Source of the DNA: an uncultured Bacteroidales bacterium
Lineage (GTDB): Bacteria; Bacteroidota; Bacteroidia; Bacteroidales; UBA3824
DNA: 64,000 bases
NCBI GenBank assembly: GCA_946624925.1
Contig: CAMOSO010000040.1
Coordinates: 1,404-65,403, forward strand
Reading direction: 5' to 3'
Position numbers and translations under genes: made by a program. Under the pieces are notes generated by a model. The model saw only the letters and a list, made by a program, of their open reading frames with translations. It was not told the DNA's origin and ran no database searches. Shown here one piece after another: positions 1 to 64,000 of this stretch. Every line of letters begins with the position of its first letter. The stretch's first letter is position 1.

Positions 1-3000
1 TCACCTGTCAACCAAACATTTGGCACAATCTTTCCTCTGATGCGTTTTCTGCGGTGTGCAGGAGTAAGGGTTTGGTCTTTTGATTGATGGTTTATCAGGA
101 TATTGTTTTCGATATATGGCACAATAGCCGACAAATCACCACCCAAACCGCATTTTCGGCGTTCCTGGTTCAATTGGTTTTCCCAATCAGAAGTTTGATA
201 GCCTTCTAATTTCTTGAAAAACAATTCAAGCATTTTGTCACGTTGTACCGCTGTTGGTATCAGAGTTAGAGTTGCGGCATCAATGGCATGATGTGAATGT
301 TTGTCTCTCGATTTCTTTTCATCTATCTGTATTCCAAGCATTTTCCTAAATGCAACGTTAACACCTGCTTTTTGCACTTCCACTTTGTTGAAAACGGTTT
401 TCAGATAGTGGTATGCGTATTTGGTAATAATGCGAGTGTCAACAAGTTGGCTGTTTCTGAATCCATCGGTAACTTCTTTCAGTTCAAAACGTTCCACCTT
501 GTTTTTCCAATAGTCGAGTTCCATCTGCCAAAGATGTTTCTGCCTGATGCAATCATCCTTGCGTTCTTTGGTCATCGCTTTTTTCGATTGCGATTTCCAA
601 AACTCAACATTGTCTTTGAGATGCTCCACCTTGTCTTTCCAAGGCTGAATCCTCGAAAGAATATCGTCATAATTGCTGAGTTGCGACGGTATTTGGTTCT
701 TTTTGATAGACCTATTGAAATGCGCTTCGCATATCGTCAGGTTTGCCAACGAATCGTCGAAGCATTTGCTTCGCGGTATTGTATGTTCGATGTCAAAGGC
801 GTTTTCGGCAAACAGATTTGTGATATTAATCGGTTTGCCTGTGTAAATACACAAACCGCCTTGTTCCATCCAAAGCCTGTATTTCGTAACGTCTTTTTTG
901 TAACGCTCGAATTTCTGTTTTTCTTTTTGATTTTCAGGTGTTTTCAATTGCTCCATTAAAAGCCTCATACGGTCTTTGTCCTCGTCAGAAACTTCTCGAT
1001 TGGGCAGAAATTCATTGATTATTTCAGCGAATTTCTTGTTTTCGTTTTCCCTTTCGCGTTGATATGTTTCTATTGCCCAACGCATGTTGGCATCGTTGAG
1101 GTCGCGTGCCGTTTCTACTACAATACGGGTATTTTCATCAATAATTGGATTGCCGTTTTCATCGTTGGTGGTCAGCAACTTATTTATCATATGGCGCAAC
1201 GAATGTAGTACACGCATTGCCATTGGATTTTTGAGAGCACCAATAACAGGACTTCCCAAAAGTTTCATCACTCTGCCATCTTCGATTGTTTGGTCTTTTG
1301 CGGGAGCATAAACTTCAATCATTGATGGATGATAGATTTTTTTCAACTGTTTTGGGTCGATAAAATCGTATTCCTTTTTGATGCACTCTGCCAACGCTTC
1401 GGCAAGTTTGGGCAGTTTGTAATAGTCGCGGTCTGATGAAGCAAAAAACTCTTGATAGAGTTTTTCTGTGGTGGCAATAATTTCGTTTCGTTCTTCTGAG
1501 GACTTGTTTTGCCAACTTTTTTCGCCGAAAGTTTTTTGTGCCATTGCAGACACGTCGTTTTTGTCGCTTTCCGACAAAACATAATCGGTGTTTTTACGTG
1601 CAAATTGCTCGTTTGGCTCTAACGATTTATAGTTGGCAATCAATGAGTTGACAATATAATAAATTGTCTTTTGCTTTCTGTTTACGTCAGTTGCATTTTG
1701 CAAAAGCGAAACAATTTTATTTTCGTTTTCTGCCCATTTCTCTTCTCCAAAAATTTCGGGGAGTTTTGCCATCAATGCCGAGTGAGAATATAACATTACT
1801 TTTTCAAGGAATCTGTTTATATTTCTTATTGCCTTCAAACTCAGCATTGCATATCCTTGTTTGATTGCGCCAAAAACTTTTACGAGTTGTTTGGTTTGTT
1901 CATTGTTGAAGTTCAATTTGTTTTTGGCAAATTCTTCCACGTATTCCACGTCATCAAACGAAAAACATACGTGCCATAAGTCGTATGCGTCATAGCAAGC
2001 GTGTTTTGTTTCGCCGTTCTTTTTCTGGAATGATGTTTCATATTTCCAAGACTGCCAATTATCGCCGAGTAGTTTTTTCAATCTTCCCGACACAGGACAG
2101 CCCGAAACACTTGTACGGTCTTTGTAGTTGATGGTTTTTGCCTTGTAATCAAGAGGTTTGCGGATTTCTTTTTCAATCCATTTCCTGATTTCTTCAAACT
2201 TAAAATCAGATTTCAAGAGCATAAACTTTTCATTGAAAAGTTTCTTTTTTTGCTCATTTGTCAATTCTTGTTGACAATCTTGACCAAATTTGATTGTATT
2301 GATAAAACACCACGCCCTGAATCTTTCAAAATCGGGATGGCTAATGGGGCATCTATCCTTGTCTGGTTCGAGGGTGCATTTGCCGACAAGTCCTTTTTGC
2401 GAGCGCAGAGGACGTTTGTAAAAAATCGTTCCTTCACTTTTTTTCTCGCTTACAAGGTGCTTGTAAAAGTCGCTTTCTGTATCAAGTTGTTTTTGAAATT
2501 CAAATATTTTTTTGATTTCATCTTTGTACTGCGAGCGAACGGCTTGGAAATCGCTATTGCGTACACGTACTCCATTAGTTATTAGATGATGAAAAGCCCA
2601 GCCTACGGTCGGTAATTTATTGACTTTCATATACTCGTCCAATTTGGCAGATTTGTCAATTTCCGATTTTTTCATCATTTCAGACACATCAACGTCCTCT
2701 TTTTCCACAACCTTGTCGTCGTCTTTATCTGATACGGTTTCGCCTTTGCTACTTTTGAAACCTCGACGTTGCGCTATATGATAAAGAGCGCGACCAAGTT
2801 TCATACGCTCTGTTTCATCTTCTAAATTAAATTGACGGTTCATCAATTCGTAGCGGAGTTCGTATGGATTTGTATTTTTGCCATCGCCAAAATCACAACG
2901 AACCCATTGTTCAAATTTTATGGCATTAATTGGATATTCTCGTTTTAAGCCGCTTTTGGTGTCATATTTTCTCCATTTGTCGAGGTCTTCAATCGAAAGC

Positions 3001-3263
3001 GGACAACAATTATTATTAATAAGGAGTTCCAATGTTGCCCAAAGTCTATATTTACGTGCTTGATACATTCTACGCACAGTTCTCTTTTTGGTTCGCGCTG
3101 TGGCATACGAAAATTCGCCCGACTTGTCTTTGCCAACGCCGGAAGGAAATATATTTGTACCCACTAATTCTATTTGCTCAGTGATTGGAACAGTGTTATC
3201 AAAATCCCTGACAGCCAATCCAATAGAATTTGTTCCTAAATCAAGACCTAAAATTTTTTCCAT
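1..3263 (-). CDS. cas9: Cas9 CRISPR endonuclease (type II, II-C-like), N-terminal ~1087 aa; the C-terminus lies left of the window
   Basis: Not in the ORF track because the frame is open to position 1. My translation from the ATG at 3263-3261 gives MEKILGLDLGTNSIGLAVRD (RuvC-I), RTKKRTVRRMYQARKYR (Arg-rich bridge helix), IVVETARDL (RuvC-II), QGGLCIYTG...FDIEHTIPRSKCFDDSLANLTICEAHFNRSIKKNQIP (HNH) and SHHAIDAATL (RuvC-III). These motifs share one frame (top codon coordinate mod 3 = 2 at 3263, 785 and 299). Confidence 0.93.
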   Translation of the reverse strand, partial: MEKILGLDLGTNSIGLAVRDFDNTVPITEQIELVGTNIFPSGVGKDKSGEFSYATARTKKRTVRRMYQARKYRLWATLELLINNNCCPLSIEDLDKWRKYDTKSGLKREYPINAIKFEQWVRCDFGDGKNTNPYELRYELMNRQFNLEDETERMKLGRALYHIAQRRGFKSSKGETVSDKDDDKVVEKEDVDVSEMMKKSEIDKSAKLDEYMKVNKLPTVGWAFHHLITNGVRVRNSDFQAVRSQYKDEIKKIFEFQKQLDTESDFYKHLVSEKKSEGTIFYKRPLRSQKGLVGKCTLEPDKDRCPISHPDFERFRAWCFINTIKFGQDCQQELTNEQKKKLFNEKFMLLKSDFKFEEIRKWIEKEIRKPLDYKAKTINYKDRTSVSGCPVSGRLKKLLGDNWQSWKYETSFQKKNGETKHACYDAYDLWHVCFSFDDVEYVEEFAKNKLNFNNEQTKQLVKVFGAIKQGYAMLSLKAIRNINRFLEKVMLYSHSALMAKLPEIFGEEKWAENENKIVSLLQNATDVNRKQKTIYYIVNSLIANYKSLEPNEQFARKNTDYVLSESDKNDVSAMAQKTFGEKSWQNKSSEERNEIIATTEKLYQEFFASSDRDYYKLPKLAEALAECIKKEYDFIDPKQLKKIYHPSMIEVYAPAKDQTIEDGRVMKLLGSPVIGALKNPMAMRVLHSLRHMINKLLTTNDENGNPIIDENTRIVVETARDLNDANMRWAIETYQRERENENKKFAEIINEFLPNREVSDEDKDRMRLLMEQLKTPENQKEKQKFERYKKDVTKYRLWMEQGGLCIYTGKPINITNLFAENAFDIEHTIPRSKCFDDSLANLTICEAHFNRSIKKNQIPSQLSNYDDILSRIQPWKDKVEHLKDNVEFWKSQSKKAMTKERKDDCIRQKHLWQMELDYWKNKVERFELKEVTDGFRNSQLVDTRIITKYAYHYLKTVFNKVEVQKAGVNVAFRKMLGIQIDEKKSRDKHSHHAIDAATLTLIPTAVQRDKMLELFFKKLEGYQTSDWENQLNQERRKCGLGGDLSAIVPYIENNILINHQSKDQTLTPAHRRKRIRGKIVPNVWLTG

Positions 3264-3269
3264 TTATTT

Positions 3270-3387
3270 TGTTTTTTTGTTGTTGGTTTCCAAAATATGA
3301 TTTATCTTTGCGCTTGAAAGACAAATCACAATAAGGCTATAAGCCGAAGAGTTCTTCGCCCCGCGTACTCCGTGGGGCATTTTTTTT
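3270..3387 (+). ncRNA. tracrRNA candidate (module 1), divergent from cas9; a short form may start near 3315
   Basis: Anti-repeat-like GGTTTCC...TTGAAAGACAAATCACAAT (about 3286-3332). It is followed by AAGG + GGCT-ATA-AGCC nexus-like hairpin, a GAAG-AGTT-CTTC hairpin, and a CCCCGCG-TACTC-CGTGGGG stem with a T8 tract ending at 3387. The reverse complement starts ATTGTGATTTG..CTTTCAA and ends GGAAAC, like the long Bacteroidota II-C repeats as I recall them. The 5' end is uncertain. Confidence 0.6.
3303..3310 (+). promoter_or_regulatory. -7 box TATCTTTG (TAnnTTTG) inside/upstream of tracr module 1
   Basis: Exact match to the Bacteroidota -7 consensus TAnnTTTG. It would start an RNA near 3315 at TTGAAAGACAAATCACAAT. 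Confidence 0.4.
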
Positions 3388-3392
3388 CAGCA

Positions 3393-3400
3393 CAAATCTA
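3393..3400 (-). promoter_or_regulatory. Candidate cas9 -7 box (TAGATTTG on the minus strand)
   Basis: This is the only CAAAnnTA on the plus strand between 3264 and 3400. It implies a cas9 TSS near 3387 and a leader antisense to tracr module 1. Confidence 0.3.
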
Positions 3401-3458
3401 ATAATATATTCTTTATTCGCAAAATTGTTTTTGCTTTTTTGCGAAATTTTTTTTTGTA

Positions 3459-3466
3459 TAAATTTG
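3459..3466 (+). promoter_or_regulatory. -7 box TAAATTTG for tracr-like module 2
   Basis: Exact TAnnTTTG match with a TTTG about 20 nt upstream (3437-3441 region). The predicted start is near 3472. Confidence 0.45.
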
Positions 3467-3470
3467 CCAC

Positions 3471-3551
3471 ATAAAATGAAAGCAATTCACAATAAGGATT
3501 ATTCCGTTGTGAAAACATTAGGTTGCCTCGTCCTTCAACGGGGCATTTTTT
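3471..3551 (+). ncRNA. Second tracrRNA-like RNA (module 2): short anti-repeat, nexus-like hairpin and terminator
   Basis: ATGAAAGCAATTCACAAT-AAGG-ATTATT-CCG (GGA/TCC hairpin), then CCGTTG..26 nt..CAACGG followed by GGCATTTTTT (T tract 3546-3551). It shares GAAAG..TCACAATAAGG..CCG..GGGGCATTTTTT with module 1. Its 3' end is antisense to the last codons of the RloB-like gene. Confidence 0.45.
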
Positions 3552-4266
3552 GTTTTCCCTCAAACAGCAAATGCATATCCGAATATGACACATTACATTC
3601 TTTCATTTTGGACACTTCGTCAAGTCGTTGCCCTTTGGATGCTTTGGCGGATTTTGTGGAGTTTTTGATTGCGTTGATGAGGTTGGTGTCGTCAGAGCCG
3701 CATAGTTTAGAGAAAAGGTTTGCAACCTTGTTTTTTTCGTATTCGGGGAGATGTTTTTTCAATATTTTTTCGATACCGCTTTCTGTTTCATAATATGCGG
3801 ACGTGTATGCAAAATGAAGCAACAACCAATATTCAAATGACGGCATATTGTTACAGAAAATTACAGATGGTTCGTCAGAATCGTCGGTGTTTTCAAATTG
3901 CTTTTTCTTGTCTATGAGTGCTTTATATTTGTTAAAGTTGCTTTCGTTGGTGCGTACAATGTCCAGGTCAAAAATACAAATAAATTTGCGGCGAGGGATG
4001 TTCAGGTACGAATTTATTTTGTCCAAATATGGTTCTTTTCTGCCGCCTTTCAGATTTATCGGTTTCGATTTTTCGTATTTGAGCCTAACTCTTGTTGAAT
4101 CTTCCAAATGAGAAAAAAGACTGTTCATATAAGCCTCCTCCGTGTCTCCTTCCACCAGCCAAGTGTATTTTGACGGATTGGGTTCCACAATTCCAGAGGA
4201 AACAGCATTGTTTTCCCTGCGTGAACGCTTTGATGTTTTGGGTTCTATTTTGGATTTTTTGCTCAT
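3535..4266 (-). CDS. RloB-like (Toprim-like) protein, partner of the upstream AAA ATPase
   Basis: 243 aa. RloB-family signature strings as I recall them: LVEGDTEEAYMNSLF (EGxTE), ICIFDLD, and CNNMPSFEYWLLLHF (compare SNPCFExWLLLHF). It lies 17 nt downstream of the ATPase gene on the same strand. Confidence 0.75.
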   Translation of the reverse strand: MSKKSKIEPKTSKRSRRENNAVSSGIVEPNPSKYTWLVEGDTEEAYMNSLFSHLEDSTRVRLKYEKSKPINLKGGRKEPYLDKINSYLNIPRRKFICIFDLDIVRTNESNFNKYKALIDKKKQFENTDDSDEPSVIFCNNMPSFEYWLLLHFAYTSAYYETESGIEKILKKHLPEYEKNKVANLFSKLCGSDDTNLINAIKNSTKSAKASKGQRLDEVSKMKECNVSYSDMHLLFEGKQKMPR

Positions 4267-4283
4267 AATTTATTGTCTTGTAA

Positions 4284-5492
4284 CTAATTATAATACTCAA
4301 TCTCTGCCACTGCGCCGAAACGGCCTTCGCGGTACGCTTTGTAAATAGATTTTATGTTTGTCAGGTTGAAGTCGGCGAGTGAAAACAATCGAGTGCTGCC
4401 GTCTTCTATTTTTTCGGCAAAACGTATTGAATCCTTGCGGACAAGGTTGTTGACCGTTTCCATCAATCCCGAATAGTGGGTTGTTATGATAAGTTGTGAA
4501 CGGCTGTTTTTTTGAGTTACAAAGTCGTAAATCAATTTTTCAAACAAGTCGGGATGTATGGAAGTCTCCAATTCGTCAGCGGCGAGAAAAGCGTTGTTTT
4601 TTACAAGGCGTTTCATAATATAATACAGAGCCACAAAACGTTTGGTGCCGTTTGATTGTTGCTGACCAATCAGATTGTAAGTGCGCGTTTTGCCGTCCAC
4701 TTTTACTTCTACGGCATATTCGTCCCTTATTTTTTCTTCGCCGTCGTTTTTTACAAGGCTGAAACAGATGTCGCCGATGTTGTCGAAACCGTCAAGTTTT
4801 AGGTCGTCAATAAACTGTCTGTCAATATTTTCTGCACCTGAAACAAAATCGTTGGCTATTTTTGTGTAAACGTCTTTTTTGTCGGTGATTACGGGTAAAA
4901 AATTCTTGAAATACTCCAAAACGTTCTCAATTTCGATGATTTTTTCGGTGAGTTTTTCTGTGGAACTATTGTACGCCGCAAATAGCGACATATTTTTTCT
5001 GCACGTCCAGTCAAGTCCGTTTTTGACCTGTTGGTCTATTTCAAAGTTATATGTTATTGTAGTTTTGTCGCCTTTGGTTTTGCGTTCAAAAAACAATGTA
5101 TCCGCTACTTCCAGTTTTTCATAGACAACGTTTTGCGGATTCACGCGGAGGAAGTAACGGTTTTTTTTGTTGGAATTGTCATAGAAAATGATGTCAAATT
5201 TAGAATCACCCTTTGCGGTCTTGTCGTCGAGCAAAAATGGTTCTACGCCCGTAGCAACGGAATTGACATCGCGCAAAATGAAGTCGTGCAAAAAGAAGAA
5301 TATTTTGAGAAAGTTGGATTTGCCCGAGGCGTTTGCCCCATATAACGCTGCAAATCTCAACAATTTGACCCCTTTCGCCACTTCCACGACTTGGGTGTCT
5401 TCCGCGTAATTGTCGTCTTTGTCCGCCTCAAAACTGAATGTTGTCTTGTGCTTGAACGACAAAAAATTCTCAACGGTGATTTCCTGTATCAT
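4284..5492 (-). CDS. AAA_21/ABC-type ATPase (AbiLi/OLD-ATPase-like)
   Basis: Walker A YGANASGKSN, signature-like QSNGTKRF, Walker B/D-loop LAADELETSIHP, and H-loop QLIITTH. The track start at 5519 is a TTG. The ATG at 5492 (MIQEITVENFLSFK, the typical N-terminus of this family) is the more likely start. Confidence 0.85.
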   Translation of the reverse strand: MIQEITVENFLSFKHKTTFSFEADKDDNYAEDTQVVEVAKGVKLLRFAALYGANASGKSNFLKIFFFLHDFILRDVNSVATGVEPFLLDDKTAKGDSKFDIIFYDNSNKKNRYFLRVNPQNVVYEKLEVADTLFFERKTKGDKTTITYNFEIDQQVKNGLDWTCRKNMSLFAAYNSSTEKLTEKIIEIENVLEYFKNFLPVITDKKDVYTKIANDFVSGAENIDRQFIDDLKLDGFDNIGDICFSLVKNDGEEKIRDEYAVEVKVDGKTRTYNLIGQQQSNGTKRFVALYYIMKRLVKNNAFLAADELETSIHPDLFEKLIYDFVTQKNSRSQLIITTHYSGLMETVNNLVRKDSIRFAEKIEDGSTRLFSLADFNLTNIKSIYKAYREGRFGAVAEIEYYN

Positions 5493-5575
5493 TTTATTAT
5501 GAATTGGTTTGTGGCGCAAATATAATGATTATTTTGTTATAATCCTCACAAATATCCTCTGCCACAAAAAAAATT

Positions 5576-7492
5576 TTATATCTTCGTCATTACCAACCCA
5601 TCCTCTTCTCTATTGTAAAATTCCTCCATTTTGGCGTTGAATTGTTGCCTTGGCAGCGATGACCAGGAGCGGAAGTCGGAGGTGATGTCGGTGAAGCGGA
5701 TGTTGACTTTGCGTTTTGGGACAAAGAGGAAGCGGAGCATCGCAAGGAATTTGAGACTTTTTACGAGCATTGGCACCATTGGGGCGGTGCGGGTGCGGCC
5801 GTAGTTTGACCAGCGGCTGCCCCATAGACCGTGGATTTCGATTGCTACAACGCGGGTGTGGTCGGGAAGAATTTTTGAGGCGTTGTATGCCATGCGGCGG
5901 TTGCCGATGGTCTCCTTGCCGTCGAGTGTGATGTGTCCGGAGGGGTAGAAAAGGATGTTTGCGCCGTTTTCAAGTTGCGTCTGTACAATGCCGTCGAGTT
6001 TTTGAACTTGCTCCACGCCTTCACGTCCGCCACGGCGCAGGTCGGGCACTTGAACGGCGTCAAAAAGGTTAAGGACGTGACCCATGAATTTGTTTTTCCA
6101 AAATCTTGCGTCCACCATCGGTTGGAGTTTGTAGTCGTAGAGATCTGCAAACAAAATCAGCGGGTCAATCAATGCGCGGTGCATCGGGAGGATGAGGAGA
6201 TTTTGACCGGCGGGCACGTCGAGCACTTCCTTGTTTTCCATCTTCACGTCATAATGAAGGTGGATAATTTTGCTCACGCGATAGCACAGCGAGCCTTTGT
6301 AATTGAACATGAAATATATCGTCCATGCCGCCAACAAAATGCCGTCGAATAGGAACACGTATGTCGATGACAATAAGTTGGCAATCAATACATTAGTTGC
6401 AGAAGCCGCCAATATGAATATGAACGAAACGAGATTGAAATATGCAAGAATGATGTTGAGTTCCGATGTGGCGACACGCTTTTGGATTTCGGCGTCGAGG
6501 GGGATTTTGAAGATGCCCACAGTGATTGCAATGATGGTCATGAAAATTCCAAAATACAATCCCTTGTAGTCGCCCATTTCGTTGAATGGAAGTATGGAAA
6601 CTATTATCATCAACACACCTGCCAAAACTCCAAGACGCGGTACAGTGCCGAGCATATAGCGGCTGTGATTGAGTTTGCCGCCGAGGAGACAGCCGACAGT
6701 AATGCCAATCGCCATTGATGCAAGGAGATAGCCGGTCTGGGTGTTTGACATGCCGAGGTGTTCTTCGCAGTGTGTTATCAGAATCATCTGCACCGATGCG
6801 CAAAACCACCAGAACAATGACAGCAACATTATTACGTGTCCGAGGCCTTTGTATTTGCGGGAAATTGCGGCGGATTCACGCAGGAATTTTATTGGATTTG
6901 CCGACGATTCTTCCGCCGTTTTGTTTTCTTCGGTCCTGATTGTCAGGCTGCTGAGCAAACCCAACGCAGCAATGGAAAACAAGACTATGGCGTAGAGCGT
7001 GAGAGAATGATGATCCGACATTACCGAGCCGACAAATGTGCCTACCAATGTGCCGAGGAATGCAAATGCCTCCATGCCTCCCATGCCCATTGAGATGCCT
7101 TCTTCGCCGCCGATGTCCTTGATGAGTCCGTATTTCGCGGGGGAGTAGAGCGCGCTCTGCAATCCCATCAAAAGCGATGCCGTGAGCGCAATCCAGATGT
7201 TTTCAAAATAGAATCCAAGCACCGCGACGAGCATTATCGGCAATTCACAAATTTTGGCGACCCTGATGATTTGTTGCTTGCGCCAGAAGTGTGGCAACTT
7301 GCCTGCCAATGGAGACAGGAACACGTATGGCATTACCATTGCAGCCGCCATGATGCTTACAACAAGTGTGCTGTACTCTTTTGCAACCCATGTCGCCGCC
7401 ACAAAACATATCAACGCTTTGAGGACATTGTCGTTCATAACGCCGAATATGTTGGTGATATATAGCGATAAAAACTGTCGGATGTTTTTCAT
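5576..7492 (-). CDS. MFS transporter fused to a PlsC-type acyltransferase (LplT/lysophospholipid acyltransferase-like)
   Basis: 638 aa. The N-terminal ~400 aa is multi-TM and MFS-like. The C-terminal domain carries an HX4D motif (PMHRALIDP) and YPSGHIT. Confidence 0.75.
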   Translation of the reverse strand: MKNIRQFLSLYITNIFGVMNDNVLKALICFVAATWVAKEYSTLVVSIMAAAMVMPYVFLSPLAGKLPHFWRKQQIIRVAKICELPIMLVAVLGFYFENIWIALTASLLMGLQSALYSPAKYGLIKDIGGEEGISMGMGGMEAFAFLGTLVGTFVGSVMSDHHSLTLYAIVLFSIAALGLLSSLTIRTEENKTAEESSANPIKFLRESAAISRKYKGLGHVIMLLSLFWWFCASVQMILITHCEEHLGMSNTQTGYLLASMAIGITVGCLLGGKLNHSRYMLGTVPRLGVLAGVLMIIVSILPFNEMGDYKGLYFGIFMTIIAITVGIFKIPLDAEIQKRVATSELNIILAYFNLVSFIFILAASATNVLIANLLSSTYVFLFDGILLAAWTIYFMFNYKGSLCYRVSKIIHLHYDVKMENKEVLDVPAGQNLLILPMHRALIDPLILFADLYDYKLQPMVDARFWKNKFMGHVLNLFDAVQVPDLRRGGREGVEQVQKLDGIVQTQLENGANILFYPSGHITLDGKETIGNRRMAYNASKILPDHTRVVAIEIHGLWGSRWSNYGRTRTAPMVPMLVKSLKFLAMLRFLFVPKRKVNIRFTDITSDFRSWSSLPRQQFNAKMEEFYNREEDGLVMTKI

Positions 7493-7508
7493 ATTCTTTG
7501 GATGTTAT

Positions 7509-7624
7509 ATTAAAGAGGAAAGATTAAAGAGTATAGATTAAAGTGGAAAGATTAAAGAGTAAAGTCTCAACAATCAACTTTAATCTTTAATCTCTCAACT
7601 CTAATCTTTCAACTTTAATCTTTC
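7509..7624. repeat. Long imperfect palindrome built from GATTAAAG units, overlapping the secA stop
   Basis: Arms at 7518-7565 and 7577-7624 are complementary at about 40 of 48 positions (hand count), with loop CTCAACAATCA. The arms are internally repetitive (AAAGATTAAAG). Confidence 0.8.
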
Positions 7625-10600
7625 AAATCCATTGCGTCCTTGCCGTGGCAGTTTTTGTATTTCTTGCCGCTGCCGCATGGACATGGATCGTTGCGCCCCG
7701 GTTTTTTCTCGGCGCGTACCGGCTGAACTCTTTGGATGGGTTCGCGGCGGGGCTGCTGCTGTTGCTGCTGCTTGGGCGAGTCGTTGATGGTATTTGCCTG
7801 CTCCTGCGAAGCCTTCATCTTTTCCTGTTCGCGGCGGATAGCCTGTTCGCGGGCGCGTGCCTGGGCTTGCGCTTGTGCCTGAGCCATTGCGAGTTGCTCC
7901 GGGTCGGGCATAGGTATCTGTGCGCGCATCAAGGTTGATATTACCGACTTGTTGTTTTTGTCGAGCATACGTCCAAAGAGTCCGTTGGATTCTATCTTGA
8001 AGATTACGAGCGGGTCTTTCTGTTCGTAACGAGCGTCCTGTACCGACTGCTTGAGGTCGTCGAGGTCGCGGAGGTGCTGCTTCCAGTTGTCGTCGATGGT
8101 TACGAGCATTATTATCTTCTGGAACGCCTTTGTAATCTCGCGGCAGTCCGATTCGTAGGCTTTTTGGAGGTTGACGCGGATTTGGAATATGCGCCTGCCG
8201 TCGGAGATAGGCACTATGATGTATTCAAACCTATCTTTCTGCGTCTCATAGACGTTTTGGATGATTGGGGCGGCTTTTTCGCGGATGAGTTTCATCTTCT
8301 CCGCCATGCGTTCGAATGCGGTGTTGAAGAGTTTGTCGCCGATGGCAGAATCGTCGAGTTGCAGGAACTCTTGTTCTGTTATCGGGCAGCTGATGCCCAA
8401 GCTCTTTGCCACTTCAAAACAGAATGTGGTGTACTCGTCGTTGCGTCCGTACTTGACGAGATTGTCGCAGGCGTCGTTGAGCATGTTGTTAATCTCGATG
8501 TCGAGGCCGTTGCCATACAATGCGTTGCGTCGTTGACGGTATATTACCTCGCGCTGCTTGTTCATTACGTCGTCGTATTCGAGCAGGCGTTTGCGGATGC
8601 CGAAGTTGTTTTCCTCCACCTTCTTCTGGGCGCGTTCGATGGATTTGGTTACAATCTTGTGCTGGATTACTTCGCCTTCCTCTATGCCCATACGGTCCAT
8701 GAGCGCGGCAATCCTATCGCTGCCAAATAGACGCATCAAATTGTCTTCCAACGATACGTAGAATTGCGAGCTGCCTGGGTCGCCCTGACGTCCGGCACGT
8801 CCGCGCAACTGACGATCGACGCGGCGGCTTTCGTGGCGTTCTGTACCGATGATGGCAAGACCGCCGGCGGCTTTCACTTCGTCGCTCAGCTTGATGTCTG
8901 TACCACGACCCGCCATATTGGTTGCGATGGTGATAGTACCGCTCTGACCTGCCTGAGCCACGATTTCTGCCTCGCGTGCGTGGTATTTGGCGTTGAGGAC
9001 GTTGTGCTGGAGCTTGCGCATCTTGAGCATCTGGCTCAATAGTTCTGAAATTTCCACCGATGTCGTACCCACCAAAACCGGGCGGCCGGCGTCGTGGAGT
9101 CTCTGGATTTCGTCGATTACGGCTTTGTATTTTTCGCGTACTGTCTTATATACGAGGTCTTCCTTGTCGTCGCGTATTACGGGGCGGTTTGTCGGGATTA
9201 CGCAAACGTCGAGTTTGTAAATCTCCCAAAATTCGCCCGCCTCCGTCTCCGCCGTACCGGTCATGCCGGCGAGCTTTTCGTACATGCGGAAGTAGTTTTG
9301 GAGGGTGATTGTGGCAAATGTCTGTGTTGCCGCCTCCACCTTGACGCTTTCCTTGGCTTCGATGGCTTGGTGCAGACCGTCGGAATAGCGGCGACCTTCG
9401 AGGATACGGCCAGTGCCTTCGTCCACGATTTTCACCTTGTTGTCCATAACAACGTATTCCTGGTCGCGCTCAAACATCGTGTAGGCTTTAAGCAACTGAT
9501 TGATAGTGTGTACGCGTTCCGATTTGATTGCAAAATCGCTTTCCACCTTGTCGCGGCGTTCCATTTTTTCCTCCTCGCTGAGGTTAGAATGTTCTATCTC
9601 TGCGATTGCGCTGCCTACATCTGGCAACACGAAAAATTGCGGGTCGTCCGAATTGCCTGTAATCAAGTCGATGCCTTTTTCGGTGAGATCTACAGATTTT
9701 TGTTTTTCCTCAATCACGAAGAAAAGTTCGTCGGTGATTTCGGGCATACGTTTGTTGTTTTCAGCCATGTAGATGGCCTCGGTGTTTTGGAGCAGCACCT
9801 TGTTGCCTTCCTGGCTGAGGAATTTGGTGAGGGCGTTGTTTTTTGGGAGAGCCTTCCAAGCCTTGAGGAGAGCGATGCCGCCTTTGTCGCGGTCGCCGTT
9901 TTTGATATAATTTTTGGCGTCGATGAGTAGGCGGTTGAACAATGCCTTCTGTTCCTCTACGAGTTTTACCACCTTGGGTTTGAGTTCGAGGAACATCTGG
10001 ATGTCGTTGCCGGCGTTTGGCACGGGTCCGCTAATAATAAGAGGTGTGCGGGCGTCGTCGATCAATACGGAGTCCACCTCATCGACGATTGCAAATACGT
10101 GCTTGCGCTGCACGAGTTCTTCGGGCGTGGAGCACATGTTGTCGCGGAGGTAGTCGAAGCCAAACTCGTTGTTGGTACCAAAAGTAATGTCTGAATAATA
10201 AGCCTTGCGTCTTGCGGCGGAGTTGGGCTGATGCTTGTCGATGCAATCCACGGTGAGACCCTGGAACATGTACAACATACCCATCCATTCGCTATCACGT
10301 TTTGCCAAGTAGTCATTGACGGTAACTACGTGTACGCCCCTGCCTGTCAATGCGTTGAGGAATACCGGGAGGGTGGCGACGAGGGTCTTGCCTTCGCCTG
10401 TTGCCATCTCGGCTATCTTGCCTTGATGGAGAGCGATACCGCCTAGGAGCTGCACGTCGTAATGTACCATATTCCATGTCAACATGTTGCCGCCAGCCAT
10501 CCAAGTGTTGGAGTAGATGGCCTTGTCGCCGTTGATGGTTATGTTTTCAAAACGGGTGGCGAGTTCGCGGTCCATGTCGGAGGCTGTTACTTCCACGGTT

Positions 10601-10986
10601 TCGTGCTCGGCAAAACGGTGCGCAGTCTCTTTGATAATCGCAAATGCTTGTGGCAGCATTTCGTCGAGTTGCCCTTTGAGGATTTCCTGGATGTTTTTTT
10701 CCGACTTTTCGATGTCGTTGTAAAGTTGCTCCTGCTCCTTAATGGAGAGAGGGTCATGGCCGTTGAGTTTGTCCTTGAAGCCTTGTAATTGCGCCTCTTC
10801 CTCTTTTATTGAGTCCTTGAGCTGCTGCCTAAGGCTTGTTGTAAGTGCCCTAAGCTCGTCGTTGCTGATGCTGGCGAGTTTGGCGTATTCCGCCTTGATT
10901 TTTTCCACCGTCGGCATCATTTTTTTGATGTCCTTGCTTGACTTGTCGCCAAAAATGGACCTCAAAATATTTTGAATTATGCTCAT
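7615..10986 (-). CDS. secA: Preprotein translocase ATPase SecA
   Basis: 1123 aa with [14 protein letters not shown] (Walker A), [19 protein letters not shown], and the C-terminal zinc motif [14 protein letters not shown]. Confidence 0.97.
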
Positions 10987-11058
10987 TATTTTTGTTGTTT
11001 TTTATTAATTGCTTGATTTATAAATAGTTGACCGTTTTCGCCTACTATTTTGGCAGTA

Positions 11059-11066
11059 CAAAGATA
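11059..11066 (-). promoter_or_regulatory. -7 box TATCTTTG (minus strand) upstream of secA
   Basis: The plus strand reads CAAAGATA, which is an exact TAnnTTTG on the secA strand about 73 nt upstream of the ATG. Confidence 0.45.
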
Positions 11067-11141
11067 ATTTTTTTTTTCTTTATTATTAGGGTTTCCTGCA
11101 AAAAAATATTTGTTGGCATGGTTTTTTCGCAAAATGTTTTT

Positions 11142-11149
11142 TAAATTTG
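11142..11149 (+). promoter_or_regulatory. -7 box TAAATTTG upstream of the 11187 gene
   Basis: Exact TAnnTTTG 38 nt upstream of the ATG. Confidence 0.45.
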
Positions 11150-11186
11150 TAGTGCGAAAAACAGTGCTAACATTAACCATAAGAAT

Positions 11187-13202
11187 ATGAAATACCGTTC
11201 AGTACAATTGGGCGTGATAGCAATATCGATAGCGAGCATCAGCATACTGCTGCTGATGTTGGTCTTTTTTTATCGTGTGCAACAGCGCGAGAACGAGAAT
11301 ATCAAGCGCATCACCAATGAGCAGCGCAATTCCATTGTGGACAATATCTACGAGATAAAAACCAATCAGGAGCAGACCCCGGTGTTCGACAATTCCGCGT
11401 GGGACGAGTTGCAGTCTTCGATGGCTAACAACGATATGGAGTGGATTGATGTCAATATTGGCTATATGTCGGAGCATTATTTGGCTGCCACAGTGGCGTT
11501 GTTTGACACCAACAACAAGCTTTTTTATGACAATGTGATGCCCAGTGGCAAAGGAATCGATTTTTATGAAGACCTGAGGCTTCCGGCTATGTTCCGCAAT
11601 AAGTACAAGAACATATTCTATGCCGTGAAAGAAAACAGGCTGTTTGCCTATTATATTTATAAGATAGTGTCGTCCGACGATATTATCACGCGCCAGGAGC
11701 AGGAGACGGGCTACCTCATGCTCGTAAAGGAATATACCGACTCATTGGTGACGGAGATGTCGCGTATGCTTGGCTCTGTGGAGATGCACATCGCGCTCAA
11801 TCAAAACACGCTCGACCAGGCAGAACTCGATAATAAGGACAATTATTTTTATCGTCTCGTCCTCAACAATCAGTACGGCAACCCCGTGGCATACTTATAT
11901 TTTACAGCCGAAAACGAGGTGGAGAGCATTTTCCAAAAGTTGTTGAAGGTAATGCTCGCTGTATTTGGACTTGTATTGTTGATGCTGCTGTCGCTCATCT
12001 TGTACACACAATTGAAAATCGTAAGGCCTCTGCATTTGATAGCCGATGTGTTTTATACCAACGACGTCGGGAAAATCGACAAACTGATGGGCAGCAAGTC
12101 AGAATTTGGCGTGCTGAGCAACAATATCGACAAATTTTTCAAGCAGAAGTACGTTGCCGACGAGATGCACAAGGAGATGGTGGAGCGCAATAAGAAACTC
12201 ACCGACCAGCAAGACACCATCAAAAGGCTTGAGCACCAAGTGGCGGCGCATGAGGACACCATCGACACCCTCAATAAGCACATTGCCGACACCAACCGCG
12301 AAAGAGAGCTCAAGGAGGCGCAGCTTTCAATCAATGAACAGATGCTCGATGAGCAGATGGACAATATCTACAGGCTCGGCGAACAGATTGAAAACCTCAA
12401 AGTCTCGCTGAAGACGTATGAGAAGCAGCTTGTGGAGGTCAACGGGGTGGTGAGCGAAAACCAAAACTACGCCGTCCGCCTGAGGAACGTGATGCAGGTG
12501 ATGGTAACGCCCACAAAGCACGTGTTCCGAGAGTTTTTCCTGTTGGAGAAGCCCAAAGACCGCATCGGCGGCGACTTCCCCTTTGCGCTCAAAATCGAAA
12601 ATTGGGTGATTGCCGGCGTCGGCGATTGCAACATGCAGGGCATTTCGGGCGCGATGCTTTCGTCGATAGACATCTACCTTCTCAACGAAATATTGAGGAT
12701 GAAGCGTCTGTCTGAATTGAGGTCAGACATCGTGCTCAACGACCTCAACCGCAAGATACAATCCACAATGGGCGAGGTGCTCGAATCCGACATCATGCGC
12801 GACGGTCTCCACATGTCCCTGTTTATGTACGACACGGAGACTCTTAAAGGCTATTACTCCGGGTCTAAGCGTACAATGGTGTTGATGAGGCGTGGCGAAG
12901 TGTCGGAACTCTTTGGCGACAACCTCGCAATTGGCAAGGTGCACGGCAACAAGACTTTCAATTGTGTGGAAACCCAGCTCGAGCCTGATGATGTCATCTA
13001 TCTATACTCCGACGGCTGTACCGAGGTGGAGGGCGGCCCATATTGCAAGAAGTTGCTTGCAATCAATTTCAAGAAGGAGATAGCCCGCAGACAGTCGTTG
13101 CAGATTGCCGATCAGAAAAATTCGTTCCGAGAGTTTTACGAAGGTTGGATTGGCGACCTCACGCAGAGCGACGACATCACGCTCTTGGGATTCAGGGTTT
13201 AG
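11187..13202 (+). CDS. Membrane sensor PP2C/SpoIIE-family serine phosphatase (TM, extracytoplasmic domain, TM, long coiled coil, PP2C)
   Basis: 671 aa with two hydrophobic segments (residues ~10-30 and ~250-270) and a heptad-rich region. The C-terminal domain has RIGGDF, GVGDCNMQGISGAMLS, YLYSDG and QSDDITLLGFRV. Confidence 0.8.
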   Translation: MKYRSVQLGVIAISIASISILLLMLVFFYRVQQRENENIKRITNEQRNSIVDNIYEIKTNQEQTPVFDNSAWDELQSSMANNDMEWIDVNIGYMSEHYLAATVALFDTNNKLFYDNVMPSGKGIDFYEDLRLPAMFRNKYKNIFYAVKENRLFAYYIYKIVSSDDIITRQEQETGYLMLVKEYTDSLVTEMSRMLGSVEMHIALNQNTLDQAELDNKDNYFYRLVLNNQYGNPVAYLYFTAENEVESIFQKLLKVMLAVFGLVLLMLLSLILYTQLKIVRPLHLIADVFYTNDVGKIDKLMGSKSEFGVLSNNIDKFFKQKYVADEMHKEMVERNKKLTDQQDTIKRLEHQVAAHEDTIDTLNKHIADTNRERELKEAQLSINEQMLDEQMDNIYRLGEQIENLKVSLKTYEKQLVEVNGVVSENQNYAVRLRNVMQVMVTPTKHVFREFFLLEKPKDRIGGDFPFALKIENWVIAGVGDCNMQGISGAMLSSIDIYLLNEILRMKRLSELRSDIVLNDLNRKIQSTMGEVLESDIMRDGLHMSLFMYDTETLKGYYSGSKRTMVLMRRGEVSELFGDNLAIGKVHGNKTFNCVETQLEPDDVIYLYSDGCTEVEGGPYCKKLLAINFKKEIARRQSLQIADQKNSFREFYEGWIGDLTQSDDITLLGFRV

Positions 13203-13218
13203 GGATCAATTACTATCG

Positions 13219-14115
13219 TTAGTCTTTGCCTTTGCCCAAGATGTCTTTAATTTTTATGTCGCTGTGAATCAGGCAAAATACAACCGCCGTGAAGAATGTC
13301 AACATTGCATAGACCAAGGCAGGTTTTTCGATTTCGCAGGAGTGGGGCAGGGTAGTGGCTACCGAGAGAGCCATCGCGGTGTTTTGGAGGCCGGTCTCGA
13401 TTGCAACTGTGAGTTGCGACGGCTTTTCGAAGCGGCTGAGTTTTGCAATGAAAAATCCGCCGTACATTCCTAAGATGTTGAGTCCTATTACAAAAGGTGT
13501 CAGCAAAAGAGACTCGTCCATCGAGAGTGCGCCGCAGGAATTGGCATTGTTGCCGCCGCCCCAGAATATCTTGATGCTGAACACTATAAGCAACATCAAC
13601 GGCAGTATCCATTTCAACGGACGCTCTAAGGCGTTGGCGATTTTTGGAATGAAACGCCTTATTAATAATCCGCACATCGCGGGCAGTATCACGGTCAATA
13701 ATATGTGTGTAAAACTCTCCGCAAACGACATCTCCACGCTTGCGTCGTTGTCAGTGAAAAACGTTGATGCCAAGGCGATTACGGTTGGGATTGTGAACGG
13801 ACTGAGGATGCTGTTTACGATTGTCATGGAGATAGAGAGGGCGGTGTTGCCCTTGAAGATATGCACAAGAATGTTGCTTGTAGTACCCACGGGACACAAT
13901 GCAATGAGTACGATGCCGAGTTTTGCATATACTGACACGGGTGCAATCCATGCCAACGAGAACGCCAGAAGCGGCAGCACAAGAAGTTGGCTTCCGATGC
14001 CGGTAAAAATGTTTTTGGGATATACAAAGACATTTTTGAAGTCGGTGAACGTCAGCGACATACCGATGCCCACCATTATGATTATAAGTGTGATGTTTAC
14101 TAAAATATCAGCCAT
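13219..14115 (-). CDS. Bile acid:sodium symporter (BASS/SBF) family transporter
   Basis: 298 aa, polytopic, with GMSLTFTDF, CPVGTTSN and ETGLQNTAMAL motifs typical of the family. Confidence 0.8.
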   Translation of the reverse strand: MADILVNITLIIIMVGIGMSLTFTDFKNVFVYPKNIFTGIGSQLLVLPLLAFSLAWIAPVSVYAKLGIVLIALCPVGTTSNILVHIFKGNTALSISMTIVNSILSPFTIPTVIALASTFFTDNDASVEMSFAESFTHILLTVILPAMCGLLIRRFIPKIANALERPLKWILPLMLLIVFSIKIFWGGGNNANSCGALSMDESLLLTPFVIGLNILGMYGGFFIAKLSRFEKPSQLTVAIETGLQNTAMALSVATTLPHSCEIEKPALVYAMLTFFTAVVFCLIHSDIKIKDILGKGKD

Positions 14116-14225
14116 AATTTTATGTATTTTTCGCCGTGCAAATTTACGAAAATTTTTGCTGTATTGTAAAAAGTTTTGTAATATTGCAGGCGGAAAACAT
14201 TGTTTAACTTAAAAAGTCAAATACT

Positions 14226-14444
14226 ATGGAAATATTGTATGGATTTACAGAACAAGAGATTCTGGAGAACAAGGACATGGACAATTTCATTTGCGACCAT
14301 GTAGATTGGGATTTGATACCTGTTGTCATCAAGAAAAGGGTGGCGGCAAGACGTGATTATTACTCTCAGAAGTATCAAGGACAGCTGGGCATTGCGCAGT
14401 ATTTTTACAAAGATTCTGAACCTGTAGTTGCAAAAGCAAGTTAG
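14226..14444 (+). CDS. Small protein, putative antitoxin of the downstream PIN toxin
   Basis: 72 aa, ending 6 nt before the PIN gene. I do not recognise a family, so the call rests on position only. Confidence 0.4.
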   Translation: MEILYGFTEQEILENKDMDNFICDHVDWDLIPVVIKKRVAARRDYYSQKYQGQLGIAQYFYKDSEPVVAKAS

Positions 14445-14450
14445 TGTATT

Positions 14451-14879
14451 ATGGCACGTTACATGTTAGATGCAAATATCTTCGCATTTTATGTTGAAGA
14501 AAGGGATAGATTGAGTGGAGATGTATTGGCAATTCTGAGTGATTATGGAAATTTGCTCTATATGAGTTCAGAATCTGTCAAGGAACTTGTGTGGATACAT
14601 AGAAACAAAAAGGTACTGGCTAAATCATGGAAAACTCAGATAGACATGATTAATGCGATAGAAGATGAGTATAGAATTTCGATTGTGCCTGTTGACGCCA
14701 ATGTTGTAAAAAAAATGTCGCAACTTGAACCCAACACCGCCGAATCCCATAACGACCCATCCGACCTCATTATCATTGCCCATTCGATGGTGATGAAGAT
14801 GCCATTGATTTCGAGTGATAGAAAATTTCCTTTTTACCGTAATCAAGGATTGGATTTGATAACAAATTTTGTAGAATGA
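14451..14879 (+). CDS. PIN-domain ribonuclease toxin (VapC-like)
   Basis: 142 aa with an N-terminal MLDANIF acidic motif and C-terminal DPSDLIIIAHS...LISSDRKF, typical of PIN toxins. The stop overlaps the next ATG (ATGA at 14876-14879). Confidence 0.8.
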   Translation: MARYMLDANIFAFYVEERDRLSGDVLAILSDYGNLLYMSSESVKELVWIHRNKKVLAKSWKTQIDMINAIEDEYRISIVPVDANVVKKMSQLEPNTAESHNDPSDLIIIAHSMVMKMPLISSDRKFPFYRNQGLDLITNFVE

Positions 14880-15661
14880 ATTTCACAGACAAAAAAGTAT
14901 GGATTACAGGCGCGTCGTCGGGGATTGGCGAGGCGTTGACTTATAAATTTTCTGAACTTGGCGCACACCTTATAATATCGTCGCGCCGCGAATCTGAATT
15001 GCAGCGCGTGAAAGCCGCCTGCAAGCATTCCGACAAGGTTACAATCGTTCCCCTCGACCTCGAAAAATACCACGAAATTGCCTCCATCGCCACACCAATT
15101 GTTGAAAAGTTTGGTGCGATTGACATCCTGGTCAATAATGGAGGGGCAAGTCAGCGTGCGTTAGTTTTGGAGGAGGATTTGACCGTCGTAGAAAAGATGA
15201 TGAAAATCAATTTTATGGGTGCTGTTGCGCTTACAAAAGTGATTCTGCCGGGCATGGTGGCTCAAAAATTTGGTCATATCGTTTGTATGAGTAGTCTTGC
15301 GGGCAAGTTTGGAATACCGTTGCGCTCAGGATACGCCGCTGCAAAACACGCTTTGCACGGTTTTTTTGAAACTCTCCGCGCTGAAAATTATGACAACGGC
15401 ATTCGTGTGCTTATGGTTTGTCCGGGCTACATTAATACTAATGTCGCCATCAATGCCCTTGATGCAAACGCCAACAAGCGCAACCAAAATGACCCGGGAC
15501 AAGAGAAGGGACTTGCCCCGTCCGTCCTCGCCGATAAGATAATCAAGGGCATAGAGAAAGAGAAACTCGAAATCACTGCCGGCGGCGGCGAAACCAATGG
15601 AATTTGGGTAAGTCGCTTTTTCCCAAGGCTTTTCGCAAAGATAATCAGAAAAAAGAAGTAA
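14876..15661 (+). CDS. Short-chain dehydrogenase/reductase (SDR) family oxidoreductase
   Basis: TGASSGIGEA cofactor motif, NNGG, and catalytic YAAAKHAL. Confidence 0.9.
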   Translation: MNFTDKKVWITGASSGIGEALTYKFSELGAHLIISSRRESELQRVKAACKHSDKVTIVPLDLEKYHEIASIATPIVEKFGAIDILVNNGGASQRALVLEEDLTVVEKMMKINFMGAVALTKVILPGMVAQKFGHIVCMSSLAGKFGIPLRSGYAAAKHALHGFFETLRAENYDNGIRVLMVCPGYINTNVAINALDANANKRNQNDPGQEKGLAPSVLADKIIKGIEKEKLEITAGGGETNGIWVSRFFPRLFAKIIRKKK

Positions 15662-15663
15662 TG

Positions 15664-15888
15664 AAATTGCACTTTTGAAAGTACAATTTTGAGTTGAAAT
15701 TGACTTTTCCAAAGTACAATTTTATGTAGAATTTGACTTTTTAAAAGTGCAATTTTGGGTTTAAATTGACTTTTCTAAAGTGCAATTTTGTGTTTAAATT
15801 GACTTTTACAAAGTACAATTTTGGGTTTAAATTGACTTTTCTAAAGTGCAATTTTTAATGATTATTAACTTTTTGAAAAGGCAATTTA
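15664..15888. repeat. Tandem array of 33-bp palindromic units (6 good copies plus 1 degenerate)
   Basis: Unit starts at 15664, 15697, 15730, 15763, 15796 and 15829 (exactly 33 bp apart), with consensus AAATTGACTTTTnnAAAGTrCAATTTTnnGTTT. Each unit is an inverted repeat (AAATTGAC.../...GTGCAATTT). Confidence 0.9.
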
Positions 15889-15892
15889 TGCA

Positions 15893-15900
15893 TATATTTG
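15893..15900 (+). promoter_or_regulatory. -7 box TATATTTG upstream of the AAA ATPase gene
   Basis: Exact TAnnTTTG 28 nt upstream of the ATG at 15928, immediately after the 33-bp array. Confidence 0.45.
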
Positions 15901-15927
15901 CGTTGTAGAATATAAAACAACAATGCT

Positions 15928-17133
15928 ATGCAACAGTCTGATATAATGCCTCTTGTAAATGTTTACCGCAGAAAGGTAGATGATGTCAATATGGATTTCA
16001 AGCGTTACTTATTCGACGAAATCGATTGGGAAGACCGTCTTATCGGCATCATGGGCGCAAGAGGCGTCGGAAAAACAACCTTGATTCTGCAATACATCAA
16101 GGAAAAAGTCAAAGACAAAAGCAAGGCTCTATGGGTCTCGCTAGACAATCTGTGGTTCAAGACCAACAGCCTGCTCGACCTTGTGGAATACCTTTACACG
16201 CAGGGCGTCACTCATTTGTTTTTTGACGAGGTACACAAGTTTCCGGACTGGGCGTTGTACTTAAAAAACTTTTACGACAACTATCCCGACCTCAAGATAG
16301 TCTATACGGGTTCGTCGATGCTCAAGATAGACAATTCGAAAGCCGACCTTTCGCGCCGGCAGATAATCTACACCCTCGGCAACCTGTCGTTCAGGGAATA
16401 CCTTGAGTTCAACAAGATACTGAAATTAGACGCAGTATCGCTTCCCGAACTGCTTAAAAGACATGTGGACATAGCATCAGAGATCGTCCCTAAAATAAAG
16501 GTGTTGAAATATTTTGGCGACTATCTCCAAAGAGGATGCTACCCATTTTCGCGCGAGGTAAGACGCGGGTACGACGCACGGCTCAGCACCGTCGTGCAGC
16601 TCGTAATGGAAAGCGACATGCCGGCTTCAAACGACATATCGTACCAGACGGTGGAAAAAACCAAAAAACTGCTGATGCTCATAGTGAGCAACGTGCCATT
16701 TGAAGCCAACATCTCCAAGCTTGCCGAAGCGATAAGCTCCACCCGCGACAGCTGCCTCAAGATGCTCTACACGCTCGACAAGGGCAATATCATCTCCATA
16801 CTCAACAAGGACATGAAAAATTACAAGCACCTGGTCGCGCCAAGCAAGGTATATCTCTACAACACCAACCTGATGTATGCCCTCTCGGGAAAGATAGATA
16901 CCGGCAACATCCGCGAGACATTCTTCCTAAACCAGATGCAGTTGTTGTTTGATGTGCGATACCCCAAGCAGGGAGACTTCCTTGTGGACAACAAATACCT
17001 CTTTGAGGTAGGCGGACCAAACAAGACCTACGACCAGATAAAGAACATCCCTCAGAGCTATCTCGCCGTCGATGGCATAGAATATGGCTTCGGCAACAGG
17101 ATTCCGCTGTGGATGTTTGGAATTTTGTATTGA
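15928..17133 (+). CDS. AAA+ ATPase with a C-terminal DUF4143-type domain (COG1373-like)
   Basis: 401 aa with Walker A GARGVGKTT, Walker B LFFDEVH, and the size and architecture typical of this family. Confidence 0.75.
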   Translation: MQQSDIMPLVNVYRRKVDDVNMDFKRYLFDEIDWEDRLIGIMGARGVGKTTLILQYIKEKVKDKSKALWVSLDNLWFKTNSLLDLVEYLYTQGVTHLFFDEVHKFPDWALYLKNFYDNYPDLKIVYTGSSMLKIDNSKADLSRRQIIYTLGNLSFREYLEFNKILKLDAVSLPELLKRHVDIASEIVPKIKVLKYFGDYLQRGCYPFSREVRRGYDARLSTVVQLVMESDMPASNDISYQTVEKTKKLLMLIVSNVPFEANISKLAEAISSTRDSCLKMLYTLDKGNIISILNKDMKNYKHLVAPSKVYLYNTNLMYALSGKIDTGNIRETFFLNQMQLLFDVRYPKQGDFLVDNKYLFEVGGPNKTYDQIKNIPQSYLAVDGIEYGFGNRIPLWMFGILY

Positions 17134-17162
17134 AAAAGTTGGGTTTGTATGGGAATATTCAT

Positions 17163-17170
17163 TATCTTTG
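17163..17170 (+). promoter_or_regulatory. -7 box TATCTTTG upstream of the glycosyltransferase operon
   Basis: Exact TAnnTTTG 27 nt upstream of the ATG at 17197. Confidence 0.45.
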
Positions 17171-17196
17171 TGTCCTGATAATCAGATAGACATTTT

Positions 17197-18345
17197 ATGA
17201 AGGATTTGACCATAACGTTTGATGGTAAGCGCGCCTCAAACAACAGAACGGGGCTCGGAAATTATAGCCGACATATCATTGGATTGTTGGCTAAGTTTTT
17301 TCCGAGCAATCGTTATGTGATTTTCTTGACAAAACCAAACAAAAATGAGCAGTTGAGGGAGATTCTGGAACAAAATCCAAAAATAGAAACCGTTTTGCCG
17401 AAAAAAGGGTTGTGGAAAAAGTTTTCGTCATTGTGGAGAGTTTTTGAAATTAGGAATGAAATTGCGGAGTACGAAAATATTATATATCACGGACTTAGCA
17501 ATGAATTGCCGTTAACTATAAAAAAGACTAATGCTAAGAGCGTGGTAACGATTCACGACCTGATTTTCCTGAAATTTCCGAAATACTACAAGTTTTTTGA
17601 CCGCAAAATTTACGCCTACAAATTTCGTAAGGCGTGCGAAAATGCCGACAAAATTATTGCTGTAAGCGAATGTACAAAAAGGGATGTTGTCGATATTTTC
17701 AACATAAATCCCGACAAAATCAAGGTGATTTATCAGGGGTGCGACAAGGTTTTCAAGACCGATGTCCCTGATGATGTATTGCGTGATGTAAGGCAAAAAT
17801 ATAATCTTCCCGACCGATTTTTGCTTAATGTTGGCAGCATCGAGGAGCGCAAAAATGCACTTTTGATTGTCAAGGCATTGCCACTTTTGAAAGAAAAAAT
17901 GCCGCTTGTAATTGTCGGCAAGAGAACTAAATACACTTCGGAAATCGAAAAAGCAGCCGAAAATTTGGGTGTCAGCAATTTGTTGCATATTTTGGACAAA
18001 GTGCCTTTTGAAGACCTTGCGCCGATTTATCATTTGTGCGATGTTTTCATCTATCCGTCGCGGTATGAGGGGTTTGGTATTCCGATAATTGAGGCCATCT
18101 GCTGCGGTGTGCCTGTGATTGCGGCTACGGGATCTTGTCTTGAAGAGGCGGGCGGACCGGATTGCATTTATGTAGATCCTGATGATGAAGATGCATTGTC
18201 GGCAGCAATAGAAAAATTTTCCACTGACACTGCCTTCCGCCAGAATTCAATCGAAAATAGTAAAAAATATGTGGAAAAATTTTCGGAAGAAATTCAGGCT
18301 AAACAATTAATGGAATGTTATAAAGAAATTTGTGATGAAAGATAA
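17197..18345 (+). CDS. Glycosyltransferase family 4 (group 1)
   Basis: 382 aa with the C-terminal YPSRYEGFGIPIIEA (EX7E-type) motif. Confidence 0.85.
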   Translation: MKDLTITFDGKRASNNRTGLGNYSRHIIGLLAKFFPSNRYVIFLTKPNKNEQLREILEQNPKIETVLPKKGLWKKFSSLWRVFEIRNEIAEYENIIYHGLSNELPLTIKKTNAKSVVTIHDLIFLKFPKYYKFFDRKIYAYKFRKACENADKIIAVSECTKRDVVDIFNINPDKIKVIYQGCDKVFKTDVPDDVLRDVRQKYNLPDRFLLNVGSIEERKNALLIVKALPLLKEKMPLVIVGKRTKYTSEIEKAAENLGVSNLLHILDKVPFEDLAPIYHLCDVFIYPSRYEGFGIPIIEAICCGVPVIAATGSCLEEAGGPDCIYVDPDDEDALSAAIEKFSTDTAFRQNSIENSKKYVEKFSEEIQAKQLMECYKEICDER

Positions 18346-19093
18346 AATATCAGTAGTAATCAACACCTACAACGCCGAAAGGCATTTGGAGAAAGTATTG
18401 CAAGCGGCAAAGAATTTCGACGAAATTGTGGTCTGCGATATGGAAAGCACCGACCACACAGTTGAAATCGCCCAACGGTATGGTTGTAAGGTTGTTACGT
18501 TTCCCAAGAAAGATTATGTTAGCGCGGAGCCTGCACGCAATTTTGCTATTCAATCGGCTTCGTCATATTGGGTTTTGGTGGTGGATGCAGATGAACTTAT
18601 CACTGAGGATTTGCGCAAATATCTGTATGACAGGATAAAAGATGAAAACTGTCCGGCAGGTTTGTACATTCCACGCAAAAATTATGTAATGAACAAGTTT
18701 ATCAAACAGACCTATCCCGACCCGCAACTGAGGTTTTTTAAGCGTGAAGGCTCCAATTGGCCGCCATACGTCCACACTTTTCCCTCGGTGGACGGCGCGA
18801 CCGAAAAAATACCTTTTCAGCGTATGGAACTCGCCCTCATTCATATCAGCGATACGGTGTATGATCAATTATACAAAATGAATCAATACACTGAAAACGA
18901 AGTAGTTAAGAAACAGGGCGACAAAGTGGGAATGTTCAAGATTTTCATAAAATGCACCCACAGGTTCATCAAGAGTTTCATATTAAAAGGTGGCTTCAGG
19001 TATGGCATCCGTGGTCTTGTGTACGCTATCAACGCCGCTAATTACAAGTTTTACACGATGGTGAAAATTTGGGAGCGGCAGAATACGGTGTAA
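18335..19093 (+). CDS. Glycosyltransferase family 2
   Basis: ISVVINTYNAERHL and VVDADE (DXD) motifs. The ATG at 18335 overlaps the upstream stop (the track start at 18332 is a GTG). Confidence 0.85.
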   Translation: MKDKISVVINTYNAERHLEKVLQAAKNFDEIVVCDMESTDHTVEIAQRYGCKVVTFPKKDYVSAEPARNFAIQSASSYWVLVVDADELITEDLRKYLYDRIKDENCPAGLYIPRKNYVMNKFIKQTYPDPQLRFFKREGSNWPPYVHTFPSVDGATEKIPFQRMELALIHISDTVYDQLYKMNQYTENEVVKKQGDKVGMFKIFIKCTHRFIKSFILKGGFRYGIRGLVYAINAANYKFYTMVKIWERQNTV

Positions 19094-19162
19094 GTGTATA
19101 ATCGTTAGAAAAGCCATGAAACAATTAGATTTTTTGCTCAATTTATAAAACATTTTTGAATT

Positions 19163-20032
19163 ATGACGATAATGTATTTCACTATTGGTGACAGTCTCGA
19201 TATGTATGTCCAGGCGTTTTTGTCTATTGAGAGTTTCAAAAGGCAGATTGGCGAAAGTGACGTGATTGTTGCCGTAACGACCAATCCGGATTTTTTCAAA
19301 GGGTTAGATTACGTGAAGACCGTTGTAATAGACTGCGATACAGTGACGGAGTGGCGTGGCGAACACGATTTTTTCTGGAGGACAAAAATTAAGGCGATGG
19401 AGCGGGTTTTGGCGTTGTATCATGACGACGATTTGGTCTATCTCGACTGCGACACCTTTTTGTACGGCGACGTCAACGAAATGAAACGCCTTCTCAATTC
19501 GGGTTGCGGATTAATGGATGGCAACGATGGTCACCCGAGCAGGATTAAATACAAGCCCCAAAAGATGTACAAAAAAGTAGGCGGATGCTCGTATGCGGGC
19601 ATTACAATTTCCGAAAAACACGATATGTGGTGCGCGGGCGTGGTTGCAATTCCGCGTGAAAAAAGCCGCGCTGTGTTAGAAATGGCACTTTCAATCTGCG
19701 ACGGCATGCTTGACGATGGCGCAGAACCGATAGTGGTGGAGCAATATTCGCTCAGCGTCGCCATGTACGAGAACACACGACTGACATCTTCCAAGCCGTA
19801 TGTGGCGCACTACTGGAGCAACAAATCGCAGTGGATTGAAATCGCGAAAGACATGATGGCGAAGTCGATATTGACAAAGGCGAATTTTGTGGACGAAATT
19901 GATGCGTTCATAGCTTCCTCGATAAAGAGCGTCCCTGTTTATGTAAAAAAACATAACACAAACCGCAAGTTGAAAAGCCTTGTGGACAAGTACTTTGGGG
20001 ACGACAGCCAGCAATATGTGGAAGGTGTATAA
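19163..20032 (+). CDS. Hypothetical protein, possibly a GT-A fold nucleotide-sugar transferase
   Basis: 289 aa with a YLDCDTF (DXD-like) motif. It is embedded between glycosyltransferase genes, and I do not recognise a confident family. Confidence 0.4.
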   Translation: MTIMYFTIGDSLDMYVQAFLSIESFKRQIGESDVIVAVTTNPDFFKGLDYVKTVVIDCDTVTEWRGEHDFFWRTKIKAMERVLALYHDDDLVYLDCDTFLYGDVNEMKRLLNSGCGLMDGNDGHPSRIKYKPQKMYKKVGGCSYAGITISEKHDMWCAGVVAIPREKSRAVLEMALSICDGMLDDGAEPIVVEQYSLSVAMYENTRLTSSKPYVAHYWSNKSQWIEIAKDMMAKSILTKANFVDEIDAFIASSIKSVPVYVKKHNTNRKLKSLVDKYFGDDSQQYVEGV

Positions 20033-20050
20033 CTTTAAAAAAAAACATAT

Positions 20051-21196
20051 ATGAAGATTCTTTATGATTATCAGGGCTTTAGTGGAAAATATTCTGGCAT
20101 CTCGAAATGTTTTGTCGAGTTGATTGCTAATTTACCACGAGAAACAGAGTTCCATGTTTCCATAAAAGATAGCGAAAACTATCATCTTTTGGATAAAAAA
20201 ATTTGTGATGTCAACACAGAAATATCTGATATGAGGAATTTTATATCGGATAAGAACTTCTTTCTAAAGCGTAAGCTTTACAAGATGTATGCTAAATGTT
20301 TTCCGAGCCATACAAGTGATGGCAGGAATAAACTCTATTCTGTTGAGTGCCTGAAGAAAGGTGATTTTGACGTCTTTCATCCGACCTATTTCAATCCCTA
20401 TTTCCTTGATTACATTGGCAATAAGCCTTTTGTAATCACTATTCATGACATGATTCCTGAGACCTTTCCCGATATGTTCAAGCATGATTGGCAGGTACGA
20501 GAAAAGGCTCGTCTTGCCAAATTGGCAGCCCATATCGTTGCTGTTTCAGAATGTACGAAGCGCGACATCGTTAAGTTTTTGAATATTCCAGAGGAGAAGA
20601 TTTCTGTTATTTACCATGGTGCGCCAGAGGTTGTGGATTATCCAAAAGCTCCTGTATTTGACTTCAAATACCTTCTTTATGTAGGTGTTCGTAGCGGCTA
20701 CAAGAATTTTCAGCCGATGTTGAGTAATATTGGTGGCTTTTTGAAACAAAATGACATTAAATTGGTCTGCACTCACTGTGATTTTGACAAGTCCGAGCAA
20801 ATGCTTATTAAGAAGCTTGGTCTTGAAAATCATGTCGTTCATGTATTCGCCGATGATAATGAGTTGAAAAATCTTTATCATAATGCGCTTGCCTTTGTTC
20901 AACCATCTTTGTATGAGGGTTTTGGCATTCCGATATTGGAGGCATATCAGTATGATTGTCCCGTTTTCCTAAACGACAAGAGTGTTTTTCCGGAGATTGC
21001 CAAAGAGGCTGCGGTATTTTTCACACTTGATGAATCCGTACACGATTTGGATTCAAAGCTTGAGATGTTTCTTGCTTATAGCGACGGACAGAAGCGTGAG
21101 CTAATCGAAAGGCAAAGAAATCGGCTTATGGATTTTTCGTGGAAGAAGTCGGCTGAGAAGCTCAATGATGTATATCTTTCTGTTGCAGGACGATAG
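20051..21196 (+). CDS. Glycosyltransferase family 4 (group 1)
   Basis: 381 aa with the QPSLYEGFGIPILEA motif. Confidence 0.85.
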   Translation: MKILYDYQGFSGKYSGISKCFVELIANLPRETEFHVSIKDSENYHLLDKKICDVNTEISDMRNFISDKNFFLKRKLYKMYAKCFPSHTSDGRNKLYSVECLKKGDFDVFHPTYFNPYFLDYIGNKPFVITIHDMIPETFPDMFKHDWQVREKARLAKLAAHIVAVSECTKRDIVKFLNIPEEKISVIYHGAPEVVDYPKAPVFDFKYLLYVGVRSGYKNFQPMLSNIGGFLKQNDIKLVCTHCDFDKSEQMLIKKLGLENHVVHVFADDNELKNLYHNALAFVQPSLYEGFGIPILEAYQYDCPVFLNDKSVFPEIAKEAAVFFTLDESVHDLDSKLEMFLAYSDGQKRELIERQRNRLMDFSWKKSAEKLNDVYLSVAGR

Positions 21197-21205
21197 TTGT
21201 AGTCG

Positions 21206-21919
21206 CTATTTGCCCCTCAGTTTGGCGTACAAATATACGAAATAAAGGCGTGGAAGAAGTCTCACTTTGTTTATGATGTTATCATGCTCATTAACAACGT
21301 TGATGTTTTCTTTCAGGCCTTTTGAGCGCTTGGTGTTGGAGACGCCAGTTGTGTCGAATATTGCGATTGGTATATTCAATTGTTTGAATGTCTTATTGTT
21401 GAGAGTCAATATTTTAAAGAAATTGAAGTCTGCAGACATTTTGTATTTCGTGTCGAAAGGGAATTGTCTCAGACATGTGAGTTTTGTAAAACAGCTTTGA
21501 TGACAAAAATACATTTTGTGGGCGTTGTGCGGTTTTTCAGCTGGTTTTATTTTACCGTTTTTGATGACATCGCCGTATATGACGTCCGAATCGTATATTT
21601 TGTCTTTGAATATTTTTTCAAGAGTTGTAGCATCTGCAAACAGGTCTCCTGCATTCAAAAAGATGACGTAATCACCTGACGACATTTTCACGCCCTTGTT
21701 CATAGCGTCATAAATTCCTTGGTCTGACTCTGAAACGTATTTTGTAAGTTTCCCCTCATAGTTTTTCAGGAAATCTAGTGTGCCGTCCGTAGAATTGCCA
21801 TCAATGACAATATATTCATAATTTGTATACGTTTGGGAGTCAACGCTTTGCATAGTTTTTTTTAACATTTCCAAAGAGTTGAAACATACGGTAATCACTG
21901 ATATTTTTTGTTCTGTCAT
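21206..21919 (-). CDS. Glycosyltransferase family 2
   Basis: ISVITVCFNS...IVIDGNSTDGT...LNAGD motifs. Confidence 0.85.
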   Translation of the reverse strand: MTEQKISVITVCFNSLEMLKKTMQSVDSQTYTNYEYIVIDGNSTDGTLDFLKNYEGKLTKYVSESDQGIYDAMNKGVKMSSGDYVIFLNAGDLFADATTLEKIFKDKIYDSDVIYGDVIKNGKIKPAEKPHNAHKMYFCHQSCFTKLTCLRQFPFDTKYKMSADFNFFKILTLNNKTFKQLNIPIAIFDTTGVSNTKRSKGLKENINVVNEHDNIINKVRLLPRLYFVYLYAKLRGK

Positions 21920-21926
21920 TTTTTTG

Positions 21927-22955
21927 TTATTGAGCGAGGGTTTTTTCTACAACTTTCTGTATGTCAATATCATTCAGACACTTATATTTTTCTTTGATGC
22001 GACATTCCTTATTGCCGTAGATTGAGCATGGGCGGCAGGGCAAGTCGATTTGCATGGCGTCGTCGAGGCTTTGACCGTAGCCGAGGAAACCGGCGGCGGG
22101 ATGCGTCGCGCCCCAAATTGACACTGTGCGTGTGCCAACGAGGGATGCCAAGTGCATATTTGCGCTGTCCATGGAGACCATGCAGTCGAGGTTTGAGATG
22201 AGGATGAGTTCGTTTGAAAGTCCGCCAAGTTTGCCAGCCGTGCTGATGGTCTGTGGATATTTGGTTTGCCAATTTTCAAGGATCGCCTTCTCCTTGTCGC
22301 CTGCGCCAAACAGGAACACTTTTGCGCCTTGTTCAGTGAGCGATTTTACGAGGGCTTCGGTCTTTTCCAATGGCATGATTTTGCCTTTGTGGGCGGCGAA
22401 GGGCGCGATTCCAATCCAACGGCAAGATTTTTCGCCGGTGATTGCAGAGACTTCCGCCGGTAATGTTGTGTCGCTGAGGATTGAATGAAAATCTATCTCG
22501 AAATCAAATCCCAATTGCTTCAATACGGCTTTGTAACGCTCTATTGTCGTAGTCAAGGCTTCGCATTTCATCGCGCCTTTATTGATGAGGCGGCGTTTTT
22601 CGGAGCGGCCTTTGTCGATTTTTATAGTTTTAATCGAACTGAACAAACTCCTGAACCTCAGATACTTGGTGCGCAGGACGTCGTGGAAGTCGGCGTATGC
22701 GTCGATTTTCCAAGAACGGATTTCTTTGTAGAGGCGATTGAGCCCGGCGATGCCTTTGTAGTCTTTTTTGAGGTCGATGCCAACGAAACGCACGTTGCTG
22801 GGGCAGGTCGCAAACATAGGCGCAAAATTTTTGCGGCTTAGAAATGTGATTTCCAAGTCGTTATATTTTTTCGCCAACGACCACACCACCGGCACGCACA
22901 TAGCCACGTCGCCCATCGCCGAGAATCGTGTTATCAATAGCCTTTTGATTTCCAT
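21927..22955 (-). CDS. Glycosyltransferase family 9 (LPS heptosyltransferase-like)
   Basis: 342 aa with LLITRFSAMGDVAMCVP at the N-terminus and SMDSANMHLASLVG near the C-terminus, typical of GT9. Confidence 0.85.
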   Translation of the reverse strand: MEIKRLLITRFSAMGDVAMCVPVVWSLAKKYNDLEITFLSRKNFAPMFATCPSNVRFVGIDLKKDYKGIAGLNRLYKEIRSWKIDAYADFHDVLRTKYLRFRSLFSSIKTIKIDKGRSEKRRLINKGAMKCEALTTTIERYKAVLKQLGFDFEIDFHSILSDTTLPAEVSAITGEKSCRWIGIAPFAAHKGKIMPLEKTEALVKSLTEQGAKVFLFGAGDKEKAILENWQTKYPQTISTAGKLGGLSNELILISNLDCMVSMDSANMHLASLVGTRTVSIWGATHPAAGFLGYGQSLDDAMQIDLPCRPCSIYGNKECRIKEKYKCLNDIDIQKVVEKTLAQ

Positions 22956-23560
22956 TACTTTGTGCCGTAGAGTACGGGGTTGAGGTTGGGGTCGTTGTAC
23001 ATTTTCATCTGTTTATAGACCTTCATGTACTTGCGTCCGGCTTTTATGTCGTCGAGAAGTTGGTCGATGGCAGTGCCGAGGTCTTTTTTCTGTTCGAGGA
23101 GCACGTCGAGTTTTTTCTGACATTGAGCCTTGTGTTCTGGCGTGGTGTCGGTGCGGTCTGCCTGTTCCTTCATGTGATAAATCTTGAGCGCGAGGATGCT
23201 GTAACGATCCATAGCCCAAGCCGGCGATTCGGTGTTGATTGTTGCGCCGTCTGCGGGCTTCACGTCCTTGTATGTGTCGAGGAAATAACTGTCGATGAGT
23301 TCCACGAGGTCGGTGCGATCCTGGTTGCTCTTGTCGATGCGGCGTTTGATTTTCAAAGCCTCCACGGGGTCTATCTGCGGGTCGCGGATGATGTCTTCCA
23401 AGTGCCACTGAACGGTGTCTATCCAGTTTTTGAGATAGAGATAGTATTCAATGGTCTTTGTCTCGTATGGATTAGAGATTGGCGTGTCCACGTCGTCGTG
23501 CTTGTGATAGTCGGCGATGGATTGCTCAAATATTTTCCAAGATTTTTCTGTGAGTGTCAT
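22955..23560 (-). CDS. DUF4254-like protein (conserved partner of GT9 genes in Bacteroidota)
   Basis: 201 aa with a WHLEDIIRD motif. The stop overlaps the GT9 start by 1 nt. The family assignment is from memory only. Confidence 0.55.
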   Translation of the reverse strand: MTLTEKSWKIFEQSIADYHKHDDVDTPISNPYETKTIEYYLYLKNWIDTVQWHLEDIIRDPQIDPVEALKIKRRIDKSNQDRTDLVELIDSYFLDTYKDVKPADGATINTESPAWAMDRYSILALKIYHMKEQADRTDTTPEHKAQCQKKLDVLLEQKKDLGTAIDQLLDDIKAGRKYMKVYKQMKMYNDPNLNPVLYGTK

Positions 23561-23640
23561 GCTTTTCGTTTTTTTATTGTTGACGGCGCAAATTTAATAA
23601 TTATTTGGCAAATTTAATCAATAAATGTCTAAAAAAAATC

Positions 23641-25575
23641 TCACTCTTTTATTGTCAGGTTGTTTTCAATCATTCTGACGTGATATTGTTGGATTTCAGC
23701 CTTTAAGAGGTCGAGCATTTTGGTTTCAATGTCGGGAAATTTGCCGATGAGGTTGTTTTCCAACATGATGTCGTCGTCGGGGATAAAAAATCCTGTTTCC
23801 TTCGTTCCGTCAAATTGCAGGAAATATTTGTCCATGGAAATTTGGTACAGCGGCTCACTGAAATTGACCACGTAACCCGTTGTGTCAGAGTTATTAAAGT
23901 ATGAATTTCCAAACGCAATGTATGGCTTGTCGTAATTCAAATAATCCAAAATTGTAGGCGTGATGTCTGCCTGACAAAACAGTTTTTCTGACATTTTTTT
24001 GATGCCGCCCGGCTGGTAAATCAAAATTGGCACTTTGAAAACGTTGCGGTCGGTCGTGTATTCACGGCTGAGGGTTTGGTTGGTGTGGTCGGCGGTGATG
24101 ACGAAAAGTGTGTTTTCATACCACGGATATTGTTTCATCCTGTCAAAAAACAGCCGCAGAGCGTTGTCGGTGTATTGTATGCACTTTGTGATTGGCTGAG
24201 GCCCTTCGGGAAAACGCTCTTTGTATTTTTCAGGTATGCGGAACGGGTTGTGTGAAGTGGCTGTGAAACAAGCGGTTACAAATGGCTGTGGTATTTCGCC
24301 CATGCTCTTGGCGTAATATTGCAAAAATTCTTCGTCCCATATTGCCCAGTGTCCATCAAAATCGTCCATTGCATTGAAACTCTGGTCGTTGCAATATTCT
24401 GTCATGCCATAATAATCGTCGAAACCTGCCAACCTCGAAAAATGCAAAAATCCCATGCTGCCATTTGGTGCACCGTGGTAAAACGCTGAGTAATAGCCTT
24501 TTGACTTCAACAACGATGCCACGCTGTTTACCTTGTTGTTGGAGTACATGCTCATGAAAAAATGGTCGGTCAGGTACGGTATGCCAGCCAAAATGCTCGG
24601 CATTGCGTCGATGGATTTTCTGCCTGTTGCAAATGAATTGGTGAATGTAAGTCCCTGTTTATAAAGCGAATCGAGGAACGGCGTGTAGCCTTCATTGCCA
24701 TTGAAAAGTCCCGAATATTCCTTGCCGAAACTTTCTAAGATGATGATTACGACGTTCATTTTCTTAAACTCGCCGCGTGGGGTAGGGTAGTGGACGGGCG
24801 TGTAGATGCGCTCCAATTCGTCCGCCGAAAAATATTCTGGGTTAGAGAACGAAATCTTGCCCATCGTGCGCAGGATGCAGTAGGGCGTGTTGAGGACGAT
24901 GGCGGATTCGTTGCTCTTGCGGATGTATTCATTGGCGTTGTTCATGTTCATCGGGCGGTGGTCGTTGTCAATAATCAGGCTGCCGCGCAATCCCGCCATG
25001 AAAAAATAAATGCACAACAATGTCGCCGGAAGTGTTTTCAGGGCGTATTTCCGCACAGGAAAGTCTTCCGCGCTTACTTTGGGATTGTAATAAAATTTTA
25101 TAAGCACAAATATCAACGCCGCCGCTGCAAGCACCAAATACCAATAGTCAACCAATCCGCCGAAAAATATGCCGACGAGGTTGTTTTCATTCTGAAACTC
25201 ACTGAAAAACGAGAAGTTTGTGCGCCGTCCGTTGAATGGAAAAAACGCTGTATCAAACATATTTGCAAAAATTCCAATCGCAACTGGAATTATAAAAAAA
25301 TATTTGGCTATTTTGCGGTATGTCGCGTTCAATGAAAATTTGAATGGCATTATCATCATGAAAAACGCCACAGCCGTGAGGTAAAAAATCGCCGCAAAGT
25401 CGTATTTCATGCCGCCTTTGAAGAGCGTCAGGTAGTGCGAAGGCTCTATGTCGCCGTAAAAATTGGAGTTGGCGGCTATGAAAATTATCCTGCATATCAT
25501 CATCAACGCAAAGGCTATCAAGTAGTTGACGGCATATTGCGCGATGGGGTGTTTGATTATTTGTTTTATTGTCAT
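23641..25575 (-). CDS. LTA synthase/phosphoglycerol- or phosphoethanolamine-transferase family (sulfatase-fold) membrane protein
   Basis: 644 aa with about 5 N-terminal TM helices and an extracytoplasmic alkaline-phosphatase-superfamily domain (IIILESFGKEY, ITADH). Confidence 0.8.
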   Translation of the reverse strand: MTIKQIIKHPIAQYAVNYLIAFALMMICRIIFIAANSNFYGDIEPSHYLTLFKGGMKYDFAAIFYLTAVAFFMMIMPFKFSLNATYRKIAKYFFIIPVAIGIFANMFDTAFFPFNGRRTNFSFFSEFQNENNLVGIFFGGLVDYWYLVLAAAALIFVLIKFYYNPKVSAEDFPVRKYALKTLPATLLCIYFFMAGLRGSLIIDNDHRPMNMNNANEYIRKSNESAIVLNTPYCILRTMGKISFSNPEYFSADELERIYTPVHYPTPRGEFKKMNVVIIILESFGKEYSGLFNGNEGYTPFLDSLYKQGLTFTNSFATGRKSIDAMPSILAGIPYLTDHFFMSMYSNNKVNSVASLLKSKGYYSAFYHGAPNGSMGFLHFSRLAGFDDYYGMTEYCNDQSFNAMDDFDGHWAIWDEEFLQYYAKSMGEIPQPFVTACFTATSHNPFRIPEKYKERFPEGPQPITKCIQYTDNALRLFFDRMKQYPWYENTLFVITADHTNQTLSREYTTDRNVFKVPILIYQPGGIKKMSEKLFCQADITPTILDYLNYDKPYIAFGNSYFNNSDTTGYVVNFSEPLYQISMDKYFLQFDGTKETGFFIPDDDIMLENNLIGKFPDIETKMLDLLKAEIQQYHVRMIENNLTIKE

Positions 25576-25718
25576 TGTTAGAAGATTTTGTCGTGCAAAA
25601 TTAATGAAAATTTCGATTTAGTACAAATAATCATTTTGGAGTTGATATGTTGATTTTGTGTAGTTTAAGGCACGTTTTTTGTATTATAAAACCATGAACT
25701 AATTGCAACTAAAACGTA

Positions 25719-26099
25719 ATGAAACGCCTTATATATATATTAATCATCGGACTTGTTGTGTTGCTGTGCAGCTATTCGCTGTTTGGCACCGGGGAGGAGG
25801 TGTCCAAAAAAATCAACCAGTCCATCTGTCTCGGGCAGAGCGGCGCCATCGCCGAATATTTTGCGCCGGAGGTGTCGCTTGATTACCTCGGGTCAGAATC
25901 TATGTGTTCCAAGGGACAGACAGAGGTGGTTTTGCGTGAATTTTTCAGGCAAAATCGCCCCTCGCAATTCCTTTCCACCACTGGTAGCGGTCTCATCACA
26001 GGAAATTTGACCACCACCAGCGGTAAGTCGTATAGGGTGCGTTACATCCTAAAAAATGTTGATAATAAAGAAGTTATAACATATTTTTGTATTAATTAG
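25719..26099 (+). CDS. Small secreted protein (DUF4783-like)
   Basis: 126 aa with an N-terminal signal/anchor. The position next to nadC matches what I recall for DUF4783, but I cannot verify that. Confidence 0.45.
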   Translation: MKRLIYILIIGLVVLLCSYSLFGTGEEVSKKINQSICLGQSGAIAEYFAPEVSLDYLGSESMCSKGQTEVVLREFFRQNRPSQFLSTTGSGLITGNLTTTSGKSYRVRYILKNVDNKEVITYFCIN

Positions 26100-26129
26100 G
26101 GATTCTTTTATTTTTATATTTGGGCTACA

Positions 26130-26162
26130 CCGGGACATTAAAATTGATGTTCTGGTTTTTTT
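26130..26162 (+). terminator. Intrinsic terminator after the 25719 gene
   Basis: CCGGGACAT / ATGTTCTGG stem (9 bp including 2 G-U pairs) followed by T7. Confidence 0.55.
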
Positions 26163-26178
26163 ATTCGGCAATTTGTGT

Positions 26179-26186
26179 TATATTTG
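26179..26186 (+). promoter_or_regulatory. -7 box TATATTTG upstream of nadC
   Basis: Exact TAnnTTTG 40 nt upstream of the ATG at 26226. Confidence 0.45.
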
Positions 26187-26225
26187 CATCTTGAATAAAA
26201 TACTTTTTTTAATACCGAAAACAAT

Positions 26226-27080
26226 ATGGAAAATCTCGAATATCTCGTTGACGACCTCATCAAGATTGCCATTGCCGAAGACCTCGGCGACGGCGACCAT
26301 ACGTCGCTCTCCACAATCCCCGCCGACGAACAGGGCGCGGCTCAGCTCATCATCAAACAGGACGGCATCCTCGCCGGCATCTGGGTTGCCCTCAAAGTCT
26401 TCAATGCCGTTGACCCCGACCTCAAGGTTGAACTCTTTCTCAAGGACGGCGCACAGGTCAAGAAGGGCGACATCGCCTTCAAAGTCCGTGGCAAGGTCAT
26501 CTCAATCTTGCAGGCAGAAAGGCTGGTGCTCAACTTCATGCAGAGGCTTAGCGGTGTTGCGACGCAGACCCACATCTACGCTTCCAAAATCGCCGACCTT
26601 CATACAAAGGTGCTCGACACGCGCAAGACCACGCCGGGCATGAGGCTCCTCGAAAAACAGGCTGTCAAGATAGGCGGCGGCGTAAATCACCGCATCGGCC
26701 TTTTCGACATGATTCTCATAAAGGACAACCATGTCGATTTTGCCGGCGGCATCGAGAATGCAATCCGTGCGGCTCAAAACTATTGCAAGGCAAAGGGCAA
26801 GAATCTTGACATCGAGATCGAGACCCGCAACCTCGATGAAATCCGTCAGGCGATGGCTGTTGGCGGCATCCGCAGGATTATGCTCGACAACTTCGACGTT
26901 GAACAGACCCGCAAGGCTGTTGAACTCATCGGCGGCAAGTATGAAACTGAATCCTCGGGCGGCATCACTCTCGACACCCTCCGCGACTACGCCATGACAG
27001 GCGTTGATTACATCTCCGTAGGCGCATTGACCCACCAAATCAAGAGCCTCGACATGAGTTTGAAGGCGATTGAGGAGTAA
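26226..27080 (+). CDS. nadC: Nicotinate-nucleotide diphosphorylase (carboxylating) / quinolinate phosphoribosyltransferase
   Basis: 284 aa, collinear with NadC: DLGDGDHTS, ERLVLNFMQRLSGVAT, DTRKTTPG and KDNH. Confidence 0.95.
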   Translation: MENLEYLVDDLIKIAIAEDLGDGDHTSLSTIPADEQGAAQLIIKQDGILAGIWVALKVFNAVDPDLKVELFLKDGAQVKKGDIAFKVRGKVISILQAERLVLNFMQRLSGVATQTHIYASKIADLHTKVLDTRKTTPGMRLLEKQAVKIGGGVNHRIGLFDMILIKDNHVDFAGGIENAIRAAQNYCKAKGKNLDIEIETRNLDEIRQAMAVGGIRRIMLDNFDVEQTRKAVELIGGKYETESSGGITLDTLRDYAMTGVDYISVGALTHQIKSLDMSLKAIEE

Positions 27081-27213
27081 ATTAACATTTTTTAGATTCA
27101 TCTACACAATAATTTGCACACTATACTAACGAGCGGCACACAAAAACGCCCTCGTTGTACGTTATAATATAATTGCAATATTGTAGAACAAACTAATTTT
27201 GGAGGAAATTGAA

Positions 27214-28536
27214 ATGAAAACATTCATAAACACACTGAAGGGACTTGTAGCATTTGCCGTTGTTGCGACCTCCTTCGGCTCCTGCACAATCCTTCTCGCG
27301 CCCACTGCACCGAGCGTCTATATCGACGACGTTTATGGCATGAGGCCTGCCGCACAGGTTGTTACAGTGCAGCGCACCACAGCCCCCGCAAACAACAATG
27401 CGGACAACTCGCAGGGCTACTCCGACAATTCGCAGGGGTATTCAGACACCGATGTGTCGTCCTACGACAATAGCGGCGATACCTACGTTGACAACGGCAA
27501 CGTAGAGGACATCATCATCGACGACAGCTACACGGCTCGTATCTACCGTTTCCACCGTCCGTCCTACTGCCGCAGCTACTACGATGTATCCATCATTGAT
27601 CCTTGGTACAGCGACTGGTATTGGAGTTTTGGCTACCATTACTATTCACCCTACTGGTCATTCAGCTTTGGTATGCCTTACCACTATTCTTATTGGGGCA
27701 CACCTTATTATGGATACTCTTGGTGGGGTTATCATCATCACTACTACTCGCCGTATTATTACAGCGACTATTACTACTCGCCCTACCACCACCACAGCCA
27801 CTACTACCGTCATTTTGATGACTTCGACCGTTCATACGCCCGCACATACGAGCGCATTAACCGCAACAATGTGCCTTACTCCTACGGACATCGAGGTAGT
27901 AGTACAGGTAGTTACAACAGCCGTTATTACACAGGCAACAATGGCAGCAGTCATTCGAGCAGCCGTTCAGGTAGTGCAAACAACAACAATGGTCAGAGCA
28001 AGTCGCAGGGCAGCACGGCAGGCACTTCGAGCAGTCGTTCCGGCAATCATCAGACCGGCAGCTATTCTTCGTCGAGCCGTTCTTCTTCCAACAACAATGC
28101 AGCTACATCGTCCAGCAGTTCGTCGTCGCACAGGAGCGGCAGCTATTCGAGCAACGGTTCTTCCACCTCCAAGAGCAGCAACTCCTCTACGTCATCATCT
28201 TCTCGCAGCGGCAGCAGCAATTCTTCCCGTAGCGGCAGTTCGTCGTCCTATTCTTCCACTCCGTCGTATAGCAGCGGCAGCAGCACATCTTCACGCAGCG
28301 GCAGCGGCTCTTCATCTCGCAGTGGCAGTTATTCGTCAGGCAGCAGCACTTCCAAGTCGTCGTCGAGCAGTAGTTCGTCTTATTCGGGCGGCAGCAGGAG
28401 TGGCAGCAGTTCGTCGGGACGTTCATCGAGCGGCAGCTATTCCTCGGGTTCTTCGAGCAGGGGCGGCAGTTCGTCGTCATCGAGCAGGGGCAGCAGTTCG
28501 TCTTCGAGCAGCCGTGGTGGTAGTAGCCATAGGTAA
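27214..28536 (+). CDS. Lipoprotein with a Tyr/Trp/His-rich core and a ~210-aa Ser/Gly/Arg low-complexity tail
   Basis: The ATG at 27214 gives MKTFINTLKGLVAFAVVATSFGSC (lipobox). The core (about 27601-27816) reads WYSDWYWSFGYHYYSPYWSFSFGMPYHYSYWGTPYYGYSWWGYHHHYYSPYYYSDYYYSPYHHHSHYY. The tail is SSSRSGS-type repeats running to the stop. Confidence 0.7.
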   Translation: MKTFINTLKGLVAFAVVATSFGSCTILLAPTAPSVYIDDVYGMRPAAQVVTVQRTTAPANNNADNSQGYSDNSQGYSDTDVSSYDNSGDTYVDNGNVEDIIIDDSYTARIYRFHRPSYCRSYYDVSIIDPWYSDWYWSFGYHYYSPYWSFSFGMPYHYSYWGTPYYGYSWWGYHHHYYSPYYYSDYYYSPYHHHSHYYRHFDDFDRSYARTYERINRNNVPYSYGHRGSSTGSYNSRYYTGNNGSSHSSSRSGSANNNNGQSKSQGSTAGTSSSRSGNHQTGSYSSSSRSSSNNNAATSSSSSSSHRSGSYSSNGSSTSKSSNSSTSSSSRSGSSNSSRSGSSSSYSSTPSYSSGSSTSSRSGSGSSSRSGSYSSGSSTSKSSSSSSSSYSGGSRSGSSSSGRSSSGSYSSGSSSRGGSSSSSSRGSSSSSSSRGGSSHR

Positions 28537-28616
28537 ATATTCATTTAACAACGGAAGATATGAAAAATTCTTCCGTTGTTAAAAATATAATAAACAATTA
28601 AAGAAATAGAAAAGCT

Positions 28617-30110
28617 ATGAAAAAGTTTATAATTGCCGTTGGCTTTATGATGTTGGCGATGGTGGTACAAGCGCAGAATGAATACGATGCTGTACGTTTT
28701 TCGCAGACATTTCAGCAAGGCACAGCGCGGTCGGCGGCGATGGGTGGTGCGTTTGGCGCACTTGGCGGCGACATTTCAGTTACTGCCATCAACCCAGCCG
28801 GCATGAGCATTTATCGTGGTGCGGATATTTGCCTTACCCCGATGGTTTACAACAACACTGTAAAGTCCACCCTCAACGGACGTGATGACGAGGACAGCAA
28901 GTTTGGAATGAAATTCGCGAGCATTGGCATTGTGATGGGCAACGACCGTGTCAAGACCACTGGCTTTACCAATTTTGCTTGGGGCATCACTTATAATATG
29001 CTCAATGATTTCAGTGCAAACGAAAAGCTTGGAGCATTCAACTATTCAAGTTCAATGCTTGATGCTTGGCAAAGGCGGTCTAATGACAGGGATTTTAGTT
29101 ATTTTACTAATGAACTTGCTTTGAGTTGCGATACTAACGATAATAGGTATAATGCTCAATTGTTGAGGTGGGATGATTTTGGTGATAGGTGTTACTCTCC
29201 TCATGATGTGGAGTGGGATGATGGTGCGACAGGTGAATATGGAGAATATCAGAGTCGTTCTGTTACACAAAAAGGTGGCATTGGTACATGGGACTTTGCA
29301 TTTTCGGGTGCTTACAATGACATTTTTTTCTTCGGTGCGTCTCTTGGTGTGCAACACGTTAGATATAAATACACATCGCATTATCATGAGGATGATAAGA
29401 ATAATATTGCGCCATACCAATATTGGGATTTTATTGAAAAACGTAAAGTGAACGGGAATGGTATCAATTTGAAAGTTGGATTAGTTGTGAAGCCAATTAA
29501 TTTCTTGCGTTTTGGTGCAGCGTTCCATACTCCGACTGTATATACCCTTTCTGAAAAGTATGGTACTACGATTAAAGATCAATTTGATAACGGATTCTAT
29601 GGGGAGGCAGAAAAAAAAGACAATGAGCCATACGAGTATACCCTTGCAACACCTATGAAGGGGATTTTGTCTGCCGCGTTCATCGTTCCTGGATATGGTC
29701 TTGTAAGTTTCGATTATGAGTCTGTTAATTACACCAAAGCAAAGTTTCAAATGGATGACTTTGACAATGACGATTTGTTGACTCAGAAGAATGATTACAT
29801 CAAAGCCAAATTCCAGAAGACCAATAATTTCCGTGTAGGGTTGGAAGGTTTGGCAGGTCCTGTGTCCATTCGCGCAGGATACGCAATGTATGGCAATCCC
29901 TACAAGTTTGTCTCCGGCAACAAGCAGCGTCAGATACTCTCGTTTGGTCTTGGATTGAAGGGTTCGGAAGATTTTTACATCGACCTCACCGCCACTTATC
30001 ACATCTATCAGACTGACGCGGTGCTTTACGAGTGGGCAGACCGGATGCAGATGTATAATTATGACAACCGCTATTTGAATGTCTTGCTTACGGTTGGTGT
30101 AAGGCTGTAA
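28617..30110 (+). CDS. Outer-membrane beta-barrel, FadL/PorV-like
   Basis: 497 aa with signal peptide ...MVVQAQ and an N-terminal GTARSAAMGGAFGALGGDISVTAINPAGMS motif typical of FadL/PorV-type barrels. It shows alternating beta-strand patterns and ends in an aromatic-rich strand. Confidence 0.65.
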   Translation: MKKFIIAVGFMMLAMVVQAQNEYDAVRFSQTFQQGTARSAAMGGAFGALGGDISVTAINPAGMSIYRGADICLTPMVYNNTVKSTLNGRDDEDSKFGMKFASIGIVMGNDRVKTTGFTNFAWGITYNMLNDFSANEKLGAFNYSSSMLDAWQRRSNDRDFSYFTNELALSCDTNDNRYNAQLLRWDDFGDRCYSPHDVEWDDGATGEYGEYQSRSVTQKGGIGTWDFAFSGAYNDIFFFGASLGVQHVRYKYTSHYHEDDKNNIAPYQYWDFIEKRKVNGNGINLKVGLVVKPINFLRFGAAFHTPTVYTLSEKYGTTIKDQFDNGFYGEAEKKDNEPYEYTLATPMKGILSAAFIVPGYGLVSFDYESVNYTKAKFQMDDFDNDDLLTQKNDYIKAKFQKTNNFRVGLEGLAGPVSIRAGYAMYGNPYKFVSGNKQRQILSFGLGLKGSEDFYIDLTATYHIYQTDAVLYEWADRMQMYNYDNRYLNVLLTVGVRL

Positions 30111-30138
30111 AAAATTGGTTGAGTTTTTTTATAATATT

Positions 30139-30177
30139 CTACGTGGTTTTATGTTGCATAAAGCCACGTAGGTTTTT
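30139..30177 (+). terminator. Intrinsic terminator after the barrel gene
   Basis: CTACGTGG...CCACGTAG 8-bp stem followed by GTTTTT. Confidence 0.6.
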
Positions 30178-30195
30178 GAATATTAGGTGTTTGAT

Positions 30196-30510
30196 ATGAG
30201 AAGAACGGACATTGTAGAAAAGATTAGCAAGACCATCCATCGGGAGGAGCCTGATTCTTTGGCGATTCTCTATGGGTCGGAGGCGCGTGGCGATGCCCGC
30301 AGTGACAGTGATATTGATGTGTTGATTTTGCTCGATGGCGACAGACGTGATTTGAAACGTGAGGACAGGCTTTCGGGTAAACTATACGAAATTGAACTTG
30401 AAAGCGGCGTTGTCATTAGTCCTCTGATTATGCTTCGCAAACAGTGGGAGAAACGACCGTTCAAGACGCCTTTTTATGTCAATGTTGTTAATGAGGGGGT
30501 AAGGATATGA
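30196..30510 (+). CDS. Nucleotidyltransferase (MNT) domain protein of an MNT/HEPN pair
   Basis: YGSEARGDARSDSDIDVLIL (GSxxRG...DxD). The track start at 30187 is a GTG, so I use the ATG at 30196. The stop overlaps the HEPN start. Confidence 0.85.
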   Translation: MRRTDIVEKISKTIHREEPDSLAILYGSEARGDARSDSDIDVLILLDGDRRDLKREDRLSGKLYEIELESGVVISPLIMLRKQWEKRPFKTPFYVNVVNEGVRI

Positions 30511-30911
30511 AAGAAACACTTGATGACCAGAGCCGCGCCGAACTTGTAAAATATCGGATAAGCCGTGCAGATGAAACTATAAAAGAAGCTATGCTCCTGA
30601 CAAATGAAGGTTATTATAATGCAGCAATCAACAGGTTGTATTATGCGTGTTTTTATGCAGTTCAGGCTTTGTTGGTTAAAAACGGAATTTCATCTGCCTC
30701 TCATGCCGGAGTTAAGACAATGTTAAGTCTGAATTTTGTGTCAAAAGGCTTGTTAGATGTGGAATATGGCAAAACTTTCAGTCGGTTGTTTGAAATAAGG
30801 CATAGTGGAGATTATGATGATTTTGCGTATTGTGACCAGTCGATGACCGACGAATATACTCCCAAAGCCGTTGATTTTATCAACCAAATAAAAGAATTGT
30901 TGTATAAATAA
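30507..30911 (+). CDS. HEPN domain protein of an MNT/HEPN pair
   Basis: 134 aa with AINRLYYACFYAVQALL and EIRHSGDYD motifs typical of HEPN. Confidence 0.85.
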   Translation: MKETLDDQSRAELVKYRISRADETIKEAMLLTNEGYYNAAINRLYYACFYAVQALLVKNGISSASHAGVKTMLSLNFVSKGLLDVEYGKTFSRLFEIRHSGDYDDFAYCDQSMTDEYTPKAVDFINQIKELLYK

Positions 30912-30939
30912 AACAAGAAATTGCGCAATTTAATACGTT

Positions 30940-30976
30940 GCCAAATCTTTTTTGAAAAAAAGGTTTGGCTTTTTTT
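30940..30976 (+). terminator. Intrinsic terminator after the HEPN gene
   Basis: GCCAAATCTTTT / AAAAGGTTTGGC stem (about 12 bp) followed by T7. Confidence 0.65.
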
Positions 30977-31061
30977 GTTTATTTACGCGAATTGATGTAA
31001 TTTTATAGCGTGGAAAATAGGCACAAAGATTGCATTAAAAGTAAGAAAAAATACTTGCGAA

Positions 31062-33416
31062 ATGAAACTAAAATTACAGTCAAAACTACTGATATACATA
31101 CTTTCGGTGGCATTTGTGGTATTCCTGTTGTCGATAGGATACATCAATTACAGGTCGAGCAGTGTTACCGAGATGTCGCTTACGCGTGCACTCCTCGAGA
31201 CGCAGAAAAGTTCTGCCATCAAGATAAAGACCGCCATCGACTGTGACGTAAGCGCGCTCAAATCGCTTGCCGCGTCTATCTCCGGCACCGACGAACTTAG
31301 CGACGAGCAGAAGCTCCGCGTGTACAAGACGGCTGTGGGCAAGTTTCTCGACGACAATTTAACTTTCTCGTCATTGAGCATTTCCTGGGAGTTGGGCGTC
31401 ATCAATCCTGCGTGGACCAAGGCGTATGGACGCCGAGTGTACAAATTTGAGAGGGGCGACGGCGGTCTCAGGGTCGTGGTGTCCAATGTCAATCTTGAAG
31501 GCGACGATTTTGCCAGCGATTATTACCGTGTGAAGGTAAACGGTCGCGATATGATAACGGGCATCGTGAGCAACGACACTGAAAATCCCAATGTGCGCCC
31601 GATTTACAAATCTTCGATATTGATACCTGTATTCGACGCCGAAAATACATTCTGCGCCCTTGTGAGTGCTGATTTGGAGTCTGACTTCTTTCATCAGGCA
31701 GTCAAAAATGCCGCAGGGTACAGGAGTTTTGCATCGTTTCTCATCACAGACGAAGGTAATTTTGCTGGCATGACCAATAGCGGCGATTTTGCGGATGGGA
31801 GCGATGTATTGCGTATAATATCGCGTTCATTTTACGATATTCGCACCAAGATAGATTCGTCAGGATTTGCCAACTATCCCGTCGTGGATTCCACTGGACG
31901 CGAGTTGAGGGTGTGCGGCGTCAATATAGAAGACAATATTTTCAATTCGAGTTGGATGCTCGTGTCTGCAATTGAGGAGGATCTCATCAGCCGTCAGCAC
32001 ACATCACAGACAATGGTTTCGATATTTGTGTTGATGTTGGGCATCATCATTATTGGGCTTGTGTTTTATCATCAGACATCCAATCTCTCGCGTTTCCTTG
32101 ACAAGTCGGGTAGCGTGCTTGAACTTTTGGCGCATGGCAATATCAAGGATGCCGACGATATGGAACATGAAAACATTGTGGAGCTCGATACGATATCATC
32201 TTCGCTCAACAATTTGAAAGCGGGTCTCGATCGCGCCGTGGATTTTGCCGAGGAAATCGGACGTGGCAACCTCACATCCACATTCTCCGCGCTAAGCAAC
32301 AAGGACGAACTTGGCATATCGCTCCTAAGTATGCGCGACAGCCTCGTAAAGGCCAACAAGGAGGCTACTGAGCGTCAAGAACTCGACCGCAAGCAAAACT
32401 GGATTACGGAAGGCGCGGCAAAGTTTGGCGACATTCTCCGCGAGTACAACAACGACATGTACGACTTCTCCTTCAATATTATCAGCAATCTTGTTAAGTA
32501 TGTGGGAGCCAATCAGGGTGGTCTTTTCGTTATCAACGACGACAATAAGGACGACATCTACTTTGAACTTGCCGCTGGATACGCCTACGACATCCGCAAG
32601 ATTTTGAAGAAGACCGTAAAACCAGGCGTCGGACTTGTGGGACGTTGCATCCTCGAATCGGAGAGCATCTACATCAGCAATCTTCCCGAAGACTACATCA
32701 ACATCACTTCTGGCCTCGGCGAAAAGAGTCCGCAGAGGTTGTTGATTGTACCTTTCAAATTCAACAATCAAATCTACGCCGTGGCGGAGATTGCGTCCTT
32801 CAATGAGATCGAACCTTACAAACAGCAGTTTGTGGAGGAGGTGGGCAATAGTATCGCGTCCACGATTGCAACAGTGAAAATCAACATCCGCACCAACAAA
32901 CTCCTCCAGGAACTCAAGGTGCAGTCGGAGGAGCTCTCGTCTCAGGAAGAGGAGATGCGCCAGAATATGGAAGTGATGAAATCTTCGCAGGAGGAGATGT
33001 CGCACAAGGTTGACGAATGGGGACAGACCGTAGAATCGCTCAATCAGTTGATAATGCTTGTGGAATTTGCATCCAATGGCAAGTACCTGAATATCAACTC
33101 CAAGGTGCTTGAGTTCTTTAAGAAGGAAAAACCGCTTGTAATCAACGGAGTAACACCGCTGTACGAGACCATCCATACGAGCGAAAGAACCGATACCGAC
33201 GAATTTTGGCTCCAGATTAGACTTGGCAGGCAGAAGGTGGTCTCCAAGACTGTGTCGGTGGATGGCATCCACTACAACATCATCGAGACATACAACCCCG
33301 TGCAAAATTATTACGGAAAGATATACAAGGCGATTTGCCTTATAGATGTTAAAGATGAAGGCGTGCTCAAGAAAGAAGACGCCTCGTCCAATAATTCCGA
33401 GGGCGAATGGTTTTAG
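31062..33416 (+). CDS. Membrane sensor with no recognisable output domain: TM, Cache-like extracytoplasmic domain, TM, HAMP, GAF, coiled coil, PAS-like
   Basis: 784 aa with TM helices near residues 10-30 and 325-345. It has a HAMP-like LNNLKAGLDRAVDFAEEIGRGNLT, GAF strings (GANQGGLFVINDD, LVGRCILESESIYISNLPEDY, LIVPFKFNNQIYAVAEIASF) and the coiled coil LQELKVQSEELSSQEEEMRQNMEVM. No HisKA/HATPase, GGDEF or PP2C domain follows. Confidence 0.7.
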   Translation: MKLKLQSKLLIYILSVAFVVFLLSIGYINYRSSSVTEMSLTRALLETQKSSAIKIKTAIDCDVSALKSLAASISGTDELSDEQKLRVYKTAVGKFLDDNLTFSSLSISWELGVINPAWTKAYGRRVYKFERGDGGLRVVVSNVNLEGDDFASDYYRVKVNGRDMITGIVSNDTENPNVRPIYKSSILIPVFDAENTFCALVSADLESDFFHQAVKNAAGYRSFASFLITDEGNFAGMTNSGDFADGSDVLRIISRSFYDIRTKIDSSGFANYPVVDSTGRELRVCGVNIEDNIFNSSWMLVSAIEEDLISRQHTSQTMVSIFVLMLGIIIIGLVFYHQTSNLSRFLDKSGSVLELLAHGNIKDADDMEHENIVELDTISSSLNNLKAGLDRAVDFAEEIGRGNLTSTFSALSNKDELGISLLSMRDSLVKANKEATERQELDRKQNWITEGAAKFGDILREYNNDMYDFSFNIISNLVKYVGANQGGLFVINDDNKDDIYFELAAGYAYDIRKILKKTVKPGVGLVGRCILESESIYISNLPEDYINITSGLGEKSPQRLLIVPFKFNNQIYAVAEIASFNEIEPYKQQFVEEVGNSIASTIATVKINIRTNKLLQELKVQSEELSSQEEEMRQNMEVMKSSQEEMSHKVDEWGQTVESLNQLIMLVEFASNGKYLNINSKVLEFFKKEKPLVINGVTPLYETIHTSERTDTDEFWLQIRLGRQKVVSKTVSVDGIHYNIIETYNPVQNYYGKIYKAICLIDVKDEGVLKKEDASSNNSEGEWF

Positions 33417-34582
33417 ATAAATCGCAGGATAATAATGGCCAGTCATATCGCAACCGCCTTGTAATTAGCGAGGAGCAAATTGAAAACAATCGCGAGGAAT
33501 ACAAGCGTCATTTTTCGTTGCCGTATATGGAGGCTTTTTGCCGGCATGTGCTAAATCATATTAGCGATGTTTGGTACAGACCGAGGTTTGTGGGTTTTGA
33601 CAATCTGCCGCCGCGCAACAATCCTGCCGCCCCGCTCATCTTTGCCACCAACCATTCTGGCATGGCTTTCCCGTGGGATGCTATTATTTTCATCTCGCAG
33701 ATTGCGGCGCGTGAGATGCCGATGCACGACGGCATCAGGGCTTTGATTTCTCCGATGCTCACCAAATATCCCTACATGTGTCCCTTCCTGATTGACGACC
33801 TTTGGTTTAAGGCGGGGTGCATCAATGCCACTTTGCTCAATTTTGAGACCGCAATGAGCCTCAATGAGAGCAATGTTTTGATATTTCCAGAGGGCATCGA
33901 CGGCATTGGCAAGGGCTTCGACAAGAGGTATCAGTTGCAGCCGTTCAAGACCTCGTTTCTCAGGATGAGCATCCGCTATAAGACAGACATTATACCTTTT
34001 ATGACTGTCAACGGCGAATACAACAATCCAATTGCGTACAATTGGAAACCGCTCACAAAACTTGTGAGAAAATTTGGAATGCCGTTTTTTCCGTTGGGAG
34101 TGCTGGCGTGTCTTGCGGCGTTTCAGCCGTGGATTTTCTACATATCGTTGCCGTCGCGCCTTACCTTTGTCATCGGTGAACCAATTCACGTATATGAAAT
34201 GGTTGACAAGCCATACGAGCAACTCACGCAGCAGGAATTGAAGGTGTTAGGCGAAAAAATCCGTCAGCAGTGGCAGCAGCAACTTCTCGACGCCCGTAAG
34301 ACCTACGGCAAAAAATATTATGACATTCGCTCGCTTTTGAAGGCTATGTGGCGGCACAAGAGATATTTCCTAAGGTATTTTCCGCCGTTTTGGCCATTTG
34401 TGATGACGTATTTTGATGTTAATTATGATGCTAATATTGGCGACGAAAGTCTCCGCATTACTTTGCGCAAATGCCTGAAAACCATCATAAAACGTCCGTG
34501 GGTATTGGCGATGTATATGCCTATATTGGGCTGGGTGATTATCGCGCTGAGAAGTTGGTGGAAGATGAGGCACCGTTCTTAA
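33407..34582 (+). CDS. Membrane-associated PlsC/LPLAT-family acyltransferase
   Basis: 391 aa with ATNHSGMAFPWD (HX4D-type) and FPEGIDGIGK motifs plus a C-terminal hydrophobic helix. The start overlaps the sensor gene by 10 nt. Confidence 0.7.
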   Translation: MVLDKSQDNNGQSYRNRLVISEEQIENNREEYKRHFSLPYMEAFCRHVLNHISDVWYRPRFVGFDNLPPRNNPAAPLIFATNHSGMAFPWDAIIFISQIAAREMPMHDGIRALISPMLTKYPYMCPFLIDDLWFKAGCINATLLNFETAMSLNESNVLIFPEGIDGIGKGFDKRYQLQPFKTSFLRMSIRYKTDIIPFMTVNGEYNNPIAYNWKPLTKLVRKFGMPFFPLGVLACLAAFQPWIFYISLPSRLTFVIGEPIHVYEMVDKPYEQLTQQELKVLGEKIRQQWQQQLLDARKTYGKKYYDIRSLLKAMWRHKRYFLRYFPPFWPFVMTYFDVNYDANIGDESLRITLRKCLKTIIKRPWVLAMYMPILGWVIIALRSWWKMRHRS

Positions 34583-34607
34583 TATTTCCTCTTTCCTCTC
34601 TCCTCAA

Positions 34608-36566
34608 TCAAATCCTAACGCCCACCATTGTCATATCGTCCAATTGCAGCGAGCCGGCGCGCCACGATTCCATTTTTTCGGCGAGGCGTGTGCCCAATTC
34701 CGACATGGGAAGGTTGATGTTTTGTAGCAGGAAGTCGTCGAGGCGCGGGCCTTTGAGTTTTTCCATTTGAGGGTTGGTCTGATCCTTGATGCCGTCGCTC
34801 ATAAAAAATAGCACGTCGCCTTTTTGGAGTTGGATTTCCTGACTTGTAAACGCTTTTTCGCGGATGTAATTGCCGATGGGTTGTCGGTCGCCTTTTAGCT
34901 TGATGCTCTCGCCGTTGCGGATTAGGATAGCCATTTGATATGCCGAGCCAAAGCGCATAATATTGGTTTTTGGATCGATGATGGCTATTGTCATATCCAT
35001 GCCGTCGTTGATTGAAAGTCCATCGTCGGAATGTTGCAGGAGCATTGTCTTTACCATCACGCGCATACGTTCGAGTATGACAGCGGGATCAAAATCCGCG
35101 CCGGTATTTTCCATGTCGTTGAGAATATCCTTCAATGCGCTTATGCCCATCATCGACAGCAACGAACCTGGCACGCCGTGTCCTGTGCAGTCGGCTTCCA
35201 CAACAATATTGAGTCCTCGGCGGCTCTCCACCCTGTACCAGTCGCCCGAAACTATTTCCCTCGGCTGATAAAACACCATGCTGTCGGGGAAAATTTCTGC
35301 CACTTTTTCTGGCTCGCTTACAGCCGATTGCTGGATGTACTGGGCGTAATTCAATGATGCAGTAATCTTGCTATTGGATTCGTCGAGGCTGCGCTTCTGA
35401 ATATCGAGTTTTTGATTGAGTTTGCGGGTCTTGCGGTTGTAAACTATAAAGACGATAAGCATCGCTATAATCATCGATAGCATTATCCCAAACACGATGT
35501 TGAGGCGTTGCTGCACACGTTTTTCCTCGTTGAGTCGTGCAATTTCCGCATCTTTCAGTGTCTTTTCGGCTGTGGATTTGGCAGATACGAGGTTGTGGTT
35601 GAGTTCGGCGTCATAGACGTTGTTGCTAAGATCTATTTTGAGCCCAAACCATTCTGCGGCTTCTTTGTATTTTTTCTGATGGTAAAGCACCATGCCCACT
35701 GTGCCGGCTACTCGCTCCATTTTCTGTTTGGCAGCGATGTTTTGCGCGATTGCATACGCACCGCGAGCATAATATTCTGCGCTGTCGTATTGTGCGCGGT
35801 TGAGGTAGATGTTTGCCATCGAATTATAAACGTCGGTAAACATCGGCCTGTCTATCTGCGCCGAATCTCTGATGATAGTCTGGTAGTTGGCAACAGCAGA
35901 TGCTGTGTCGCCGCTAAGTACCTGCAATTCAGCAATTAACCTCAATGTGGAGAGTATTGAACTCCTTGCTACTTTGAGTTCCTGACGCAGGCGCAGGGCT
36001 TCGTTGAGTTCCACGTAGGCAGTGTCGTAAATGCCTTTCATCGTGCAGATGCGTCCGTAGTTGAGGTGGTAATATGCGAGTAGGTCTTTTTTGTTGATTG
36101 TTGGGAGATCCTTGCGGATATTCTCCACGTATTCCATAGCCTTGTCGGGGTCGTTGATGTTGATGTAGATGTTGGCAAGGTTGATGTTGGAGTACGCGAG
36201 TTCCTCCTTGTTGCCGAGCATTACCCTCACATGGTGCGCCTCTTCATAACATTTGACAGCCTCGCCGTATTCGCCAAGATTTTTGTAGCAGATGCCGATA
36301 ATGGTGTTGGCACGTGCCTCCTCCGATAGGTTATGTATCGTAGGCTCTTTGGTTGTTTCCAAAGCAGTTTTGGCATATTTGATAGCCAATTTCGGGTCTG
36401 CATAACGGAGTTTCCACGCGATGTCGTTGTATAGCCGTGGGCGTATGGAGTCGTGGGCGAGCCGCGCCACTTTCACAAGGCTGTCGATTTCGGGTGGCAC
36501 AGCCTTGGCCGTCAGCGTCATTGCTGCGGCTACCATAATTGCCAATAATGTCAACAATCGTTTCAT
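34608..36566 (-). CDS. TPR-repeat, TM, PP2C/SpoIIE sensor phosphatase
   Basis: Signal/anchor, TPR-like repeats, one TM (IVFGIMLSMIIAMLIVFIVY), YAQYIQQS, then SGDWYRVE...EADCTGHGVPGSLLSMMG, FFMSDG and DDMTMVGVRI. The ATG at 36566 is preferred over the TTG at 36581. Confidence 0.85.
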   Translation of the reverse strand: MKRLLTLLAIMVAAAMTLTAKAVPPEIDSLVKVARLAHDSIRPRLYNDIAWKLRYADPKLAIKYAKTALETTKEPTIHNLSEEARANTIIGICYKNLGEYGEAVKCYEEAHHVRVMLGNKEELAYSNINLANIYININDPDKAMEYVENIRKDLPTINKKDLLAYYHLNYGRICTMKGIYDTAYVELNEALRLRQELKVARSSILSTLRLIAELQVLSGDTASAVANYQTIIRDSAQIDRPMFTDVYNSMANIYLNRAQYDSAEYYARGAYAIAQNIAAKQKMERVAGTVGMVLYHQKKYKEAAEWFGLKIDLSNNVYDAELNHNLVSAKSTAEKTLKDAEIARLNEEKRVQQRLNIVFGIMLSMIIAMLIVFIVYNRKTRKLNQKLDIQKRSLDESNSKITASLNYAQYIQQSAVSEPEKVAEIFPDSMVFYQPREIVSGDWYRVESRRGLNIVVEADCTGHGVPGSLLSMMGISALKDILNDMENTGADFDPAVILERMRVMVKTMLLQHSDDGLSINDGMDMTIAIIDPKTNIMRFGSAYQMAILIRNGESIKLKGDRQPIGNYIREKAFTSQEIQLQKGDVLFFMSDGIKDQTNPQMEKLKGPRLDDFLLQNINLPMSELGTRLAEKMESWRAGSLQLDDMTMVGVRI

Positions 36567-36590
36567 TGCGTTGAATATCAATTATTTACA

Positions 36591-38591
36591 TTAACTAATT
36601 CTAAATCCAATCATCGTCATATCATCGCTGGCGGATGATTGGCTCCATGCGAGGATTTCGTTGTGGAGTATCACTCTTATTTCCGACATGGGCTTGTCGC
36701 TGCTCTCGGCAAGCAATTCTGCCAACCGCGAGCTGCCAAACCTCTCGCCCGACGGGCTTTTGAGGTCGCGTATGCCGTTGTTCATCAGGAAGATAGCGTC
36801 GCCGTGTTGTAGCTGTATGTCCTGCTCGGTAAAATCGTCTTCCCTTATAAAATTGCCCACAGGCATCGAGTCGCCTTTCAGTTGTGTTACTTCGCCGTTG
36901 CGTACTATCAACGCCGTCTGACACGCCGCCGCAAAGCTCATACGCATATTCTCCTTGTCTATCACTGCCAGCGACGCATCCATGCCGCCATCAAACGGCG
37001 ATTTGTTTTCTGCATTGTGGCTGAACATTTTTTTCACTTGCTGGCGCATTTTTTCGAGCATAACGGACGCTTTCATCGGTATTGTCGAATTGACGGCACT
37101 ATTGACGGTATCCTTGAAAATGCTCATACCCATCATACTGAGCAGTGAGCCAGGTACACCGTCTCCCGCGCAGTCGGCTTCCATTACAATGATTTGCCCT
37201 TTTACGTTTTCCACGCGGTACCAGTCGCCCGATACGATTTCCTTGGGAACGTAGTAAACCATGCTGTCGTCAAAAAGTTCTGTAAAATTTTCGGTGGTGC
37301 TTAGCGCGGATTTTTGTATGCGCCGCGCGTAATTGATTGACGACGTAATCTCGTAGTTGGCGGCTTCGAGCGATTGGTTTTGGGTTTCAATCAACGTGTT
37401 GAGCCTCTTCACTTTGCGGATGTTGGTGATGATGAATATCAATACCGCCGCCACTATCAGCAAGATTATGAGAGACATCATGTTGATGCTCGAACGCAAA
37501 CTTTTCTCGTTGTTGAGGCTCTCTATTTCGAGCTGCTTGGTGTAGGTGTCGGCACTATATTTAATATTGTATGTCTGTTGCTCCACCTGTTTCTTAAAAA
37601 GGCTGTCGTAACATTCCATTTGCCGTATGTAGCAGTCGTTGAGACCCTTGTAGTCTTTCTTTTTCTTGTATATTTCCGCCAGGATGCCGTATGATTCCGA
37701 AATCGCCTTTTTGCTACCAATGTTGCGGGCGTATTTGAGGCTTTGGTTGGCGTAATTGAATGCGCTGTCGTAATTTTTGAGCGCATTGTCGCTAAAATAA
37801 ATCTGCGATATGCAAAAAGACAGTTCGCCTAATAGGTCGTAATCTCCAAAGGCATCGAGAGTTGAGAGCGTTTGCTTGTACTCTTTCAGGGCGAGTTGCT
37901 TGAGACCAGCGGCGGAGTGGCAGTCGGCAAGATATTTTTTGGGAACGCTCACCGACTTGTTGAGTTTTTTACATTCGGTGCGGATGCTGATTGCCTTTTG
38001 AAAAAACTCCTCCGACTTGTCGAAATCCTTGATGCCGAGCCTTGCGCGTCCGAGATTGAGGTACACGTAGGCAAGCACCGACGAGTCGCCGATTTTTTGA
38101 GCTATCGGCAGTGCCATCTTCAATTGGTTTTCTGCCTCTGCGAATTTGTTTTGGTATATCAGCAAGTTGCCAAGGTTGACGTAGCCGTATCCGAGTTGGT
38201 CTTCCACATTGAATTTTACGGCTTTTTCGATGCCGAGTTTGTAATATTTGAGAGCCTCGTCAAAATTGTCCAAGTTTCTCTGGCACACGCCCAAAAATGC
38301 ATACGCTTTCACCTCCTGTAGTATGTTGTTGGTACGCTTGGCAAAATCGAGGCCTTTCATACCGTATTGGATTGCGATTTCGGGATTGATGTTGCGGAGT
38401 TTCCAGCAGATGTCGTTGTTGAGTTCGGCGGCGAGCGAGTCGGGGGCTTGCATAGCAACGTTGATAAGGCTGTCAATCTTCTTATCCACAACAGATTGCG
38501 CAACCACCCTTTCCGGTGTCAATGTTGACATCAGTACAATCAACGCGACTATTATCGCCCTAAATAATGTGTATGATATTACTCGTTGCAT
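36591..38591 (-). CDS. TPR-repeat, TM, PP2C/SpoIIE sensor phosphatase (tandem paralogue)
   Basis: Same architecture as the neighbour: SGDWYRVE...EADCAGDGVPGSLLSMMG, FLMNNG and DDMTMIGFRIS. The ATG at 38591 is preferred over the TTG at 38654. Confidence 0.85.
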   Translation of the reverse strand: MQRVISYTLFRAIIVALIVLMSTLTPERVVAQSVVDKKIDSLINVAMQAPDSLAAELNNDICWKLRNINPEIAIQYGMKGLDFAKRTNNILQEVKAYAFLGVCQRNLDNFDEALKYYKLGIEKAVKFNVEDQLGYGYVNLGNLLIYQNKFAEAENQLKMALPIAQKIGDSSVLAYVYLNLGRARLGIKDFDKSEEFFQKAISIRTECKKLNKSVSVPKKYLADCHSAAGLKQLALKEYKQTLSTLDAFGDYDLLGELSFCISQIYFSDNALKNYDSAFNYANQSLKYARNIGSKKAISESYGILAEIYKKKKDYKGLNDCYIRQMECYDSLFKKQVEQQTYNIKYSADTYTKQLEIESLNNEKSLRSSINMMSLIILLIVAAVLIFIITNIRKVKRLNTLIETQNQSLEAANYEITSSINYARRIQKSALSTTENFTELFDDSMVYYVPKEIVSGDWYRVENVKGQIIVMEADCAGDGVPGSLLSMMGMSIFKDTVNSAVNSTIPMKASVMLEKMRQQVKKMFSHNAENKSPFDGGMDASLAVIDKENMRMSFAAACQTALIVRNGEVTQLKGDSMPVGNFIREDDFTEQDIQLQHGDAIFLMNNGIRDLKSPSGERFGSSRLAELLAESSDKPMSEIRVILHNEILAWSQSSASDDMTMIGFRIS

Positions 38592-38777
38592 TATAACCGC
38601 AAAGTTAATTGTTTTTTTTCGTTTCAACAAAATCCAAACGCAAAAATCTTGCAAATTTTTTTTATAATTATGTCAAAAAAAACGTGTTGTGCAAAAAAAA
38701 TAATAATCACTTAACATTGCCCTATCCAAAAATTCTTTATTTTTGTATGGTTGAAATTTCAAGACAATTTGTAGCAA

Positions 38778-39683
38778 ATGATAACTAATTTGGAACAATT
38801 GGTGGAGCATGCCTCCAAGGTGGGTCGCAAAAAACTCTCTGTGGCGTGTCCGTATGACGGGCATACTATGGCAGCAGTGGAACGCGCTCGTAGTCAGGGT
38901 TTTGTGGATGTAGTTTTTACGGGCGACTTGGAGCGTATCAAGATTGCCGCCGCAGAATCCGACATCGATTTGTCCAATTATGAAGTTTGCGACATTCCTT
39001 TTGATGATGCTGCGTTGCAGACTGCCTGCCGCAAGGTTTCCGTAGGCGAGACGGATATTTTGATGAAGGGCTTGATTAGTTCGGAAAAATACCTTAAAGC
39101 CGTGCTCAACCGCAACACAGGTCTCCTGACGCTTGGCAGCACCATCAATCACGTTGCCGTGATGCAAAATCCCAATATTGATAGGCTGATTATTTTTGGT
39201 GATTCGGCGGTGATGCCCACTCCCGATTTCAAACAAAAATTGCAGATACTCAATGCGTTGACCTCAATGGCAAGAATCCTCGGCAATGAAAATCCAAAAG
39301 TTGCTTTTGTGGCGGCGACGGAGTTGATTAGCCCTGCAATTACTGCGGGTCAGGACGCTGCAATTATTTCAAAAATGAGCGAGCGCGGGCAGTTGGATTG
39401 CATTGTGGACGGTCCGCTCGGTCTTGATGTCGCCATCAATAAGGAAGCCGCTGATATTAAGAATGTTAGAGGTTCAATCCACGGCGATGCAGATTGTCTT
39501 GTGTTCCCCGAAATTGAGGCTGGCAACGCCTTTTATAAAGCCAACACCAAACTCGCAAATTCCACAATCGCCGCTGTCCTCGCTGGTACAAAATCTCCCG
39601 TCGTAATGACCTCACGTGCAGATAGCATTGATTCTAAATATTATTCAATTTTGTTGGCGTTGATTGCCGGAACGGTGGTTTAA
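38778..39683 (+). CDS. ptb: Phosphate butyryltransferase/phosphotransacylase (PTA_PTB family)
   Basis: 301 aa, collinear with Ptb-type enzymes ([32 protein letters not shown]). No butyrate kinase gene is adjacent. Confidence 0.8.
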
Positions 39684-40291
39684 GCATTGTAAACCGTTCT
39701 TGTCTCCAATGACCTTGCCAATGTAACTTCGTCGGTGTATTCCAAGTCGCCGCCGAAAGCCACGCCGCGTGCTATCTGGCTGATTTTGTTTACTTTATCG
39801 GAGAACAATCGTGAAAGATAAAAACACGTTGTGTCGCCTTCCATGTTTGCGCTCAATGCAAAAATAAGTTCATTTACATTGCCGCCGTCGCCGATGCGGT
39901 CGGAGAGTTGTTGGATGTTGAGGTCGCCGGGGCCGATGCCGTCGATAGGGGAGATGAGCCCTCCCAAAATGTGGTAAGTGCCTTTGTAAGTGCTGGTTTG
40001 CTCGATTGCAATGACGTCGCGGATGTTTTCAACTACGCATACAGTGGCGCGGTCGCGACGCGGATTTGCGCAGATGCTGCACGTTTCTTCATCTGAAAGA
40101 TTGCCGCAAACCTTGCAGGTTTTGATGTTTTTTTTGAGGTTGACGAGCGATTCCGCCAAAGCGTTTACGGTGTTGGTGTCGCGCTTCAGAAGGTCGAGGA
40201 CGAGTCGGAGCGCGGTCTTGCGCCCGATGCCGGGGAGTTTGGAGAAATTATCTACCGCCGTTGTCAACAGTTTTGAGGGAATGTATTCCAT
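39680..40291 (-). CDS. recR: Recombination protein RecR
   Basis: [12 protein letters not shown] (HhH), the C4 zinc finger [16 protein letters not shown], and Toprim [13 protein letters not shown] place the start at the ATG at 40291, because the longer track ORF would encode a GC hairpin plus T7 tract (40313-40336). Confidence 0.92.
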
Positions 40292-40312
40292 TTTCCTTGT
40301 GAACGTTAGGTT

Positions 40313-40336
40313 GCCGCCTTGCAGCGGCGTTTTTTT
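40313..40336 (+). terminator. Terminator-like GC hairpin plus T7 on the plus strand, upstream of recR
   Basis: GCCGC-CTTGCA-GCGGC followed by GTTTTTTT. It is oriented against the local genes. Confidence 0.4.
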
Positions 40337-40351
40337 CAACGTGAATTTTGG

Positions 40352-40413
40352 CGAATTATAACGAATTAAAACGAATTTCTTTTTAATAATTCGTTTTAAT
40401 TCTTTTAAATTCG
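40352..40413. repeat. AT-rich long inverted repeat built from CGAATT motifs, downstream of the 40416 gene
   Basis: Perfect 15-bp arms GAATTAAAACGAATT (40363-40377) and AATTCGTTTTAATTC (40388-40402), extended imperfectly on both sides. Confidence 0.75.
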
Positions 40414-40415
40414 TT

Positions 40416-41171
40416 TCAATTTTTGTTTAAAAAAGAAGCCGTCGTAGGCGGCGTTGATAATGTTATCGTTGCGGATTTGTAGAAGATGAACATCGAGGTT
40501 GCTATCAGGATGTGCGAAATGTCGTTGTGATTGAACCACGGCGAGAATTGGAATTTTGTTGCCATCACGGGTCCTGAAAAAAGCATCACGCCCGCGCCAA
40601 TGAGCAACAATTTTTGTTCTGCTCCAAATTGGTGTTTCTTTACCATCAATTGCAACGGCACGAGCACTGCGTATAGTGTAAACGCAATGTGTGCGGCGGC
40701 GACGTTGTAGTCAACATAAATAATCATCAATATCAATACCAAAATCGACTCTGCCGTGATGACTGCAAGCCAACGTTTGCGCGAAATGTCGGGCGCAAGG
40801 TCGGAGGCGCGGTCAACGAGCGAGAGTTCAAAGAGGGACGCGGATGTTATGTTGAAAAGCCAATTGGGCATATTGTGGATGTGGTAGGCGAATTTATCAG
40901 ACCAATCGAGGAGCGCGATTTGAGGCTTGGTGAGTAGAGGCTCCACAAAATAATATGCGAATGCGTGGCTCATCAACCCTGCAAACAATGTGCAAAGTCC
41001 CATCGTCAGGAAAAAATGCGGATAATGCGGCATATATCCGCCGTTTGCCTTTGATGTGCGGCGGAGTTTGATGTATGCGGAGATGCACACTGCTGTTATG
41101 ATGAAGTCGGTGAGGGCAGTCATTGGTTCCAACACTGACACGCCGCCCAAAAGCCATTCTGTTCTTTCCAT
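40416..41171 (-). CDS. Hypothetical polytopic membrane protein (about 7 TM)
   Basis: 251 aa, hydrophobic throughout. I do not recognise a family. Confidence 0.5.
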
Positions 41172-41230
41172 TTTGTAAGTATTGTTTCGGACGGCAAAGT
41201 TAGTGTTTTTTTGTGTGATTCACAAAAAAA

Positions 41231-44200
41231 TCAGAGTACGATGCCAAGCACGTGTACATCGTCGGTCTGTTCGTAGTCGCCCTTCCACTCCAAGAATGTG
41301 CGTTCCAATTCTACGCGCTGTTGTTCCATTGGGAGTTTGTAGTATTGTAGCAGCAATTTTTCAAAAGTGGCGATGTAAAACCTCTTTTGCTTGTCGCCGC
41401 CAAATTGGTCTGGGTAGCCGTCTGTGGTGGCGTAGGCAATGTCGCCGTGGTTTACTTTGAATTGTGTGCTTTTGAATGGAACGGTGTCGCGTCTGTCGAT
41501 GCCAATGGTCATGCGGTTTGGCTTGAGGCGGATGAGGTATGCGTCTTTTTGGTCGTTGATAATAATCTTGCTGCCCGAAGCCTCGCATACAGCCTCGGTC
41601 TCCGCGTCTGGCGTTCCAAACCTTAATATATATGCGTGTGAATATGCGCCGGCGTAGTCGATGATGCAGTTGTTGCGGTCATATACAAACATACTTGCAT
41701 CCATGCTGTCGCTCAGTACGCCGTCCTTGTCGCGCTGGTGGAGCTGGTGGATGATGCCGGTGCGCACGATGTTGAGTATGTTGGCGGCGGTGATGTCGTC
41801 GAGTTTGTAGAGAGTTTGGTTGAGCATCACCTGACCAAGCATACTGATGAAAGCACCCGGCACGCCGTGGCCTGTGCAGTCGGCGACGGTGAATACAGAT
41901 AGTCCGTTTTTGTAGCCGACCCAATGAAAATCGCCGCTCACGATGTTGCGTGGCATATTGATGACAAAATGGTCTCCCAAAATCTCGTCAGAGAATATCT
42001 TCATCGGTTGTATTGCGTCTTGTATGCGTCGGGCGTAAGTGATGGAAGCGTTGATTTCCTTGTTTTGGTCGTCGATTTTTTCGTATGCCCGGTGTAGTTC
42101 GGTGATATTGGTGCTCACCCATACAATCATCATTATTTCACCGTTGTCGTCCAATACCGGCGTAACCGACGATTGCACCCAAAATGGCTTGCCTTCCAGG
42201 TGTTTCATCTCGGCGGTGTAAGTCTGAGTCTCTTTGGTGGCGATTACTTTTTCGAACACGTTCCTTGTCTCTGGCGTCATTGCCGACGCTTTGAGGGCAG
42301 GATGAGTGTTTAACTGCGAAATGGGGATGTGAGTTTCGCGGGAGAAGGCGTCGTTGAACCAAATCATTTTGCCTTCCTTGCTTGTGATATAGATGGAGTT
42401 GCTTGTAGTAGAGGCTACGGCAGAGAGCATCTGGAGTTCGTGGTTGCTTTCTTCGAGTTTTTGTGTGGTATTGTGGAGTTCTGTGATGTCGGTATTTACC
42501 CACACAATCATAGAAATCTCGCCGTCGTCGTCAAGCACGGGAGTTACAGCCACTTGCACCCACATCGACATACCTTCTATGTGCGTGATTTGGGTGGTGT
42601 ATTCTTGCGGCTGTTTTGTGGCGATTACTTTTTCGTAAATTTTTCTTGTTTCGGGCGGCATCGCTACCTTCTTGGTCGCGGGATTTGTGCCTATTTGGTC
42701 TAATGTAATGCCCGTGTCCCGTGTGAAAGCGTCGTTGAACCAAATGAAATCGCCTTCATAATTGGTGATGAAGATGGAGTTGCTGGTCATTGCCGCCACA
42801 GCGGAGAGCATTTTGAGTTCGCGGTTGCTCTTTTCGAGTTTTTGGGTGGTCTTGCGCAGTTCGGTGATGTCGCTGCACACAAGCACCATCATTGAGATTT
42901 CGTTGTTATGGTCGAATATGGGCGTCAATGTTGTCTGCATCCAAACGTCGCCTTTTTCGGGTGCAAACAATTTCATATTGAATACGAAATCGGTGGATTG
43001 CTTTGTTTCCAGCACTTTGGCGTATGCCTCCTTTGCCTGTGCCGGCATCAGCGAGCCCCTGAGCTCGGGATTGGTGTGGAGATCCTCGAATGGTATGCCC
43101 GAATATTTGGAAAACGACTCGTTGAACCACGTGAAATCGCCTGTGATGTCGGTGATGAAGATGGCGTTGACAGTGGCGGCGGCCACTGTGGAGAGAATAC
43201 GCAATTCCTTGTTGCTCTCTTCGAGCATCTCGGTTGTGGCGCGGAGTTCTTGGTTTTTCTGCGAAATCTCCTCTTGTTGCACTATGAGTTCCTGCGAACG
43301 TTCTTCCAAAGCGTCGCGTTGTTCGCGTAGCAGTTGGTTTTTCTTTTTCTTTTTGATGAATAGCAACACAATCACCGATAGCGACAACGCCGACATTGCG
43401 ACAAATGCTATCGCCCACCTGATGATTTTTTCGTCGCGCTCCAATTCTTGTTCCTTGATTTGTTCTGCGAGGTTGCGCTCCTGGTCAAACAAATATTCCA
43501 TCTCCTCGCGGGTGGCTTCCTTGATTTTGTCCAAGTCGGAGACGGCAAAATACGATTGCTGAGCGATTTGGAGATAGTTGAGAGCCTTTTTGTAATTTTT
43601 TTTGTGGTCGTAAATACGCGAAAGTGAATGTGCAGAATGTGTCATAAGCGGGAAGGCGCGTATTTCGCGTGCCAGGTCAAAGCCTTTTTCCATATAATAT
43701 GCTGCCGAATCCTCCATGTTTTTGTAGTTGTAATACTCGCCGAGAGTGATGTATGAATCGGCAATTTTATCCTTGTGAGCGAGTTGGCGGCGGATGCGCA
43801 ATGCGAGGAATATATTGACAACGGCGGCAGAGTCGTTGTTTTTTTTCATGTATGCGATGCCGAGTCCATTGTGTCCGTCGCTGAGGTATTTGAGCGAATT
43901 GCGCGCCGAATTGTCAAGCCCGGTTTCTATGAAATTGTTGATGCCGTCCTTGTAAAGTTGTATCGCTTCGTCGAATTGGTTGGAGGCGAGTTTGAGGTCG
44001 CCGTCCACTATCAACGAAGTGTTGTAAAAATTGCGGTACATGTTGTTCTTGGAGTTTTTGTCGCGTTTGAAAATCGACAATGCCCCTGCAATATATCCTG
44101 CTGCTTTTTTGTAGTCGGCTTGGTTTTTATAGATGATAGCTGTGTGCAGATACACCTCGCCGGTCAAGAGTGGGTCGTTGGTGCACTCGTTTTCCACAAT

Positions 44201-44743
44201 AGAAACCGCTTTGAGAATGTTGCGGATGCATAGCACTTCGTTGTGGATTTCGTTGTAAGCGTATGCAAGAAAACAATGCATTTTTGCAATCTGTTTGTAA
44301 GCCTTTTTGGGCGTTAGGTATTTGATGGCGTATTGATAGCAACTGATTGCAGAATCAATCCGCCGCTCACGTATAAGGCTGTGTGCCTGTAGAATTTGGG
44401 CACGTATGTAAATCTCATTGTCGCCGGATATTTCGGCGAGATGCTGCATTTTTTGAATGCAGCGGTTTTTGCCGTTTTGACTGTTGATGACATCGTACAT
44501 CAGGTATATGCGAGCCAGGGAGCCGGTAGCCTTCAATGGGTCCTCCTCCTTTGCAACGGCGTTTTCGGCTTTCATCAACGTATTGTTCCACAATTGTTTG
44601 TTGCTTGGGTCGATGGTGTACAGCGACGCGGTAATCTCTTGTTCTTCTTCGCAAAGAATATCGCTGTATATGTATTCCACCTGTCCCAAACAATTGCTGA
44701 CAATCGTTGTCGTTAATAATATGACGAGCAATAATAATTTCAT
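41231..44743 (-). CDS. Large sensor phosphatase: signal, TPR repeats, TM, coiled coil, three tandem PAS modules, PP2C/SpoIIE
   Basis: 1170 aa with three ~125-aa PAS-like modules (about 42060-43230) sharing long identical strings. The C-terminal PP2C has SGDFHWV...VADCTGHGVPGAFISMLG, ATTDGY and TDDVHVLGIVL. Confidence 0.85.
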   Translation of the reverse strand: MKLLLLVILLTTTIVSNCLGQVEYIYSDILCEEEQEITASLYTIDPSNKQLWNNTLMKAENAVAKEEDPLKATGSLARIYLMYDVINSQNGKNRCIQKMQHLAEISGDNEIYIRAQILQAHSLIRERRIDSAISCYQYAIKYLTPKKAYKQIAKMHCFLAYAYNEIHNEVLCIRNILKAVSIVENECTNDPLLTGEVYLHTAIIYKNQADYKKAAGYIAGALSIFKRDKNSKNNMYRNFYNTSLIVDGDLKLASNQFDEAIQLYKDGINNFIETGLDNSARNSLKYLSDGHNGLGIAYMKKNNDSAAVVNIFLALRIRRQLAHKDKIADSYITLGEYYNYKNMEDSAAYYMEKGFDLAREIRAFPLMTHSAHSLSRIYDHKKNYKKALNYLQIAQQSYFAVSDLDKIKEATREEMEYLFDQERNLAEQIKEQELERDEKIIRWAIAFVAMSALSLSVIVLLFIKKKKKNQLLREQRDALEERSQELIVQQEEISQKNQELRATTEMLEESNKELRILSTVAAATVNAIFITDITGDFTWFNESFSKYSGIPFEDLHTNPELRGSLMPAQAKEAYAKVLETKQSTDFVFNMKLFAPEKGDVWMQTTLTPIFDHNNEISMMVLVCSDITELRKTTQKLEKSNRELKMLSAVAAMTSNSIFITNYEGDFIWFNDAFTRDTGITLDQIGTNPATKKVAMPPETRKIYEKVIATKQPQEYTTQITHIEGMSMWVQVAVTPVLDDDGEISMIVWVNTDITELHNTTQKLEESNHELQMLSAVASTTSNSIYITSKEGKMIWFNDAFSRETHIPISQLNTHPALKASAMTPETRNVFEKVIATKETQTYTAEMKHLEGKPFWVQSSVTPVLDDNGEIMMIVWVSTNITELHRAYEKIDDQNKEINASITYARRIQDAIQPMKIFSDEILGDHFVINMPRNIVSGDFHWVGYKNGLSVFTVADCTGHGVPGAFISMLGQVMLNQTLYKLDDITAANILNIVRTGIIHQLHQRDKDGVLSDSMDASMFVYDRNNCIIDYAGAYSHAYILRFGTPDAETEAVCEASGSKIIINDQKDAYLIRLKPNRMTIGIDRRDTVPFKSTQFKVNHGDIAYATTDGYPDQFGGDKQKRFYIATFEKLLLQYYKLPMEQQRVELERTFLEWKGDYEQTDDVHVLGIVL

Positions 44744-44784
44744 GGCGTAGTTTTGTCAATAATAAACTACATCAAATTCTGTTC

Positions 44785-45540
44785 CTAATTCATCCAATAT
44801 TGACGTTCTTTTTCATCCATTTTTTCGATGGCGTATCTGAGTGTCGTGCGGTGCATTTCATTGCGGTAGTCGGCGAGGAAGTCGCGCAGGATTTCCATGC
44901 CGCAACATTTGCCAAGTTCGCGCAACATCCAGCCCACAGCCTTGTGCATAAGGTCGTGCGGGTGTTTCAGATGGAATTTTGCATATCGCAATGCGTATTC
45001 GGGCAGATTGTTGCGCGAGGTAGTCCACGTGAACACCATCGAAATGCGCTGTTGCCAGAGGTTGTCGCTTTCGGCAAGGCTTTGTACAATGTCTTCTTTG
45101 TCAGGAAGTTGCATGATAGTTTTGTCAACAATCCAATTGCCGATTATCTTTGGCGCGGTGAGGTCCACAAGGTCCCAGTTGTTGGCGCGGCAGGAATTGC
45201 GGACATAAAAACTTGCTATCGCGTCTCGCTCCGCCATCGAATTGACATCGTGTATCAATCTCGCAGACTGCAATTTCAGGTATTTTTCCACCAAAATCAA
45301 GAATCCGCACAGCCTTATTTCGTGGTATTCGGAATCAATTAGTGCCTGAATGTCCTCAAAATCAAGGTCTTTGCTGTCCTTGACAAACGCCCTTGTCTGA
45401 GGATTTTTGAGTCCGAGAAATTTGTCGCCCTCGCCGTAATCGCCTTTGCCGGTCTTAAAAAATTGCATCAGCACCTCGCGCTGTACGTCGTCGCCAGCGG
45501 CTATCATTTTGTCTATTAGTGTTTTGGCTCTGTCTGTCAT
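44785..45540 (-). CDS. DNA alkylation repair protein (AlkD-like HEAT-repeat family)
   Basis: 251 aa. The length and strings (NLWQQRISMVF, KAVGWMLRE) fit the family as I recall it. Confidence 0.7.
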   Translation of the reverse strand: MTDRAKTLIDKMIAAGDDVQREVLMQFFKTGKGDYGEGDKFLGLKNPQTRAFVKDSKDLDFEDIQALIDSEYHEIRLCGFLILVEKYLKLQSARLIHDVNSMAERDAIASFYVRNSCRANNWDLVDLTAPKIIGNWIVDKTIMQLPDKEDIVQSLAESDNLWQQRISMVFTWTTSRNNLPEYALRYAKFHLKHPHDLMHKAVGWMLRELGKCCGMEILRDFLADYRNEMHRTTLRYAIEKMDEKERQYWMN

Positions 45541-45701
45541 AATTGGATGTGTTGAGGTTTGTGGGTGATGTTTTGGATTATTTTTATTAATGATAACTAT
45601 TGCAAATGTGCAAACTTTTTCGCAACCAAAAGTAAAAGTAGTTTTTTCATGATTTTGTTTGGAAATAAATTTTTTCGCCGCAAAGGTAATACTTTTTTTG
45701 T

Positions 45702-45709
45702 TAACTTTG
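45702..45709 (+). promoter_or_regulatory. -7 box TAACTTTG upstream of the 45736 gene
   Basis: Exact TAnnTTTG 27 nt upstream of the ATG at 45736. This supports the shorter start. Confidence 0.45.
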
Positions 45710-45735
45710 CCGCTACAAACACAAAAAAAATCGCC

Positions 45736-46689
45736 ATGAGAAGAATTACCATCATCACCGGCGCATCACATACGGGCAAGACATTGCTTGCGCAGAAAAT
45801 TTTGGAGCGTTGCGCGATGCCGTACCTCTCGATAGACCATTTGAAAATGGGACTTATCCGCAGCGGTCATACGGATTTGACGGCGCAGGACGACGACGCG
45901 CTCACGGATTTTCTGTGGCCAATCGTGTGCGAAATCATCAAGACCGCCATCGAAAACCATCAAAATCTCATCGTTGAAGGCTGTTATGTTCCTGCGGATT
46001 GGCGGAAGGATTTCAATACATTGTATATCAACAAAATACAGTTTGTTTGTCTCGCATTTAGTGAAATGTATATTGATGCCAATTATGACAAAATCATTGC
46101 ACACGCCTCTGACATAGAATCGCGTTTGGACGACAGAGACTGCACAATTGATTCTTTGAAAAAAGACAACAATGAAGTCATCAATAAATTTTCGGCTTGC
46201 AGTGAGGTTGTTACAATAATTGATGGTGATTATGAAAACACAATTATGAATTTGGTGAAGATGACAGTGAATCAAAACTCAGAAAATCAAATAGAATGCC
46301 TATTAGAAAAGCCATTTTGGGTTGTTGACTTTTTGCCCGAAAGGGTGTTGGCAGAGCGTGCCAAACAATATTTTGCGGTGGAAGAATTTTGCTGTAATGG
46401 TCAATATATCAATCAATTGTATCAACGATTTGCATATTTGGTAACCAAATTGAGTTGTTATTTCGACATTTTCGGCAATCCATCACCAAAAGAAATTTTT
46501 GACAACATAAATAATTGTTTGTCAAGAGGATACACAAATTTTCTTTTCGCAAACGAGGATGCATTAATTTCATTAAACAGCGGCGATTTGTATATGACAG
46601 TTTATAATCCTAACGGGCGTTTTTTGGAGATGATGCGGAGTTTGGCGACGGCGGAAGGGTTGTTTGTGAGAAGAGGAGAAAAATTATGA
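45736..46689 (+). CDS. P-loop kinase-like protein (2-phosphoglycerate-kinase/AAA_33-like N-domain) with an unassigned ~150-aa C-terminal domain
   Basis: The start MRRITIITGASHTGKTLLAQ carries Walker A. The N-terminal 59 aa of the track ORF look like non-coding AT-rich sequence. I do not recognise the C-terminal half. Confidence 0.55.
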   Translation: MRRITIITGASHTGKTLLAQKILERCAMPYLSIDHLKMGLIRSGHTDLTAQDDDALTDFLWPIVCEIIKTAIENHQNLIVEGCYVPADWRKDFNTLYINKIQFVCLAFSEMYIDANYDKIIAHASDIESRLDDRDCTIDSLKKDNNEVINKFSACSEVVTIIDGDYENTIMNLVKMTVNQNSENQIECLLEKPFWVVDFLPERVLAERAKQYFAVEEFCCNGQYINQLYQRFAYLVTKLSCYFDIFGNPSPKEIFDNINNCLSRGYTNFLFANEDALISLNSGDLYMTVYNPNGRFLEMMRSLATAEGLFVRRGEKL

Positions 46690-47192
46690 AAAAAGTAATC
46701 ATCATCGGGCCTTCGGGCAGCGGCAAAACCACTTTTTCTGTTGCGCTTCATAATGCAATGGGTTTGCCGCTGTATCATTTGGACAATATTTGGTGGAACG
46801 CAGACAAATCGCATATTTCACGTCCTGAATTTGACCTGAAACTCAGCGACTTATTGAGTCGTGATAGTTGGATTATTGATGGTGATTACAGTCGAACCTA
46901 TGAACCGCGCATTGCCGCCTGCGATACTGTTTTTTTCTTTGATTTCGACATCAATATCTGTATGGAAGGTCTTATTCAACGCCTTGGCAAACCTCGAAAA
47001 GATATGCCGTGGATTGATTATGAATTAGATCAAGATTTAGTCGCCCGCGTACATAAATATGAAATTGAAAACAAACCGGTATTGCTATCATTGTTTGCAA
47101 AATACTCTGGAAAGAACGTGATAGTTTTTAAGACGCGGAATGAGGCGGAGGATTGGATAAAAAAAATCGCCGATAATTTTTTGCCAAAATAA
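46686..47192 (+). CDS. Adenylate-kinase-like P-loop NTPase (FlaR/topology-modulation-like)
   Basis: 168 aa with IIIGPSGSGKTT and LYHLDNIWW. The start overlaps the upstream stop (ATGA). Confidence 0.7.
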   Translation: MKKVIIIGPSGSGKTTFSVALHNAMGLPLYHLDNIWWNADKSHISRPEFDLKLSDLLSRDSWIIDGDYSRTYEPRIAACDTVFFFDFDINICMEGLIQRLGKPRKDMPWIDYELDQDLVARVHKYEIENKPVLLSLFAKYSGKNVIVFKTRNEAEDWIKKIADNFLPK

Positions 47193-47203
47193 AAAAACAT
47201 ATA

Positions 47204-47211
47204 TACCTTTG
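47204..47211 (+). promoter_or_regulatory. -7 box TACCTTTG upstream of the TlpA-like gene
   Basis: Exact TAnnTTTG 35 nt upstream of the ATG at 47246. It is part of a 32-nt motif that recurs at 48378-48409. Confidence 0.45.
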
Positions 47212-47245
47212 CGCCACAATTAAACAATTAAAAATAATAAAAAAT

Positions 47246-48328
47246 ATGAAACACATCATTCTTACTCTTATCCTTGCCATTGTTGCCATGTCTGTACAGG
47301 CGCAGGTGAAATGCAAAGTCATTGGTACTGTTGCTGAGGGTACAACCCCAAAAGAACTTGTGATTTATCACGACGGCGAAGATCCCAAAAACAGTTCATT
47401 GCGTCCTGAAATAAAGGATGGGCATTTTGAGTGCGAAGTGGAGGATGCCCAAATAGAAATGTACAAGATTCTGGATTTCGGCGAACTTTTGGAGAAAGGA
47501 ACAACGGAAATAGGCGAATTTTTTGTTGAAGACGGTGCGACAATTAACATTCTATTTGACGGCGACGAAATTATCGTCAGTTCCACCGGCAAAGAATTTC
47601 AATCGAAGCAAACTATGCAGAAGGCCGCCGAAGACAAATTCAGTTCTGCATTTGAGTCTTTGGACGAATCAGACAGTGTAAAAGTGTCGGCACTTGAACA
47701 AGAATTGGCTCAATGGACGCTCGATTATTATGCTGCCCATCCCATGCTTGGCTTTCTGCTCGAACTCAGTGGACGGCTGCAAGGTTTTTATTTCATCGAC
47801 ACTGAACTTGCACCGATGCTCGACATCTACCATCAAAAATATGAAAATTTTTACCCTAACCATTCCGTACACCGCCGTATTGTCGAATTGGAAAACAGTG
47901 GTTTGCAAATTTGTGGACGCAAATACAACGATTACAACATTCGCACGATGGATGGAGAAAAAGTCAGCGCATCCGACTATTACAAAGGTCGTCTGACAAT
48001 TGTGGTTTGTTGGGCGTCGTGGTGTGCGCCGTGCATTCGTCACGCCTGCGAAATAATTCCGCTTTACGAAAAATATCACGAGCGCGGACTCAATGTTATA
48101 AGCATCGCGCACGAATTTAAATCCACCGATGATATGCGCAAAATCGTTGAACGTTATAAATTCCCGTGGCAATGTTTCGCCGATGTTGACGATGAATTTG
48201 GTGTGTTCAAGATGCACGGAACATCCAACAGTGCCTTGTTCCTTGTCAATTGCGACGGTATCATTATTGCTGTATCTAACAATGTTAACGAACTGAAAAT
48301 GAAACTCGTCGAATTTTTCGGCGAATGA
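47246..48328 (+). CDS. TlpA/AhpC-family thioredoxin-like thiol:disulfide oxidoreductase (secreted)
   Basis: 360 aa with a signal peptide and a C-terminal thioredoxin fold carrying WASWCAPC. Confidence 0.8.
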   Translation: MKHIILTLILAIVAMSVQAQVKCKVIGTVAEGTTPKELVIYHDGEDPKNSSLRPEIKDGHFECEVEDAQIEMYKILDFGELLEKGTTEIGEFFVEDGATINILFDGDEIIVSSTGKEFQSKQTMQKAAEDKFSSAFESLDESDSVKVSALEQELAQWTLDYYAAHPMLGFLLELSGRLQGFYFIDTELAPMLDIYHQKYENFYPNHSVHRRIVELENSGLQICGRKYNDYNIRTMDGEKVSASDYYKGRLTIVVCWASWCAPCIRHACEIIPLYEKYHERGLNVISIAHEFKSTDDMRKIVERYKFPWQCFADVDDEFGVFKMHGTSNSALFLVNCDGIIIAVSNNVNELKMKLVEFFGE

Positions 48329-48382
48329 AACCATTTGCTACAAAAAGACAATGGGCAATGTTTTTATTTCAAGGGAAATATA

Positions 48383-48390
48383 TACCTTTG
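48383..48390 (+). promoter_or_regulatory. Orphan second copy of the TACCTTTG -7 box plus leader
   Basis: It lies within the 32-nt repeat at 48378-48409. No plus-strand gene follows, and it points into the 3' end of the minus-strand reductase gene. Confidence 0.3.
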
Positions 48391-48422
48391 CGTTGCAATT
48401 AAACAATTATGGGTTGTAAAAA

Positions 48423-49487
48423 TCACACCCTTCCAAACGCCTTTATCAACTCATAAATCCGCTCAATTTCTTCGGGAATATAGATGTGTTGCGGGCAGTG
48501 TTTCATACAGTTGTGATGGGTGCAGGTGAGGCAGTGGTGATACGTTTCACGAAGATCCATATTGAGTTTGTTGATTGCCCAAAATTCTTTGCCGAGGTTG
48601 TAATAATTAAACTGACGAAATGATGTATGAATCTCGTGTCCGTGTGGACAGACGCACCGTTGACAGCGTGTGCAACCTATTGGTTCAAAGGTCTTTCGCA
48701 AACGCTGCAAAACCTCATCAAACGAAAAATGCAGCACCTTGTGTTCGTGTTCAAAGGCGATGGATTCCTGTTCAAAAGTGCCAATGCCCAAGAGTGCGCA
48801 CGAGAATGGATACTCCAAAATTCCGCCAATGAGTTCCGCCGGGGTGAATGGTCCAATCAAAAGTCCCGCCACATATACTTTGTTGAGTATCAAACCTTTA
48901 CCGCAAAATACAGATTCTTCTTTGATACGGTCTAACATACCACGTTCAAGAATGTTGCCACTGCCCTGCAACACGTCCACCCGCGAATCCAATGCGCCAC
49001 GGTGCAACACATTATAATAATGCGATGCAATGCCGGTAAAACCAATTTTTCCTTCACGTTTGAGGTCGTAGAGTGCATCGAGAGCACCGCCTTTGCCAAA
49101 CACCTCATCGGCATTGCTTTCGTCAACCTGATGCACAAAATAAATGTCGGGATTAGTGCCGAGATTGTCAATTGAGCGGATTACCTCGCGGTAGATGTCG
49201 CCGCCGCTGTAAAAACGTGCTTTGTCGGAAATGATGATTTTTTTGCGGTCGATGGTCTTGGCAAAAAGTCCGAGTTTATGCTCCGCGTCGCCGTATTCTT
49301 CGGAAATTGCGGTGTCGTAGAAATTGCAACCGTGGTCGTAAGCCCTTCGCATAATGGCGATTGCGGTCTCATTGTCGGGACTAAAATACGCCGGCAGCAC
49401 GGGCACCGACCCGCTCAAAATCGGTATCGTTCCAAAACCAAGTTCCGAGACACGAAGACCTGTATTTCCAAGAGTTCGGTAGCGCAT
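48423..49487 (-). CDS. Aldo/keto reductase with a C-terminal Cys-rich (Fe-S) extension
   Basis: MRYRTLGNTGLRVSELGFGT at the N-terminus and a C-terminal CTRCQRCVCP...CLTCTHHNCMKHCP. The ATG at 49487 is preferred over the GTG at 49505. Confidence 0.8.
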   Translation of the reverse strand: MRYRTLGNTGLRVSELGFGTIPILSGSVPVLPAYFSPDNETAIAIMRRAYDHGCNFYDTAISEEYGDAEHKLGLFAKTIDRKKIIISDKARFYSGGDIYREVIRSIDNLGTNPDIYFVHQVDESNADEVFGKGGALDALYDLKREGKIGFTGIASHYYNVLHRGALDSRVDVLQGSGNILERGMLDRIKEESVFCGKGLILNKVYVAGLLIGPFTPAELIGGILEYPFSCALLGIGTFEQESIAFEHEHKVLHFSFDEVLQRLRKTFEPIGCTRCQRCVCPHGHEIHTSFRQFNYYNLGKEFWAINKLNMDLRETYHHCLTCTHHNCMKHCPQHIYIPEEIERIYELIKAFGRV

Positions 49488-49577
49488 TTGATTATCATTT
49501 AACACTACAAAATTAAGTATTATCTGATAAAAAAATGCAAGATTATGTCAGAAAAATGTGCTTAGAAATCAACGCCC

Positions 49578-52500
49578 CTACCTCACATCCACGTACCTCG
49601 CCTCTTTGTTTCCAAAATAAAACCCACACACCGACGACATTGGAACCATCATTGTGCTTTCGGTGAGTTCAATTCCTGTGGCAGCGGTGGCATCTAAGAG
49701 TTTGAAAACCTGCACTTTCTGTTGATGATTGGGTGATGAGGGATAGCCGATGGCGGGACGGATGCCAGTATAATGACCTTTGATGAGTTCGTCGGGCGTG
49801 AGGCTCTCGTCGGGGGCGTATCCCCAATAGCGGGTGCGGACTTCGCGGTGGAGGTATTCCGAAAGGGCTTCTACAAGGCGGTCGGCAAGGAGTTTTTTCA
49901 TAATCGCCTTATAATCATCGTCTTTGGAGGTGTCGAGACCTATGCCCGTGGTGGCGGCAAACATTCCGAGATAGTCTTTTTCGGGCGAAATGAAGTCGGC
50001 AAGCGAGTAACAGAAACCGTCGTCGCCCGGCTTTTTCTGCCGTGGAAATTCAAAAGTTTCTATACAGTTTTGGCGCGTTTCGTCGGAGAAAAGTTTTACA
50101 AAATTGCCTTCGCTTTTGGCTGCAAATATCTGTAACACAGCGTTTGCCGAGGTGAGTTTTTGGTCGATAATTTCTTGAAGAATACGGCGGCCGTCTGCCA
50201 AAGTGGTGGCGGCATCTGGGGTGTTCTCCTTGATCTTCCACGCTATCAAAAACATCTTCCAATTGATGTACGGAACAAGAAGATTGAGGTCTATGTTGTT
50301 GAGTATCAAGCGGTCGAGCGTTTTGGGCGTAACGATATTGGAGAACTTCAATTTTGGCAAGTTGGTGTTTGTGGCGGACTCTGCAACAGGCTGAACGGCA
50401 GATGGTTCGGCGTTTTGACGTTGCAACTCCGCCTGACGTTTTTTGAGATTGTCTAAAAACTCCTGATTTTTCGTTATCAAAGCCGTTGCCACGTATGCGT
50501 TTTGCGATGCGTCTTTAACGTAACACACAGGTCCTGAATAGTTTGGAGCGATACGGACAGCGGTGTGAAGTTCCGATGTGGTTGCGCCGCCAATCATCAC
50601 AGGAATCCGCAATCCTGCCTTTTCCATTGCCTTAACAACGTTGATCATCTCGTCCAATGATGGAGTAATTAATCCTGAAAGTCCCACAGCATCAGCCTTT
50701 TGCGCAATAGCTTCTTCAACGATTTTTTCGGTGGGAACCATCACACCAAGGTCAATAACTTCAAAATTGTTGCACGCCATCACCACGCAGACGATGTTTT
50801 TGCCAATGTCGTGGACGTCGCCTTTTACGGTGGCCATAATTATCTTGCCCGACGATGCTCCGCCTGCGTTTTTCTCCTCGATTACAGGTTTTAGAATTTC
50901 CACAGCCTGTTTCATAACTCGCGCAGTTTTAACCACTTGCGGCAAAAACATCTTGCCCGCGCCAAACAATTCGCCAACGATATTCATACCGTTCATCAGC
51001 GGTTTTTCGATGATTTCCACAGGGTTGGGATATTTTTGGAGTGCCTCCTCGATGTCAACGGGCAGAAACTCTGAAATGCCTTTTTGCAGAGCGTACTGCA
51101 ACCGCTCCTCAACGCTCAGATGACGCCATTCGATGTCCTTTTCCACCTTTTTGCCCGAAGCCTTCGCCTTTGCAATTTCGGCGTATTCCACAAGCCGCTC
51201 GCCCGCCTCGGGGTCTTTGTTGAGCACCACGTCCTCCACTTTTGGGCGCAGTTCGGGGTCGATGTCCTCGTATTTAATCATTGCGGCGGGGTTTACGATG
51301 CCCATATCCATTCCCTCGGCAACGGCATAATGCAAGAATACCGAATGCATTGCCTCGCGCACAGGGTTATTGCCTCTAAATGAGAAAGATAGGTTGCTAA
51401 TGCCGCCGCTGATTTTGGCGTATGGAAGGTTGGCTTTTATCCACGTAACGGTCTTGATGAAATCCACGGCGTAATTGTCGTGATCGCTGATACCCGTTGC
51501 AATTGCCAAAACGTTGGGGTCGAAAATTATATCTTCGGGATTAAAATTGAGCCTCTCTGTCAGCAACTTATACGCACGGCTGCAAATCTCAATACGGCGT
51601 TCAAAGGTATCTGCCTGACCCTTTTCGTCAAAAGCCATCACCACCGTTGCCGCGCCAAATTTTTGAATTGTGCGGGCGTGGTCGAGGAATTTTTCTTCGC
51701 CCTCTTTAAGAGAAATTGAGTTGACTATCGCCTTGTCTTGCAAGCATTTGAGACCCGCAACAATTACATCCCACTTGCTCGAATCTATCATCACGGGCTT
51801 GATTGCCACGTCGGGTTCAGATTTCAAAAGGTTAAGGAAAGTTACCATTTCGGCTTTGGCGTCGAGCATTGCGTCGTCCATGTTAACGTCAATAATATCA
51901 GCGCCTTCCTCCACCTCCTTTCGGGCAATTTCGAGAGCCTCGTTGTAATTTTTTTCGTTGATAAGACGGAGGAATTTTCGCGAACCTGCCACGTTGCAAC
52001 GCTCGCCAACGTTAAAGAATGGCTTTTCTTTTTTGCTGACAATCAACGGATTGAGACCCGACAAACGCATTTCGTGTGGATTTTCTGGCACTCGGTGGGG
52101 CTTGGCGTTTGCAAGAATCTCTGCCATCTTGGCGCAATGCTCAGGCGTGGTGCCGCAACATCCGCCGATAATGTTTACAAGACCCTCGTCCAAGTACTCC
52201 TGAATCTGTTCTTGCATCATATCGGGCGTTTGGTCGTACTGTCCAAATTGGTTTGGAAGCCCAGCATTTGGGTGCGCCGAAATTCTGAAAACCGACTTTT
52301 CGCCAAGGATTTTGAGGTATGGTTTCAGGTCGCGTGCGCCAAACGAACAGTTTAAGCCGATGGTGAGCAAATCGATGTGCGAAACCGAATAAAGCAACGC
52401 CTCAACTGTTTGACCAGCAAGCGTTCTGCCCGATTTGTCGGCGATGGTTGCCGAAACCATTATCGGAAATTTGTCGATGTTACGCTGTTCAAGTTCTTGA

Positions 52501-53084
52501 TTTATAGCGTACAACGCCGCCTTTATGTTGATAGTGTCAAAACACGTCTCCACCAAAAAAATATCCACTCCGCCGTCCAAAAGTCCTCTAACTTGCTCAG
52601 TATAAGCCGCTACCATATCGTCGAAAGTTACCTCGCGAAAACCAGGATTGTTGACATCGGGACTCATCGAGGCGGTCTTGTTTGTTGGACCCATCGATCC
52701 TGCCACAAACCTCGGTTTTTGGGGCGTGGAATACTTGTCGGCGGTTTCACGGGCGTTTTTTGCACCGTTGAAATTTATCTCATAAACAAACTTTTGGGTA
52801 TTGTAATCAGCCTGCGAAATCGACGTACCATTAAAAGTGTTGGTTTCGATAATATCGCATCCGGCTTCCAAGTATCGTGAATGTATTTCCTTGATTACCT
52901 GCGGTTTGGTAATATTAAGAATATCGTTGTTGCCCTTCATTTGGTGCGTTACGCCAACGAACCTCTCGCCGGTGAAATCCTCTTCCGAAAGGTTGTATTG
53001 CTGAATAAGGCTTCCCATCGCGCCATCAAGAAGGAGAACGCGATGTTCGAGTTGCTGTTTTAATATGGTGTAGCGGTTTTGCAT
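49578..53084 (-). CDS. metH: Cobalamin-dependent methionine synthase
   Basis: 1168 aa with Hcy-, pterin-, B12- (GDVHDIGKN) and AdoMet-activation modules in canonical order. Confidence 0.96.
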
Positions 53085-53104
53085 TTGCTTGTTTTTTAAA
53101 TAAA

Positions 53105-53141
53105 TTGTAATAACTGTATTACGATTTTTATGTTATTACAA
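53105..53141 (-). terminator. Hairpin terminator after the four-helix-bundle gene
   Basis: Perfect 10-bp stem TTGTAATAAC/GTTATTACAA, followed on the minus strand by TTTATTT. Confidence 0.5.
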
Positions 53142-53156
53142 AAATCACATTAATAA

Positions 53157-53897
53157 TCAAATCAAACTTCTTGTTCCATTGCAATTGGGATATGCGGAAC
53201 AACTCCAAAATTCTTTTCCTGAATTAATGCCTTTTTTACACACACGTTTTATCATTGTTTTGCCGCATTTGGGGCATTGGGGAGCGTTGGTTTGGACACT
53301 TTGTTCCGCACGGAATGCAAGCCGCTCTGCCGTTAATGCCTCGGTAAAGCCGCCTTCTTCGCGGAATGTTTCCAACTGATTGGTTATTTGTTTTTTGAGC
53401 ATCATTATCAGACGATTGCAAAGTATTAATAGACAATTTGCTTCTATAATCGAATCGTTTGAACTTATCCATTGGTCAAATTTGTGTTTTTGACTCAAAA
53501 TATGAATACAACTCTGATGCTGAACGTCATCCTTGTAGTTAGGACGGTCAAGACGGATATAGGCAATTTTTTTGTATTCATCGGATTGTATTGACCATGG
53601 TATCTGTTCGTGAGCCATCAGCCAATTAATATAATCATTGGCTAACTCGGCTAAACTTGCCCGCGCAACATCGGTGAGTTTCATTTCGGTTTCTTTCGAG
53701 GTGGAATGGCGAGAATTGCCTTCCGCTATATTGGCAGGAACTGAACGCGCAGCTTGTGTCATTTGGTCGTACTGACGTCCGCAAGGGTCGTTGGTGCGAT
53801 TGAGATAACGGCGACAAAAATCTTGCGTGGTCAGTTGTATAACATTTGCCAACACCCACGTATCTAACCAATAATATCCGAAATTTGTTACTTCCAT
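53157..53897 (-). CDS. Four-helix-bundle (23S rRNA IVS-protein family) protein with a suffix domain and a C-terminal topoisomerase-type C4 zinc ribbon
   Basis: 246 aa with the NIAEGNSR motif of the four-helix-bundle family and a C-terminal CPKCGKTMIKRVCKKGINSGKEFWSCSAYPNCNGT. Confidence 0.65.
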   Translation of the reverse strand: MEVTNFGYYWLDTWVLANVIQLTTQDFCRRYLNRTNDPCGRQYDQMTQAARSVPANIAEGNSRHSTSKETEMKLTDVARASLAELANDYINWLMAHEQIPWSIQSDEYKKIAYIRLDRPNYKDDVQHQSCIHILSQKHKFDQWISSNDSIIEANCLLILCNRLIMMLKKQITNQLETFREEGGFTEALTAERLAFRAEQSVQTNAPQCPKCGKTMIKRVCKKGINSGKEFWSCSAYPNCNGTRSLI

Positions 53898-53935
53898 TTT
53901 TGCGCAGTTTTATTTGGCTGCAAAAGTAGTTTTTT

Positions 53936-54301
53936 TTAAGGAAATGACAAAATATCTTTCATCCCCTCCCGCTCCTTCTTACTCAGTTTCTTCACCACTT
54001 CGTCGTATGAATGGTCAACGAGTTCAAAAATTAACTTGTCGCTGGCGTCGGAGTTGAAGTGGGTTTGGTTCCAATATTTTTTGTTCCAATGGAATGCGCC
54101 TTCGATGGCGGAAAATTGTTCGCGGAGGTCGAGGGCGCGTTCGGGGTCGCATTTCATAGTTGCCATATCGGGACGGCTCATAGAAACTACGGCAAAAATC
54201 TTGTTGCAGACACGGAAAGTCAGCACATCGTCGTCAAAAGGGAAATCCTCTGTAACGTGCGGTTTTGAAAGGCAGTATTCGCGAAATTTTTCGATGTTCA
54301 T
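53936..54301 (-). CDS. MmcQ/YjbR-family protein
   Basis: The ATG at 54301 gives MNIEKFREYCLSKPHVTEDFPFDDDVLTFRVCNKIFA, typical of YjbR. The upstream 124 codons of the track ORF are AT-rich non-coding sequence. Confidence 0.8.
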   Translation of the reverse strand: MNIEKFREYCLSKPHVTEDFPFDDDVLTFRVCNKIFAVVSMSRPDMATMKCDPERALDLREQFSAIEGAFHWNKKYWNQTHFNSDASDKLIFELVDHSYDEVVKKLSKKEREGMKDILSFP

Positions 54302-54526
54302 AGTCGGGTGTTTTATGTTGAGGGCAAAGGTAAGAAATATTTTTGAGAAATGGCTCGGGATTTCGTGAAAAAACGTATAAAAAAGATGTTTTTTAATTCT
54401 TTGTTCAAAAGTTAAATGAATTTGTTGTGATATAATAATTGTGTTGATGCAGTTTTCGTATTTTTTCTGTGCATTTTTTTGCCACAAAACGTGAAAATGA
54501 TTTTTGCCTTTCTCGCAGATTTTTAT

Positions 54527-54534
54527 TAATTTTG
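54527..54534 (+). promoter_or_regulatory. -7 box TAATTTTG upstream of hemN
   Basis: Exact TAnnTTTG 11 nt upstream of the ATG at 54545, which implies a very short leader. Confidence 0.4.
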
Positions 54535-54544
54535 CGGTCTGAAA

Positions 54545-55921
54545 ATGGATAAGGCTTTGAAACAGAATATCATCGATAAATACAACGTACCTGTGCCGAG
54601 GTACACGAGTTACCCGCCCGCCAACTATTTTGCAGAGTTTGGCGAGGGGGACTTTCGCGATGCGGTCTTGCAATCAAACGGCACAAAAGACCGCAACCTG
54701 TCTTTTTACATACATTTTCCATACTGCCCGAGGCTGTGCCATTATTGCGCCTGCAATTCGTATGCAATGCCGCAAAACGTTGATGTTCAAAGATATATCG
54801 ACGCACTGCATAAGGAGATTGATATGATATTGCCACTTTTGGACAGCGACCGCAAAATCTCTCAAATCCATTACGGCGGCGGCACTCCTACAGCAATGCC
54901 TTTGACGGCAATTAAAGAACTTAATCAACACTTAATCAGCCACTTCTCAACGATTGAACGCCCCGAAATCGCCATCGAATGTCATCCCGGATATTTGGAC
55001 GCCGACGGATGGGAAAAATTGGCGGAGGCGGGCTTCACAAGGGTTAGCATTGGAATACAAGATTTTAATACTCAGGTACTTAAAACCGTAAACCGGAAAC
55101 CGTCGCTCCTCGGGATGGACGAAATTTTCCGAATCCTTCGCTCCCACAAAATCGGCATCAATCTCGATTTTCTCTACGGACTGCCGATGCAAACGCCCGA
55201 AAGTTTTTATGAGACTATCAGTCAGGCAGTTGCGCTCGCTCCTGATAGGCTTGTAACATTCAGTTATGCGCACGTGCCGTGGCTCAAAAAGGCGCAATTG
55301 ATACTTGAAAAAGCGGGACTTCCGGTTGCCGATGTCAAGGGAAAAATGTTTGACCAAGCCGCGCAACTACTTGCAAATGAAGGATATGTGCGCGTCGGAA
55401 TGGATCATTTTGTAAAACCTGATGACGAACTCAACATCGCTCTCCAAAATCACACCCTCCACCGCAATTTCCAAGGATATTGCACGCGGAGAACGACGGC
55501 GCAGGTGTATGCGTTTGGAGTTACGGGAATCAGCCAGTTGCAAATGGCTTACGCACAGAATACCAAGGACATAGCGGAATATATTTCGATGGTTGACGAG
55601 GAAAAAATCCCCGTAAAAAAGGGTTATAAACTCAATCATCAGCAACAAAAAACTCGCGACGTGATAGAATCATTGATGTGCAATTATTACATCGATTGGC
55701 GCGACATTGCCGAAAAATGGAATGTAAATGTTGACGAAATAAAATCCTCAACTGCCTACAATTCAGAGATTTTGGCGGATATGAAGAATGACGGGATTTT
55801 GGATTTTGGCGACAATACAATCAGGATTACCGCCGACGGCTCGCCGTTTGTGCGCAATGTTGCCGCCGCGCTCGATCCGCTGATGAAAAATACAACAAAA
55901 TCATTTTCAAAACCAATTTGA
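54545..55921 (+). CDS. hemN: Oxygen-independent coproporphyrinogen III oxidase (radical SAM)
   Basis: 458 aa with YTSYPPANYF and the CPRLCHYCAC (CX3CX2C) motif. Confidence 0.92.
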   Translation: MDKALKQNIIDKYNVPVPRYTSYPPANYFAEFGEGDFRDAVLQSNGTKDRNLSFYIHFPYCPRLCHYCACNSYAMPQNVDVQRYIDALHKEIDMILPLLDSDRKISQIHYGGGTPTAMPLTAIKELNQHLISHFSTIERPEIAIECHPGYLDADGWEKLAEAGFTRVSIGIQDFNTQVLKTVNRKPSLLGMDEIFRILRSHKIGINLDFLYGLPMQTPESFYETISQAVALAPDRLVTFSYAHVPWLKKAQLILEKAGLPVADVKGKMFDQAAQLLANEGYVRVGMDHFVKPDDELNIALQNHTLHRNFQGYCTRRTTAQVYAFGVTGISQLQMAYAQNTKDIAEYISMVDEEKIPVKKGYKLNHQQQKTRDVIESLMCNYYIDWRDIAEKWNVNVDEIKSSTAYNSEILADMKNDGILDFGDNTIRITADGSPFVRNVAAALDPLMKNTTKSFSKPI

Positions 55922-55922
55922 A

Positions 55923-57296
55923 ATGAAGACAGATATTTTGATAATTGGGGCTGGACTTACAGGCCTCACAACCGCCTACACGTTGGCATCCAAGGGCAAA
56001 AACGTCCAAGTTTTGGAGCGTATGGAACGTGCGGGCGGTCAAATCCACACTCACCAAGAGGACGGTTTCGTGTACGAAAGCGGACCAAACACCGGCTCGA
56101 TTTCAAACCCCGAAGTCGCCGAACTTTTTGACGAATTAGAAAAGATTTCCGGCGGCAAATGCAAGTTGGAAACCGCGCCTGACGCCGCCAAAAGGCGTTT
56201 GATATGGAAGGGCGACAAGTTTCACGCGCTGCCTTCGGGTCTTGGAAGCGCGATTTCGACGCCGCTGTTTACGCTCGGCGACAAGTTTAGGATTCTTGGC
56301 GAGCCGTGGCGCAAAAAGGGTGACAATCCCGATGAAACTGTTGGCGAACTTGCACGCCGCAGACTTGGAAAATCTTTTGTGGACTATGCCGTAGATCCCT
56401 TTTTGTCAGGGGTTTACGCGGGCGACCCAAACACTTTGGTAACACGTTACGCTCTGCCAAAACTCTACAATTTGGAGCAAAATTACGGCTCGTTTGTACG
56501 CGGCGCGATGAAGAAGGCAAAAGAGCCAAAAACTGACCGCGACCGCCTCGCAACCAAAAAAGTTTTTTCGGCTGTTGGCGGACTCAGCAACATCACAAAG
56601 GCAATGTCGGATTATCTTGGCGACCGCATCTCGCTGGGTATCAACAATCTGAAAATTACTCCATCGGGCAACGGCTGGATTGCGTCATACAACGACAAAA
56701 ATGGCAACGCTCAGAGCATCAACGCATTACAAGTAATAACAACTTGCGGTTCGTATGTTTTGCCGGATATTTTGCCGTTCATCGAAAAGAGCGAAATGGC
56801 AAAAATCAACAATCTCAAATACGCTCCAATGGTGGAAATTAGCGTTGGCGTCAAAAATACCAACGGTTTGGATTACAAGGCTTTCGGCGGACTTGTGCCA
56901 ACCTGCGAACACAAACAAGTATTGGGAATTTTGTTTCCATCGGCTTGTTTTGCGGGACGTGCGCCAGAGGAAGGTGCGCTGTTCACATATTTCATCGGCG
57001 GAGTCAAGCACGCCGAAATGCTTGAAAAATCGGATTCGGAATTGACTACGATTGTGGAGAATGTTTTTCACGAAATGTTAAAATTTCCATCAAAAGTCAA
57101 CCCCGATTTGATACGGATTTTCCGTCATCAAAACGCAATTCCACAATACGAAATCACTACGGGTGAGCGACTTGCAGCCGTAGAAAAAATGGAACAAAAA
57201 TTCCACGGGCTTCACATTGCGGGCAACCTCCGCGACGGAATCGGCATGGCACACCGAATCAAACAAGCACGCGACCTCGCACTGAAACTCACGTAA
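55923..57296 (+). CDS. hemY: FAD-dependent protoporphyrinogen oxidase
   Basis: 457 aa with the DILIIGAGLTGLTTAY dinucleotide-binding motif. It lies between hemN and hemE. Confidence 0.85.
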   Translation: MKTDILIIGAGLTGLTTAYTLASKGKNVQVLERMERAGGQIHTHQEDGFVYESGPNTGSISNPEVAELFDELEKISGGKCKLETAPDAAKRRLIWKGDKFHALPSGLGSAISTPLFTLGDKFRILGEPWRKKGDNPDETVGELARRRLGKSFVDYAVDPFLSGVYAGDPNTLVTRYALPKLYNLEQNYGSFVRGAMKKAKEPKTDRDRLATKKVFSAVGGLSNITKAMSDYLGDRISLGINNLKITPSGNGWIASYNDKNGNAQSINALQVITTCGSYVLPDILPFIEKSEMAKINNLKYAPMVEISVGVKNTNGLDYKAFGGLVPTCEHKQVLGILFPSACFAGRAPEEGALFTYFIGGVKHAEMLEKSDSELTTIVENVFHEMLKFPSKVNPDLIRIFRHQNAIPQYEITTGERLAAVEKMEQKFHGLHIAGNLRDGIGMAHRIKQARDLALKLT

Positions 57297-57343
57297 ATAC
57301 GCCGCCGCAAGGCGGTGAAACAACAATAATTGATGTTCAATAA

Positions 57344-58351
57344 ATGTTGAAAATTTTTGGAAATATAACGTCTAATCGTCCGCCGGTGTGGCTGATGCGG
57401 CAGGCGGGAAGGGTGTTGCCACGGTATCGAAAATTGAGGGAAAATTACAGTTTTCGTGAACTGATGGAGACGCCGCAACTCGCTGCGGATGTTACACTTA
57501 TGCCAGTTGACGACCTCGGCGTGGACGCTGCAATCATTTTCAGCGACATACTCACCGTGCCGACGGCGTTAGGTATGGATATCGAATGGACTGACCACGG
57601 ACCAAAATTTCCACAGCCTTTGTGCGGCATCAATAATCCGTCGAAATTTCTAAAAATTCAGCCCGAAAAATTTGAACACGTTTACAAGGCAATCGACATT
57701 GTAGTCAAAAATAAAAAAGTGTCGCTTATTGGTTTTTGCGGTGCGCCGTTGACTACGTTATGCTATATGATTCAAGGAGTTAGTAGCAAACAAAATTTTC
57801 CTGAGGCGAAAAAGTTTTTTTATGAAAAACGCTCCGAAACTCAACAATTGTTGGAAATCGTAACCGAAATTTCTATCGATTACGCATTGAAACAAGTGGA
57901 GCACGGCATCAATATTTTCCAAATTTTTGAAAGTAACGCCGGCATCGTGCCGACCAATTTTTATGATGAAATGTTTTTGCCATCGGTAACGAAAATAAGC
58001 AATGCAGTGCGCTCCAAGGGCGTTCCCGTGATATTTTTCCCGAAAGGAATTGGTTGCGGACTGAGGATGATAACGCCCGAAGTATGCGACGTTGCCGGAA
58101 TTGATTGGCAGACAAGCATTTGGGATGCGCGACAATTGGTGCATAAAGATGTTGCGTTGCAGGGAAATTTTGACCCGCACTTGCTGTTTGCGCCGCAGAA
58201 AATAATTGCTGCCGAAGTGGAAAAATACAGAAAATTTTTCGCCGAAAATCCCGATTGGATTGCAAATTTGGGACACGGAGTTTTGGCGGAAACTCCATTT
58301 GAAAACGTAAAATATTTTATTCAATGCATTCAACAATATGATACAATATAA
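57344..58351 (+). CDS. hemE: Uroporphyrinogen decarboxylase
   Basis: 335 aa with the PPVWLMRQAGRVLPRY signature. Confidence 0.93.
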   Translation: MLKIFGNITSNRPPVWLMRQAGRVLPRYRKLRENYSFRELMETPQLAADVTLMPVDDLGVDAAIIFSDILTVPTALGMDIEWTDHGPKFPQPLCGINNPSKFLKIQPEKFEHVYKAIDIVVKNKKVSLIGFCGAPLTTLCYMIQGVSSKQNFPEAKKFFYEKRSETQQLLEIVTEISIDYALKQVEHGINIFQIFESNAGIVPTNFYDEMFLPSVTKISNAVRSKGVPVIFFPKGIGCGLRMITPEVCDVAGIDWQTSIWDARQLVHKDVALQGNFDPHLLFAPQKIIAAEVEKYRKFFAENPDWIANLGHGVLAETPFENVKYFIQCIQQYDTI

Positions 58352-59231
58352 GTCTATAAATCATCAGAATACGTCTCTCGACGACCGCGAAAAATTCTTC
58401 AAAGAATTTAACCGCGACGGCGTGGGGCCATCGGTATTTTTGCAGACTTGCAACCGTGTAGAGCTTTATTATGGCGACGGCGACATCCCCGACGATGTTG
58501 CGCGTCATTTGTTTCGCGTGGTGTGCGGTTTGGAATCGGCGATTACTGGCGAAAAAGCCGTGCAGGGACAGGTGAAAGATGCTTATTTGGAGGCGAGAAA
58601 CAGTCAAAAGCTGCCTACGCCGATGCACAAATTGTTTGAAAGCGCGTTGCAAATCGGCAAGCGTGTGCGCAATGAAACCGAAATTTCGCATGGCGCGGTA
58701 AGCCACTCGTTGGCGGCAATCGAGATTATCGAACAGGAAAAAATCGACCTCCAAAATGCAAGGATTACCATCATCGGCGTCAACAAATTGACAGCCGACA
58801 TCATCAAATTTTTACATAACAAGGGTGCAAAACTCGTTTTCCTCGCCAATAGAACCGAAGAAAAGGCGCGCAAAATGGCGCAACCGTTTGGCATTGAGGT
58901 CTTTGCGCTTGAAGACAAGGCAACCTTTATGCGCGATACAGATATATTAATAAGTGCGACATCCGCGCCTAATTCAATTATCTGTAAGTCAGACATTAAC
59001 CCAAAACATCGACTTCTCGCGATAGATCTTGCGTTCCCTCGCGATATTGAACCTGATGTTACTGAAATAGAGGGCGTTAGGCTCTACAATCTTCATGACG
59101 TGGAACAAAAGGTGAAGGACAACATCTCAATTCGTGAAGATGAAGTGAAAAAAGCCGAGGCTTTGATTGAAGAGGAAATTGCTGAGTTGCAAGGAATTAT
59201 GGAGCGTAGAAAATTATTTGTAAATAAATAA
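58338..59231 (+). CDS. hemA: Glutamyl-tRNA reductase, compact form lacking the C-terminal dimerisation domain
   Basis: 297 aa with the LQTCNRVELYY active-site Cys, GEKAVQGQVK, and a Rossmann region ITIIGVNKLT...ANRT...ISATSAP...DLAFPRDIEP. It ends about 100 aa earlier than E. coli HemA, by my eye alignment. Confidence 0.8.
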   Translation: MIQYKSINHQNTSLDDREKFFKEFNRDGVGPSVFLQTCNRVELYYGDGDIPDDVARHLFRVVCGLESAITGEKAVQGQVKDAYLEARNSQKLPTPMHKLFESALQIGKRVRNETEISHGAVSHSLAAIEIIEQEKIDLQNARITIIGVNKLTADIIKFLHNKGAKLVFLANRTEEKARKMAQPFGIEVFALEDKATFMRDTDILISATSAPNSIICKSDINPKHRLLAIDLAFPRDIEPDVTEIEGVRLYNLHDVEQKVKDNISIREDEVKKAEALIEEEIAELQGIMERRKLFVNK

Positions 59232-59296
59232 TCAAAAAAATTTGGTTTTGTACGCTTTTTGTGTAATTTTGTGGAAAATATTAATTACGAGAGATT

Positions 59297-61168
59297 ATGG
59301 CACAAGACAATATGACCGCAAAACGCAAAATGAACCTGATACTCATTACATTTGGTATCGGGGCTATCATTGTGATGGTAGTTACACTCGGATTTATAAT
59401 GCAAACTTTGCTTGGCAATAGCATTGAGCAAAATGTAAAATCCGACCTCAAAGGCTTCACAGACAAGCAAAACGCCTACAATTATGCTTTCTCGTTGAGC
59501 AACAATCAGATGCTCAGCACGGTGGAAACGCATTTTGAAATTAAAGGAGGACTGCAAATCACCGACGAAACTATGACCATAGGCTCCACTGAAACCAAGG
59601 TCTGGCGTATTGGCGACGAAATCATCAATCTTAATAACGATTTGATTATCAAGCTTGTATCGGCAGCAAGAAATAATCATTTTAGTGTCTATCAAAAGAC
59701 TCCGTCCGGCTACGTTGTGATTGCAACGTCCATCAAGAAAAATGGAGAGTACATAAATGGTTCTATCCTAAGCGACAAAAACGTCGTGGATTTAATGGAG
59801 CGTCGTGAGGTGTTTTACGATCGCACTTTTATAGAGAATGTCGGTTACGTTGGTACATTTAAACCGTTGATAATCAACGGTGAATTGATTGGAGCTTGCT
59901 TTACAGGACAGGACGAGGCTACCATCAGTCAAGAGGAAAATGCATTTTCGTCAGCCACTTTCCTTATTCATGGTTTTACGTTGTGGACCAAAGATCCCAA
60001 TTTTTGCTACGTTGTTCCCGAAGACAAAAAGAAGGATTGGTCGAAGATGCCCGACGATGTTTATGCAGAAATGACCAAACATAAGGACGGCGAGGTTCAT
60101 AAGATTAATTTCAAATATCTCGGTACAGACTACGAAATGATGTATTTGTACAATGCGCCGATATATTCTTATTTGCAATTTGTGTTTCCGGTTTCAGACA
60201 AATACTCGTCGGCACCGGCTGCCGTAACTCCTATGGCATTGGCAGTTGCAGTCATTATTATAATGCTGATTATAGCCACCAACCGCCTTTTGAATAAGAT
60301 AATCAAGGACGTAGGCGGCGAGCCGAAATTTGTAAAGGTAACAGTTGACAAAATTGCAAGCGGAGATATGACCGACTCAGATTCGCCTGCAGCAAAGAAA
60401 TCCACAGGCATCCTCCGTTCGGTATATACCATGGCAGAGAATCTGAAGGACATTTTGCAGAAGATTTACGACGGTGCCAACCAATTGCAAGTGTCGAGCT
60501 CCGAAATCAACAAAACCACGCAAACTCTCTCGCAAAACGCTAATGTTCAGGCTTCTAACGCTGACAATATTGTGTCGTCGATGTCGTTGATAGGCGAGGA
60601 AATCCGTACTAATGCTGAGATGACTTCCAAGGCAAGCAAGATTACGCACAAGGTAATGGACGACATCGATACCATCAAAGATGCTCAAGAAAAAAGTTAC
60701 AAGGCTGTTAAGGACATTTCTGAAAAAATCGATATTATCAACGATATTGCTTTCCAGACCAACATTTTGGCACTTAATGCAGCTGTTGAAGCAGCCCGCG
60801 CTGGCGAGCATGGAAAGGGTTTTGCCGTGGTTGCCGCCGAAATTCGCAAACTTGCCGAAAAGAGCAAAAATTCTGCAAATGACATCATTGCTGGAGCAAA
60901 GACCAGCGTGGATGCTACTGCAAAATCTACCGAACTGATCAACAATATTTTGCCCGACATCAACGAGTGCGCCTCGCTTATTGAAATGGTGGAAATGTCG
61001 GCAGACAATCAAAATAATACGATTCAATCTATTGATATGTCTATCAAGGAGTTGAACTCGTCGATCCAAGGCAATGCCGCGGCAAGTGAGGAACTCGCCG
61101 TAAGCGCACAGGAACTCAATAGTCAGGCAGATGGTTTCAGAAACAGCGCGGGTGTATTTAGGTTTTAA
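59297..61168 (+). CDS. Methyl-accepting chemotaxis protein with a Cache-type (Cache_3-Cache_2-like) sensor domain
   Basis: 623 aa with TM, ~290-aa extracytoplasmic domain, TM, and the signalling hairpin [44 protein letters not shown]. Confidence 0.88.
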
Positions 61169-61189
61169 ATAACTGCAAATTATAATGTT

Positions 61190-62134
61190 ATGAAAAAAAT
61201 ATTTGTGGTTTTGTCGTTGTTTTTGACGGCGTGTGGCGGCAATCAGAACGCCTCAGACAGCACTTTGAAGGGCGAGGTAAAAATTTCGGGAGCATACGCG
61301 CTCTACCCACTTGCAACGGAATGGGCGGACGATTTTCAAAAACTTCATCCGGGCGTCAAAGTTGATGTTCAGGCTGGCGGCGCGGGCAAAGGAATCACCG
61401 ACGCAATGTCAAAGGCGGTGGATTTTGGCATGGTATCGAGGTCGCTTTTCAAATCCGAAATCGACAAGGGCGCAATTGGTTTTCCAGTAGCGAAAGACGC
61501 TGTGGTTGCGACAGTTAACGCCAATAATCCCGCAATTAAAGACATTTTGGCGCACGGAATTTCGGTGGAAGACGCCAAGAAAATTTGGATTACGGGCGAA
61601 GCAAAAGTTTGGGGCGACATCCTCGGCAACGGCGACCAAACAGTCATCAACGTCTATACGCGAGCCGATGCGTGTGGCGCGGCTTCTACGTGGGCGGAGT
61701 GGTTTGGCAAAAAACAGGAAGACCTCCTCGGCACCAAAGTACACTCAGATCCGGGAGTTGTAGCCGCAATTCAAAAGGACGTCAACGGTATAGGAATCAA
61801 CAACATAGGCTATGCCTACGACATCAAAACACGCCAACCTTCAGAAGGTATTTTGGTAGTGCCAATCGACATCAACAACGACGGCACAATCGCAGCCGAC
61901 GAGGATTTTTACAGCACCAAAAATGATGTAACCAACGCCATCGCACAAGACAAATTTCCATCGCCACCGGCAAGAGATTTGTTGTTGGTTTCCAATGGAT
62001 TACCGACCAACGAAGCCGCAATTGAATTTTTGAAATACGTGCTCTCAAAGGACGGTCAACAAAAAAATATCGACGATGGTTACATCACAATGCCCGAAGA
62101 AAAAATTAAGAAAACTTTGGATTTACTGAAATAA
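61190..62134 (+). CDS. PstS-family phosphate-binding lipoprotein
   Basis: 314 aa with lipobox LTACGG, and GAGKGITD and RADACGA motifs of type-2 periplasmic binding proteins. No pstCAB genes are adjacent. Confidence 0.8.
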   Translation: MKKIFVVLSLFLTACGGNQNASDSTLKGEVKISGAYALYPLATEWADDFQKLHPGVKVDVQAGGAGKGITDAMSKAVDFGMVSRSLFKSEIDKGAIGFPVAKDAVVATVNANNPAIKDILAHGISVEDAKKIWITGEAKVWGDILGNGDQTVINVYTRADACGAASTWAEWFGKKQEDLLGTKVHSDPGVVAAIQKDVNGIGINNIGYAYDIKTRQPSEGILVVPIDINNDGTIAADEDFYSTKNDVTNAIAQDKFPSPPARDLLLVSNGLPTNEAAIEFLKYVLSKDGQQKNIDDGYITMPEEKIKKTLDLLK

Positions 62135-62141
62135 TCGTAAT

Positions 62142-63011
62142 CTAATACGGCAGGTGCATGCCGCTCATTATCAAGCCGTTTTGCTTGGCGTACTCCAAAA
62201 TTCTCTTGCGCGAAGCGACGGCTTTTTCCTTGTCGCCATCAAAATTGGCGCAATACTCGGGATGCGGCAATTGCAACGCCATCGCGTGCATCAAGTCGCC
62301 GACAATCAGCAAGTTGCCTTTTTTAAATGCTGTGTGTCCGGGCGTGTGTCCCACGGCGTCAATCGCCAAGACATCTTCGGGCAGACGGTCGCCAAAATTG
62401 AAGATGTGCAGCTTGTCGGCGTACTTTTCCGACATCTTGACAGCCTGTTCGCCCTTGCCGAGGTCGGATTCCTTCTCCAAACGCGAAACATACACCTCAG
62501 CCTTGGTGAAAACTTTTTCGCCCTCGGGTGTCAACATTCCGCCGATGTGGTCGCCGTGAAAATGCGTAATGTACACATAATCAACTTGTTCAGGCGTAAC
62601 GCCAACTTTTGAAAGTTCGTTCAAGAGTTGACCGTTTGCCTTCTGACCAAGACCTGCATCGAAGAGGATATTTTTGCCGTTAGTCTTTATGAGATAGGCA
62701 CTTATGGACGACGGCATACCATCGGGCATATTGACCTCTTTTTTGATGTCGTCAGCAACATTTCCGAACAAATCAAACGGAAATTTGCGTTCGCCATCGT
62801 TGTCTTTGAGCCAATAGACAGTGAAACCGTCAAAGGCCTTCTCCTTAGCGTCAAGAAACTTGTAATCAGATACTTGCGACGAGGCATTGCAACAATCGGC
62901 AGCCGCATTTTGGTCGCATTTGGTGGCATTAGGAGCGTTGTTTTGAGCGTTGCCACCACAACTTGCGATAGTCAATGCAACCATCGCAATTGGAAACAGT
63001 TTTTTTATCAT
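62142..63011 (-). CDS. Secreted MBL-fold metallo-hydrolase (lipoprotein)
   Basis: The ATG at 63011 gives MIKKLFPIAMVALTIASCGG (lipobox), with an HFHGDHIGG metal-binding motif. The track N-terminal extension is non-coding. Confidence 0.8.
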   Translation of the reverse strand: MIKKLFPIAMVALTIASCGGNAQNNAPNATKCDQNAAADCCNASSQVSDYKFLDAKEKAFDGFTVYWLKDNDGERKFPFDLFGNVADDIKKEVNMPDGMPSSISAYLIKTNGKNILFDAGLGQKANGQLLNELSKVGVTPEQVDYVYITHFHGDHIGGMLTPEGEKVFTKAEVYVSRLEKESDLGKGEQAVKMSEKYADKLHIFNFGDRLPEDVLAIDAVGHTPGHTAFKKGNLLIVGDLMHAMALQLPHPEYCANFDGDKEKAVASRKRILEYAKQNGLIMSGMHLPY

Positions 63012-63104
63012 TTTTTTTGAAATTAATTGTTTAAAAACTCGTAAAATTAGACTTCTGAACGTCGCAAAAGTAAAAACATATTCATCAAATTCCAAAAAAA
63101 TCCT

Positions 63105-63112
63105 TACCTTTG
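63105..63112 (+). promoter_or_regulatory. -7 box TACCTTTG upstream of hemC
   Basis: Exact TAnnTTTG 21 nt upstream of the ATG at 63133. Confidence 0.45.
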
Positions 63113-63132
63113 CACTGCAAAACAATTTGATT

Positions 63133-63789
63133 ATGAACACCCAAAACAATATAATCCGCATCATTGCCCGCGAGAGCCGCCTCTCAAAAATTCAGGTGGA
63201 GGAATTTTTGCAGAAGTTCCCCGAAGTGAAATTTGAGGTAGAATATATTTCGTCATTTGGCGACAAAAACCAAAAAATTTCACTCCTGAACGGCGAGGCT
63301 CCCGACGATATGTTTACACGCGAACTCGACCGCGCAATCCTCGACCGCCGCGCCGACATCGCCGTACATTCCGCAAAAGATTTGCCTACGCAACTCGCTG
63401 ACGGTCTTAAAGTTGTGGCTTTGTACGAGGCTTTTGACAAGACAGATTCGTTAGTGAGCCGCAATCATATAAAACTCGCCGACCTTCCCGCCGGCAGCCA
63501 AATCGGCACGAGTTCGCCGCTCAGGAAAAAAGAACTTCTTGCATTGCGCCCCGACATAGAAATAGTAGGCATCCGTGGCTGCATCGAAGACCGTGTAAAT
63601 CAAGTACGTAGAGGCAAAATTGATGCTGCAATTGTTGCAACTTGCGCACTCAAACGCCTTGGAATGGAATCGGAAATCACCGAAATCCTGCCCTTTGCCA
63701 CGCATCCGATGCAAGGCAGATTGGCGGTAACAGGACGTGCTGACAACGATTTGATTGTCAACATGTTTAGTCGTGGCTCGATATTATGA
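63133..63789 (+). CDS. hemC: Hydroxymethylbilane synthase (porphobilinogen deaminase) homologue, short form lacking domain 3
   Basis: 218 aa from the ATG at 63133, with IRIIARESRLS, ADIAVHSAKDLP, GTSSPLRK, RGCIEDR and AIVATCALKRLG collinear with HemC domains 1-2. It stops where domain 3 would begin, and the stop overlaps the hemD ATG. Confidence 0.75.
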   Translation: MNTQNNIIRIIARESRLSKIQVEEFLQKFPEVKFEVEYISSFGDKNQKISLLNGEAPDDMFTRELDRAILDRRADIAVHSAKDLPTQLADGLKVVALYEAFDKTDSLVSRNHIKLADLPAGSQIGTSSPLRKKELLALRPDIEIVGIRGCIEDRVNQVRRGKIDAAIVATCALKRLGMESEITEILPFATHPMQGRLAVTGRADNDLIVNMFSRGSIL

Positions 63790-64000
63790 AAACGCTTTAC
63801 ACAGGCGCAATTTGCCCAAATCCCGAATATCTGCACACGCCATTGATTGAGATTGTTGCCGTGGACGACGATACGGAATTAAAGGCGGCAATTTCTCAGT
63901 TGCAAACATTTGATTACTTGCTATTTACAAGCCGATTTGCAGTGAAATATTGGGCGTCTTCGGGCGGAGGATTTGACGTGGAAAAAATTGTTTCCATAGG
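63786..64000 (+). CDS. hemD: Uroporphyrinogen-III synthase, N-terminal fragment (continues right of the window)
   Basis: My translation is MKTLYTGAICPNPEYLHTPLIEIVAVDDDTELKAAISQLQTFDYLLFTSRFAVKYW. LLFTS.xAV is the typical HemD motif. It is not in the ORF track because it is truncated by the window edge. Confidence 0.7.
   Translation, partial: MKTLYTGAICPNPEYLHTPLIEIVAVDDDTELKAAISQLQTFDYLLFTSRFAVKYWASSGGGFDVEKIVSI

Follow-up and report, generated by a model that had tools for sequence, protein, structure and literature searches.

What is a second tracrRNA-like gene doing beside a single cas9, and to which Cas9 does it belong? This question is raised by the 64-kb stretch of DNA analysed in the present study (the window), in which an earlier note, made from the sequence, had recognised two tracrRNA-like modules upstream of cas9. 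Canonical tracrRNAs of Bacteroidetes type II-C systems with 47-48-nt repeats have been described previously (Chylinski 2013, PMC3737331), including the 'branch4' Bacteroides tracrRNAs (Faure 2018, PMC6546382). Like the modules described herein, these canonical RNAs carry an anti-repeat against the GUUGUG… end of the repeat with a G-U-closed lower stem, followed by an AA junction, a GG-based nexus and a terminator, and they are encoded by a divergent gene upstream of cas9. However, one tracrRNA per locus is given in these descriptions (PMC3737331, PMC6546382), whereas two scaffold families stand beside a single cas9 in the present locus. Two intergenic anti-repeats upstream of cas9, anti-DR-1 and anti-DR-2, have been reported in Prevotella intermedia, with the comment that 'one or both' may be tracrRNA (PMC5608340). 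Likened by description, that system is also a Bacteroidales II-C system with a 47-nt repeat, but the two sites were neither assigned to tracrRNA families nor given an origin. A possible second tracrRNA near the array end or adjacent to cas9, in some Cas9 loci, was also proposed by Dooley et al. (bioRxiv 10.1101/2020.09.02.279885). Both positions are seen for the second scaffold family described below (type 2), which lies at the array end in two loci (L011 and L027) and beside cas9 in the window; the earlier proposal, however, was an explanation for five prediction discrepancies and not a recurrent pairing of two families. A full-text literature search for either scaffold sequence retrieved nothing relevant.

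Results

The cas9 gene lies on the minus strand with its ATG at position 3263, and its 5' 1087 codons (1..3263) are contained in the window, from the start of which the gene runs off. On the parent contig the full-length gene (L001 11004-15170) encodes 1388 aa, and the translation, which includes a RuvC-I motif (LGLDLGTNSIG) and an HNH motif (DIEHTIPRS), scores 386 bits against TIGR01865 (cut-off 100). The resident Cas9 is of type II-C and belongs to a Bacteroidales lineage named clade A herein. The resident array adjoins the window on the parent contig and comprises 18 repeats of 47 nt beginning GTTGTGATTTGCTTTCA…, the repeat foreseen in the earlier note, and it is therefore not the unrelated repeat that would have counted against the two modules. 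This repeat pairs with the anti-repeats of both modules. Of cas1, cas2 and the array, which extension of the contig to the left had been expected to yield, only the array was recovered, and the sequence read, comprising the 64-kb window and 20.7 kb of the parent contig, contained neither cas1/cas2 nor a second cas9. A comparable arrangement has been described for CoCas9 of Capnocytophaga ochracea, in which cas9 and the array occur with a single tracrRNA and no adaptation genes (PMC10521337); that locus resembles the present one in its large II-C Cas9, upstream tracrRNA, array and lack of cas1/cas2.

The distance from the AAGG motif to the cas9 ATG is 70 nt for module 1 and 231 nt for module 2. 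Both tracrRNA genes are on the plus strand and cas9 is on the minus strand; the modules are upstream of cas9, as first described, but divergent from it. A TAGATTTG box on the minus strand (3393..3400), an exact match to TAnnTTTG pointing toward cas9, is a candidate cas9 promoter, and transcription from it would give cas9 a 5' UTR running antisense to module 1. This assignment is tentative because a comparable box at most 45 nt after module 1 was observed in only 17 of 67 related loci, and a conserved antisense cas9 promoter just past module 1 was rejected for the same reason.

Both modules have the parts that were first attributed to them, namely an anti-repeat, an AAGG nexus and a terminator, and their scaffolds recur in dozens to hundreds of loci. 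Each also has its own exact TAnnTTTG box, as previously stated. For module 1 this Bacteroidota -7 promoter box is TATCTTTG (3303..3310, plus strand), with a predicted start at ~3317, and the distance of 22 nt from the box to AAGG is one modal spacing among related loci (11/74). The module, designated a type 1 tracrRNA (~3317..3387, plus strand), consists of an anti-repeat with one bulged A (3317-3332), an AA-GG nexus hairpin (3333-3346; AAGG at 3333-3336, GGCT/AGCC hairpin at 3335-3345), a small GAAG/CTTC hairpin read from the sequence (3346-3357) and a terminator (3358-3387) with a GCCCCGCG/CGTGGGGC stem at 3358-3378 and T8 at 3380-3387, all on the plus strand. The 48-nt string that had been quoted from 3286 starts at 3285, and an anti-repeat extending over its full 47-48 nt was rejected, as only ~16-20 nt (3313/3317-3332) are complementary to the repeat and the remainder is promoter without a repeat match. 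The module 1 anti-repeat pairs with nt 1-15 of the repeat, leaving the bulged A that is kept in every type 1 duplex, and it co-varies with the local repeat (AAAT vs AATT). The predicted ddG of binding to repeats A, B and C ranges from -13.5 to -14.2 kcal/mol.

A type 1 scaffold was defined as …CACAA(T/C)AAGGCTATAAGCCG… directly upstream of, and divergent from, a clade-A cas9. Module 1 has this motif in this position, as do essentially all related loci with an intact upstream region, and the scaffold AAGGCTATAAGCCG was observed divergently upstream of cas9 in ~70 related loci (Cas9 identity 44-93%). The stem of the type 1 terminator shows compensatory changes across related loci; the stems of the nexus do not vary and are therefore uninformative on covariation. 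Through this comparison of sequences, module 1 is identified as the cognate tracrRNA of the resident Cas9.

Module 2, designated a type 2 tracrRNA (~3473..3551, plus strand), has an intact promoter box, anti-repeat, core and terminator. Its exact TAnnTTTG box is TAAATTTG (3459..3466, plus strand), with a predicted start at ~3473, followed on the same strand by a 21-nt anti-repeat (3473-3493), the 26-nt invariant core AAGGATTATTCCGTTGTGAAAACATT (3494-3519; AAGG at 3494-3497, GGA/TCC at 3496-3505) and a terminator (3525-3551; stem 3525-3544, T6 3546-3551). The core includes GTTGTGAA (3506-3513, plus strand), an 8-mer copying the 5' end of the repeat, which forms a self-hairpin with the module 2 anti-repeat in the predicted fold; in a scan of the window for repeat-like patterns, module 2 itself was the sole match. 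The spacing of the two modules, first given as 166 nt, is 161 nt from AAGG to AAGG. A long-range CCGTTG(26 nt)CAACGG stem proposed for module 2 was rejected, as this pairing is absent from relatives, and the short terminator hairpin is the conserved structure. In the predicted folds, both alone and co-folded with the repeat, each module forms a nexus-like hairpin after the AA junction, 3' hairpin(s) and an intrinsic terminator, and folding z-scores ranged from -3.3 to -4.5. The Rfam scan of the entire window at the gathering threshold gave no matches; below it, RF02348 matched module 2 (3454-3551; 25.8 bits against a gathering threshold of 70, E = 0.075, model positions 1-92) and did not match module 1, a shortfall which means only that the curated model fails to reach either scaffold.

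The module 2 anti-repeat matches repeat variant D at 21/21 positions and variant B at 20/21, and it is mismatched at position 8 of 17 of the 18 repeats, a change that module 1 tracks. It also forms its duplex without the bulged A of type 1. The predicted ddG of repeat binding was -12.2 to -18.0 kcal/mol for module 2 compared with -9.1 to -14.2 kcal/mol for module 1. A promoter box at family-typical spacing and a terminator make it probable that module 2 is transcribed as a small RNA, and in the folding models it can pair with crRNA; its use by the resident Cas9 would be putative.

The definition of a type 2 scaffold required the invariant core AAGGATTATTCCGTTGTGAAAACAT, a terminator and, 26-29 nt upstream, a TAnnTTTG box. 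The core of module 2 is exact, and its box lies 27 nt before AAGG, the modal spacing in loci where type 2 is the sole tracrRNA (36/120 at 27 nt; 71/120 at 26-29 nt), and the module matches a profile of the type 2 family with E = 5.5e-15. At least 120 metagenome loci and 17 loci of a viral collection contain the 26-nt core. This core may correspond to the highly conserved nexus-to-terminator junction reported by Faure 2018 (PMC6546382). In 90 of 109 loci, type 2 adjoins the cas9 of another lineage, clade B, at a median of 114 nt from the divergent cas9 start. Module 2 departs from its family in this respect, as the only cas9 in the window and the read part of the parent contig is that of clade A. 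The Cas9 proteins of clade B form a separate deep clade, 22-33% identical to the resident Cas9, and among 127 distinct type 2 loci a type 1 scaffold was present only in L110, with a clade-A Cas9, and L132, with no cas9 in the sequence examined. One clade-B copy shares 96.6% identity with module 2 over 58 nt, and with the promoter region included the identity of module 2 to clade-B genes is 89%. Both the module 2 core and the 8-mer GTTGTGAA are invariant, the former across loci without module 1 and the latter among clade-B loci without module 1. Far from being the 'diverged second copy' first supposed, module 2 is placed by this comparison as a near-canonical, complete member of the tracrRNA family cognate to clade B.

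Type 2 sequence was observed in at least 19 of 70 clade-A loci, on the same strand and within ~230 nt after module 1, and these copies form a graded series from complete to 5'-truncated. The exact promoter box is kept in 2 of 13 clade-A copies compared with 90 of 120 copies in clade-B loci, and no clade-A cas9 with type 2 alone was found among the related loci surveyed. In several loci, 3' fragments keeping the repeat-like 8-mer sit directly after the module 1 terminator. Conservation in relatives was suggested in the earlier note as a check on both modules: module 1 recurs at ~70 loci, and module 2 is missing from relatives at 93%, 90%, 86% and 78% Cas9 identity. In the pair L029 and L069, both modules are ~97% identical, the spacer and flanks are unalignable, and the type 2 anti-repeats follow the local repeat change. 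Such a pattern resembles the effect of purifying selection, acting in one lineage or more; alternatively, it could reflect separate acquisitions from near-identical donors.

The Cas1 sequences of clades A and B are intermixed in the tree, and the 47-nt repeat family is common to both clades. These sequence relationships suggest that the two clades share a repeat and an adaptation module on which the effectors are swapped, and each clade strictly keeps its own scaffold despite this swapping. In the window, module 2 lies in a 2.1-kb block (3455..5564) that also holds an AbiL-like gene pair and is absent from the relative at 93% Cas9 identity (L215). The sequence of this relative aligns to window positions 3237-3454 and 5565-5871, the two aligned segments overlapping by 13 A/T-rich nucleotides where they meet. 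Among close relatives, the more parsimonious history is that module 2 was gained recently, the indel itself being either a gain here or a loss in L215.

Discussion

Herein, we propose that module 2 is a by-product of recombination heading to decay, neither a dedicated regulator nor required by the resident Cas9, and we hold this explanation with moderate confidence. First, a Bacteroidota promoter of its own would drive divergent transcription of module 1, the ~16-nt anti-repeat of this RNA would pair with the first ~15 nt of every crRNA repeat with one A bulged, and its nexus and hairpins would be bound by Cas9. Second, the type 2 family normally occupies the equivalent position beside the cas9 of clade-B Bacteroidota II-C systems. 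Because the 47-nt repeat family is shared and adaptation modules are exchanged, recombination would repeatedly leave a foreign tracrRNA just beyond the resident one. Third, in the window lineage this foreign tracrRNA would sit at the edge of the 2.1-kb indel with the AbiL-like defence pair, and it would be transcribed and able to base-pair with the same crRNAs as module 1. Over the roles offered in the earlier note, namely regulator, scaffold for a second array or decoy, the explanation is favoured by the loss of the promoter box from 11 of 13 clade-A copies, the 5'-truncated series and the absence of module 2 from close relatives. Against it, module 2 is fully intact in the window, with promoter, 21-nt anti-repeat, core and terminator, and by the predicted ddG it would bind the repeats about as strongly as module 1; the conservation of both modules in the pair L029 and L069 also counts against it, as does the possibility that the indel is a loss in L215.

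It is less likely that module 2 is a functional second tracrRNA, such that both RNAs load crRNAs into the resident Cas9; module 2 could then serve the best-matched repeats B and D or, by forming a duplex with no bulge, supply a substrate for RNase III. Its promoter, anti-repeat, terminator and nexus (AA-GG…CC-G, as in module 1) are all intact, its predicted binding to repeat variants B and D exceeds that of module 1, and in L029 and L069 it forms a conserved island in which the anti-repeat tracks the local repeat. However, type 2 stands alone in no clade-A locus, most clade-A copies are truncated or are missing the promoter and/or the anti-repeat, the closest relatives manage without module 2, the bulged A conserved in type 1 duplexes is missing, and the Cas9 proteins of the two clades are only ~25% identical. 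The broader proposition that two tracrRNAs of different structure serve or modulate the resident Cas9, the second as an alternative scaffold or a crRNA competitor, would on the sequence evidence be similarly improbable. If two tracrRNAs are indeed used, the locus would be a natural two-tracrRNA circuit, and a scaffold could be shared between Cas9 proteins of such low identity.

More doubtful is the explanation that module 2 serves a clade-B Cas9 encoded elsewhere in the genome and sharing the resident array. Clade B has type 2 as its cognate RNA, both clades have the repeat family in common, and the intermixing of Cas1 shows that clade-A and clade-B loci come together in shared gene pools; the 64-kb window and the 20.7 kb read of the parent contig, however, hold no second cas9, and the clade-B tracrRNA sits close to its cas9 (median 114 nt) rather than remote from it.

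The scaRNA of Francisella novicida is a repeat-like RNA that pairs with tracrRNA, and the tracr-L of Streptococcus pyogenes is a longer isoform of the same tracrRNA gene. Module 2 is likewise an extra small RNA next to cas9 that could alter Cas9 action, but it is tracr-like and not repeat-like, unlike scaRNA, and a separate gene with another scaffold, unlike tracr-L. A comparable role as regulator or decoy, either through crRNA titration or through pairing of its internal GUUGUGAA, which copies the 5' end of the repeat, with the module 1 anti-repeat, is very unlikely. Module 2 would compete for the same repeat segment at similar energy, it carries the repeat-like 8-mer in a hairpin with its own anti-repeat, and several loci retain 3' fragments with this 8-mer right behind the terminator of module 1. 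However, the predicted duplex between the two modules is weak (-7.6 kcal/mol, through the 8-nt repeat-like segment only), co-folding gains only ~1 kcal/mol over the two RNAs apart, and the patchy presence and decay speak against a maintained circuit. Moreover, the invariance of the 8-mer in clade-B loci without module 1 indicates that it did not evolve for pairing with module 1. Finally, a local tandem duplicate of module 1 that later diverged is scarcely credible, for although the modules share CACAAT-AAGG, the CCG after the nexus and the GGGGCATTTTTT 3' end, this origin is contradicted by the clade-B matches, in which homology reaches the promoter, by the invariance of the core across hundreds of loci without module 1, and by the relative at 93% Cas9 identity that lacks module 2.

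A second anti-repeat beside a Bacteroidota cas9 need not be a regulator or an error; often such a site marks the tracrRNA of a different Cas9 lineage that stayed behind after module exchange. Pipelines that choose 'the best anti-repeat' could select the wrong scaffold for guide design, and the present locus is a natural test case for the orthogonality of Cas9 and guide RNA.

The AbiL-like pair that accompanies module 2 in the 2.1-kb block consists of an AbiLi-like AAA_21 ATPase gene (4284..5519, minus strand; PF13304; PADLOC AbiLi E = 7.5e-64) and an AbiLii/RloB-like gene (3535..4266, minus strand; PF13707 RloB; PADLOC AbiLii E = 1.5e-16). AbiL genes as general companions of type 2 were considered and rejected, as they were found only on the window's own contigs and, unrelated, in L021. 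The stop codon of the AbiLii-like gene (3535-3537) falls inside the terminator hairpin of module 2.

Results

The two tracrRNA-like genes lie upstream of cas9, whose ATG is at 3263 and whose minus-strand frame runs past the window start; RuvC-I (LGLDLGTNSIG) and HNH motifs are read in its translation, and the full Cas9 (1388 aa) scores 386 bits against TIGR01865. Both modules read along the plus strand and are thus divergent from cas9. In module 1, an exact TAnnTTTG promoter box (3303-3310) and AAGG (3333-3336) are followed by a GGCT/AGCC hairpin, a GAAG/CTTC hairpin, a GC-rich stem and T8, ending at 3387. In module 2, an exact TAnnTTTG box (3459-3466) and AAGG (3494-3497) precede a short GGA/TCC hairpin, a terminator and T6, ending at 3551. 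Both fold more stably than shuffled sequence (z-scores -3.3 to -4.5). The earlier note was right to read two tracrRNA genes here, as each has a box, an anti-repeat, AAGG, a terminator and pairing to the array repeat. Its drawing of 3264-3552 agrees with the sequence except for minor coordinate errors: the 48-nt string placed at 3286 starts at 3285, and the AAGG motifs are 161 nt apart, not 166 nt. The module 1 anti-repeat it described is present, limited to the last ~16-20 nt before AAGG.

The window was placed on the 238-kb contig L001 via a neighbouring protein. The leftward extension proposed earlier revealed the array directly beyond cas9 (18 repeats of 47 nt, within L001 15170-16743, just left of the window start), but neither cas1 nor cas2 was found directly beyond cas9 on L001; both are still kept in L215, the closest relative (93% Cas9 identity). 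Read as crRNA (the plus strand of the window), the repeat sequence is GTTGTGATTTGCTTTCA…, and four variants differ mid-repeat (A, eight copies; B, five; C, four; D, one, at the cas9-distal end). This spread suggests a frozen or recombined array.

Among 74 loci with Cas9 relatives at 43-90% identity, those with the upstream region intact have the type 1 scaffold of module 1 (…CACAATAAGGCTATAAGCCG…) at the same divergent spot with essentially no exception, and so do closer relatives (86-93% Cas9 identity). Compensatory substitutions were observed in its terminator stem across related loci. At the level of predicted pairing, the type 1 anti-repeat changes in step with the repeat of each locus: GTGATTTG is matched by CAAATCAC in both the window and L216, GTGAATTG by CAATTCAC in L220, and GGGAA by UUCUC in L055. 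On this comparative evidence, module 1 is the cognate tracrRNA of the resident Cas9.

Module 2 belongs to a different family, type 2. A scan with its 26-nt core, AAGGATTATTCCGTTGTGAAAACATT, matched at least 120 metagenome loci and 17 viral-collection contigs, and type 2 is almost always the sole tracrRNA-like element among the matches listed. An exact TAnnTTTG lies 26-29 nt upstream in 71 of the 120 loci listed (mode 27 nt, as in the window), and a divergent cas9 start, at a median of 114 nt, in 90 of 109 listed cases with enough flank. The Cas9 beside type 2 shares only 22-33% identity with the window Cas9, and a deep split in the Cas9 tree separates two clades: clade A, including the window, always has type 1 and in some loci type 2 additionally, and clade B has type 2 only. 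The locus plan and the GTTGTG… 47-nt repeat family are common to both. Against the Rfam tracrRNA model, module 2 reaches a sub-threshold 25.8 bits (threshold 70). A published anti-repeat upstream of the Riemerella anatipestifer cas9 (TGAAAGCAATTCACAA; PMC5006608) is type 2-like. Many of the 17 type 2 contigs from IMG/VR (L198-L214) adjoin clade-B cas9; phage or prophage regions and misclassified chromosomal pieces are both conceivable.

The possibility, raised earlier, of an unrelated array repeat can be set aside, as the repeat pairs with both modules. For module 1 the duplex spans repeat nt 1-15 with one A bulged; the module 2 anti-repeat matches variant D at 21/21 and variant B at 20/21 positions, and with 17 of the 18 repeats its position 8 gives a U-U mismatch. 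The net co-folding gain is -13.5 to -14.2 kcal/mol for module 1 with variants A-C, and for module 2 -12.2 to -16.0 kcal/mol with A-C and -18.0 kcal/mol with D; predicted repeat binding is thus about equal. The invariant type 2 core also contains GUUGUGAA (window 3506-3513; all type 2 loci), which is identical to the repeat 5' end and complements the 3' part of the anti-repeat in the same RNA. The prediction is thus that free type 2 RNA folds into a self-hairpin, which has to be opened for crRNA to bind. With the anti-repeat usual in clade A, UUUUCACAAU, this element makes an even better match (10 bp).

The type 2 core was observed in 13 of 74 clade-A loci, mostly past module 1 on the same strand; copies in L010, L014 and L028 have no anti-repeat. 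Profile and BLAST searches revealed 5'-truncated remnants directly past the module 1 terminator in L008, L046, L015, L043, L056, L030 and L021. On the earlier question of whether related genomes keep both modules, type 2 material lies there in at least 19 of 70 clade-A loci; the closest relatives have none, and most copies have lost the promoter box or are truncated. An exact promoter box accompanies 2 of the 13 clade-A type 2 copies versus 90 of 120 clade-B loci listed. Among the 127 distinct type 2 loci listed, no case of the reverse combination was seen: type 1 occurs there only in L110 (clade-A Cas9) and L132 (no cas9 in the sequence examined), and no clade-A cas9 with type 2 alone was seen in the loci examined. 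Cas1 sequences of the two clades are intermixed in a tree (L004-L214) that does not mirror the deep Cas9 split, and Cas1 of L029, L069 and L020 nests among clade-B Cas1.

In L046, L015, L008, L010 and L014, a 5'-truncated type 2 (…CCGTTGTGAAAACAT plus terminator) follows the type 1 terminator in a direct fusion; transcription past that terminator would make a chimeric tracrRNA bearing a second one. In L011 (about 10440-10530) and L027 (about 16890-16980), a type 2 scaffold stands at the cas9-distal array end, and the terminal repeat doubles as its anti-repeat (30-nt match). If these arrays were transcribed outward in antisense, tracrRNA would result; in B. fragilis, a II-C array is reported to be transcribed in both directions (PMC4911918).

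Discussion

The phylogenetic comparison indicates that effector (cas9 and tracrRNA) and adaptation (cas1, cas2 and array) modules are often exchanged in Bacteroidota II-C systems. Herein, we propose that effector modules are swapped on a common adaptation and repeat module. Such a swap would leave a foreign tracrRNA beside the resident one, and the left-over copy would then usually erode from its 5' end. We favor, with some reservation, the reading of module 2 as a heterologous tracrRNA gene, probably transcribed and able to pair with crRNA, that is a by-product of recombination.

Collinearity between the window and L215, which carries cas1 and cas2 and shares the MFS neighbour, extends to position 3454 and resumes at 5565. 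The block without an L215 counterpart (3455-5564) contains module 2 and its promoter as well as AbiLii/RloB-like and AbiLi/AAA_21-like genes, forming a single 2.1-kb indel with its junction within A/T-rich microhomology. Type 2 was also absent from relatives at 90%, 86% and 78% Cas9 identity, and the AATT-to-AAAT change of most repeats is followed by module 1, not by module 2. This pattern fits a recent arrival of module 2 with the AbiL-like cassette; with regard to the indel itself, the block may have been lost in L215 rather than gained in the window lineage. The AbiL-like defence pair (3535-5519; AbiLi E = 7.5e-64, AbiLii E = 1.5e-16) is convergent with module 2, and the AbiLii stop codon falls within the terminator hairpin of module 2.

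A genuinely functional system with two tracrRNAs would agree with the intact state of module 2 in the window and its comparable predicted binding, and also with L029 and L069, in which both modules are ~97% identical, spacer and flanks are unalignable, and the type 2 anti-repeats follow the local repeat difference. However, these type 2 copies are 98-100% identical to clade-B genes, and separate acquisition explains the pattern equally well. We consider a dual system unlikely. The earlier reading of module 2 as a diverged copy or regulator is not supported. Module 2 is near-identical to clade-B tracrRNA genes (96.6% over 58 nt with one copy; 89% over 107-118 nt including the promoter region), which rules out a local duplicate of module 1.

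No published description was found of two such RNAs as the scaffold families of two Cas9 clades, of this pairing recurring in roughly a quarter of clade-A loci, or of foreign copies forming an erosion series. The arrangement itself has precedent. Bacteroidetes II-C systems with 47-48-nt repeats and tracrRNAs have been described (PMC3737331, PMC6546382); Prevotella intermedia, as the window, has two anti-repeats upstream of cas9, unexplained there (PMC5608340); possible second tracrRNAs were raised by Dooley et al. (bioRxiv 10.1101/2020.09.02.279885); and Capnocytophaga ochracea has, as this locus, cas9 and an array without cas1/cas2 (PMC10521337).

Further promoter-like boxes were observed around cas9 and the array. 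A TAGATTTG box (window 3393-3400, minus strand) faces cas9; if this is the cas9 promoter, the cas9 5' UTR would be antisense to the whole of module 1. A comparable box is present in only 17 of 67 related loci. Every repeat at L001 15368-16743 carries, in the crRNA sense, an exact TAnnTTTG (TACCTTTG, TAACTTTG or TAATTTTG) 16 nt ahead of its 3' end, and repeats of related loci have the identical box, written CAAAGATA on the other strand. These boxes look like crRNA promoters of the II-C kind, fitted to the Bacteroidota promoter type. In L220 (86% Cas9 identity to the window), two to three repeats in the crRNA sense (~590-800), with a TAACTTTG box ahead, lie upstream of cas9 past module 1, making up an orphan mini-array located on the same side of cas9 as the tracrRNA.
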